DNA from: the human T2T-CHM13v2.0 reference genome, Homo sapiens | NCBI RefSeq assembly: GCF_009914755.1 | Contig: NC_060944.1 | Length of the DNA stretch: 64,000 nt | Direction: 5' to 3' (one strand) | In this document: piece after piece, positions 1 through 64,000 of the stretch | Layout of the letters: every line of letters begins with the position of its first letter | Numbering within the stretch: the stretch's first letter is position 1 | Program-made: the position numbers and the translations under genes | Notes under the pieces: model-generated | Told to the model about the DNA's origin: nothing | The model's input: the letters and a program-made list of their open reading frames with translations, nothing else | Databases searched by the model: none

Positions 1-3000
1 GCTTGGTCAGTGATTTTTTTTTTTTTTTTAAACAGCTCCAGAGGATCAGCCTGTAGCAAGGTTTGCAAACCACTATGCTAGGGTGACTGGGAGGCGGGGG
101 GAATCCAGCCTGATTGGCTTCCTCCAAACCCCTCCTATCACAATTAGTATCATTTATAAGAATGGAAAATAATCGTATTTTGCCACCTTAAATGTTTCTG
201 GGATAAAACAAGGAATCCATCTGTTGATTAATCTTGATCTCTGTGCAGGATTTTCCAATTCATAACACTCTCTCTTATTATGACCTCGTGTCATCCTTGA
301 AATAACCCTTGAAGAAGGCCTTGTTAAACCCACTTTCTGGATGAGGAAACTGAGGCCCACGGAGGGGCAGGAGTTTCCCCACAGCCCTAGCGGAGTCAGC
401 AGCAGAGCTGGGGTTGGGTCCGAACCCTCCTGACTCCAAGTTCAGCGCTTGGTCCTGATACAATGTCAGGGGCCCTCCTGCTGCCTGGTCATTTGTCCAT
501 TCAGTGGCAGCTATGGCTTAGACCCAGGCCCAAGTGGATCTCACCCAATGGCCGGCTGCAGGTGCCCCCTCCAAGGACTGGGTGCCCCACAGCCCTCCCC
601 TCTTGGCTTTTCAGTTCAGCTGACTGACATGCAAATTAGTTTAATTATTTCTTCTTCTAAAATAAATTATATTTTGCAGTAGCTGCAATATGTTGTGTCA
701 GGCAAAATTACATTCAATATTTTTAAACTAATTGATGCAGCCTTGAGGAAGGCTGATTGACAGCCCGGGGCTGAGCAGGCCTGCAGCCTTAACCGATTCC
801 TAAATTAAAATTAAACGTGCTTTGGCCCGGTGCTTCCTCCTTGAACTGCCTCACCATTAATCCGGGGGGGTGGCAGGTGAAGCCCCGGGGGTCTGAGGGA
901 CCTGAGGAGGCTGGGCAGCTCAGGGTGCCTAGGGTAGAGACCAAACTCGGGGCAGGAGAACTGCTGTGCAGTGGGGCAGGTCTCTCACCTTCACTGGGCC
1001 TCAGAGTTTCTTCTGTATAATGGACAGGGGATTGGACTGGACAATCTGGAACTGAAACCTGTGGTTTTTGCTGACAGTTGTGGATCAAGCATCTCCTTTG
1101 TACCAAGGACTCAGCAGTGAACAAGACAGCATGGTCTCGTTCTAGTGGCAGGTACAGACATTACTCCAGACTGTGATAAGAGCTGAGGGAAAAAAGTTAA
1201 GGAGCTGTGAGAGCTTGGAGCAGGGGGTCTTGCCTGGTGGGATGCAGGATGTTTTTCCTGGAAAAACATGATATTTCTGCTGAGTCCTGCTGAGTCCTGA
1301 CTGGGAAGTAATTGTATGAGGGGGATGGGAAAGGAAAGACTGTCTCAGGCAGTGGGATCAGCACGTGCAAAGGCCCTGGGGTGGGAGGGGAGGATGTGGA
1401 TAATGAGACTCTGGATCTCTTCCAAGGAGGATCCCAGCCCCTACTAGAGTTACTCATTTGACATCTGGACCAACCTGAGTGGGCGTGGGGATGGGGATGG
1501 GGGCCAATGGGAAGGCAAGAGGAGACGGGGCCTGGCCTGGTGCCCCTGTTAGGGCGCTCCTATGAATGTGCTCCTCCCTGGAAGAATGGCAACAAACACA
1601 CATTAAGTACATGCCAAGGACCAGGGTCTGGGCTGCCCCATTTCGTCCTGTCAACCACGGTGGGAGGCAGGGAGTGCTGTTGTTGCTGTTTTACTGATGA
1701 GGAAACGGGCTCAGAGGGGTGAGAAAACTTGCCCAAAGTCTCATAGGAGCTGGGACTCGAACCTGGGTCTGGTTTTAAAGGGGAGTTTTTAACCACCACA
1801 TGATGTTGCCTTTCTTGTCTTTAGCTGTCAGAATCCATCTTGCCTTCAAGGCCCTGAACAAATTTCCCTGCTTCCTCCAGGAAGCTTTCCTTGATTGCTC
1901 TCAGTTCTGGGCAATCCAAGGATAAGCCCAAGTCCCCCATGCCCACAAGGCCCCCCATGATCATCCTGCTGTGGTCTCTCTGGCCTCGTTGCTACCCCTC
2001 CCTCCTTCTTTCACTCTGCTCCAAGTTTGCTCCTTTACCTCCTTCAGGTCTTGGCCCAGATTTCTTCTAGGAGAGGCCTCCCCTAAAGACCTTATTTCCA
2101 TGTGCCCTTTGCCATCCTACCAAATGCCACTTCCCTGCCTTATTCCTCTTTGTAGCATTTACCCAGCACCCTCTGTTTTTATTTAACTTTCTCATCCTCT
2201 ATCTCCTCCCCTAGTATGTAAGCAGAATTTTTGTATATTTTCTTTACTGCTGTATCCCCAGCAACTGTGTGCACACTACATAGTAGATGCTTAATAAAGA
2301 TGTGTGAAATGAATGGATTCCACTGTCTGTGGCATTTCTGACCATGGCCACGCTCCAGGAGGGATGCTGGGGAGGTGCAGGGGGAGAAACTGAGACCTTC
2401 TTGGATGAACTGACTCTGTTGTATCAGGGATTGGGTCCCCTCCATTTCAGAAACAGTCTAGTGCTGGGACCCTCTTCCTGCCTCTCTCTTTCTCTGTCTC
2501 TTGACCAAGGTTTTCTCATCAGTAAAACAAATGGAGTTGGATTCTGTGGCTCTCCTTGGCTGTCACAGAGAAAGACAGAAGCCTGGAGAGAAAGAGAGAA
2601 GTGAAGCTGCAAGAGTGGGAGTGGGAAGGAGAGTGGGGGGTGGAGTGGGAGGGGGAGAGAGAGAGAGGAGAGAGGTCAGCTCAAAGAAAGTGCCTTCCCT
2701 CTCACTTGCAGTGGCAGGGATAGAGCAGAGCTTGGACCCTCTTCTCCACTATCCCCCCAGCCCCTCCCTCCTCCCCGAGGGAGTTAAATTGCATCCAAAC
2801 ACCAGGCTCTGATTAGAGCTGGCCAGCTGGGCAGGAAGATTTATCATCCCAATTACAAGCCCGCCAAGACAAGCAGGCAGGACAGTGAGGCGCACGGGAC
2901 GAGCAGATGGGGGTGCTCCAGGGAAGGGGGTGTCAGGGTAGACAGAAGCGAACTCCTTGCACTCCCTGCCCTGTCCCCATGCCCCCCCCCAGTGGGAGCA

Positions 3001-3828
3001 GGAGGCTCAGGTGCCCTTCTCTGTCCCTTGAAGGGACTTCAGTGATCTATTTGGTTTCCACATGGAGACTGGAAGCTTTGACCTTATTGGGGGGACGTTT
3101 ATTCCTCCAAGGAAGGGGTGGGGGAGGACTTCTGGGTGAAGCAGGGACCCTGAAATCATAACATCCCTGAAATTCAAAGGGGAGATGTGGGAACTTTCCT
3201 TCCCCAGTGGCTGAGCTGGTCCCTAATGTTCTGGGCTGTCCTACTCCATGTATATCACAAAATCTTTGTTCCCCTTGGGGTCCGTTAGGGACTCAAGGTG
3301 GCACAGGATCCCAGGAGTCATCCAGTCCAAGAGGACCCTGGGCCTGATTTGCACACCTCTGGTGACAGGGAGCTCACTGTCTCTTGAAGCAGCCCCTTCC
3401 ATGCAGAGCTGTGACATGTCTCTTTCCCGGGCAGCCTCCCTGGAGCTCCCAACCACCTGCCCTGGTCCTGCCCTGGACCCTCCAGCCCAAAGCTGAGCCT
3501 GACAGCCTCCCATATGTTCCCCCGACTCCATGTTTGCCCCCTCCAAGCCATCCTCCCCATGAACCCGAGGGAACACTGGGGACCAAACATCTGATCACGC
3601 CACTCTTCTGCTCAAAGACCTGTGCTGGCTCCCTGTCACCTCCAGGAGATGTCTGGTTCCTCATGGGACACCAAGGCCCTTTCTGTACAGGCCCAGTGAG
3701 CTTCTTCACTCACCCCTTGCCTCACCTGCTCTGGACACCCTTCAGCTCCAGAGCCTGGCCACACCCAGCCTCTCTGTTCTCAGAATGGCCTCAGACATCC
3801 AAGCTCCCAGGCCTTTGCACACAGGGGG

Positions 3829-3890
3829 CTTTCTGCTGGGAACACCTGAATCCCCTTTCTGCCTGGAACACCTGAATCCCCTTTCTGCCC
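3829..3890 (+). repeat. 26-bp tandem duplication (about 2.4 copies)
   Basis: ctttctgc(c/t)(t/g)ggaacacctgaatccc twice plus a partial copy. Confidence 0.9.
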
Positions 3891-3937
3891 ATGGAAAAAC
3901 TTCCTTGGCCTTTGAAACCCAACTCAGATGTCCTCTT

Positions 3938-4104
3938 GGCCAGGTGCTGGTGCTCATGCCTGTAATCCCAGTGCTTTGGGAGGCCAAGGTGGGAGGATTG
4001 CTTGAGCCCAGGAGTTGGACACAAGCCTGGGTAACAGAGTGAGAGCCCCCTCTTTACCAAAAACAAACAAACAAACAAAAACCACACACACAAAAACAAA
4101 AAAA
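3938..4104 (+). mobile_element. FLAM/Alu monomer
   Basis: Single Alu arm (tgtaatcccag...ttgagcccaggagtt), A-rich tail, TSD-like agatgtcc. Confidence 0.85.
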
Positions 4105-4781
4105 TAGATGTCCCCTCCTCTGGGAAGGGTTTTCTGGCCCTCGCTGGGTAGGCCAGTCTCTCCCTGCTCCTCAGGAATCGCCGCGACCCCATGACTTTCA
4201 CTGTGTGTTGTCACTGACTGTCAATGGGTCTCTCCCCGCCCACCCGTGAACTCTCAGGTCAGTGGCCAAGCCTCGTTCATCACTGGGTCTCAGAGCCCAG
4301 CCCTGGCTGGGGTGGGTGACAAGAGGCCCCAGAAAACACTGGCTGCGGGTACATGGCTTGTTGGTGTGTGTGTGGGTCCCTGCAGGAGAAACTGAGCACT
4401 CTCTGCTGCTCAGACCCCACTGTGACCTTCACTCCTCATCCCTGTCCCTTTCTCCAGCCTCCTTAGGCCTCCTCTATGGTCCTTCTGAGAGGCATAGACT
4501 GGGAGTCAGAAAGCCTCATGGGGGAACTCCCTTCCTTGGCGTCTGTCTCCCCAGGTTGGGTATGGGGCTGGAGGATGGGTATAGGGCTGGAGCCCATCAT
4601 CTCTGACATTCCCTCTCCTCTCAGATTCTCTCCCTGACTATTAAGAGCACCTACTGTGTGTCAGGCACACAGTAGGCACCTGCGCTAGGCACTTGAGGCA
4701 CATTATTTCTAATCCTTGGGGGATTTATGTTTTATAGAAAGCACTCAGCACAATGCCTGGCATATTGTAAGCTTTAAGTAA

Positions 4782-5144
<363 letters not shown>

Positions 5145-6348
5145 TAAGTATGATTGTCACCATTTTGTAGATGACAAAACCAAGGTAACAAGATGGGAGT
5201 GACCTGTCCAGGCCCACCCAACTGGGAACCATGCGACTAGAAGCATTTCTTCTCCATCATGCATTCCTGTTTTTCCAACTGGGCATGCAAGCCCATTCAT
5301 TCATCCATTCGGTAAACACACATGCCTACTGTGTGCCTGGCCTGTGTGTGCTGCAGGTATAGACTGGGCCCTGCCCTCATGGAAGGTACAGTTTCCCAGG
5401 GAAGAGCGATCTTCACTGAATACTCACACAGACCCATCTAAAAATCATAACACGTGCTCTGTGGCATGAAGGGAAAAGCAGGGTGCTGTGAGACGTGACT
5501 TGGCCTGGGGTGACCCAGATGGGGAAGCTTCTGGCGAGTCTGGTTAACCCTTTGCTGTCCTGGACATCTAGCTATTACCCCTCCAGATCAGCTTAGGGCT
5601 GGATGACTCTTGAGAGTGTGGCTGGGTGCCCCCCTTGGCACTCCCGCCTCCCAGTGTTGGTTTTCCAAGTCTCCCCTAGACCCCCCCCCCACCCAGTCTC
5701 TTTGAAGACTGTCCCTTTACAACTGCCCTTTCCACCGAAGGATTCAGACACAAATTGTACTTTAAATTCAATATCAGTCATTAATATTTCATGATTACAA
5801 AACGTTAAAGATAATGTCAGTGGAAGGAGCGTCTGCATGGGCAGAATGGATGACTCAGAAGTTCGGGGAGAGGGGAGCCGGCATACTAAGTGGCTCGGGA
5901 GTCTTTGAGGTAATCCAGTATGACAGGCGGTGGCTCCTGGCTGAGTGCAACATTCTCCGAGGTGCTCACCAAGCGCCGCCGCTGTGTATAAATATTTCCC
6001 CTCTGATTCTTGTCACCTCATGTTTATTATGACCAGGAGCAGGTGGGGCCACCATGACCCTCTGAGTTTCCCTTCTGTTTTTGAGGAAGCCAAATGGACG
6101 CTTTGGCAGGAGGGCATGGGGCTGGGTGGGCAGACCCGATGGCCATGCACCTGGGGCTCTGGCTGGCTCCTGGGAAGCCGGAGGTCTTGGGTCAAGCCTG
6201 CCCCTGCCAGGACTTGCTCTGTGATCTTGGGGCCATCCCTGTTCTTCCCTGAGCCTCTGTTTCCTCATCTGTAAAATGGGGATAATAAGTTTGTTCCCAT
6301 CTCATGGAGATGGTGAAAAGGAAGAGTGGGTCAGTTATTTGTGGCAGC

Positions 6349-6639
6349 TTTTTTTTTTTGAGACAGAGTCTTGCCTGTTGCCCAGGCTGGAGCGCAGGGG
6401 CATGATCTTGGCTCATTGCAACCTCTGCCTTTGGGTTCAAGCGATTCTCGTGCCTTAGCCTCCCCAGCAGCTGGGAGTATATGCACACGCCACCATGCCC
6501 AGTTAATTTTTGTATTTTTAGTAGACATGGGGTTTCGCCATGTTGGCCAGGCTGGTCTCGAACTCTTGAACTCAAGTGATCTGACCCCTTTGGCCTCCCA
6601 AAGTACTGGGATTACAGGCGTGAGCCACTGTGCCTGGCC
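6349..6639 (-). mobile_element. Alu (S/J)
   Basis: Full dimer, poly-T on the plus strand. Confidence 0.92.
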
Positions 6640-7361
6640 TGTGAGAGCTCTTGATTTTGTGCCAGCACCAGGGAAACAGGACTGGAGGGGCAGCTGAGGA
6701 GAGCCGGGCTCTGGAGTCAGGCAGGCTGGGGTTGGGAACCTGGACAAATGACTTCGCCTTGCTGAGTCAGGTTCCTCATCCCCACAGTGAAGATGGCAGT
6801 AGAATGGACACCCCTTAGGGGTGAAGATTTCATGAGCTCATCACAAGAAAGGGCCCGGAACAGAGTCAAGACCTACAGATACCATCAACTGAGCACTTAC
6901 TAAGCACCAACCACTAGGCTAAGTTCTTCCCATGAGCTATGCTGTTTGATCCTCCCACCAGCTCTCTGAAGCAAAACCATTCCTTTTCCCATTAATTAAT
7001 ATCCTGGGTGAGGAGTGGGCAGGGGCTGGGGATCACAGCTCAGAGAAGGGGGGTCTCGAGCCCAGTGGCTAGTCTTCTCCTTTCAGAGATACATCTCCTT
7101 CCCCACAGTCAGTTACTGGGGTTGATGGATGGGATGGGGGTGGGGCTCAGACAGCAGAGAGTGCCCAGAAAAGGGAGGCCATGCAGCAATGCCGTGGGGA
7201 CCAAGCATGCCTGGTCCAAATCCCAGCTTTGCCAGTGCACATCTTTGGCAAGCAAGTTTCCAAACTCTCCAAGCCTCAATTTTCCCATCAGGAAAATGGG
7301 TGCTAATCATGCTACTGATGATAATTCAATAAAGTATGTGCTGGAAAGCATCTAGGCCAGG

Positions 7362-7384
7362 ATATATATATATATATATATATA
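7362..7384 (+). repeat. (AT)n microsatellite
   Basis: Perfect run. Confidence 0.9.
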
Positions 7385-8352
7385 CATATGAAGCAAAAAT
7401 TGTAAAATGTTTGTGGAGGAGTACCCCTCCCCCGATTCTGTCTCCTATGAAATGGCAGCCTTACAGGCTTCATATGCTATTCTAGCTGCTTTCTGAAAGA
7501 GACCCACTGGGTAGAAGCACAATGCTTAACCCAAGAGGAGATTGTTGCTGGTGGTGGGACACTGGGCCGGTGATAGGCTGGTGGCGGAGGGGCGTGTATC
7601 TGTGAGTAGGGAGAGGAGGCATCCCTGCCCAGCAGCCAGGCCAGTCCTCCCTCACTCCATCTACAGCCCAGAGCCTCAGTTGCTACCCAGGGAACAGGTT
7701 TGAGGAGGCAAGGAGGGGGAGCTCTCTTCCCCCAAGTCCAGCCACCACTTCCTCTCCAGCCACCTTTGTTATCTCCCTTTCATGCGGTAGAGGAGTGGAT
7801 TCAAAGGCTCCAGAGCAGCAGTCACTGAGGTCTGAGCCAGCTTTGTATTTCCTTTTAAACTGCAGTTGAAAGAGACGAAGGGAACTTCAGCCTAGGGACT
7901 TCCTTGACCCCAGAATGGGCCAGTGGGGCCTGGGAAATGGGGGGATGGCAGCTAGGGGAGGAGGAAGAGGGCTGGCAGGAGGAGCTTGGGTCAGGAGGGG
8001 CCTGGGGCAGAGGGGCCTGGGATCCTGATGGGCAGAGGCGAGTTTGAATGTTGCCTACCCGCCTGCAGCTCAGAGACTCAACCATATTCCTGTTGTCATG
8101 ATTGCTTATTGGTGGCTCTGTTGATGCCTGAGACCTTGAGGGCTGATGGGGTAGAGAAGCTGGGAAAGCAGGTGGAGGCCATGACAGTGGCAGTGTTGCT
8201 CTGGGCATGGAGGAAGCCCAAGGGCACTCCCCCTGGCCTCTCTCCCAGTGCTCTCAGCTCCTCACCTCCACAGCCTTACTTACCTGGATGCCATGTCTCA
8301 GGCTCTCTCTCTTTCTCTCCCAGCTCACATTTCTCCCTAGCTGCACCAAAAA

Positions 8353-8353
<1 letters not shown>

Positions 8354-8397
<44 letters not shown>
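8354..8397 (+). repeat. (AC)22 microsatellite
   Basis: Perfect dinucleotide run. Confidence 0.95.
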
Positions 8398-8399
<2 letters not shown>

Positions 8400-8401
<2 letters not shown>

Positions 8402-9185
8402 TCTTCCAGAAACTCAGGCCAAACACCCTGGAGTCATCCTTGACCCTTCTCCATCTCTCCCCGGGACATCAGCCCATGAGCAGATTCCACTGGCTCTATC
8501 TTCAGCCTGTATCCCAAAGCCAGCCACTTCTCACCTCCTCCTCCCCTCCTCTGTAGCTACTGCCCTGGGCCAGGCCATGGTCCTATCTCCCAAGCACTAT
8601 TGCTTTCAGCTTCTAGCTAAGGCCCCGTTTCCCTCTCAGGCTCCAGGCTCTTCTCAATGCAGCTGCCAGAGGTACCCTGATGGAGAACATCCCTCCTCTC
8701 CCCAAATGCCTCCAATGACTCTAACTTCATTTGGAGTAAAGTCCAAAGACTCTCCAGTGGCTCTGGCTGACCACGCTGCCCCTCATCAACCACACTGGCC
8801 TCTTTGCTGTTCCTCCAACGTGCTTGGCAAATTACACCGCAGGGCCTCTTTGCACTGGCTGTTCCCCCTGCTTGGAATGCTCTTCCTGCAGATGTCAGCA
8901 TGACTCCCTCCCCTTTTGAGGTCTTTGTTGAAATGTCTTTTCCTCATCTCTTAGATGTTCCCCTAAGAGAAGCAACGCACCTCCTCCTCCCAGTTCCCTT
9001 TCCCAGCCTCCTTCTCTCCTTGTTTCTTCTTAGCACTTAGCATCACCTGACATATTATGTCCGTGCTTTCTCTCTGTTGATAGTCTTGTTCTCCCTATGA
9101 GGACAGAAGCTTTTCTGTCATGTTCAAGGCTGGATCCCCAACCCCTAAAACAGGGCTTGCACGTAGCAGATGCTCAATTAATGAT
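8400..9185 (+). mobile_element. L2 fragment
   Basis: cctggagtcatccttgac...agggcctctttgcactggctgttccc...tgctcaattaat. Confidence 0.7.
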
Positions 9186-9488
9186 GAGAGAAGAAAGCCT
9201 AGTTTGAGACCAGCCCTACCCCCTTGACTTGGAACCAGCCCTACTCCCTTGACTTGCAACCCTGCTGGATCTTTGCTCGCACCCATCAGCTTTTGCCCTC
9301 GCCTTCACCGCTGTGAGATCTTTGTCTAGTTTCTTTCTCTTCGCACCATCCCCAACCTTTGGCCCCTCCCCCGTGGGCTTTGACTGACAGGGCTGCCTTG
9401 GCCCTGCCCCCAGCCCTTGGCCCCTCCCTTCAGCTTTTGCTCCTGGGCCCCATATTTGCCCTTGGAGGGGGCGTGGCGCCCAGCTCAC

Positions 9489-9625
9489 CCGCCTCCATGG
9501 CCAGCACTGTGATGTTGTGCCAGCCGGCCGTCTCGCGGTCCAGCCCCTTGCCAGTCACGATGGCGCCTGTGTCCGCATCGATATCGAAGATCTGGTCCAA
9601 ATCTGATTCGCGGTCAATGGCGTAC
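9489..9625 (-). CDS. CDH22: CDH22 exon 8 (EC4)
   Basis: acceptor ccccgcag|GTAC; 137 nt; RYAIDRESDLDQIFDIDADTGAIVTGKGLDRETAGWHNITVLAMEA; donor G|gtgagc. Confidence 0.96.
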
Positions 9626-9845
9626 CTGCGGGGGGCAGGGCAGGGCTGATTGAAGGTGCCCCAGTGCCAAATGGAGCCCATGTCCTTTTCTCCCAACCCC
9701 ACTCCAAGAGAGGGACCGCCTGCCTTGGACACACACAAGGGGCAGAGAAACCCCTTGCGACCGAGGAGGAGCGGGAAGCAACTGGGTGTGCATTTCACTT
9801 GCACGGGTAGCTGCTGTGACCATGGGCAGCCCTCAACCTTTCTGA

Positions 9846-10340
<495 letters not shown>

Positions 10341-10647
10341 CTCTTTTCTTTCTTTCTTTAGCCAGGGTCTCACTCTGTTACCCTGGGTAGAGTGCAATGG
10401 TGCCATCACGGCTCACTGCAGCCTCCATCTCCTGGGCTCAAGCCATCCTCCTGACTCACTGAGCCTCCCGAGTAGCTGGGACTGCAGGTGCGTGCCACCA
10501 CGCCCAGCTAATTTTTTTTTTTTTTTTTTCAGAGACAGGGTTTCGCTATGTTGCCCACACTGGTCTCGAACTACTGAGCTCAAGCGATCCGCTCGCCTTG
10601 GCCTCCCAAAGTGTTGAGGTTACAGGCATGAACCACTGCACCCTGCC
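10341..10647 (-). mobile_element. AluJ
   Basis: gggctcaag...cctcctg J-type features; its degenerate tail extends to about 9950. Confidence 0.85.
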
Positions 10648-10919
10648 GATTCTTATCTTTCCCTAAGAGGTGCCCCTGGAACTGAGCTTGAAGGCAGAGA
10701 CCGGGAGTGTGGGTGGCGTTCTGGGCAGGGGAAACAGAAGGTGCAAAGGCGCGGCGGCTGAGAATTATCCCAGAAATGGCAAACACTGCAAAATGGTTCG
10801 AACCGGGAAGTGGGGAGAATTCGGCACCAGAACACACCGGCACAGCACAGTTGGCGTGTACTGGGGAGCCAACGGGGAATTTTGAGCAGGGGAGAGGGGG
10901 GCAGTTGTGGCATTAGGAG

Positions 10920-11330
10920 GCTTCTCTGGGGGCCGCGGCGTGGACACGCCCAGGGACACGCGCTGGGCGAGTGCCGTGGGAGGGGGCCTGGGGACACGGC
11001 CGCCGGCTCCTCCCGCCTGCGCAGCACGCGCGAGCTAATCTGCAGCTTTTCCGTTGCCGCGTGAAAAAGCCCTTTGTTCCGCCTTCTTCCCGGGCCTTTG
11101 TGTGGCGGCTCCAGGCCTTAAAGGCCCGTGTCCAACACATGTCTCGGGCGGCGGCGGCCCAGAGAGGCCTCGCCAGCTCCGGCCTCCGCTTCCCCATGCT
11201 GATAACGCTGGTGGGGGCGCCGCGAGGCTGCGCGCGGACAAAGGCCTCGAATGCCAAGCAAGCGCTCATTGTGCGCCAGGACAAAGCAGCCTGGTAAGGA
11301 GGGGCCCCTGCGCAGCCACCCGGCCCCTCC
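10920..11330. promoter_or_regulatory. Intronic orphan CpG island, candidate enhancer (intron 7)
   Basis: Non-repetitive, CpG-dense, non-coding; five SOX-type motifs. Confidence 0.65.
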
Positions 11331-12389
11331 CACAGGCAGGAGGAAAGGGGCCTTTTTGTAGTCTCCCAGAGTGGGGAGGGGAGGACCCCAGAAGCATTGC
11401 CTGCTGGGGCCCAGAGCCCTGAGATGACCCGTCTGTGAGGCCTTGGCTGCATTGCCAAACCTCTCTGGGCCTCAACTCCCCCATCTCTGAAATGGGGATA
11501 TTGACACCCACTGGGACTTCGTGGGTCTGAAAGCAGTCAGAGCTGGGTTTGAATCCTCTGCCACTGATTCTACCTGTGTGACCTTGGGCAAGTCACTCCT
11601 TGGCTTCTGTTTGCTCACCTGAAAAAGAGGATGACTCCTACTCACCCCACATTGTGGTGTTAGAGGAGGGGCGGGCATACAGGACAGTCCTTATGCTTTT
11701 CATGTTTACTGTCCTGGAGGTGAATGCCTATGGCAAACTATAAAGGGATGTGCCTATGGGTGTAGTGGGCATTATAAGCCGATCCCCTGAACCCCCAGTT
11801 TAATGCTCCATACTGTTCCTAAACTGCTAAACCCATATTCTTCTTGCCCCTGGCCACCTTGAGTCCCGCTAGCCTGGGCGAAAGTACGTGGGGAGGTTCA
11901 GACCCACGATTATAATTCCTCCCTAGCATGCACCTAACAGTTTGGAGCCTGCTTCTCCCCCAACCATCCCTCCATTCATTCCTTTATGCCCTAAACACTA
12001 ATTGAGTGCCTTCTCTGTGCTGGTCTGTGCTAGACTCTGGGGATAAAGTGGCAAGTGAGATAGAAGAGGTCTCGGTCAGGCATCTTATGAGGCTGATGTG
12101 ATCTCCCCCATTTTACAGATGAAGACACTGAGGTCCAGAGAGGAAACTTGCCAAGCTTAGAGCTGCCAAGTATGGTTGTGCAGGTTGTGTCATGCACAAA
12201 GATACCAGGCCGAAGTGGGGAAGCAGGGGTGAATTCCAGCGAGCCTTCTGCTTGCCCAGCCACGTGTCCTAGACCAGGAAGTATCAAAGGGGGGCCTGTT
12301 TCTTATTTATACAAAGGTGACAATGAGCTAGTGATGCCGATGCCCTGCTCAAGGGTGTACAGCGACTCTGTCACAGAACTGAAATTTGA

Positions 12390-12718
<329 letters not shown>

Positions 12719-14178
12719 GCCAGAGTTCTTTTTAGCCTGACCGACAGCCCATCCAAAGTTGAACCAGCCAAATCCTCGATGCATGAAGCTTCAGGGTCCC
12801 CTTTGCCCCAGCCTGGCCCCATCAGATATCTGAGTCCAAAGGAGGTTGAAGGAGGCTCTTGAGCATCATCAGCTCAGCTGGAAAGAACTTTGGAGACCTC
12901 CTCCCATTCTACAGGTTGGAGGATAGAGGCCAGGAGAGGACCAGAGACATGACATAGCCTGGGCTTCTGATCCCTCGTCAGGGCTGGGCGAGAGGCCGGG
13001 CTGATGGGAGGATGCCAACTGCCTTCTTGTTGTTTCTCCTCCCTTCTTGGCTCAGAGCTGTCTCCTCTCTCCTCCCTCCATGCTGCTGCTGCTCCTCCTC
13101 CTCCTCTTCCTCCTTCTCCTTTGCCCTGTTTTTCTCTTTTGTTCTTTCCTCGAGGGGAAGGGAGGGGCTGGAATCTAAATGGAGGCAGCTGTTCCTAAGG
13201 CCATAGGGCGGGGGCAGCGGGGACCCGCCATTAACTAGCTAAAGACCTGGGGCTGGGGGTCAGTTTGGCTGGCTGAGCCCAGGTGTTTTTATTCCAGCTC
13301 AGGGAGCCAGAGAGTGAGTGGGAGGGAGGGAAGCAGGGAGGGGTGGGAGGAAGCAGTGTGTGGCAGGGACTGTGGCCTGGCAAACTTAGGGGTGGAGGGG
13401 TGGGGTGGGGGCGAAGCTTGTGCAGCTCACGTGTAGTGCTCGCATGGGTTGTGTATTTGGTCTGTGTTGTGGGTGGACAGTGTGTGTTTTGTGTGGCGTG
13501 AATATGTGAGTGGTGTTCCTGTGTGTGTGAGATTGTGCATTATAGTTGAGCAGTGGCTCAAGAGGCAGCAGCTCAGCCCTGGGTCTGGATCCAGGTCTGC
13601 ATTGCCCCCAGGCAAGTCACTTCCATCTTTAATTCCCAGCAAAATAGAGATGATAATCCTACTTTGTAAGTTGTCGGGAGAATGAAACGCATGTAAGGTG
13701 CCTAGCTGAGTTCCAGGAAAATTACTCCATGAATGGGAACTATTGTCACTGTAATTATTATTCAGAGATGTCTGGCAGGGAGTACACAGGAGTCCCCCCA
13801 ACCCAGTGTGTGGCTTGCATGCCTGGGGGCGGGGAGGTAAGATGTAGGGACACAGTAGTCTGAGAAGGACAGGAGGAAGCTGTGGGTCTAGAAGGTTCTG
13901 CTTAAATTTTGCAGTCCTACTTCTCATTTGGTGACAACAACCTGAAGGGCAGCAAGGGGAACTAGAACAGGTGAGGCTGGGGGAATAGGGAGAGAATATG
14001 AGTTTGTGGCAGCTCGTGTGTGTGTGCACCCACACATGCAAGGGAGGCCTGGGAATGGTGCTTAGGGGTGCAGATCTGATGCCCATCTGCCTAGGTTTGA
14101 AACCTAGATGTGTGACCTTGGGCAAGTCACCTAATCTCTCTGTTCTTCAGTTTCCTTCTCTTAAAAATGGAGATAGTA

Positions 14179-14464
14179 GGCCGGGCAGGGTGGCTCACAC
14201 CTATAATCCCAGCACTTTGGGAGGCTGAGGCGGGAGGATCACGAGGTCAGGAGTTTGAGACCAGCCTGGCCAACGTGGTGAAACTCCGTCTCTACTAAAA
14301 ATACAAAAAATTAGCTGGGTGTGGTGGCATGTGCCTGTAATCCCAGCTACTCATGAGGCTGAGGCAGGAGAATTGCATGAACCCGGGAGGCAGAGATTGC
14401 AGTGAGCCAAGATCGCGCCATTGCACTCTGGCTGGGGAGATAGTGTGAGACTCTGTCTCAAAAA

Positions 14465-14484
<20 letters not shown>
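14179..14484 (+). mobile_element. AluS (Sg-like) inserted into a MIR
   Basis: Full dimer, long poly-A, TSD gagatagta; MIR sequence continues on both sides. Confidence 0.93.
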
Positions 14485-14495
<11 letters not shown>

Positions 14496-17400
14496 AGAGA
14501 TAGTAATACCTACCTCACAGGCTGGTTGTGAGGTTCGGACAAGTGACTACCAAGAAATCCTTAAGATGGTTCTTGGTGTACAGACTAGCTCTTACTTTTC
14601 TTTGTTGAGCAAGACTTTGTATCATGAGCTCTTCGAATCCTCAGATACTGTCATCACTCTCATTTTACAGAGGAGGAAACTGAGGCTCGGAGAAGCCAGG
14701 TATCTTGCCCTGGGTCACACAGGGCTAGTTAGTGGCAGAGCCAAGCTCCCATGTCTGTTCAGAGCCGGAGGTCTAACAGCATCCTCTTAAGGAGCCAGCC
14801 AGGTACACCTGCTAGCATTTCTGTGTTAGCAACAGCACAAAATGCTGCTGTTGTCAAGGTTAGGGTGGAGAAAATGGGGAGGGTGCTGCTTCCTGGCTGG
14901 GGTGCACGTGTGGTTTTCCTCTACATAAATATGTGCATATATAATGCATGCAGGCATAATAAATAGGGAAGGCTGCAGGCTTATGCACATACAGGCTTTC
15001 TGGTGTGCCTGTGTGTGAGTGCATGAACATACGAGCAGCTGACTGAATGATGCAGCTGCCGCCCAAGCTGCTCGTGTGTGTGTGTCGGGGTGTAGTTCGG
15101 GAGCCTCTTCCAAAACAAAGCAGCCTGCCTCCTGCTCCACTGTCCCAACCAAGGGATTCCTTTCTGCTCACTCCACCCTATCTGTGACTCTTTTCCCCCA
15201 CTCCCTTTAGGCATATACAGAAAAGCCCACACATGATGCCTGGAAAATTGTATGTGGTTAACACTAGTTGCAGAATGAAAGGGAAAAAATGGGTGTGCAG
15301 ACCACCAAGAAAAATGGTAATGACCATTTCTCGAGGGCCTGCTATATGCTAAGCACTTAATCCTTCTTCCAACCCTGAGAGCACCAGGCACAGAACTTGG
15401 TATGTGGTAGACATTTAATACCTATGAATGAGGCACATACTATTATGATGTCTATTTTAGAGATGGGGAAACCGAGGCTCAGAGGGGGTGCATTGACTTG
15501 CCCAAGACTCCACAACTGAGCTGGGATTTGAACCCAGGTCTCCTCTGATTTCAAAGCCCTTGCAGTTTCTGCTGCACCACACTGTGGAGTGCTGGGTGGA
15601 GAAAGGAAGTGTTCGCTTCCTCTGCTGCAGTGTGGACTAGCTGTTTTTGATGATCAAAGGAGACTCACAATGGGGCTAGGTAGGAACGTGGCTGGGCTGA
15701 TAAATGGCCAGTCTATCTGCAAACCTGCCTAACTGAGAGGTGGGCCCATCTGAGCACTTTCCTGCCTCCTTCTCAAGCCTTCTAAGGCTTCCCACTGCCT
15801 AGAGGATAAAGTCCCACTTCTTCATGTGGCATTCAATGTCCTTCGCAGCCTGTCTCCAAGTGCTCCCTTGTCCCTTGTCGTGAGCTTGTCCAGCTGGTCT
15901 CGCTGCTCCTGAACTTAACCTCCTGGCTCCATGATTCTGTCCCTGCCATCTCTCCTCCCCATCACTCCAACCTGGGGCACACTCTCCCCATTCCAAGCCT
16001 TGTCCTCTTCGTCCCCTTGCAGGGGCCTTTTGGGGCAAACCTCTGTCACTCCCCTTCCTGGTGCATAAACTACTCACCCCTCCCTGGAGCTCCTCAAGCC
16101 CCTGCCTCAGCCCAAGCCCACTTGGACCTGGACCTGTCACTGGATTCGTTCACACGGGCCAAGCTTTCCCACTGGCCCATGTCTGAGGCCATCATCTCTG
16201 TGGCCAGTGCACAGGGGAGGACGCTGCACCAGTTTAGGAACTGCACTAACCACAAGGAGAGTAAGAAGCAGGAGTGAAATGGCCAAAGGCTGGATTCAGG
16301 AAGTGGTGAGTCATGGGTCAAACCCCGGTGCTTCCCCTTTTGAGCTGGGTGGCTTTGGGAAGTCATTTCCCCTCTCTGACTCTCAGTTTCTTCGTCTGTC
16401 AAATGAGTACAATACCCTCTGAAGGGTAAATGTAGTAACATGAGGCACCTTCTACTATCTCCAGTGCAGATGCTAAGAAAAAATCTCTCTGTACTGTCTG
16501 CTTTCCTATAATTTCCAGGCACTCACTGTGCCCTGCAAACCATGCTAGGCAAAGTCTCCCAGGATGCCACCTCATGTCTTCATTTCCAGGGACACGCCAA
16601 GCTTGTTCCTGCCTCAGGGCCATTCTGCTTGCTGTTCCCTCTACCTGGAATGCTTTTCCTCACATTTTTGCATGGATGGCTCCCCATCATTCTGATCTCA
16701 GCTCATGTGTCACATCCCTGACCACTCAATTCAAAGTGGCCCTCTGTGGCCCCAATCCCTCCTTATCCTATCACTCTATTTTCTTCATAGTGCTTTCAGC
16801 AGTTATTCCATTTAACCATTTGCTGTCTGTCTCTCTGCAGGAGAAGGCAAACTCCACGTGGGCAGGGATCCTGTTTTATCATCTCTGCTTCCTCACTGCA
16901 CAGAACAGTGCCGGGCACAACTCAATGCGGAGTTGCTGCCTAAGCCTGTGACCCTGAGAACGCAGGTGCTGCCAGAATGGAACCCTTAGAGCGAGCTGGA
17001 CTCTGGCAGCACACATGGCCTGTGAGGACCCCTTCTCTGTCTCCCACAGACCCTCAATGGCCTCCCATTTCCATTTTTGTACCCCACAGTCTGGGAGCTC
17101 CACCCCAGTTCTGTCCTTGGCTGAGTCATCTTGGTGTCCCCAGGCCTGGCTCAGGGCCTGGCATGGAGGAGGAGCTGGGTAAATGTTTGTGGTGTTAAAT
17201 TGGACCAGTCTCCAGCTCCTCACTGCCTCCACATCTGAGGAGCCCCAGGGAAGGGGCCGGCAAAGAGAGATGAAAGAAGGTGAGAAGCAGGTTTCAAAGT
17301 TGGCCCTTTCAGTGCAGATAAAAGCAGGAGGGAAGGGAGCCAAAGCGGGGAGGAGGAAGAGGACTGAGAGGGGGTGTGGAGAGTGGAATTGGAGAGGAGG

Positions 17401-18008
17401 GGAGCTGGCAGATGGGAGGACTGACCTGGGGCCAAGGACTCGCCTCCCGCTCCGTGTTCTTACCTCCCTGGGAGAGCCTGCAGAATCCTCCTCCCCTCCC
17501 TGGGCCTCAACTCCCAGACAAACAGAGGTGACAGTGCCCTTCCTGGAGAGGTCTGGGCCCAGGCCAGAGGCCAAGGGGGTTGTTCAGAGACTATGCCACC
17601 AGCCCGGGTGGAAGGGAGTGGAGGAGTTCAGAGGCAGTGACAGGATGGCATTGGCAGCGAGTGTAGTGAAAGTAGCGTGGGCATTCTCGGCTTCAGGACA
17701 GAGTCTGAGCTCCTCAGCCTGCCTCTGAGGCCCTGTTAGACTTCACTTTTGTGCCTCATCTTTCCCGGCCCCCTGTAGCGATCACAGTCTGCTCTTCTTC
17801 AGGCACACCAACCACTCCTCTGCCTGTATACCTCTGCACAAGCTGTTCGTCTGTCTGGAATGTGCCTCTCCTGATATTTACACCATACCCAGATACCTAG
17901 GTCAGGTCAATTCCTGCCTCCTTCAGAAGTCTTCCCAGACTCCTGGGGCTATCTCCCAGTCTGAGAATCCATGAACAGTTAAGCAGGATAGCATCTGTGT
18001 GTCTCACT

Positions 18009-18120
18009 TAGGGCTGCCATGTAAGGTTGAACAGGCTGTGCACTGCACAATCCTGATAGAGCCATTCAGACAGACAATGACGGAACGTTGCCCTCTGGAG
18101 TTGCACAATGCAGAGGTCCT
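18009..18120. mobile_element. MER91-like palindromic element
   Basis: gtgcactgcacaa...gccctctggagttgcacaa. Confidence 0.5.
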
Positions 18121-18629
18121 CAAATAAACTTTCCCTCCCCCTCTCCTCAATGCCCAGCACAGGGCTAGGCTCATAGTCAGCTCAGGGGTTACTCATTGAA
18201 TAGGTACAGGGGTTTTGGGAATGAATCAGGGAGCCCCAGTGCCTCCTTCCCATCCCTCTAACACTGGCCATCCCCCCAGCCCCTAACCTCCTCCTCTGGA
18301 TCAGTTTCTTCTACAGCCTTTCTTCCCTCTTCTATCTGAACATCTTCCAGCCTAGGCTACTGTCAGAGACTCCCCAATACTTACAGCTCCCAGACCCTTC
18401 CAGGGACCCCAGCTGCCCCATCCCTGCTCTGCCTCTGGCTTGCCTGTGTCTGTGTCTATTTCTTCCCTTTTCTGGTTTCCTCTCCAAGGTGCCCTTCTGT
18501 TTCCACATTGCCAGGTCAGTCCCTCCTGTCCTCTTTTTATGGGCTTTTCTTTCTCTCCAGTCTCTTCCTCTCATTGTTGGTCTCTCTACATCTCTGTGAG
18601 TCTGTTTTTCTGCCTCTTTTTTCAGTCTT

Positions 18630-19960
<1,331 letters not shown>

Positions 19961-20069
19961 AACACCAAGGGAGATGATGAGAGGGAAGGGGGTGCAGGGA
20001 GAAGACTGGGGGAGTCCTGGGCACAGGGATGGCCCAGTCGAGAGATCAGGGAGCCAGTGTGGCTGCAGC

Positions 20070-20650
20070 CAGCAGCGCGGAGACCCCGCCAGTGCAGTGC
20101 CCGCCTCTGTGTCTGTCCCTCCTGGTTCTCTCCCTTATTGGCCTGGCTCGCCTGCCTGTCTCATTGACTGTTCTCACATCTGCTTCCTTGGCTCTTTGGC
20201 TCCGTGCCTGTTTCTCTCCACCCGTGCGCCTCTCTCCGCGCCTCCCTCCCCCACGCAGCCCCTTCCTTCGGCCCTGCCCGCCCCAGCCCTCCTCCCCTCT
20301 GCCCGCAGTCTGTCCGCGGGGGTGATGGCGGGATAGCAGGCAGCAGGCGTCGGCCCCGGGCGGGGGTCTCACCGGACGGGCCGGTTGGCGGCGTCGGGGT
20401 CCCGCGCCGTCACCACGCCGACCAGGGAGCCCACCTGCGCGTCCTCCTGCACCTCCAGGAGGCCGGAGGGCGGCCGGAACTCGGGGGGCTCGTCCACGTC
20501 GGTCACGGCCACGCGCACGATCGCCTGGTCGCGGAACGTGCCCAGGTCGGCGAAGCGGGGGTCCACGAACTTGTTGAGGGCCTCCAGGATCACGGTGTGC
20601 ACGGGCTGGGATTCGAAGTCCAGGCGCTGCGGGAGGGAGCAGAGGGCCGG
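20070..20650. promoter_or_regulatory. CpG island over exon 7 and its downstream intron
   Basis: Dense CpG across the exon and about 300 nt of intron. Confidence 0.7.
20373..20626 (-). CDS. CDH22: CDH22 exon 7 (end of EC3, start of EC4)
   Basis: acceptor ctcccgcag|CGC; 254 nt; RLDFESQPVH...DVDEPPEF...ARDPDAANRPV; donor CG|gtgaga. Confidence 0.96.
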
Positions 20651-23060
20651 TTAGTGGGTGGGGTCTGGTGGACACTGAGGCCTTCACGAGGGAGGCCAAG
20701 GCAGGCGGGGTTGGCCCAAGGTCACACGTTGTCTCAGCAGGGGCGGCAGGGATGTTTGGGCTGCATTGCAGAACTGACCCAGACCAACCCGGTGGGTTAC
20801 GGGTGGAGAAACTGAGGATCCTCGAGGACAGTCTTGCCTAAGGACACAGCCACTCCAGGCTAACGCGCTGAGCACCCAAACTTCCTGCTTCCCAGCGCAG
20901 TGTTGGCGGCATATTTCATTAGTTTAGTTCACGAACACAAAGCACCTACTGTGTGCCAGTGCTTTAAGTATATTAACTCAACTTGACATCAACCCTAAGA
21001 GGCTTGTATTCTTATGATCTGATCTTACACATGAGGAAAACGAGGCCCAGAAAGGCTCAGTAACTTGCCCAAGTCACCGGGCAGTGAGTGAGTCCCTAGC
21101 AGAGCCAGGATTCCCTGGTATGCAGGAGTTAGCAACTAATGTGAGTTGAGCCCGATAAGCCGGGCTGCCTTAGAGCTTTCCTCTGAGATCTGGCTAAATC
21201 CATGCTGAGCCTGTGCTTCTTATCGGGGGGTGCTAATGGGTGACCCTCTGATGAATGAGCTCCATGGCTGTGTGTTAGCTCTGACCGTCTAAAGACACTG
21301 CCTATAGCAACGAAAAAGCCATGTCGTGGAGCTGCAGGGACCTCAGCTACATGGTGGGGGAGCGATCTGATTGGCAAGAGTGACCTTCCAGGAGACTCAC
21401 AGGCAGGTGCCTACCCTGTGTATGGGGTCCCCCCATTGCTCTCAGAATCCCCCACCCCCGACTTCTCCAGCAGCAAAAACAGCCGTGTCCTGCCTCCAGC
21501 CTGTTGCCTGGGAAATCAGGATGCAGGGAGGCAGGCGGTGGCCTGGCCTAGGAGTGAGTGGTGGACTCTGGAGCCAGGCCATCAGTCTGCTCCCTGAGCC
21601 ATCACCGACTCTGCAGAGACACCCTAGGCGCCACTGCTGGAGTGGGCGGCAGGAGGGGGCCTGAGAGCTGGGGGTGGGGGAGATTAAGCAGCCCAGGGGA
21701 TGAGAGCAAATGCTGTGCTGGAGTCCCCGGGCTGAGTTTGAAGCCTGATTCTGCTGCTCTGTGAAGCTGGGTTTCTCTGGGCCTCCAATTCTCCATCTGT
21801 AAAATGGGCTCATCTAACAGTTAAGGATGAACGGAGATCAAAAGACTGAAAATCACTAGTGCTTAAAAAAGGGAGATTCTAGAGCTGGACCCCCTGAGCC
21901 CGTATCCCTACTGAACGATACTAGATGCATGGCCTTGGGAAAGTTACCGAACTTCTTGGGGCCTCAGTTTCTCATCTATAAAATGAACGATTACAGCATC
22001 TCAGAGGGTTGATGAAGGGATCAAATGAGTTAATACGCAGAAAGTAGTTGAAGGGTGCCTGGCATGTGGCAAGCACTTTATCACAAGTAGTAGCTATTAT
22101 ATTATTATCCTCTGGAAAGGAGCTGAAGGAACTGGGCATTTTGTCTATCCTCAAGCCCTCAATGCCAGGTAAAGAGCGGGTCATTATGTGCTTGCTGAGC
22201 AAAAGAAGGACTGTTGAGGGCAGATGTTGGAAGGCAGAGCTCAGGCTGATAGGCACAGATTTAAGGAGACAGATGCCGGCTGAATGGGAGGAAGAAGAGC
22301 TGGACAGTGGCAGAAAGTGAGCATTCTGTCGCTGGAGATATACAAACAAAGGCCTATGACCACTTGTGGGCCAGTGCAGGGGACTTAGACCTCCCATGGG
22401 AGAGTGGGGTCGGAGTGGGTGGTCTTAATGGCCTTTGCAGCCCTGAGTTGCCAAGCCCCTGACCAAATCCTGGAAGATGGATTTTTGCCTCTTTATTTGA
22501 CCTCCCTAGGGATCGCTGAGTTTGCAGTTTGAGTTTCTGGTTCCTGGGCCAGCCAGTGGGCAAGGAAGGCTGTTAGACTCAGGAAGGAAAGAGCTTTGGA
22601 GTCACCAGACCTGGGTTCAAATCTCTACCATGTGCCTTACAGGTGTGACCTTGGGTAAGCCCCTTTACCTCTCTCAGCATCTATTTTCTCAGTTATAAAA
22701 ATGAGGATAGTAACCTCAGCTTCAGAGGGAAATATGAGGATTAAAGGCAATGAGGAGTGTGAAGAGGCTGGCAAGGATGTGAAGCGCACGTCAGAGTGTT
22801 TGAGGGTGTGGATTCCCATCTGGATTGAACCCTGGCTCTGAGAACCAGCTGTGCAACCTCAGACAGGTCACTTCACCTCTCTATGCCTGGTTTGCAAAAG
22901 GGGAATGATACCATCAGTGTTTTTCCAGGTTGGTCCTGGACCTCTAGAGAGAACTAATCCATTGAGTGGAGTGAGGTGGGGGTATTCGGCTGCCCAGAGG
23001 CCTCCCTGATCCTCCCACCCCTGAGGCCTGCCTCCCCCATTCCTCCTGAGGCAGCTGCAC

Positions 23061-23254
23061 CTTCTGCACTACGATGATGGCCTCCTGAGTGTCGCTGTCT
23101 GTGGTGACCTTGAACACATCGCCGCCGCTGCTGCTCTCGTCCTTAAGGTGGTAAGTCATGTCTGTGTTCTCTCCCACGTCTGAGTCCTCAGCCTTCACAC
23201 GTCCCACAGCCGTTCCAATGGGGGCTGACTCCTGGATGCTGAACTGGTACATCT
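23061..23254 (-). CDS. CDH22: CDH22 exon 6 (EC3)
   Basis: acceptor ccccacag|AGATG; 194 nt; KMYQFSIQESAPIG...EAIIVVQK; donor AAG|gtgcag. Confidence 0.95.
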
Positions 23255-23814
23255 CTGTGGGGGACACGGCCATGAGCAGGGATGAAGGCAGCCCCTTCCC
23301 CAGCCTCTGCCAGCAGTGGGGGAGGGGACAAGGGGGCCCAGGTGAGCCTCTATGGAGGACAGTGCCTGAAAGGGGCTCTCAGCTTGGCCAGAATGGGGGC
23401 TGGGAGAGGAATGTCCCCTGCAGAAGTTTGGGTGGCAGTGCAAAAGGAGGGTTTAAATTCTGACCTTTGGGTTTATTCACTGGTTGATTTGGTAAAATGC
23501 CTGCAGTTCTTTGGGCCTCAGTTTCCCTACCTAGCCAGTGACAGGGACAGAGGAGCACAGTGATAAAGGCTAAGACTCCGGAGTCAGTCCTAGCTGTGTA
23601 ACCCTGAGCCTCAGTTTCCTCCTCTGTAAAATGGAAATAAATAACGATGGTGCCTTCCTAACAGCTGTGTGTTTATGGCAACTAACTTAGATGATGACGC
23701 CTGTAACATGCTTAGTACAGTGCCTGGCACTTGGTAGCTACTCAAGAAATAGAATAAATTGTGTTAAAATGGTGGGGCTTCATAGTGATTTTGCTGTTGA
23801 TGTTAACGGTAGTT

Positions 23815-24300
23815 ATTCCTTCATTTCAATGTATACATTGAGCACCTATGATGCCCCCAGACATCATGCGGTTCTAGACACTGCGGTTACAGCAACAAAT
23901 AAAATGGACCAAAATCTCAGCTCTCATGTTGCTTTCCTCTTAATAGAAAGGGAAAGACACTAAACAATCACATCAGTGAAACATATGGTATGTCCAATGG
24001 TGATAGGTACTTAGGAGAGAGATAAAGCAGGGAAGGTGTGGGAGTGCTGATGAGGGTGTTGCGCAGTTTTAAATAGGCTGATCTAGAAAGGCCTTGCAGA
24101 GAAGATGACATTTCTGCAAAAGTCAGAAGGTGGGGAGGGAGCGAGCCAAGCAGATATTTGGGAAAGAGTATTCTAGACAGAGGGAGCAGCAGGTGCAAAG
24201 GCCCTGAGGTGGGTGCTGTGCCTGGCATGTTGGAAGAATGGCAAGATGGCTGTGTGGCTGGAGGGGAGGAGCAGAGGGGAAACCAGAAGGAATGAGATCA
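23815..24300 (-). mobile_element. L2 fragment
   Basis: ttgagcacctatg...gtgcaaaggccctgaggtggg. Confidence 0.65.
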
Positions 24301-25049
24301 GATGGGATGGAGGCTGCAGCTTGCTCTCCAACCAGAGCTGAGGTCGAGGTGAGGATGACTTGCTAAGTGATGGGCCAGCCTAGCTGAAGCAGGGTCTGTG
24401 GGGATGTGTCTCTTGGGGGCTCCACAGGTCTTGGTAACCCTTGCGTGGAGTGGCTGCCTCTGATTCATCCTCATACAGCAGCCGGGGTGGGGCACTTTCT
24501 GAAACACGAGATGAACATGCCACTCCCCTGCTTTAATCCCTTTTATAGCTCCCCATTGCCCTTGGGATGGAGTTGTGCAAGTCCCTTGGCCTGCCCTACA
24601 AAACACTGCCTGGCCCCTTCTGGCTTCTCCAGCCTCATCCTCCAATCCCCACTCCATCTCTAGCTTCAGCCTTGCTGAAGTTCTTGTGATTCTGCAACTG
24701 ACTCACTCTCTCTCACCTCCAGGCATCCCCTCTCCCTGTCCTCCTCTCTGCCTTTGCCTTCCCAATTCCCGCTCTGCCTTCTAGTCTCACTGAATGTTAC
24801 CTCCTCCAGGGAACCTTCCCAGACCTCCAGGCTCTGCTCCTGTGCTCCCTTGGCCCCCAAGCTTATCCCATTGTTAGAATTACTGCGTTTTTACTCTCAT
24901 TTTCTGTTTATTCTCTCTCTTGGGTATGAGCTGCTGGAAGAAAGGGACCACATCTCTTATTCATCAGGCATTCCCAGTGCCTGGCAGAATGCCAGGCTGT
25001 CGCATAAATGAAATGTGTGAGGGACTAGTGAGTGTATGAATGAAAACCA

Positions 25050-25720
25050 GCATGAGTTACCAGTAGACACTCACCAGATTAACACAAATCAAAGAACGTG
25101 ACAGTACCAGGAGTCAGTGAGGATGTGGTACAATGGACATGTGCGTTTCCTCATGGGGGAAAACAGTTTGGCTTTATTTGGTAAAGCTAAAGATGAGTAC
25201 ATCCCATGACCCAGCAATTTCACTCCTCTGTATCCATAGAGAACAAGTGCAAATGGGCACCTGGAGACCTGGGGCAATAAGGTTCAAAGCAGTCTCCTTC
25301 CCAATGGCCCCAAACTGGAAATAATGCCAGTGTCCACCACCCCCAGAATAGATAATTATGGAATACTATACAGCAAAGAAAATGAATAAATTACAGCTAC
25401 CAGCAACATAAGTTCATAAACACAATTTTGAGAGGTAAAAAGCAAGACAAAAACAATTTGTATTGTATGATTCATCCCATTTATATAAGGTTCAAAAATG
25501 GATGAAATTAGACTTGTGACTGGTGATGCCTGCGTAGATGAACAGACTCAAAAGATGACCATCACAAAAGCAGGTAGTGGCTAACTGGAGGGAGGAGTTG
25601 GGGAAGAGGCTATGATCAGGAAAGGGCATATTAGGGCTTCTGGGGTCCTGGCTGGTGGTCATAGGATTGTTTGCTTTATAATTATTTGTTGAACTGTTGT
25701 TTTTGTGTGCCATAGTTCAT
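25050..25720 (+). mobile_element. Old L1M(E) 3' fragment
   Basis: gacccagcaatttcactcct...aaactggaaa...atggaatactatacagcaa. Confidence 0.7.
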
Positions 25721-26891
25721 GATAAGAAAGACGGAAAGAAAAAGAAAGGAAGGAGGAAAGGAATGACGAGCAGGAAAGCAAACCTTCTGGGGGCCCTGGC
25801 CTCCTCTCTGCTCTGCCCCACCCCTTCCAGTTCAGAGCTCATTCAGAGCCTGGCACAAGTGGGCAGAAGACTGGGTGGGGGTGCGTCCCACCCATGCCAC
25901 CTGTCTGCATGGGGCTGCCTTCAGGGGCTGGGGCTGGGCTGGGAGATTGGGCAGTGGGATGGCTTCTGTGCCAGGCTCCCTGGCACCGGGAAGCCGGTTG
26001 GTGAGCTCAGCTCACTCCGCTCTGTGTCTGAGCTGAGGCTGTAGGCCACAATGATGCTGCGCTCTCAGCTAAGGGATTGGATTCCCTTATCTCTCGGGGG
26101 TCAGTCCCCTGTGGCGGGGCCTAATGTGAGAGCAGCAGACCTCAAGTAATGACTCACCCGATAGGAATCAGCCCAGCTCCTGCGGCATTTAGTCCCTGCC
26201 AGCTTTGGTGGCTTCCCTGTAGTGGCTCTCGGCCTGAGCCTGGGACAGAGGGGTTGGCTGGGCTGATAGGGAGCTGGGAGGCTGGGCCGGAGACATCCCC
26301 CAACCCCCGCTGTGCCAGCAGAGGCAGAGGGTGGAAAGGCCTCCTAATTCAGAAGCACAGAGTCGCGCTACCCAGGCTCAGAGGAGGAGGGAAATGCCTG
26401 TCACTCAGACTTAGTTTTTCTCTGCACAACCTCTATCTGTCTGGGGGCTGAGCTGCCTCTGCCTAGATCCCTGGGTGCCCCCTTTCTCCCCAGTACCTTC
26501 CCTCTGCAAGCCTAGGTCAGCGGCATGGGATGGCCCAACAAGTGGCTAGGGGAGTGGGCAGGGGCCAGTGAGGGGTTGGAGGATGGACGGAAGGGTGGAT
26601 GGGTGGGGCTCCCCCTCTGCCGGAAGCAAGAGGAGGTCTGGGAAGGTGATGGTGTGTTACTTGGCTCTGTGGAGCATCGGACAGCCCTGGGGTCTTCCTT
26701 GGTAGGAAGCATGGTTGGAGGGGGGCTGGGGGATAGCTGGTGGCTTGGGAGGACAGACAGACAGACAGAAAGAGAGGGGGAAGCCCTTCTTTTGGTGGGA
26801 AGTCTAAAGGGAAGCTGGGGTCAGCAGGTGGCTTGGATGGGGTAACAGACAGACACACAGACGCGCCTTCCTCTGGGAAGGCCTCACTCAC

Positions 26892-27059
26892 TCTGCGGGA
26901 AACGGGGCGGGTTGTCATTGACGTCGGTGACTACGATGGTGACGGTAGTGGAGCCCGAGAGGCCACCCAGCTGACCCGCCATGTCTGTGGCCTGGATCAC
27001 CACCTCGTAGCGCTCCTGGCTCTCGCGGTCAAGGTCAGGCACAGCCGTCCGGATTACGC
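26892..27059 (-). CDS. CDH22: CDH22 exon 5 (EC2, second half)
   Basis: acceptor ctcacccacag|GCG; 168 nt; [13 protein letters not shown]...[11 protein letters not shown]; donor A|gtgagt. Confidence 0.96.
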
Positions 27060-27234
27060 CTGTGGGTGAGTGAGGGTGAGGCCAGGGCACCCCACACCAC
27101 CTGCCCACTGATGTGGAGACCCCTGTACAGGCGGGATTCAGACCCTGTGACTCCTGGGAAAATTAAGCTCAGGAGGAGAGTGGGCCACACAAGGACATCC
27201 ACGTGTCCACCATGTGGGACAGGGCTCAGTGTAC

Positions 27235-28640
<1,406 letters not shown>

Positions 28641-29496
28641 CACTCATAGCTACCACCTCACATTCTTATTCACACCCCCTCCCACAACCAAATTATCCCC
28701 CAGCCTTAGAGGTGCACCCCAACCCTCTCCAGGCCCTAGATCCTCTATCCAGGCACCAGCTAATCACGGAGCAGACAGTCCTCCAAGCTGTTATTGGAAG
28801 CAGGGAGGGCAGCAGGCATGGGGGTGACCGCAAGATTAATTCTGCTGTGGGGAAGACTGGGCTTCTTGTCTCCCTGCCAGTAGAAGAGACAAGGGTAGGG
28901 CGGGGGAGTCGATGAGGCATTCAGAGCCTCTCCCACCACCCACTCCAACCTGCCGAGCACCAGGTGGTGACAGGTGGTGCCCGGGGCCTGTGCGCCAGGT
29001 GGAGTCATGCACCAGCAGCCCCATGCTGCGCCCCATAAAACCCAAGCTCTGACACCTGATGTCCCCCAACAGTCCCCAGACTCCCATACAGGCAACAGAA
29101 TGGAAGGAGAGGCTGTAGGGCATGTGTGTATGTGTGGTGTTTGTGTGTGTATTTCTGTGTGTACCTGTGGTAGGTAGCCAGAGGTGGGGCACCTAAGGGG
29201 TGGTCCTGCTTTCGTGGGATCACATGCAGATATGGAATGGGTATTCTGCCTAATCAAGGGTCACACAAACCATCTATCAGTGGCCTTCTCAACGCCTCAG
29301 TAGGCCCCCTCCTGACCCCTTCTCTACCACCACTGGTCTTCCCAGGAACAGGGGAGTCTTGGCAGTGGATTGCCTTGGGATAGATTCCAGATCTGCCATT
29401 TCTTTGGTCATGTGATTTTGAGCTAATCCCTTCACCTCTTTGAACCTCAGTTTCCTTATCTGTAAAATGGGACAACCACCATACTGACTTAAATGA

Positions 29497-29709
29497 CAGG
29501 ATTTCTCAAACTTGGCACTGTAGTCAGTCATTTTGGGCAGGATAATTCTCTGTAGTGTGTGTGTGTGTGACCTGTATGTTGTAGGATATTTAGTAGCATC
29601 CTTGGCCTCCCGGCACTAAATGCCAGCAGCACTAACCGTCGCCTTAGTTCCAAAACTGTCTCCAGACATTGTCAAATGGACCCTGGGGCAAGATTGGTTG
29701 AGAACCACT
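29497..29709 (-). mobile_element. MER20 (hAT-Charlie)
   Basis: tgtctccagacattgtcaaatg...ttgagaaccact resembles the MER20 consensus. Confidence 0.75.
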
Positions 29710-30029
29710 CGTATAGGATTTCATCTCATGAGAATTACATGTAATAAAAACAACTAATGTTTATGTGCATTTGCTCTGTGTCCGGCATTATTCTAATCAC
29801 CTTAGGTGAATTGCCTCATTTAATCCTCTCAATATTCATATGTGGAAGGTCCTGTGATTATACCTGTTTTATAGATGAGGAGACAGAGGCACGGAGAGGC
29901 TAAGTACCTTGTTGAAGGTCACACGTGTAGAAAGTGCATAGCCAGGACGCTGAGGCTTTGCAGCCCTGGACAGCAGGGGCTGTACAGGGAAGGTGGGGTG
30001 TGTCATATTCTCCACCCTGGGGGGTTGGA

Positions 30030-30460
30030 AAGAGAGAATGGAAGGCAGACAGAGGGGAGGAAGAGAGCGAAGGTGATGGACAGGGAAGAGGAGAGAAAGA
30101 AGAAAAGGAGTCCCAGGGAAAGAGAGACAGGGAGAAACCTAGTGAGAGACAGGAGGAAAGAGACAGAGAGGAAGGGAAGAAAGGAAGGTAGGGGAGGGGA
30201 AGGGAGGGGAACAGACAGAGAGGGAGACTGAAAGGGACAGAAAAACAGAGAAGGGAAGATTGCGGGGGGAGGTAGATAAACCAGAGAGAAAGCCAGAGAT
30301 ACCCAGAAAGAGACAGTAAGAGAGAAACAGAGACCTAGAGAGAAACAAAGAGGAAGAGAAAGAAAGGAGGGAAGAAAAATGGGCAAAGAACAACTGAGAG
30401 AGCGGGAACAGACATACAGAAAACAGAGAGGGAGACGCAGGAAGGGTGAAGAAAGATGGT
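30030..30460 (+). repeat. GA-rich purine tract
   Basis: Almost pure A/G. Confidence 0.85.
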
Positions 30461-30939
30461 GGGGGGTGGGGAGGGGAGGGCAGGTAGGCTTACAGTGCAG
30501 CAGCCACCAGGCCAGGGAGCAGGGGATCCCAGGTGGAAAGGTGGAGAGGGAGTGACTTTAGCCGAGCACTTGCTGTGTGCTAAGCTTTGTGCTGGTCACT
30601 TGCCATCCAGGACCTCAGTGAATGTACAGGATTCGTGGTAGGATGTGGAGTCACTGTGTATCTATGGGCTTGGGCACCAAAGGCTCAGTGTCCCAGCTCT
30701 GAGTGGGGGCTGGAGCAGGGGCCTGGCTCCACCTCTGTGAGTGAGAGAGGCTCCACGTGGCTGCCTTCTTTGCTGTCCCTGTCACTTCCAGCTCCTGAGG
30801 AACTGGGGACACGACACTCTTCTCACTTGGAAACTGGTCCTGAAGCCTTGTGGTGTGTAGGATTCAGGTGCCATCTCTGGGTGTGTGTGAGTTGGGCCCC
30901 CTGGGCCTTGTTCTCGGGATCCAGGGAACAGGGTAGGTT

Positions 30940-31385
30940 GCTATGGTGACAGTGCCCAGTGAACCACACCTTCCGGTATCCACGCCCTTGGGTCATTCCC
31001 TCCCACACTGACTCTGGCCAATGGGACATCAGCAAGTGTGCTTTGGCCAATAGGACATCAGCAAGTGTGACAAAAGCAGAGGTTTGATAAGCCCCTGTAT
31101 GCTGCGGCCTGTCCTCTTGGAATCCTGAGACCATTGTACTGTGAAGAAGCCCAGGATAAAAGGCCACGTGGAGAGGGAGGCCTAGTCCTGCCAGCTGTCC
31201 CAGTGAAGTCACTCCCAGCGACCCGACAGCTGACTGTTGCTGCATGAGTGACCCCAGCAAAATAACTGCCAAGCTGACACACCAAATTGTGACAAATAAT
31301 AAATTATTGTTGCTTTAAGCTACCAGGTTTTGGGTTTTTTTTTTTCTTTTTTTTTTTTTTTACATAGCTCTAGATGACTGATAGA
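30940..31385 (+). mobile_element. MLT1 (MaLR) solo LTR
   Basis: tggccaatgggacat...ggccacgtggagag...aataaattattgttgctttaagc...actgata. Confidence 0.7.
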
Positions 31386-31389
31386 GAAA

Positions 31390-31820
31390 TCCAGTTGGCT
31401 GGGCCATTCCTCTGCTGATTTTGTCTGGGCTTACTCACGCATCTGAGCCTAAACCGGAGGAGCAGCTGACTGGAAGGTCCAAGATGGCTCATTTACATGT
31501 CTGGCAGTTGGTCTTGGCTGTCGGCGGGGACACATTGGTTCTTTCATCCTCCAGTAGGCTGGCTTCCTTACATAGCAGTCTCAGGACTGTGTTCCAGGAC
31601 AGTAAACGTGAAAGCTGCAAGGTCTCTTAAGGCCTAATGTCAGAATTTGCATAACATCACTTCTGCCACATTCTATTGGCCAAAGTAGTCCCAGGCGAAC
31701 CCAGGTTCAAGGGGTAGGGAAACAGACTCCACCTCTTGCCCAGAACAGTGGCAAAGTCACATTAGTAAGCAGCCGTGTGCAGGGCGGGGAGGAATTGATA
31801 ACATATTTTCCTATCTACTA
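31390..31820 (-). mobile_element. Second MLT1 LTR, opposite orientation
   Basis: gtccaagatggc...cacttctgccacattctattggccaaag...gactccacctcttg. Confidence 0.7.
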
Positions 31821-33497
31821 TGTTCCACTCCACTGTCTTCCTCCTGATGTTGGGAGAAGCACGGTGGAGACTATTGCCCTCTGAGAGATCTAGGGGTACA
31901 AATATTCCAAAACAGTCCATGAAGTTGTTCTTGAAAGCTTCTGGCTCTTTGACTTCATCCGTTCACTCATTCATTCATTACAGTCTTGCCGAGGGCCTAC
32001 TACAGGTGCTGGGGCTGCACAGACTCAGATAGGCTGCAGGAGGACTCTGGGGCCAGACAGATATGGGCTCAAGTCTTCTTTCCACCATTTACATGCTAGC
32101 TGACCATGGGCAAGTTCCTGGGCCTCTCTGAGCCTCTGTTTCCTCTTATGTGAAATGGAGACACCCACCTGGTAGGGCTGTTGAGAGGACTGAATGAGAG
32201 GAAGCTTCCAGCAGCAGGCCTCACATTTTGGAGATGCCTTGCTGATCTCTTTCCTCAACTTCTGGATTGAGTACCTCCATAAACAAGTTTCACAGAGGCA
32301 GAAATCCATGCTGGTCTTGTTCATCCCGTGTCTATAGGGCCTGGCACACAGCAAGTGCTCAAATGACGTTTTGACTGGCTGACTCCCAGTGCCCCTCCAC
32401 TGCCCCTCTCACAGCCTGGGTGTAGCTATCCATTTGCTTCTCTGCTGGAGCAGAAGCTCCGTGAGGGCAGAAACCAGGTCTAGTTCATTATCCTGACCCC
32501 AGGATCTGGCACTTAGAAGGTGCTCAACAAATGTTAGTTTCATTCCCTCCCTGTAAAATGGATGACTCTGGCTCAGTTGACAATTTTCAGCAGAGATCTT
32601 GAAATCTCGGAGAACATTTCTATTCCTGCTGGGGTGGTGGTGGGCGGGGGCTGGTAATTATAACCTGGCCTCAGCTCCCGCAGCCTTGTCTTCACCCATC
32701 GTCCCCAGTTCCAGCTGTTGTCCTGGCCTCCCCTGCTGTCCCCTCCAAATGCTGCAAAAGGGGCCCTGGAGCCCGTGTGATGCCTCATTAGCACACAAAT
32801 GCCATCCCTGTCGCCCCTGTGGGGGGCCTGCTGGCAGGCCTGGCCTTTAAAACACACAAGTTAATTCCTCCTCTGGCATTGGGGCCTCGCGGCGCCCCGC
32901 CTCCTCCCTTCCCTCACACCTTCCTCCCAGGCCCCGTTCCGGCTCTGCTCCCTGCTATCTGCACAGCAAGAACAGACTGTACCTCGCAGCAGCTGCTAAA
33001 TATAGACCCGCATCAGCAGAATATTCCTGGCTGGGGAACTAGAGCTGGGGCTGGGAATGGCACCAGGGCAGCTCTTGCCATGGGGCTGTGGGCAAGGGGA
33101 GGCAAAACCTGGTTCTTCCTGGGACGTGCCAGAAAGGACCCTTTCAGATTGAAGAGTTGAGGGGCTCTGGAGCAGGGACCCCATTTGAACTCCTTCAACT
33201 GCCTTGCCTGGTCCTCACTTTCTGACCTCTTGGGAACTGTTCTGCTCCCCCAGGCCCGGTGGCCTCCCAGTTGTCACCATCTTCTGGGCCCTCTGCTGCG
33301 GGGGATGCTGTTTCTTAGAAACTGGCTGTCCTTCCCACTCTCATGTCCTCCCCACTCTCTGATCCTTCATCTGCCCAGCCCTGCCACCTCCCAAGACTCA
33401 GTCTTGGCCCTTCTCTTATTTCTATGTTCTTTCTTCTCCCCATCTCCCCAAGGCTTATCAACCCTAGGGTCCCCACCTCCTCAGGCTGAATGCATGA

Positions 33498-34202
<705 letters not shown>

Positions 34203-35129
34203 TGAAGTCTTAATCTAAGTCCTTCCTCTGCATTAGGTTTCGTCCTCACACTCGTCACTGCTTGACGTTATGTTATATGTGTACATGCTCATCTTCTATA
34301 TTCTCTACTTCAATAAAAGTGCCATGAATGCAGAGCCTTAGATTTGCCTACTGAAGCATTCCTAGTGCCTAGCACAGAGCCAGGCACATAATAGGCACTC
34401 AATAAATAGTGGTTGAATGAATGAGTGAACTGTCCCATTGAATCCTCACGACCATCAAGTGAGATGGGTATGATTCTCTCCCCTGTGCACATGGGGAAAC
34501 TGAAGCTTTAAGAGACCCAACCATTCTTGGAGCTCCACACCTGTATTTCACATGGCCTGCTAGAAGTTCTAGGTGTTTCTTTCCCTGTTTTCGCTCATCT
34601 TAAAGCCAATATGGTTAAAGCTGAATTTTTTAGCTCTGCATCAGATTCCAGGGCACATTCACTCATTCCTCTGCTCTAGTAGCTTTCTTAATTTACACTC
34701 CTCCTGTTTCTGTTGATGGTACCCCTTGCCTAGATGAATAAATCCTACTACATGGAAAGAAACTCTGCCTCCTCCCCCAACCTAGTCCTGCAGATTCGTG
34801 TTGGCCCCCAAGGTTTGTCCTTGGCAGGATCTCACTGCCACCCCCTATTCTCTCTTCTCGGCATCTCAATCAATCCTCACTATGAATTCTTCATCATCCC
34901 TGGCCTCCTAGCTAGACAGGTAGGTTAAGGAGTCTGAGTGACTGTCAAGAAAGGGCGCAGGCTTTTGGTTTTTGCCATTTGGGACTCTATGCTGGGCATC
35001 CTGGGCTCCAGGGCCTCCCTGCCTCTAATTCCTGCCTCTGAGCCAAGCTCTGTAGCAGCAGCCCAAGGGATCTTGTTAAAATGAAAACCAGAGCATGTCA
35101 TTTCCTTGCTTAGTAGTCATCAGTGAACC

Positions 35130-35960
35130 TGCACTGTAGGTGAGGAGGAGGGGAAATGGATACTCTCACACGTGGCTCACGGGAGTGTCGTCTGGTACAT
35201 TTCGGCATTATCTATCGAGATTCCGAATGCATGTGCTCTTTGACCAAGCTTCTCCACTTCCTGAAAATTATCCTGCAGATATACTCACACAAGCACAAAA
35301 TGATGTATGTGTGAGGTTATTCACTGTAGCATTGTTTGTTGTAGCAAAAGATTGGAAACAGCATAAGTGTCCATCGGCAGGGGACTGGTGAAATAAATTT
35401 TAGTGTATCCATAACACCCATTAAATAAGAGAAAGAGGAAGCCCTTTATGTACTCGTATGGAATAATCTTCAAAATGTATTGTTAAGTGAAAAAGGCAAG
35501 CCGTGTGTATAGTGTGTTTATAGCTACCATTCATGTAAAAAAAATAAATACATGTACCTTATTTTCTTGTACATGTACAGAATAGCTCTGGAAGATGCAT
35601 GAGAAAATTACATTGGTTGCCTTGGGGATACAGACTAGGTGGCTGGGGGACTGGATGGGGTGAAGAATTGCTACTAAATTCCTGTTTGGACTTTTTGAAT
35701 TTTGAACCTTGAGATGTATTATCTATTAAATGTGAGTTAATATTTTCGAGTGAATGAGTCTAAGATCTCATAGGATGTATACACCAAGTGGCTACCTTTG
35801 GGGCTGCAATTACTGGTGATAGGGAGTGGGAAGCGTTTCTTTTTTTTTTCTTTTTAGCATTTCTTTAATGTTTGAATGTTTTATAAAATGTATTACTTTT
35901 TTGGGGAGAAAAAATAATGAAGATACTTTGTGTGAGAAAATACAATTACAACTGTGCTCA
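35130..35960 (+). mobile_element. Old L1M 3' fragment
   Basis: tgacccaag-like/ccacttcctg, cactgtagcattgtttgt...aaagattggaaac. Confidence 0.65.
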
Positions 35961-36280
35961 TGGATTGGAATCCTCTCCCTTCTCCCCCAGACAAAGGAAA
36001 CACACAAACAAAAACCCAAAACCCAAATCCATCAACTCCCCCCAACCCCACTTCCCAGCTTTGCCCTTAGAATGAAATCCAAGCTCCTTAGCCTGGCTCA
36101 CACCAGCACAGTCAGGCCCCTGCCACCCTCTCGACGTCACCTCTCAACAAACCTGATTGCCGAAGCCTGAGCTGCTTACAATTCCCCTCATGCCCCAGGC
36201 TGTTCCACTTCTCCCAACTTTTGCCTGAGCCATACCCTGTACCTGGAATGCCCTTCTCTGAAATCTTGGTCTGGCAACAC

Positions 36281-36607
36281 CTTCTTCTTCTTCTTCTTCT
36301 TCTTCTTCTTCTTCTTTTTTTTTTTTTTTTGAGACAGGGTCTTGCTCTGTTGCTCAGGCTAGAGTGTGATGGTGCCATCATAGCTCACTGCAGCCTCGAC
36401 CTCCTGGGCTCAAGCAATCATCCCACCTCAGCCTCCTGAGTAGCTGGGACTAGAGGCACCTGTCACTATGCCTAGCTAATTTTTTCTTTTGTAGAGATGG
36501 GGTCTCTCTGTGTTACCCAGGCTGGTCTCAAACTCCTGAACTCAAGCAATCCTCCCACCTTGGCCTCCCAAAGTCCTGGGATCACAGGGGTGAGCCACTG
36601 CACCCGC
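36281..36607 (-). mobile_element. AluJ with (CTT)12 tail
   Basis: J-type body; (CTT)12 at 36281-36316 abutting poly-T. Confidence 0.9.
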
Positions 36608-37534
36608 AGACACTTTCTTATCCTTTGTAGATTGCTGCTACTTCCTCCGAGAAGCCTTGCATCCTAATCCCTACATATCTGCCTATCCTCCTGCCCCACA
36701 GGGCTGTGAGCCTCACAATGGCATTTGATAAACATTCTGTGCTGTCTGACATCTCATTCCCCGCCTTCACCCAAGCCAGGCCCCTCCTATCCCAGGAGCA
36801 GTGAGAGCACCCCGCTGGAATTGGCAGCCACTCCCAGCTGTGTGACCTCAAGTGAGTCACTTCACCTCTCTGGTCTTCAGTCTTCTCATCCTGTCCTCCT
36901 CGCACTCCCCCAAGGCTTCTCAGAGATTAGTCAGGTTCTAATGTCACCGTGAGTGAAGTGGGGACAGCGGGTGGGCGTGCTGCACCATCGTTTGGTGGTG
37001 TTGAGGGGATAAGCAAGAAAGAAGCCACTCTTCCTTAAAGGTCTCTGTGTCTTAGACACCTTTCCTTAAAGATGCTTGTGTTTTTCCATCAGGTCCTTAA
37101 CAACTGCCATGTGGGCAGAGCTCTCAAAACTGCTGAAACCAGCCGTCCTCCCTTCCCCAAACTACACTTGTGACCCCGGAAGAGCTCAAACGCCTGCTTC
37201 AACTTAGCTCCAAGGACAAGCCGCTTAGTTCGGACCTTTAAGGTCCTTTTAGGGCACCCACAGCGGCTGCTTCCTGCCTTTCGGTTTCTCTTCCAGTTTT
37301 GGAAGAACCCCCCACCCCATTCCTTTTCTGTTCCTCAGTCCGTCCATCTTCCTGCCTGGCTGCCCCTCCCTCTCCGCGACCCTGGACTCTCCTGCTGTGC
37401 ACAAGGTGCCCCCTGTGCTGTCCTCAGAGCTTCTGGGACAGAAGGCTCAGAGCAGACGTCTGGGGTGGTCCTCGTCCCGCCCCGCCCCTGGCCCCGCCCC
37501 ACGGCTCCGCCTCTGGCCCCGCCCTGCCCCTCAC

Positions 37535-37654
37535 CGGTCTTGGGGTCCACGGTGAAGTGGTGCTCGCCGTCCAGCACGCTGTACACCAGCCGAGCGCTGC
37601 TGCCGTACGTGGGGTCATCCGCATCCGAGGCCATCACCTGCATCACCGACGTGC
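37535..37654 (-). CDS. CDH22: CDH22 exon 4 (EC2, first half)
   Basis: acceptor gcccag|GCACG; 120 nt; [40 protein letters not shown]; donor G|gtgagg. Confidence 0.95.
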
Positions 37655-39529
37655 CTGGGCCCGGGGGACCAAGCGAGACAGGGGTCATCTGGGGCTGCGG
37701 AGCTCGTTCCCCCACTTCGCCTCACCCCAGGGAAGCTGGGAGAGGAGACCCTCGGGAGACCTGCGGGAGGCCATCGAATACAGCCCCTCACGGTCCCCAT
37801 CCCCACTCTGAGCCCCAACCCTCTTCCTGTTTTGAGGCCTTTCTGGTGGCGCAAGTGTGACCATGGAGTCAGATCTGGATTCAAGTCCCCTTGGGGTGGT
37901 TCCCAGCTGTAGGACTCTGGCAACGAAAGGCAGCCTCTCTGAGTCTGTTTCCTCTTCAGCAAAGTGAGGCAAATCCTAGTGCTTGGTTCACTAGGTTGAG
38001 GGGATGAATTCTAAACTCCCAGCACAGAGCTGTTCACAGAAGTTTCTCAATGATGGCGACAATCATTACAGTCATCACAGTCAGTTGGAGCCAGGACTGG
38101 AAACCAGGACCTGACTCTCAACCCAGGGGCCATTCTACCCACTCCAGCTCCTACTGATTCTTCAAGGGACTTCTGCCTCCTCTCCCCGCATGATGGTGGT
38201 AGGGGACAGCCCAGAGGGACAGACCAATTCATCGGGGGTCAGAGGCCAGTGTCTCTTGGCCCCCGGCAGGAGAGGGCAGCACCCAGCCTTCCCTTTGGAA
38301 AGTTGTTGGCTGCGGGCCCTGGTGCCCTCCTCGCCCCTCCCCCTGGGTGCCCAGACAGCCCACCCCCAGACACACACACTTCTCATGCTCTGCACGTAGA
38401 CTGCTGGGGAGAGTATAAATTGGATAAAAGTCCATCAAACAGTGGCAATTAAGTTATTGATTTTTGACGCTGCCTCATTAAACCGGGAGCTTCTTTTGGT
38501 CTGTCCCAGAGATGGCTCTAATTTGACATCATGTTCAATTTGACGAAAGCAGGGCTTGGGACGTGAGGCTAGACCAGGTGGGGGTGGGGGTAAGGGTGGG
38601 GGAGGGTCAGGTGGAGGGGCCAACAAAGCCATTGAATCCACCCAAACCTTTCCAGAAAGAAGAGGGTGAGCTGGAAGACTCAAGAGTGAGTCTTGGGGGT
38701 TCAGGATACGACCCAAAGGGAAGGAGATGGAGACCCCACCTCAGAGAGATGCCCTCTGCTGGGTGCCTGCTGGTGGGGCCAGGCAGGCCCCTCCTGGGCT
38801 GGGCTGGGCTCCCTGGGCCAGCAGGGCTGCATGCTGGGAGGTGAGGCCAGTTCACTGCCTGGCTAATGAGTGAGAATCTGGAAGTGCTACTGCAGCAATT
38901 CTGCTAAGCCCAGCCCGCCGCCCGCCTCTCCCGCCTCCAGCCTGGGGCCCTCGATCATTCCAGACAGACACATGTATTTATTTTTCACTCTTTTGCATTT
39001 CTCATTTCCCTCTCCAGGTTCCCCCTCCCAGCCACAGTCTCCTAAAACGTCCCTGCAATGCGCCTCTCTCTTTGGCCACTCCAGCTCCATGTCAACCATG
39101 TCAGAGTTGACCAGAGAAGCTGAGGAAGAGGGATGGGCAAGCCCCTTCCCTCCAGATGCTGGTGCCCAGGGGTCTCCTACTCAGGGAGGACACAGCTCCA
39201 GGTGCCTCTTGCTGGACTGGAATTATGTCCTATTGAGCACTCATGACACACTGGCTTCACCAGCCACTTAAATCCATCATCTCTAATCCTCATAGCATCT
39301 CGGAGATGCAGAGTGGCCCCCCCCCCCAATTTTACAGCTGAGGAATCAAGTCAGACAGGGGAAAAGATTTCACTGAGGGCACAGAGTGAGGAAGTGGTGG
39401 AATTTGAACCCGGGACTCTGGGATGCCAAGTCCCTTCTGGGAAGCAGTATCAGCACAAGTACAGTGACTTTGGGGACAGTGGTCTGGTGTACTGAGTCAC
39501 AACCAGCGATGGCACTGCCACTTATTAGA

Positions 39530-39710
39530 AGTTTGACCTTGGATCTGTCATGAACCGCTTTGTGCTTCAATCTCCCCATTTTGTGAAATGAGGGTGGTAG
39601 TATTACAGATCTCCTGAGATCATTTTGAGAATTCAATTTCCACGTCCAGCACCAAGGACAGTGCCTGAACCATGCCAAGAACCCAATAAGTGCAGGTTGT
39701 TGTTGTCAAC
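39530..39710. mobile_element. MIR carrying RE1 no. 1 (one of many MIR fragments in the window)
   Basis: tgaccttgg...gtgcttca...tgtgaaatg...acagtgcctg...caataa follows the MIR core/3' layout. Confidence 0.65.
39645..39665 (+). promoter_or_regulatory. RE1/NRSE (REST site) no. 1
   Basis: TCCAGCACCAAGGACAGTGCC versus consensus TTCAGCACCnnGGACAGCGCC. Confidence 0.8.
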
Positions 39711-40303
39711 TCAAGAGGCACAGCACACCAGTATACAATGGCACAATTATGCCTCCCTCACAGAGGTGCTGAAATGGGAGAAGATACATAAAGCATCAGG
39801 CTTATGGTGGGTGCACAATATCTAGTGGCTGTTGTAATTGTTATGAGAGAGGGTCTCCCTGTCACTCCCCTGGCAAGTCCCTCCCACTCCCTGGGCAAAG
39901 CACAATGCAGGGCTGAGTGACTCCCCAGAGACATGGCTGAGCTCTCTCTCTCCCTGGCTGCATCCCAGGGACTCCCGAGGGGATGATGGAACCATTTCCC
40001 CAATCCAGGATTCTTTATTGCAGCCATTATAGTTAATGCCGACATGTGGGAATGGTAAAGGGTCAGTGATTCACCACTGGTTTCCCAGGCCCCAGAGGAA
40101 TGGCTTCCTTGGGCCACACACCCCCTCCCACCTTCTTCAGAAGTCAGCAGCTCCCCAGAATTGGCTGACAAAAGGGTGCCAGGCTTGTAGCTACTGTGGG
40201 ACCACCTTGGGGTGGTCCCACAGGTTCAGCAGTTTATATTTCACAGTGCCGCATCATGTCCATTCTCTCCTGCAGACTTCACACCAGCTCTGTGATATAG
40301 ACG

Positions 40304-40511
40304 CAGTGGTTTGTTGGTGAGTCAGCTCTGAGGGGTGGATGGGTCGGGAGGAGTGCCCTGCTTTGTAATGTTTGCTGATTTCCATGGTGTAAATATTCTC
40401 TCCATGGCCCAGTTTCAAGCTACCAACATGATATCAACTGGCCCACAAAACTCCTGAAAATCAACATGTGGCTCTCGTGAGCTGGTACGAGCTGACTCCA
40501 GCACACCCCTG
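40304..40511 (-). mobile_element. MER63-like hAT element
   Basis: ttcaagctacc...ctcctgaaaat...gagctggtacgagctgactccagcacac. Confidence 0.6.
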
Positions 40512-40869
40512 CACCATCCCCATTTCACAGCTGAGGAGACTGCTATGCACAGTGAAGGGTGAAAACATGAATTAATAATGAAATCCATTATGAATTATGT
40601 AACATTATTCAATAACTGATAAAGATAGCTTCCATTTATTAAATAACAACTTTGTACTAGATACTATGATATAAGCCCTTTTTGTATATGATAGAATTTA
40701 CAAAACAGGGCCTTCAGATAAGCTTTTAATATTTTCACTTTAAAGAGGAGGAAATGGAGGCTGAGTGAAGTTAAGTAATGAACCTCTTAGTGCTTCCATT
40801 TCCTCATTAGTGAGATGGGTAAGAATACTACCAAACTCGTGGATCACTGTGAGAACTCAGATTTCTATG

Positions 40870-40890
40870 CTCAGCACCAAGGACAGTACC
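40870..40890 (+). promoter_or_regulatory. RE1/NRSE (REST site) no. 2
   Basis: CTCAGCACCAAGGACAGTACC. Confidence 0.8.
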
Positions 40891-41160
40891 TTGACAAGCT
40901 CACCTGGTGCAGGAGAGAGGCAGGTTTCAAACCCACGTGGATCTGATGTCAAAGCCCACATATATCCTGCCTTAGAGGGAGGAGGAGGGGCTGCTTGGAG
41001 TAGAAGTAGATAGGTGAGACAGAGAGAGGGAGGACTCAGACACAGGAGCAGGGGGGCAGAGGAGGGGAAGGACAGGAGCTGGGTTTAGATTCTCCCTCCC
41101 CTACAGCTGGTCCAAGCCCAGACTTCCAGAAGTAGAGCTGGGACTGGTTGACAGGAGCGG

Positions 41161-41181
41161 GCTGCTGTCCGTGGTGCTGCT
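41161..41181 (-). promoter_or_regulatory. RE1/NRSE (REST site) no. 3
   Basis: Minus strand AGCAGCACCACGGACAGCAGC; core CAGCACCACGGACAGC matches consensus exactly. Confidence 0.8.
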
Positions 41182-41337
41182 GCCCAGCCCTTCTGCTAAG
41201 TGGTGGTTAAGGGCCTAGGTCCAGGCTGGAATGGGAAGGGTTGCCCAACTGATTCTTGGCTAAACAGGATCTCAGGGCCCATGGATCCATGTGGAATGTT
41301 AGATATGGAATGGCTTGTCCTTGAAGAGCACAGAAAT

Positions 41338-41510
41338 CAGAGCTTCTCAACTTGGCAGCACGTTAGAATCTCTTGGGAGCTTTAAATAACATTGATGTGG
41401 AGCCCCATCCCTGACCAATTAAATAGGACTCTTGGGGAGGAGCCCAGGCAAAGGTATTTTCACAGTCTCCAGAGTGCATCTAAAGTGTCTCTCGGTCTAA
41501 AAACTGATGC
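41338..41510. mobile_element. MER5-like hAT fragment
   Basis: cttctcaacttggcagcacgttagaatc...ccaattaaat. Confidence 0.55.
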
Positions 41511-44500
41511 CCTAGACTGAATCCCTCACTGAACTGATGAGGAAATTGAGTCACAGAGGGGCTCGATGACTTCCCCAGGGACACATCATTAGTAAGCAGT
41601 AGGGAAAGATTCAAACTCAGGTCTGCCTAGCCAGCATGCTGCCCTCCTGGACTCATTGAGCCTGTTCTGAGACTGACACCTGAAGGAAGCAGGTAGGATA
41701 ATGTTGCCACCAAGTCATTAGAGCTCTTCCCAGCTGAAGTCAGCATGAGAAGTCGGACACTCTTCAGAGGAGATGCCCTCGCATCTCCATGGAGACTGGG
41801 TGGGCTTTGGCATCACAGAGTCCTGTGGTTTCAGGTCCTACCACTTCCTCACTCTGCAACCTCAGTCAGATCTTTTACCCTTTCTGATCCATTTCCTCAC
41901 CTGTAACATTAAGGGGTGCCCATTCTGAGCCTCTGAGCTGCTATGAGGATTAGAAATGATGGATTTAAGGACCCAGTGTGTCGTGGGTGCCTAACAGAAG
42001 CTCATTCCTTTCCCTTCTCTCCGTATCATCAGGAGGCACCTGGGGCTGTGCCTCCCTGAGTAGAAGACCCCTGGACACCAGCATCAGGAGGGAGGGGGCT
42101 TGCCTACTCCTCATCTCTGTGTTGTTCTGACTTGGTTTGTTGTGGAACAAGAATTGGAATATGTGTCCTGGATCCCAGGCCAGAATTCTTTTTTTTTCTT
42201 ATCCCTTAATCCTTGCTATCTGTGAAGTGCAGTTGAGTCTCCAGACTCAAGTTCCAGACCCCCCAGGAGGAGCCCCCCAGCTGGCTCTGGGAGTGGGTGG
42301 TGCTGCATGGAGTGGAGCTCAGGGATTACAGACATACATTCTCATTCCAGCCCTGTCCTTGGCTTTGTGTGGCTGTGGAAAAACTTCCCAATCTGATTGG
42401 GCCTCAGTTCCCCTTCTGTAAAATGGAGATAACACTTTATCATTCCTGTCTCCCTGGGTGTGGGAGACCCCTTAATGAGAGAAAGAGATGAAGCACTTTG
42501 GAAAAGAACAGAGTTCTCAGCCGAGGTGACCACATGTCATTATTATGAAGACGTTTGTAATTATTATCATCCTGCCTCTTCCCTACCTCCTTTTGCCACC
42601 CCACTGGGTCTGGGGAAACCCTAGGCTCACATTTAGCTTCTCAAACATTTATAAAAAATGAGTCCCACCCCTGCTGCTGCCAGCACTGTGCAGAATGCTT
42701 TCTATTAAAAATTAAAAACCACTTGTCGAGTCTCTGGGAACGCTCAGATTACACAGGAAACAAGCCCCCTCTCAACATCCACCCCTGCTGCCCTCCTCCC
42801 AACTCCCTCTTCGATCATCACTTAGAATGCCAGCTGGCTGGGCTGGCCTCGACCCTGCTTCTAGCCTCCCAGCCAGGGCAGCCTAATGCAGATGAATGGC
42901 ACACAGGAGATGCAGGAAAGTGGCTGCATGGGAGGAGGCAGGTCCAGAGACAAGTGACAGAGAAGGCAGCACAGAGAGAGGGGTCAAGAAAGCGGGTAAG
43001 AGACAGAGAAAGAAGGGTCAGAGGGACAGAAGTTCGTGGGGCAGAGACAGACAGAAAGCAGTAGAAACACAGAGGTTAAGTAGGAAACCAGAGGAATCTA
43101 GAAACAGAGACAGAGCAAATAGAACAGAGACAGAGGTACATATGGAGCAGGAAGAGGGGGCAGAGCAGGAGGAGGAACTAGGAGAGGAAGGTGAAGTTTG
43201 GCCTGGTGGGGTGAGGGGCCTGCTGCATTGCACCTTCCTCCAGAGTCTCCAGGGAACGTGAAACACCCTCCCCTCCTCACCTTTTCTTTCCTTATGGATC
43301 CCGGCCATGGACTTGCCCATCCAGGCGACCCCTGACTGTGTGTGTGTGGATCTGCTATGTCCTCCTGAGAGAGAGCACTCTCTTATATCCCAAATAGACC
43401 CACAAGCGCTTCTGTCCTCTCAACATTTACCAGGCCCTCTGTTATGCAATCTAGTGACTTTGTTTGTTTCGGACTGCAACATTTGAAGTATCTGTGATAG
43501 CATCCTTCTACTCATGGCAGAAAGCAAACATTTTTGCTTATGATTCAATTCCATTCATTCTCTCAACATCTACAGAGCACCTACTATGTGCTAGACCCTC
43601 GAGGGCAGGATGGTAGCTTTATCATCTTTGCACCCTAATGCCATGTGGCCACAGGGCCTGGCATACAGAGAGTGCTCATATTTGTTGGATGATTTGTTGA
43701 TGGAAAAGACAAAAAGAGACAGGGATATATTCCTCCCTGTCCAGATTACCCGGGCCATGGGGCCAACTCCTGAGGACCAGGGCCTCGGCTCCTGTCTGCT
43801 GCTTCTCCCCACCAGAAGCCTCCTGTCCCGTTCCCCCCAGCACGGGTGGTGAGAGCCAGTGCCGTTGCTAGGCAAGGAGATATTGCACATATAGATCTTC
43901 CTGGACTTTAATTAAAAACATCTTTAGAAGTTGTCTCTGCAGAGACCAGCGATTGATTCCTGGCTTGGGCCTGCGGGCTGCTGAGCTACACTCTCTCCAG
44001 CTACAGACGGGACAATTGGAGGCTCCCAGCCTGCTGCTGCCCTCTCCAAATGATATCCTTGGGGAACACACTCCTTCCTGCCTTCCTCCTTTCCTCTCTG
44101 TTCCCCCAAGCACCGAATTTAAGAATCAGATAGTGTGCTCTCCCAGTTTTACTTTCCTTCCCCTCTTGAGCCTCAGTTTCCATAGCTGTAAAATGGGGAT
44201 GTCAGTACTTAACCCAAGAGAGTCCCCAGGAGGCTGAAATGATATTAGGGATGTGAAAGTGATTTTCAAGCTGTGAAGTTTTGTGCAAGAAATGATTGTG
44301 ACTCTTTCCTCAAAGAAAGCTATGGATGCCGAGCCAAGGAACTCAGGTTCTGGTTTCCGCTTCTGGGTCTAGTTCTGGCTTCAGCTCTTACTGTGGAAGC
44401 TCAGAAAAATCACTTTGCATTTATTTTTTCATTAGTAACATGAAGACACTAATACTGATCCTGCTTATTCCTCAGGATTGTGAGAATAAAGGGAAATAGC

Positions 44501-46155
44501 TCTGTGAAAGCAGTGCTTGCTGATAGCTCTTATTTAGTGAATATCCCAAGAAGTGCAGGCTGTACTACCAAGACAGTCTTTTCCCATCTATTAAATATGC
44601 TGCTCACAGAGGAATTGAAACACATGGAAAAGTGCCCGTTTCCACATTCTGTTGAGCCCCAATCCCATGGTCTGGCAATGTCAATTCTATGGCATGTGCG
44701 CTATGACATTCTCCTTCCTTTGCCCATGGCAGACATTACTAATCCATCATGGCATTTTTTCTACCAAGGCTGAATGAGATCTTAGACTCCTTCTCAATAC
44801 AGCCCAACAGTCACTACCAATTGATCTGAGTTAGCACAAGAGACGAAACTGATCTGCTACCACTTTGAGGTCAGGGGTGGTGTCTTGCTCATCTGTGATC
44901 TCTACATACCTAGCAAAGTGCTATGCACATAGTAGGCCTAATATGTGTTTATTGAATTAAAAGCAACTACTTCTCTGTCCTCTGTGGGGCTATATATAAA
45001 GTAGGTGCTAATAAATGTTTGCTAAGTTGGGTGACTCATCTTTGCAAGCCCTACAGAGCCAAGTACATTGGAGGCCTTGTGTATAATGGGTGCTAATAAA
45101 CATTTGTGGATTTAATTCAATTACTTATCTTTGCATCCTCTGCAGTGCCCAGAATAAAGTAGTGGTTAATAAATGCACATTGAATTGAATTTCTCATTTC
45201 TGTCTTCAGTAACTTCAATAGTGCCAGGCATAGTGTCTTGCACAAGATTGGCATGAATAAGTAGGAGGAGTTGAGCTGGGTGTGGGAGACCTGTGAAATC
45301 CTCTTGCCATCCCATTCAGGTTGTGACAGCCTAGGGAAGGGGTGTGGCTCCCTGACATTGAAAGAATGTCTAGTCCAATTCTTCTCTATCAAAACTTACT
45401 CCCTGTTGATGTATGCAGCATCAAGCTGTAAATTCCCTCTCTCTGCTGCTGACTTCCAAAGTTGTATCTTTAGCCTCATCTCTCTTCTGACATCTAGACT
45501 CATAGATCCAACTGTCCCCTTGACATATGAACTTGGATGTTCAGTAGACACCTCAATCTTAACTTGCCCAAGAATTAATTCTTAATTTGTTCTGCAAACT
45601 TGCTCTTCCTGGAGCAGTCCCCATCTCAGCCGCAGTAGCTCCATCCATTCAGTTGCTCAGGCCCAAAACTTCAGCATCGTCCTTGTCTCCTCTGCCTCTT
45701 ACTCCCCACAACCAATCCCTCACAAACCCTGTTGGCTCTACCTTCAATGCACATCCAGAATTCCATCTTGTCTCACCATCCACACTGGTCCAAGTCACCA
45801 TCACCTCTTGCTGCACTATTGCAATTGCTTCCTCATTGGCCTCCCTACTCCCAACCTTGCCTCCTACAGTCTATTTTCAACATGGTGGACAACAAGTCGT
45901 TCTTTTAAAATATAAGCTGGATTAGATTAAACCTCTGCTCTCCATCTCACTCAGAGTACAACCAAAAACCTTTCAATGGCTACCAAGTCCTGTGTGATCC
46001 ATTGTCTGAGGTAATCAGACTCCAGATATTCTCCCACTCACTCACTTCTCTTCAGCCACAGACCTCCGTGCTATTCCTCAAACACGACAAACATGCTATG
46101 CCTCAGGACCCTTGCATTTGCTGTTCTCTCTGCCTGGAACATTCTTCTTGTAGCT

Positions 46156-46336
46156 TAGTGGTTGTCCAAGTATGGTCTCCATGCCAGCAGCATTAGGGAG
46201 TTTGTTAGAAATGCAGACATTTCTAACAGCCCAGACCTCGTGAGCCAGAAACGCTGGGGGGGACAAGGGCAGCAATTTGTGTTTTAACAAGCCCTCCAGG
46301 TAATGTGGATGCACCAAAGAGTTTGAAAACCACTGT
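46156..46336. mobile_element. MER5A
   Basis: tgttagaaatgcag...ttttaacaagccctccaggt...tttgaaaaccactg. Confidence 0.75.
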
Positions 46337-46504
46337 TTCACAGAGCTCCTTGGTTCCCTTCCTTCAGATCTTTATTCAGATGTCCTCCTCCAGAAAGACA
46401 GGACTTCCCTGACCCCTCTATCTAAAATAACACTCCCCGCAAATTGCTCCTAATTCCTTTATTCTGCATAGCACTCACACCATCAGGCATATTAATATTC
46501 ATTT

Positions 46505-47023
<519 letters not shown>

Positions 47024-48469
47024 TATTTTATATTTTTAATTATTTATTTGGATATTATACATTTGCTTGTCTCTGTCCTGACTCTCCCTGCTATAGTATG
47101 TAGGTTTCCTAAGAATCCCCAATGCCTGAAACAGTGCCTGGCACATAGCAGGCACTCAATAAACATCTGATGCTTGAATGAACCCTCTCAATGCTCAGAA
47201 GGGAACTTGGGGTCCAGAGGGGGCAGGAAGTCGACCAAGGTCCTGCAGGGAACCAGGCGTCCTGACTATCAACTCAGGGCCCACTTGGCTGCATCAGGCT
47301 TAACATGACTGGTGTGCCCCTGCTCAGAAGCGTGGCTCATCGGAGGCCCCCCGGCACACTTCCCTTCCCTTTTAAGCTGTGAGTGGTTTAATTTGCAAGC
47401 GCTGCTGCCTTTCATGTCCCAAGCTGCGTCCCTGCTCCCTCTGATCTCCGAAGCTGCCCAGACCCTGGTGCTGCTTGTCGGCCCCGCCCTCCACAGCCGG
47501 ATCAGGAGGCTCAGTAATTGTGACTGATTTTCAAAGCTGCCTGGAGTCTCTGCAAGCACCATGGTGTCAGATTTGCTTCCCCTTCAAATAGTTGCTCAAA
47601 TGAAATAAACTAATTTAATTTCTGCTTCTCCCTTCCCCCTCCTTGGTTCCCAGCTGGTTCAAATTGAGTCCCCCCCACTCCCGACATTTTTCCTGAGTGG
47701 ACTGTGAGAGTCAGTGGGCTGGGAGAGGGAGTCAAGACAGAGCTGGGTCTCCATAGGCCAGTGGTCATAAACTGGGGGCTGCCTCTGCCTCCTACTCTCT
47801 GCATGACCTTGGATGAGTCCTTGCCCTTCTCTTGGTCTCAGTTTCCCCACCTGTGAAACAAGGACCCTTGCCATTCCAACAACCTGGGAGCCACGCCCAG
47901 CAACTTGCTCTGTCACTGACTTGCTATGTAGGTACTTTCTTCTCTCTGAGCCTCAGTGTTCCCATCTGCTCAATGGGGATGCTACCATTAGTCCTGCCAC
48001 CTCTCAGAGTCACAGTGAGAGTGAAGTGGTCATGGAGGAGCCACCATGGTGGAGATGAGGCTGCTCTTCCCCTGGCACCTCCCCATCCTCAGCCCTTCTC
48101 CACAGTGCAGCAGAGGGAATTTTCCAAAATGCAAGTCTTCCCATGTCACTCCCTCAGTTAGGCCTTTCCCAGGCTACCTGCTTTCCTCTAGTCCTTCAGA
48201 TGGGGCTCCTGCTTCCTTCTCTAGCATCAGCTCTCCCCACCTTTCTGGACTTTTTAATGCAGAAATGTGCAGGTCAGTTTTAAGTGAAGGGAGACAGGGC
48301 TGTGAGTTTAAGTCAGTAGGTAGGGGCTGCCGGACCTAGAAAGTCAGGGACTTGCTGTGTGACCTTGGACATGTCACTGTCTCTCTGAGCCCCAGTTTAC
48401 CCATTAGCAAAATTGTATGCTAAGTTCTTGCCAGGCTCTGAAATTCCATATGTCTTTGCCATTGATAAT

Positions 48470-49282
48470 ATCCAAATTTATCTCTCCAGCCCAGACCTCC
48501 TCTGAACCTGGATATTCAACTCTCTTGTTCAAGATCTCCACTCAGCAGCATAATACGTTTTTCTAACTTAACAAACTTCACGCCAAACTCCTAATTTCCT
48601 CTCATCCCCCAAATCTGTTCCTTCAATCTCAGTAAATGGAAATCCATCTATTTAATTGCTCAGGTTACAATCCTAACAGTCATCCTTGAGTTTTCTTTCT
48701 TTCACACTCCATATCCAATCCATTAGCAAATGCTTTCAGCTCTACTTCTAGGATATATCCAAAAGGCAACCTCTTTTCAACACCTCCACTGGTACCATCT
48801 TGTTCCAAGCCACCATCACTTCCTGTTCACAGGCCACCTGCTTCTGCTCTTGCCCTCTTTTCTGCCCATCTATTCTTCATGAAAGAGCCATGGGGTCCTG
48901 ATCATGTCATTTTTCTGAGCAAGACCTTCCATTGACTTCTCAGCTTGTTCAGCATAAAAGGCAACGCCCTGGCTATGGTCTACATGGCTGCATGATCTGG
49001 TCACCTTGTTTCTTCTCAGCAGAATTCAACTGCAGGGCCTTTGCATGTGCCATTCCCTCCGCCTGGAATGCTCTTCCCCCCAGGGCCCATGCTCTCACTT
49101 CCTCCAGGTCTTCAGAGAAGCCTTACTGGACCAATGATCTAGTTGTTCACTTGCTTATTGTCTGTCTTCCTTAGGAAGAATGGGCCCTCCATGAGAGGAG
49201 GGAATCTTCTGCCTTTTCACTGCTGTGTTCCCAGGGCCTAGCATGTAGTATGCACTCAATAAATATTTGTTGAATGAATGAA
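48470..49282 (+). mobile_element. L2 fragment
   Basis: Ends cactcaataaatatttgttgaatgaatgaat. Confidence 0.7.
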
Positions 49283-49929
49283 TATACTCATATAGACACA
49301 GCATGTCACATGCACACACAGGCCTTAAAGTGCTTCTTGGTTAGGTGTTTGTGTGTGCACATCTGCATATATATGTGGAACACACATGTACATCAGGCAT
49401 GCATGCATGCATTCCTGTGTGTGTACACCAGTCTGCACTCACATCCACAGCCCCACTGTTCCCTATTTCCCCCTCATCCCTTGCCCACCATTCTCTCTGG
49501 TTCACCTCCTCCCCTTCCCCTACTGGCTACTTGCTCATTATCCCAGCAAGCTGCCAGATTTGGCCCAATTTGGGGAAGCTGGGCTGACAGCACCCTCTCC
49601 CAGGAGCTCAAGCACTCCTGGCCTCTGACACGCAGCCATAGAGCTGGAAGGTCCAGAGAGGTACAGCATCCAACTTTTGGCCACAGTGAGTCAGCAATGG
49701 AGCGTGGCTTAGGACCTAGGGCAGCTGCTTCTTGTCTAGCCTGGCTTGCAGATTACTTGGAGTAACGTGGTAGGAAGGAGATGGCAGCTATTGGCTTGTG
49801 CCCCTCACCCCATGACTCCCGTTTCTACCAGAGCCCCAGGAGCCCTGAGCTAAGTGGGGCCTTGATGGTCAGAAACGGTCTGGGGGTTTCCTGGTGGGAG
49901 AAGGCAGAGTCATGCAGCTTTAGCCTCAG

Positions 49930-50820
49930 TGTCCTGCTGCTGTGTGCATGGCCCTTTCTGAGTATGGTTGTGTCTGATGTCTACACAGAGATGTATATTT
50001 CTGTGTGTGTGCACTTCACTTTCTATGGGCATAATCATGTGTGCAGTGCTCCTGGGTGTGTGCAGTCATACCCAGGTAAGTGCAACTGAATCTGTGTCTG
50101 GGGGCTTAGCCATCTCTGTGTGAGGCTCTGTCCCTAGCTGGCTGGATCTCGGTGAGCTGTGGCTTCCTCTGGGCTGTAGACAGAGCTGCCTGTCTCATTC
50201 ATCTGCCTGTGCCCATGCCTGTCTGCGGCTGCACACCAGGGGAGCTGGACCCCAGGATGCTCATGTCTGCTTGTGGCTTTTGCCTCTGTCTCTGTACATG
50301 GCTGAGTCTGTGCAGAAGCACTATCTGCGTAAGGGCCTGTTTCCTGCCTGGGGTTGTGTGTGGCTAGGTCAGGGTGTGAGGTCGTGGGTCTGAGTGTGTG
50401 GTTGGGCCCTGTTTCAGCTGTGTCCCAATCTAGCTGTTCCTAGTGGTGGGTGTGCCTGAAGATGGGACTATGTCTGTGTGGAGGTTGTTGCCAAGGGCTG
50501 CGCTGTGTCTATGTGCAGTTGAACTTTTGTGAAGGGCTCTGTCAAGGCGTCCAGCTGTGCTGTGTGTGTGACTCTGTCCAGCTGTGCCTGTGTAGGGGAC
50601 TGGATCTATGAATGAGGTTGTGTACCAGTGTAGTGGTGAGTTGTATGCGGGGCTGGGCTTGTGCATGTGGCATGTCCAGATCTGCAGCTGTGTCTCCATA
50701 CGTGACTGGGTGTGGCTGTATGAGCATGTCCGAGGGCATCACTGTGTCCACATGCGGGTCCACGTTCATGGGGGGCTGTGTCCATGGATGTGGCTGAAGT
50801 CATGTGTGTGGTTTTGTCCA
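49930..50820 (+). repeat. Degenerate GT-rich low-complexity tract
   Basis: Recurrent tgtgtg/ctgtg/ggctg units. Confidence 0.6.
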
Positions 50821-50993
50821 GGACTATGCTTGACCCCAGGGGGCACCTGAGCTCACATCTGTACCCTGTACCCTAGGTCAGCAGGCTCTGTCTTTTCTGT
50901 CCCTCCCCAGAGGATCAGCTACTCCCCTTCCCAGCAGGCTCCACTTGGGGATCACCTTGATCCCATCCCCCACCCCCAGGGCCCACAGCCCAC

Positions 50994-51288
50994 CTGTAGG
51001 TGAGAGCTCGGCCACGCTGCCAATATAGGGGCCGTGCAGGAAGCGGGGCTCACTGTCATTGATGTCCTGCACCTTGATGATGAACTCCGACTCGGGCTCC
51101 AGTAGGCGGTTGGTGGCGCGATCCCGAGCCTGGGCCCGCAGCGTGTAGAAGGTTTTCTGCTCGCGGTCCAGGCGCTCCATGGCATGAATGTCGCCTGTCA
51201 GCTCGTCGATCAGGAAGATGGTCCCAGCACCCTCGCCTGAGATGGTGTACTTGATGGCCCCGTCACCCTCGTCTGAGTCGGAGTGGAT
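50994..51288 (-). CDS. CDH22: CDH22 exon 3 (EC1 and EC1-EC2 linker)
   Basis: acceptor cctacccag|ATC; 295 nt; [10 protein letters not shown]...LDRE...DINDSEPRF...ELSPT; donor ACAG|gtgggc. Confidence 0.96.
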
Positions 51289-51841
51289 CTGGGTAGGCAG
51301 AGAAGAAGGCAAGGTGGAGGCTGAGAAGGAAGCTCCTCTTGGCCTCACTGTCTCATGCCATTGGCTGCCTATTCCTAAGCCCATCTCTTCTCCAGCACAT
51401 ACACATCTTTAGTGAGGACACTGAGGCCCAGCAGCCACGCTCACTTCCATCCCTGGCCTGGAGTCTTTCCTCAGCCCGCTGGGGCCCTCCCTGCCCCTGG
51501 ACTCTGCTTTCCCCTCTGCATTCAGAGCTATCAGCCTTGGAGGCAGATCTGAACATGGCCTCCCTGCTTACAACCCTCCAGTGGCTTCCCATTGCCTTCA
51601 CAAAGAAGTCCAGCACCACCTCCACACCTCTCTCCCCTTTAGCACGCACAGCTCTGAGGCTTCTGCCTTGAGCCCTGTCCTTGTTTCTCTGCCCATGGAA
51701 AGTCTCTCATCCTGCAAAGTGCAACAAAAATGCCACCTCTTTCAGAAAGCTTTTCTGGATCCTCAGTCTCCCCCTGCCCCCAGGATCTCTCGGTACATCA
51801 AGCCATCATGATCATGTTCAGCCTTGTAGGATGGCTGTAGC

Positions 51842-51990
51842 CAGCACTTCTCAAACTCTAGTATGCATGCAGTTCACCTGGGGATCTTGTTAAAATGCAG
51901 ATTCTGACTCAGTAGGTCTGGGGCCAGGCCTCAGACTTTGCATTTCTAACAAACTTCCAGGCTGCTGGTCCATGACCTCACTGTGAATTA
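51842..51990. mobile_element. MER5A
   Basis: ttctcaaact...tgttaaaatgcagattctgactcagtaggtctgggg...gcatttctaacaa. Confidence 0.75.
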
Positions 51991-54900
51991 CAGGTCCACT
52001 GCTCCCTAGACTCTGCACCCCAGGAGATTGGGGTGGCATCTTCCTCATTTTGGTATATGGAGAACCAGGCTCAAGACATAGCACATGACAGGGAGTGAAG
52101 GGAGAGAGGAGGAAGGGATGTTAACTGAAAGAGCACCTTCCATGTGCCAGGCACTGGCTAAGCAATTTATGTACTTTTCTAGTTAAAGATGCTTTTTTTA
52201 AAAACCTGCTAGAGTAGGTTTTTCTATCTTTATTTTACAGATTTTTTTCCCACTTCCTAATGAAGATTGGAGAAGTGGGATGGGTTCTTCAAGGTCAGGC
52301 CACTGGAAGAGCTGGTCTGACTCCACACTGGGCTTTCCCATTCCATCTAAAGCCTCCGGAGAGGAGCCCAGGGGAAGGGAGAGACAGTGCAGCCTGGCCC
52401 AGCCTTGGCTCTGACATCGCCTCCCTGTGCATCCTCACCCATCACTTTGCCTCTCTGGCCCTCAGTTGCTTCATCTGTAACATGGGAATCATATTAGCAT
52501 TTTCCTCCCAGAGGTACTGAGGGGTTTGCTGAGTTGAGAATCCATACAAGGCCCTTAGCAGGTGCCACCAAGTGACATTTACAATATTTAGCAGCCAGCA
52601 CGGTGGGGGCACTGCCCAGGCAGTGGTACTGCAGCAGGATCCCTGCTGGGCCAGGCAGGAACCCTTCAGTTGCTGGATCACAGAGAGGCCCAGGGGGCTG
52701 AGAGAGTTGGGGCGAGGGAGAGGAGAGGGACTATTTACTGCAGGTATGGAGGTTTTTCATGATTTTAACAACAAGTACAACTGTACCAGTTTGTACTACC
52801 TGGAAATAAGCCCTGTCTGAGACATAATAAGTGCCCAACAAATGGTAGCTATCGTTATTATTATATTATTACTGCATGTTAGCTATATATAACCAGGATT
52901 TAATCTAGGCACTATTAGGCTCCAGATTCCAGGCTGTTTTCACTGCCCTGAGATCTCTTGGGTGAGGAACCAGCAAGACGTCTGTTTTCTTGCAATCAGA
53001 AACACCTAAGTCCTTATCTTCCAATGCCCAAATCTCCCAGGCAGCTTCAAGCAGAGGAAAATCCATTCCGATGAGGCTTTGGGCAGGTCCCTGCTCCTCT
53101 CTAAGCTTCCATGGAGATGGAGTGTGGACAAGAGAATCCCTAAAGTTCCTTTCAGGCTGGGGTGCTGGGGACCCCAGCCCACTAGGCAGGAGAACAGGTG
53201 CCCATGAAGTCATCACGAAGAGGGACGAAAGCCCATCCCCTGCCACGCAGGAGGAGCCGGGGTATAAATTCTGCTGGTAGAACTTTGTGTCTGAAAGGTG
53301 GATTATAGAAGTGCCATTTGGAAGATTGAATGGCCCATAAACATTTTCATATTTCATTAGCCGATTAATGGGCATCTCTCTCTTTTTGGCGAGTCTGCTG
53401 ATTCTCAGCAGAAATTGCGGGGACTAAATGGAGGCGTCTGGTGGAAACTTTCCGGGTCCCCGTCCTGTTATAGATTGCCCCAATTAATGCCCGTCCTGGG
53501 CTCCACTGAGAAGCCTTCTTCCTGTCCAGTTACTGTTAATAGATTTCTCATAAGTGGCTGGATTGTAAAAACCTCATAACTCAGTTTAATGCCCCCAATA
53601 AAATTATTTCAGGACATCGGCCCTGAATCATTGGCAGTGCTGAGGATGAGGAGACCTGTCTCTCCTGTTTGCTGTTTATACGTTTTTTCCACCATTGCCC
53701 CAGGGGAGATGGGATGAGAGGGGGTGATTCTGTTCCCTTTTGGGGTGCCTCTACCTGCTTCCCAGCCTGATCTGTTGTCTGCTTATTTCATCAGCAAACA
53801 CTTCTGAGCAGTGTGGTAGAATAGATGCCATTTGAAGAGATGCTTAACAGCTATAATCTTACTAGTCTTCATCATTGCCCTGTGAAACATTATCATTCCC
53901 ATTTCTCAGGTTAGAAAACTGAGGCACAGAGAGGGGAAGTCATGTGCTGTGTCACATGGCTAAGTGTGGAAAGCACGCTTCTGACTCTACCACTCACTAA
54001 TGTTGGGACCATGGATTTGTGAATTTTACCTCTCTGAGCCCCTGTGTTTCCACCTGAGAAATCACACCAAGCCCTACTTGGCACAGGTGTGGGGAGGATT
54101 AGATGAGAGCATGTTTACATTGACCTAAGCACTCTGTTAATGGTTGTTTCCTTCCCTTTCCATCTCCTGGGTCTCCATCATGTCCCTGCAGGCCTTGATG
54201 TTTTGACTCAGACCCCAGGCAGGGCTCACTTACGAGTGAGGAATGGAGAGGAGCGAGTAGAACCTAGTGGTGATGTCATCTTCTGTGGAATATGACACAG
54301 AGCTCACGCTGGGGCCTACTGGCTGCTCTCTGGGGACTGCAGAGTCAGACAGGGGCAATCTGCCTGGGCGGGAGCTAAGATCTGGGAGTTACGAATTCAG
54401 GCCCAGCTGGGGTTGCCTGCCCTGCCTGCCTGGGTCCCGGCTCCAGAGTGAAGAGGGAGTGCCTCTGGCTCTGCCCTAGGAAGATATTTCTCAGGACTCT
54501 CAGCTGCGAGTGGAGGCTGGAAGATGGTGCTCTCATTTATTGAGAACCTACTATGTGTCAGACATGTGTTGCAGGCCATCTGCAGAAATCCAACTTGACT
54601 TTGTGGGGTTTGTAAATGTATCCCTATTTTCCAGGTGAAGAGACTGAGATGGCCCCCGGTCTGTTTGACTCCAAAGCCCAGTTTGGTTTCTCTGCAGTCT
54701 CTGGGAATCTGGCTAGTCTGCTTACAATGCCTATAGCAGAGGGTGAGGGAGAAAAGGGGAAGGGGGGAAGGAGTGGGTTACTGGGTGGCCACTGGGCTGC
54801 ACAGCTTGGGTGGTGGCCTTGACACCAGTCTTTTGCCCTGTGCCGTGCAGGCCACAGTCATCGGTGGCCTCTTCTCTCTAAGCCTCCATTTTACCACTTG

Positions 54901-57385
54901 GGAAAGAACCTCAAACTACAAATCAGGAAAGATTATGTGCTTTGGAGTCAGAAGCAGCTCTGTACCAGCTTCAGCTTTGCCAGCAACCTGTGCATGACCC
55001 TGGGCAAGTGGCTACCCTTCTCTGAGCCTCAGTTTTCTCATCTGTAAATGGGACTGATATTGCTTCACCACATATATTCTGAAGATTCATAAGATAATAT
55101 ATGGAAGCTCCTTGCGCTTAGTAGGTGCTCAATATAGATTAGTTCCCTCTCCTTTTCCTGTCCCAATCTCAGGAGGGGTCGAGGGGTCACCTAATTCATC
55201 CCCTATCTCCTGATACAAGAACCACACAGACTCAAATCCTGACCCACTGGAGATCCAGGGGCCATGATCCAATCAATGCCTTCTTGTCTTTCAAACTCAG
55301 CTTGTTTCCTCCTCCAGGCAGCCCTCTCAGATGCCCTCTCATTTGGTTGAAGAGACCTCACCTGCTCCGTTCCTGCCCCGTACACATGCCCCTCTACTCC
55401 ACACCCTCCTCTAACTTCTAGTGTTGCACATCTGTGTCCCCAGCTGTCATGGGCCTCAAGGTATGGACTAAGTTAGGTTTGTCTCTGTCAGAACTCTCTG
55501 TGCCTGGCACACACTAGGTACCCTGACAATGCCTGCAGAGAAAATACAGGGGGTGGGAAAGTTGAATATGTGTGTGTGTGTGAGTGCACGTGAGTGTGAG
55601 CTTGCAAGCTCCTTGAGGGCCAAGCATCTGGCTGTTTATTCCATCTCCCCAGCACCCAGCACGGGGCACAGCACCAAACATATTGAATAAATGAATAATA
55701 AAATATACAACAGTCATCAGACTCCCCCAGTTGTCTTCTAGGATTTCTGGAGGATTCAGCCACTCTTAAATCCCAGGTACAGATGGACAGTCGCTGGGAA
55801 CCTGAAACACTCCAGGCACAGTTCTAGACCTTTTACTGCTGTCTCATTGATGTCTCATCTTGTGCATCAGAGCTTACTCTCTCCCCGTCGTGTAGATGGG
55901 CAAACTGAGGCCCAGAGAGAGTCTAAACCCCACCTAAAGTCACACAGGTAATGAGAGACGGCCCCAAAGCCTGACACCACATTCAGAATTCTTTCTACCA
56001 CATCAAGTGTGGCCAGCCCTGGAGGAGAAATCCCCCTCAAGCCCCATCCCTTGATCATAAACAACATGAAAAACACAAGAGCGATGTTTTCTCATCCCAG
56101 GGGGCTGAAAAATGGGATTTATGAAGCCATTAATTACTTCCTCCTAATTAAATCAAAATTAAATGTGAGCATAGGTACGTTTTCCTTATTAAAGACAATT
56201 AAACGGACAGTGCGGCTACGCAAATAAAATGAGTCCAGGATTTAAACGGAAAGCAAATCAAATAAAAAGCCTCCCCGGGATGAGGGGTCTGTTCACGACT
56301 GTGCTACTCGTAAACCAGGAGTTCATCAATTTTCTTTAAATATTAGCAACTTAATTAAATCTGCTCTCCTCCCCACTTTAATCCTGCCGTATATCTAAAA
56401 TAGATCTCACCACCTACAGGAGTTGGTCATGAGTGCTGACCCCATAATTCTATCTTTTTTTAAAAAATTAAAAATCCTACAAAATCCACATCCAGCTGAC
56501 AGAGGCCTCGGGGGAAATTATAGTTCGGAAAAGGGATTAGTCAGAGTACCCAGATTTTATGGAAATGCTGGGAGGTTGCTTTGAGGGTGGGTGTCGTGAG
56601 AAGGTTCGGGGAGAGGTGGGCCAGGGTTGCCAATGGGGGCAGGGCCGCGGAAGGAGCTGTTTGTGTGGGGCCTTGGCGACAACCGCGGGGCCCAGCGGTT
56701 CCTGTGGGTGCTGACAGGAGCCTGGCGGTGAGTGATGGAGGAGGCGGTTGTAAAATAGGTTACCGTCGGGCGCCCGGGGTTCACTCTGCGGATGGTGCTG
56801 TTGCTAAGCTACCTTTAGAATTCGACAAGGACGGATGCTCCGAGCGGCTCCCTGGGGTGGGGGGAACCAGGAAGCAGTGAATTAACTGAAACCGTGGTGA
56901 AGTCCTTTCTTCCTGAAGAGTGAGAGAGCGTGGTATGAGAGTGTGTGTTTGCATTCATATGTGCCCACACAAGCACTCGTACATACGAGGGACTCAGCTG
57001 GAAAGGGGACAGGTGGCTTTTAAAAGCCCAAGCTCATATTCCTAGGGTTGGGGGGTGGGGTGGGCTAATGACAACCTTCCCCCCCACTTAGTGGTAAGAA
57101 ACTATACTGTTAGGTTGCCAAAAAGACTTTTTGGGATTTGGGGCGGGAGTTCACAGTTAGATGGTACACTCAAGATGGTGGAACTATCCATAATAGTGAG
57201 ACTTACAAGGTGAGACTTAACAACATAAAAGTGAATACTTACTGAGCACGTGCCAGGACCCAGAAAGTATTCTAGGTTCTTGACAAATGCTAACTCACTG
57301 ACTCCCCAACGCCAGACTTTGAGCTAGGTCCCAGTAATAGCCTCACTTAACAGATAAGGAAACTGAGGCACAGAGAGGGTAAAAA

Positions 57386-57704
57386 CAGTTGGCCCTCTGT
57401 ATCCGTGGGTTCTGCATCAGTGAATGCAGCCAACCCAGGATCAAAAACATTCAGAAACAAAATTGGGTCTGTACTGAATGTGTACAGACGTTTTTCTTGT
57501 CATTCTCCAAACAATATAGTATAACAACTACTTGCATAGTATTTACACTGTATTAGGTATTATCAATACTCTAGAGATGATTTAAAGTATATGGGAGGAT
57601 GTGCATAGGTTATCGGCAAATGTTATGCTATTTTATATTGGGTTTTGGTATCCATGGGAGGTCCTGGAACCAATCCCCCATCGAGAGATACTGAGGGACA
57701 ACTG
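57386..57704. mobile_element. Tigger3/MER7-type TcMar DNA transposon inserted into a MIR
   Basis: TIRs cagttggccctctgtatc / gatactgagggacaactg followed by TA; MIR halves on both sides. Confidence 0.8.
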
Positions 57705-58570
57705 TAATGTGCCCAAAGTCAGGAAGATCATAAGCAGCCGAGCTGGGATTTGAGCCCACGCAGTACAGCTCCAGGTGGCCCTTTAACCACACACAATGCC
57801 ACCTCTCATAAGAAAGTGTACATTGGGCAAATATTTGCTAAGAGATGGAAACTTCTTCTCCCTCCCTGGATGGAGTGTTTTTCTGGAGGTGGCCTTGAGA
57901 GTAAGAGAGCAGGGCAGGGGCTCTGGGTGAAGGTGATAGAGAAGGAGGGTGACAAGTCACAACAGCAGTGGCAATGTGGAGAGTGGTTGCTGGGGGAAAC
58001 AGAAAGGGCCCTGGGCCCAGCACAGTGCTTGGCTCCTGGCAGCTGCTTAATATGAGGCTCTTGAAGTGAGCACGGAGATTGTGTTAGGAGACCTGGTTTC
58101 TTGGGTTGGTTCTGCAACTATGTTGCTGTGTAGACTTGGCATGATCTTCTCTGCCTCTGGGCCTCAGTTTCCCCTCCTTCTAATGAAGGGAGCTACAGGG
58201 CCCTCCCCTGCTTATAGACTGTGGTTCCATGAGATGGGGATGGGGTCAGCTCATGCTGTTGAGGTGATAAAGGCTAGGTAGGGGCAGATGAAGGTGTGAG
58301 TCAGCAGCCGGTTTTCTCATCTTTTCAGGATGTGGGTGGCTGGCGAGGCTTTTGCAGAGCCCCAGCTGCTGGGCAGACAGCAAGGCTGAAGTGCCTGGGA
58401 TGACCACCTCCTCTGACATTTAGGCAGATGCATCAGTCCTTCCCTGTCTCCAGGGTTTTCCTGGACCAAAGGTCTTTTCCCAGGTCTGGGAATCTCTGAG
58501 GGGTCTGGAAAATCAGGCTGGGGTTGACCTCTTCTCTTTCTCTTTTGGGGGCTTAAAAACTTCAGCTCAG

Positions 58571-58883
58571 GGGAACAGGTGTAGTGGCTGACTTCTGTAA
58601 TCCCAGCACTTTGGGAGGCTGAGGCAGGTGGATCACTTGAGGTCAGGAGTTCAAAGCCAGACTGGCCAACATGGTGAAACCTCATCTCTACTAAAAATAC
58701 AAAAATTAGCTGGGCATGGTGTAATCCCAGCTACTTGGGAAGCTGAGGCAGGAGAATCGCTTGAACCTGGCCGAGGAGGTTGCTGTGAACTGAGATCGTG
58801 TCACCGCACTCCAGCCTGGGTGGGCAACAGAGCAAGACTCTGTCTCAAAAAACAAAAACAAAACCAACAACAACAACAACAAA
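58571..58883 (+). mobile_element. AluS with short internal deletion
   Basis: Dimer with (CAA)n-type tail. Confidence 0.9.
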
Positions 58884-61075
58884 CACTTTAACTCACACAG
58901 GTTCAACTCTTGGCCATGCCACTCGCCCACTCTATGACTTTGCCCTCTGTTACTTTGGTTTCTTTACCTACAAAAGGGAATGATGATTTCTACCTTGCAG
59001 TTTAAGGGTTAAGTACTTTATATGGGAATAATAAAAAACAGCAACAACAAACAAACAAGCCACAGGCTGAACACTTTATGTGCTCTGTTTTCTTCTTTAA
59101 TCTTCAACAACCTTAGGAAGCTGGCTCTCTGAGCCCCTGTTTTTACAGATGAAGAGACTGAGTGTTGGGGCAGTAAAGTAACTTGTTCAAGGTCACTCAG
59201 TGAAGGGATTGGCAGAACCAGGCCTCAAACTCAGGTGTGTCTGCCTCCAAAGCCTTCATTCTTAGCTGTTTCACCATTGGCTACTACCTATCATATAGCA
59301 GGCTTGGTCACTCCATCCCCAGCCCTTGCCCCATTCTACCAGCGTCACCATCTCCCACACCTGTCTGGGAGTCAGGAGTCCTAGGCCCTGCCACTAGGTT
59401 GCTGGATGATCTTGAGCAAGGCCTTGAACCTATCTGAGCCCTGTCTGTCAAATCCTTGCTCAGCTTAATTGTGGGAATCATTCATTCATTCATTCATTCA
59501 GCCACATGTATGGAGCTTTGGGCCAGGTATTACTGTGTCTAGACCAGAGAAAATCTGAGCTTCCTGCAAGGCAAACCCAAAGGTTTACATCTAGATTTTC
59601 CTTCTCTCCTTGTCAAGGATCCTGATCTCTGAGCCTCAGAACTGCCTCCCGGTTCCCAGACTCATTTAAGCACACAGGAAGCTCTGGAGTTTTCTTTCCC
59701 CACCCACATTGCTGACCAAGACTTCCTGGAAAGCTAATTGGCCCTAACAAAAGCCAGATACTGTCCCGGGGCACCACCCCACTTTCATGCCCTACAATCA
59801 CCCTCCACTTCAACACCTTAACTGCTGACAAGGCTCTGAGCAAACCAGCTACCTTCAGGTTTCCAAGTCTTTGATTAGGTTACGTCCTCTTTCCCACCAG
59901 CCTGATGAACTCCTACACGTATGTCAAAACCCAGTTCAGGTGTTTTCTCCTCCATGAAGCCAGACAAAATATACTATTTAATGATTGCCTACTCAGTGCC
60001 TGGTGCTGACTCATGAAGCTTTTCATGCACCAGGGTGCCTCTGCCACTCTGGGGATCCCCAAAGTGGCAGAGGCTGGATCTCACTCACCTTTTCTCCCCA
60101 GCATCACACATGGGCCCCACAAGGGGCTCAGGAATTGAATGGATGAATAAAAGTCCTTCTCAGCTCCTTATATGCCTATGTTATAGATCTTCAGCCAGAT
60201 TTACCAGCATTTACTCAGAGAGTTTGAGAAAGTAGTTTCATTCATTCATTCATTCATTCATTCACTTAATAAACCGTTTGCAAGCAATGTCTGTGCTAGG
60301 CACTGGGGATTTCGCGGCGAGCATAACAAACATGGTCTAATAGAAAAGACACACATTAATTGCACAATGAAACAAACACATGCATAATTAAAGTGTTATG
60401 AAGGAAAGATGCTGGGACCTCACGGGGGATGTGACAGCAGATCTGTCCTAGCCTGGTGTGGGCAAGAAGGGTTTCTCTGAGAAAGTGGCATTGGAGCTGT
60501 AGTGTGAGTGTAAGGTCATCAGTGGAAGGAGCAGGAAAGGGCAGTTCAGCAGGAGAAACAACTTAGGCAAAGGGGCAGTGGCAGGAGTGTGCATGGGACG
60601 TTGACTTTCAGAAGAGCAACGGAAGGGCAGTGAGGCTGAAACTCAGAGACTGTGGCAGGAGATGAGGCTGGAGGAGCCAGATCTTTGTAGTCAATGGATA
60701 GAATCTGGGCTAGACCCCAGTGCATAGGGAGCTGCTGAAGAATTTTAAGCAGAGTGGAGCAGCTAGAGTATGTGTGTGAGATGATCGGATTTGCAAACTC
60801 GTTCCTAAATCCCACATGCATCTAGCTACAGGATGGAATGGGATTGCCTGCTGGGCTCTTTCTAAGATGCAAAAGGGAGGGGAAGGAGAGGAGGGCATGG
60901 GGCGGAGTGGGAGTGGGAATGGGGCTCTGGGCCCCCTTATCAGTCCTTGGCTAGGGAGCAGAAGAGGCACATGAAACATGGATTTAAAAGGGCAGGTGAA
61001 CAAGGGTTTCTTGTATCTACCCGTGGGTGTCCCCAGGGTCCTGGGATCTGGAGTTGGAGTGGGGCCCCACTTTAC

Positions 61076-61330
61076 CTTGCCCACATACAGGGGCTCCGTG
61101 CCCGTGTACTCCTCTACCACGAAGAACTGGTTCCACACCCAGCCGCGTTTGACGCGGCCGGCTCCCAGCGCGCCGTCCTGCCGAGCTCCGGGCGCCGACG
61201 GCGAGGGTGTGCCCGCTGCCCACAGGCGCCCCAGCAGCGTCGGCGGCGGCGGCAGCAGCAGCAGCAGCAGTAGCGCGGGGGACAGCGCGACTCCCGCCCG
61301 GAGCCCCCTACCTTCGGGCCTCGGCCTCAT
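61076..61330 (-). CDS. CDH22: CDH22 first coding exon (exon 2): signal peptide, short propeptide, RVKR furin site, start of EC1 with W2/W4
   Basis: ATG at 61330; 255 nt = 85 codons ending YVGK; donor AAG|gtaaag; GWVWNQF is the type II cadherin N-terminus. Confidence 0.96.
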
Positions 61331-61690
61331 CCTTGGCCTGCGCGGGGCTGGGGCCCAGGAGCATGGACGAGAGGCACCAGGGCGCCGCTGCTTGGTCGCA
61401 CAACGATGCGGCGCCGTGTCACATGGTGGCCTCAGCGCGGCCGCCGGGATGTCGCCCCCGACGGGGCACCCGGACGGGCCCGCGGCCCTGAACGCCGCCC
61501 AGCCGCGGGGGTACCCGGCTGGAGGGGGAGGGGGCGCGGCCGCATCCGGGGCATGGACAGCCCCCGGGGTGCCCGCCCGCGCCCCCCTCGCCGCGTCGCG
61601 TGCGGATCACCAGGCAGCACCTGGACAGCTCCAGAGTCGGGGAAGCGCCATGGTTCCTGCGCAGAAAGGATGCGGGTTGGGGCCGGCAGA
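61090..61690. promoter_or_regulatory. CpG island over exon 2
   Basis: Very high GC and CpG density compared with the CpG-depleted flanks. Confidence 0.85.
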
Positions 61691-61729
61691 TCCTGCCAGG
61701 ACTAGGGGCCTTCCCTTTCCATCAGGAGC
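61331..61729 (-). other. CDH22: 5' UTR part of exon 2 (399 nt), GC-rich, with multiple uAUGs
   Basis: Strong acceptor gttttcttgtttctcttgcag|G at 61731/61730 implies an upstream non-coding exon outside the window. Confidence 0.75.
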
Positions 61730-64000
61730 CTGCAAGAGAAACAAGAAAACATTAGAGGGGCTTCTGTGTAGGGGGAGGGCAAGTTGAGTCTATCTTTCCT
61801 CTTGTAGGTACTAATTAAACACCTGCTGTGTGCCTGGTACTGTGCAGGGTGGGACAGGCATCATAGCAACTCACAGTGGTCCCCTCTTCTTGGAGCCCAT
61901 AGTCTAGTAGGCGCCCTCTCCCGCACATCGCAGCCTCTCCTTTCACCTGGCATCATACGCCCTGTACTCCCAATCTCCTACGCCTTTCTCACAGCCCCTG
62001 CCCCGCTCAGCCCTCATGCCCACACAAGGAGAGACCCTAGTAGGCAGTGCCCCTGACCTGGCTGACAATCTCTCCAGCCCTGCCCAGCCCCCAGAAATCC
62101 CCCACCCTAGGTGCTTCTAGAAGGCATCTTCAAGAGCCCCCAAGACCCAGGCCTCCTTGGTGCACAGAAGTCCAGCACCCAGCCCACCACCAAATATGCC
62201 TGCCTTCCTATCCATCGCAGCACAGACAGGTCATTCCATCTGAAACAGGCACCAAGGGAAGGCCCTCTGATGTGCTCGTACCCCCACACCAGCTTCTAGG
62301 GATACAGCACCTGAGTCCCAGAGGGCCTGGCTTGGAGACACCCTCAGTGACTCCGGGCAGGGTCACAACCCCTCTGAGCTTGCCTCTGGTGCCTCCACAT
62401 TCCCCCAGAAAATATTTCTTTCCCAGAGTCCGAGAGACATCTTTCCTCCCCACTCTTGGACCAGCCTGCCGTCCCCAGATCCATCCATCTCTCTTCCCTT
62501 CTCTCTATCAGATCCTGCTTTCAGCAGGAAAGGATCTGAGGGACTAACGCCTACTCAAGCCATAAGATGAATAATGGCTTAATGTGGGTGTTTACAGGGG
62601 ACAGCGATGCTGCTTAATGGAGGAATTTCAGGCACAGAGAGGAGTGTGTGGAGGTGAGGGGCTCAATCCCCACTTCTCCTTCTCCTGATCCCAGTTCAGC
62701 TCAGTTCAACAGCTCAGTTCCACCAAGCTTCAACTTTGTGCCAGGTTTGGCCAGTTGCCAGGGGCAAGGTAAATAAGCTCACAGTTTAGTGGGGTGGAAG
62801 GTGAAACCCTTCTTATAACAACCTAAATGCTAGGTGGCATATGATCGGGGCTATAAAAGTGTCTGTGTGGACAACCTGAGACCTGTGGGGCTCAGGGAAG
62901 GGACTGAGCTCGGGTGTTTGGAAAGGGAAAGTAGGCGGGAGGCAATCAGGGTTACTTCTTGGAGGAGGCGGCATCTGAGCAGATGGGAAGAAAGGGATGG
63001 GCATTTCAGGCAGAGGAGTGTGCATGGTGGCTGAGTGGTCTGGCCAGTTTGGGGAGTTAGATTGTGAGCAGGGGTGTGTGTTTGGGCAGATGGTGTGTAG
63101 TGGGTTGGGGTGGGAGGCTGACCTGGCCCTAGCCAGATCTTCCTGAGAACAAAGAAAGTGGCCTAACTCTAGGGAGGAAGAAACGCAGACCACCTTCTTT
63201 AACCCAGCATCACAGTGGGCAATGCCCTTCCCTTTAACTCACGGGAATCACAACTCTGAAAATTGTCTTATGCCTATTTTGCAGATGCCTAATTCCCCAG
63301 TGCTTTTTTTTCTAGCATCTCCTCCGGAAAATCTTTATGGAAGGAGTTTCAGGGTAGGGAGTCATTGCTGGAAGGTGAGGGTGACGGTGAAGGGGTTAAG
63401 CTGTAGTTCTGGGCAATGAGAGTGGGAAAACGTCCACACTCCATAGGGAGGGATGGAGGGAGGGGTCTGGAACACGCTGTTCCCTCTTTCCCTATAGGTC
63501 CAAGCCTGAACTCATGGGGTCAGGAGGACCCATGATCCTGTGGTGAACATACCCTGCCTGGTATGACTTCTATGGGCCTGGGCACGAGGCTTCCCAACCC
63601 TGGCAGCCCTGCTCCGCAAGCCCTGCTCTGTGCTGCCACCTCCAGGGATCCGGCTTTGATTCCCTGCATTATGACCTGGGCTGGTCGTAATGAGACTGGA
63701 GTTATGGGTGAGGAGGAGGTGCAGCTCCAAAGCCTTCATTTCCTGGAGCGTATGGCTTCCCTGCGTGCCCCATGGGAACTGTTCCCCCAACTCCAACAAG
63801 CAGCTCCAGGGCCCATCACAGCCCTGCAGGGATGCAGAGGAGGGGAGAGGCTGAAGGGAGAGAGAATTTGGAGGGAGGCTGCTGTCACTTCTGGAGAGGG
63901 CTGTGGAGGTCGATGGAGTGGCATGTCAAGGGGAGATCTGCCAGTGTTCACGGGCACCAAGCTGTTGCTCTCCTTCCCTCCTTTCCTTTATTTCTTTGTT

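What the first reader, a model, noticed from the sequence alone, without database searches (positions are those of the whole stretch)
39550..40895. A REST silencer that appears to have arisen in a MIR SINE and then been duplicated into a second MIR
Seen: RE1 no. 1 and no. 2 share CAGCACCAAGGACAGT and sit at the same position of a MIR-like segment, where the MIR consensus as I recall it reads ...catgtaaagcgcttagaacagtgcct. Segments 39550-39669 and 40778-40895 align by eye over about 120 bp and share non-consensus features (atgaacc, gtgcttc, gatca, tgagaa.tca.atttc). The second copy interrupts an opposite-orientation MIR (...gaggctgagtgaagttaagtaa | insert | ccttgacaagctcac...ttcaaaccca). Inference: a MIR mutated into an RE1 once, and the RE1-bearing fragment was then copied about 1.2 kb away. 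The RE1 core stayed identical while the flanks diverged, which suggests purifying selection. Known: RE1s can derive from transposons such as L2; I cannot tell whether this case has been described.
Basis: partly seen in the sequence, partly recalled or inferred. Interest (0 to 1): 0.85.

Follow-up and report, generated by a model that had tools for sequence, protein, structure and literature searches.

The report
Repeat-born REST site, locally duplicated
In an intron of human CDH22, a binding site for the neuronal-gene repressor REST sits in the tail of an old SINE repeat, and a 111-base piece carrying it has a second copy 1.2 kb away, likely made during DNA break repair; both sites lie under published REST peaks, so this is a neat example of two already known processes.

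Summary
RE1 #1 (39645-39665) lies in the tail of a near-full-length MIR-type SINE. RE1 #2 (40870-40890) ends a 111-bp insert that splits an opposite-strand copy of the same SINE. With the RE1 excluded, the two segments share 12 non-consensus bases, more than any of 2,562 control pairs (mean 3.2, max 11), so they are a true local duplication. Size, 1,225-bp spacing, a single other copy and no poly-A match repair-mediated duplication (Pace 2009). Published hESC REST peaks cover both sites, and both motif scores exceed the published silencing threshold. Weaker points: selection on the duplicated core is only suggestive (Fisher p 0.04-0.07, site chosen because it matched). Reporter data (GM12878 only) show nominal motif-dependent repression for #2 and none for #1. 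Mouse peak spacing hints that mouse lacks the insert. MIR-born RE1s are uncommon (0 of 50 other exact-core sites), and I found no paper describing this case. TE-derived RE1s and duplicated binding sites are both in print. New member of known kinds; interest 0.4.

The parts
39438..39710 (+). Near-full-length MIR-type SINE (copy 1, inferred donor)
   Evidence: nhmmer with a locally built profile, model 24-307, E 3.3e-20; family name recalled
39549..39659 (+). Donor segment that matches the insert (ends approximate)
39645..39665 (+). RE1 #1, TCCAGCACCAAGGACAGTGCC, in the SINE tail
   Evidence: published FIMO MA0138.2 score 28.18
39503..39821 (.). hESC REST ChIP-seq peak, score 2080, labelled conserved in mouse ESC
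   Evidence: PMC4499139 Table S2; offset fixed by the MPRA oligo and checked on 3 SLC12A5 peaks
40613..40778 (-). Host MIR-type SINE, 3' part (left of the insert)
   Evidence: model 133-309, E 1.6e-8
40779..40889 (+). 111-bp insert (copy 2); junctions can slide between 40774-40779 and 40886-40891; AGT stands at both junctions; no poly-A/T tail
   Evidence: junction scan
40870..40890 (+). RE1 #2, CTCAGCACCAAGGACAGTACC; its last 1-4 bases may come from the host
   Evidence: FIMO 26.79; scrambling raised expression in 4 of 4 GM12878 enhancer contexts seen, 2 nominally
40890..40956 (-). Host MIR-type SINE, 5' part (right of the insert)
   Evidence: continuous with the left part once the insert is removed
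40738..41324 (.). hESC REST peak, score 3986, 586 bp wide, centred at 41031, the midpoint of RE1 #2 and #3 (41026)
41161..41181 (-). RE1 #3, AGCAGCACCACGGACAGCAGC, outside any MIR-type hit, inside RefSeq silencer 41064-41264
   Evidence: FIMO 26.27; hub annotation
39094..39434 (+). Left arm of an inverted duplication (SINE copy plus about 140 bp of non-MIR flank) bracketing the RE1 cluster
41802..42137 (-). Right arm of the inverted duplication
   Evidence: 74% over 321 columns, E 3e-53; K2P 0.23; only these two copies found in the genome search

Best explanation
Two strong, REST-bound RE1 sites in a CDH22 intron descend from one site that likely arose by mutation in the tail of a MIR-type SINE and was then likely copied, as a 111-bp piece, into a nearby opposite-strand SINE during double-strand-break repair. 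Step 1 (shown: position; inferred: origin): the SINE tail is a proto-site about 5-6 changes from the RE1 core. In copy 1, substitutions plus a shortening of about 5 bases just upstream produced the core. Step 2 (shown: common descent, insert size, broken host; inferred: mechanism): a break in the host SINE 1.2 kb away was repaired by copying from copy 1, with no loss of host sequence, no tail and at most 3-4 bases of microhomology. The copied piece stops at the RE1's 3' edge. Step 3 (shown in published data): REST occupies both sites and a third, non-MIR RE1 291 bp on. Step 4 (inferred): the three sites act as a homotypic cluster that helps REST and its co-repressors keep CDH22 low outside neurons. 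Age: about 0.14 substitutions per site on each copy, roughly the early placental to early primate period on a recalled rate.
For: Shared non-consensus bases: 12 of 16 doubly derived columns, RE1 excluded; 0 of 2,562 control pairs reach 12. Normalised score 0.47 against a maximum of 0.43 in 7,973 background pairs. Local score 49 between the copies, against best 28 and 39 among 182 other SINE hits. The copies are sisters in a 92-row tree, SH-aLRT 95 / UFBoot 97. Both have a short spacing before the tail, 32 and 33 nt against a median of 37 in 17 copies. The host rejoins at 60.4 bits. Size and spacing fit Pace 2009: mean 162 bp, distance peak near 1,200 bp. REST peaks centre on the sites. FIMO scores are 28.2 / 26.8 / 26.3 against the 20.86 threshold. 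Scrambling #2 gave +1.12, +1.14, +0.11 and +1.88 log2 in GM12878. The peak over #1 is conserved in mouse ESC.
Against: Scrambling #1 gave +0.50, +0.35, -0.84 and -0.26, none significant. A rare variant in #1 showed no significant skew in 5 of 5 GM12878 contexts. The #2 effects miss FDR 0.05 (about 0.10 and 0.06, reading the column as -log10). On the earlier normalised test, 3 of 2,562 pairs equalled or beat the focal pair. 69 of 2,329 pairs reach the raw identity of 76%. Other two-leaf clades in the tree also get UFBoot 94-98. Microhomology of 3-4 bases is weak at 23% divergence. The two mouse peaks are 1,417 bp apart and each about 180 bp wide. That fits #1 to #3 without the insert (1,405) better than #1 to #2 (1,225), so #2 may be absent or unbound in mouse. 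No data here link these sites to CDH22 expression.
Confidence: 0.8

Rival explanations
1. The duplication is real, but RE1 #2 is a bound passenger. The identical core reflects chance, ascertainment or a short gene-conversion tract between direct repeats 1.2 kb apart. Any function rests on #3 and #1.
For: Core-versus-flank Fisher p is only 0.04-0.07. The site was noticed because it matched. Mouse peak spacing and width suggest one bound site at the #2/#3 position. The RefSeq silencer covers #3 only.
Against: The human peak is 586 bp wide and centred between #2 and #3, implying both are bound. #2 is the one with nominal motif-dependent repression. 16 of 16 bases are identical while the flanks differ at 21 of 91.
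Confidence: 0.25
2. One complex template-switching event made both the 111-bp direct copy and the 340-bp inverted copy. Candidate source segments lie side by side (39094-39434 and 39549-39659).
For: Similar divergence: K2P 0.28 (bootstrap 0.17-0.44) and 0.23. The segments are 115 bp apart, and all copies lie within 3.1 kb.
Against: The two copies landed about 900 bp apart, not as one chimeric insert. The direction of the inverted copy is unknown. The confidence interval is too wide to show the same age.
Confidence: 0.15
3. The RE1 arose in one copy after the duplication and reached the other by gene conversion.
For: The core is identical while the flanks are 23% diverged.
Against: The insert ends at the RE1's edge, leaving almost no 3' homology for conversion. 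The 5 bases just upstream of the core differ at several positions. It needs one extra event.
Confidence: 0.05
4. The two segments are independent insertions of one MIR subfamily (or unrelated MIRs) that each drifted to an RE1.
For: SINE/L2-type tails are proto-sites: 28 exact core-plus-tail sites and 87 one-base neighbours genome-wide.
Against: No third relative was found genome-wide. Copy 2 lacks the 3' tail and any poly-A/T. The chance per MIR tail of an exact core is about 5e-6. The copies share 12 non-consensus bases outside the RE1.
Confidence: 0.02

Closest known systems
Repair-mediated duplication (RD; SDSA-type capture of proximal DNA), Pace et al. 2009, PMC2671141
   Same: A TE is interrupted by an insert of at least 50 bp with continuous consensus coordinates. 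There is one donor within 5 kb, the size is near their mean (162 bp), the distance is at their peak (about 1,200 bp), and there is no poly-A. They report 22 of 824 donors with predicted TF sites.
   Different: Older (23% raw divergence, against 6-18% in the 12 'All primates' chr20 rows seen). The insert is itself SINE-derived, which their filter for nested TEs would probably discard (inference). The duplicated site has measured occupancy. CDH22 is not in their Table S1 (0 hits).
TE-associated and duplicated RE1s, Johnson et al. 2006, PMC1557810
   Same: RE1s inside TEs, duplicated RE1 families, transposon-independent duplication, multi-RE1 genes and head-to-tail pairs.
   Different: Their enriched family is LINE2. 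MIRs are significantly under-associated there and depleted 2.2-fold among expanded sites in PMC4499139. Here the site arose after insertion and was copied at DNA level, not spread by retrotransposition.
L2 3'-end-derived RE1s (family label by eye and recall)
   Same: Same tail sequence after the core: 6 of 30 unselected exact-core sites have it.
   Different: Their upstream sequence is not MIR-type: 0 of 50 sites, against both focal copies.
Canonical strong RE1 silencers (MPRAduo, Mouri et al. 2022, PMC9903721)
   Same: All three sites were library members (motif inside an ENCODE REST peak) with scores above the m-value.
   Different: Motif-dependent repression is seen only nominally for #2 and not for #1 in the GM12878 rows visible. 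No scrambled control for #3 was found in those rows.

Membership tests
Canonical RE1/NRSE | Two half-sites with a 2-bp spacer in a 21-mer | tested here: met
   All three sites have 0 mismatches in the 13 half-site bases; they are the only such sites in the window at up to 1 mismatch
Canonical RE1/NRSE | Motif score above the functional threshold (20.86) | tested here: met
   Published FIMO 28.18, 26.79, 26.27; oligo sequences match the window
Canonical RE1/NRSE | REST occupancy in cells | tested here: met
   hESC peaks map to 39503-39821 and 40738-41324; #2 and #3 share one merged peak
Canonical RE1/NRSE | Motif-dependent silencing in a reporter | tested here: inconclusive
   GM12878, 4 enhancers: #2 positive in 4 of 4, 2 nominal, FDR about 0.06-0.10; #1 2 up, 2 down, none significant; other cell types cut from the file
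Canonical RE1/NRSE | Represses its endogenous target gene | not testable with these tools
   CDH22 has one row in Table S7 of PMC4499139 (HEK microarray; direction not shown); no site-level data
MIR SINE | Homology along a high-copy consensus about 260 bp long | tested here: met
   184 hits in 354 kb; copy 1 E 3e-20 over model 24-307
MIR SINE | Match to the curated MIR/MIRb/MIRc consensus (Dfam/RepeatMasker) | not testable with these tools
   No repeat library held; name recalled; paper searches for a printed consensus gave nothing usable (listings only)
Repair-mediated duplication | TE split by an insert of at least 50 bp, consensus coordinates continuous within 30 bp | tested here: met
   111-bp insert, host rejoins without loss
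Repair-mediated duplication | One donor only, within 5 kb, insert at most about 620 bp | tested here: met
   (2 matches each; lower bound); spacing 1,225
Repair-mediated duplication | No poly-A/T tail | tested here: met
   sequence at both junctions
Repair-mediated duplication | Microhomology, filler or deletion at the breakpoints | tested here: inconclusive
   AGT at both junctions; six equal-length junctions score 57.7-60.4 bits; too short and too old to be sure
Repair-mediated duplication | Empty orthologous site in an outgroup | not testable with these tools
   No other mammal genome held; mouse peak spacing of 1,417 is an indirect hint only
Retrotransposed SINE insertion (for copy 2) | Intact 3' tail and target-site duplication | tested here: not met
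   Insert stops inside the tail at the RE1; no flanking repeat beyond 3-4 bases

The most novel reading that the evidence does not exclude
A fully traceable two-step birth of a silencer cluster. A MIR tail became a REST site before the human-mouse split and was kept. Break repair later copied it next to an existing RE1 in a lineage that excludes mouse. The younger copy is now the more active silencer and adds lineage-specific REST control of CDH22.
Probability: 0.25. Interest if true: 0.6.

Novelty: new member of a known kind. Interest (0 to 1): 0.4.

Why it matters
How long (21-bp) binding sites arise and how homotypic clusters form are standing questions. This locus shows both routes at base resolution in 1.6 kb: decay of a repeat into a site, and local repair-type copying of that site. 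Occupancy and reporter data already exist for the exact sequences. It is a useful worked example, from a repeat family in which RE1s are reported as depleted. It does not introduce a new mechanism.

Tried and rejected
Dispersed RE1-bearing MIR subfamily: rejected, only two copies found and 0 of 50 other exact-core sites have MIR-type upstream sequence. Those 50 were the first 30 listed of 91 non-focal sites (chr1-3, 5) and 20 of 27. The positive control detected 51 of 53 but was not independent of training. Fold-back copy of the host's own arm: rejected, copy 2 versus the rejoined host is 51% identical with 5 shared changes. Host SINE related to the inverted-repeat SINE: not supported (normalised 0.17 and 0.27; background 99th percentile 0.32). 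Genome-wide selection for tail-to-RE1 conversion: not shown, the RE1 form has 28 sites and the one-base neighbour 87. Stricter MIR-context patterns gave 0 and 0 and 1 near-core, too few to test. Using the third CDH22 peak (about 61470-61740) as a coordinate anchor failed, since no RE1 core lies there at up to 2 mismatches. Supplements of PMC1557810 and PMC2687797 could not be read. MPRAduo Table S6 was too large and Tables S9 and S14 were cut after GM12878 rows. These unseen files may list these sites or change the reporter picture. Literature searches for this case (listings with abstract starts) found no description; subscription papers are not covered. The control panel is from about 354 kb, mostly one region of chr20.

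Full report
1. Observation. The 15-mer CAGCACCAAGGACAG is at 39647 and 40872 on the + strand, and with one mismatch at 41165 on the - strand; shuffles give 0.35 such matches. A sensitive self-BLAST of 37000-44000 against the window found two strong local homologies. In the whole genome each direct copy finds only the other, and likewise the inverted arm. That search skips very common words, so these are lower bounds.

2. Is it a MIR? No repeat library was available. I built a profile by iteration from 354 kb of human DNA: the window, 200 kb upstream and 30 other loci. It was seeded on a non-focal copy, with 39000-42200 excluded from training, and gave 184 hits. I recognise its consensus as MIR from memory only. 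Copy 1 is near full length (39438-39710, E 3e-20). Copy 2 covers only the middle to tail (40765-40863, E 2e-6). A minus-strand copy ends at 40778. The RE1 core aligns to the consensus tail. In 63 background copies covering that tail, most are 4-7 mismatches from the core and the closest is 2. The product of column frequencies is 4.9e-6 per tail. With a recalled 600,000 MIR copies and 63 of 176 covering the tail, drift alone would give about one exact core per genome. The event is rare but needs no special mechanism.

3. Common descent. With the RE1 excluded, copies 1 and 2 each differ from the consensus at 26 of 82 columns. Both differ at 16, and share the same base at 12. None of 2,562 control pairs reaches 12 (mean 3.2, max 11). 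After normalising for divergence, 3 pairs equal or exceed it. On a larger panel the normalised value is 0.47 against a maximum of 0.43 in 7,973 background pairs; the inverted pair scores 0.65. Each copy scores 49 against the other and at most 28 or 39 against 182 other hits. Raw identity alone is less telling: 69 of 2,329 pairs reach 76%. In a tree of 92 of 184 rows (those covering at least 70 of 88 columns) the two are sisters at 95.2/97. Several other cherries also have UFBoot 94-98. Both copies have a short spacing before the tail, 32 and 33 nt against a median of 37 in 17 copies, 3 of which are shorter still.

4. The insertion. I scanned 99 junction pairs. Removing 111 bp restores one continuous minus-strand copy: best 40778|40890 at 60.4 bits, five other 111-bp choices at 57.7-58.2, against 30.3 and 7.2 bits for the pieces. 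There is no poly-A/T and no flanking repeat beyond AGT, which stands at both junctions. The insert ends at the 3' edge of the RE1, so the last bases of RE1 #2 may be host-derived. Copy 1 is complete and copy 2 is a fragment in a broken host, so copy 1 is the inferred donor. These features match repair-mediated duplications in Pace et al. 2009 (PMC2671141; read: abstract, introduction, first results sections, passages, and 15 of 21 chr20 rows of Table S1). Those have the donor within 5 kb, a distance peak near 1,200 bp, mean length 162 bp and no tails, and 22 of 824 carry predicted TF sites. CDH22 has 0 hits in their supplements. K2P between the copies is 0.28 without the RE1 (91 sites, bootstrap 0.17-0.44); the inverted pair is 0.23. 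On a recalled neutral rate near 2e-9 per year that is about 70 My (40-110).

5. REST binding. Table S2 of PMC4499139 (read: passages and supplement rows) lists hESC peaks at hg19 chr20:44858115-44858433 (score 2080) and 44859350-44859936 (score 3986), both 'conserved'. An offset fitted on the first peak predicted three SLC12A5 peak centres within 4-10 bp from RE1 cores in my upstream DNA. The MPRA oligos give the exact offset, 44,818,612. Peak 1 centres at 39662 (RE1 #1 centre 39655). Peak 2 centres at 41031, the midpoint of #2 and #3 (41026), and is about twice the usual width, so both are probably bound. 'Conserved' there means at least 1 bp overlap. The mouse peaks are 1,417 bp apart and 183 and 179 bp wide. 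Human distances are 1,225 (#1-#2), 1,516 (#1-#3) and 1,405 (#1-#3 less the insert); the nearby mouse/human scale is 0.98. So #1 is likely shared with mouse, and the second mouse peak is more likely #3. Whether mouse has the insert is open.

6. Silencing. Mouri et al. 2022 (PMC9903721; read: abstract, sections 10, 12, 13, 40, 49, supplement rows) tested these exact 200-mers. FIMO scores are 28.18, 26.79 and 26.27, above their threshold of 20.86. Scrambled minus native in GM12878 with En02, En09, En11 and En19 was +1.12, +1.14, +0.11 and +1.88 for #2 (logP 2.27 and 2.81 for En09 and En19; logFDR 1.02 and 1.20). For #1 it was +0.50, +0.35, -0.84 and -0.26, none significant. The paper says En02 and En11 do not respond to RE1 in this cell type. 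No scramble row for #3 was visible, and the file was cut before other cell types. A rare variant in #1 gave no significant skew in 5 of 5 contexts. The RefSeq silencer 41064-41264 covers #3, not the finding's pair.

7. Selection. An intact 13-base core at 76% flank identity has probability 0.029; Fisher p is 0.066 (13 bases) or 0.038 (15). The pair was noticed because it matched, and short conversion tracts are possible, so this is suggestive only. Genome-wide the 15-mer is far from random (93 against 1 for the reversed control), but that speaks for RE1s in general.

8. Comparison with what is known. Johnson et al. 2006 (PMC1557810; read: abstract and 11 passages) report TE-associated and duplicated RE1s, LINE2 enrichment, MIR under-association and transposon-independent duplication; CDH22 has 0 occurrences in the main text. 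PMC4499139 finds MIRs 2.2-fold depleted among expanded sites. My sample agrees: 0 of 50 other exact-core sites have MIR-type upstream sequence, while 6 of 30 unselected ones carry the same tail downstream with what look by eye like L2 ends. Local RE1 duplication is not unique either: two sites on chr10, 1.87 kb apart, align over 58 bp. Five literature searches aimed at this case found no description of it. cdh22 appears in a gene table of a Xenopus NRSE screen (PMC4430910, one passage).

9. Verdict. Real, well supported as a MIR-tail RE1 plus a local duplication with REST occupancy. The repair mechanism is inferred. Selection on the copy and effect on CDH22 are not shown. It is a new member of two known kinds, with an uncommon source family. 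Interest 0.4.

Noticed in passing
window 41161-41181 (-): Third strong RE1 outside any MIR-type hit, inside the RefSeq silencer 41064-41264; with #1 and #2 it forms a three-site cluster in 1.5 kb.
   Followed up: yes
window 39094-39434 and 41802-42137: Inverted duplication of about 340 bp (SINE copy plus non-MIR flank, K2P 0.23) that brackets all three RE1s; could pair in CDH22 pre-mRNA; donor direction unknown.
   Followed up: partly
window 39753-39773: Weak REST motif (left half-site on the minus strand, FIMO 7.1) in a SINE fragment; tested in MPRAduo without a consistent effect.
   Followed up: partly
L060 and L061 (G000:C10:97947105 and 97948975): Two identical RE1 cores 1.87 kb apart sharing 58 bp of flank: a second local RE1 duplication, apparently younger.
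   Followed up: partly
G000:C20:957349-957386: Another MIR-context tail one base short of the RE1 core.
   Followed up: no
window 61471-61737 (approximate): hESC REST peak over the CDH22 5' exon region with no RE1 core at up to 2 mismatches; probably indirect or non-canonical binding.
   Followed up: partly
window 53817-53989 and 54925-55149: Two opposite-strand SINE copies about 1 kb apart that share 10 of 11 doubly derived bases and are sisters in the tree (87/97); possibly another local duplication.
   Followed up: no
window 40300-40510 and 41335-41490: Look by eye like DNA-transposon relics (MER63-like and MER5-like; names recalled, untested).
   Followed up: no
G000:C11:49.07-50.07 Mb and 88.6-90.0 Mb; C17:16.7-28.7 Mb: Clusters of identical RE1 cores that probably reflect segmental duplications.
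   Followed up: no
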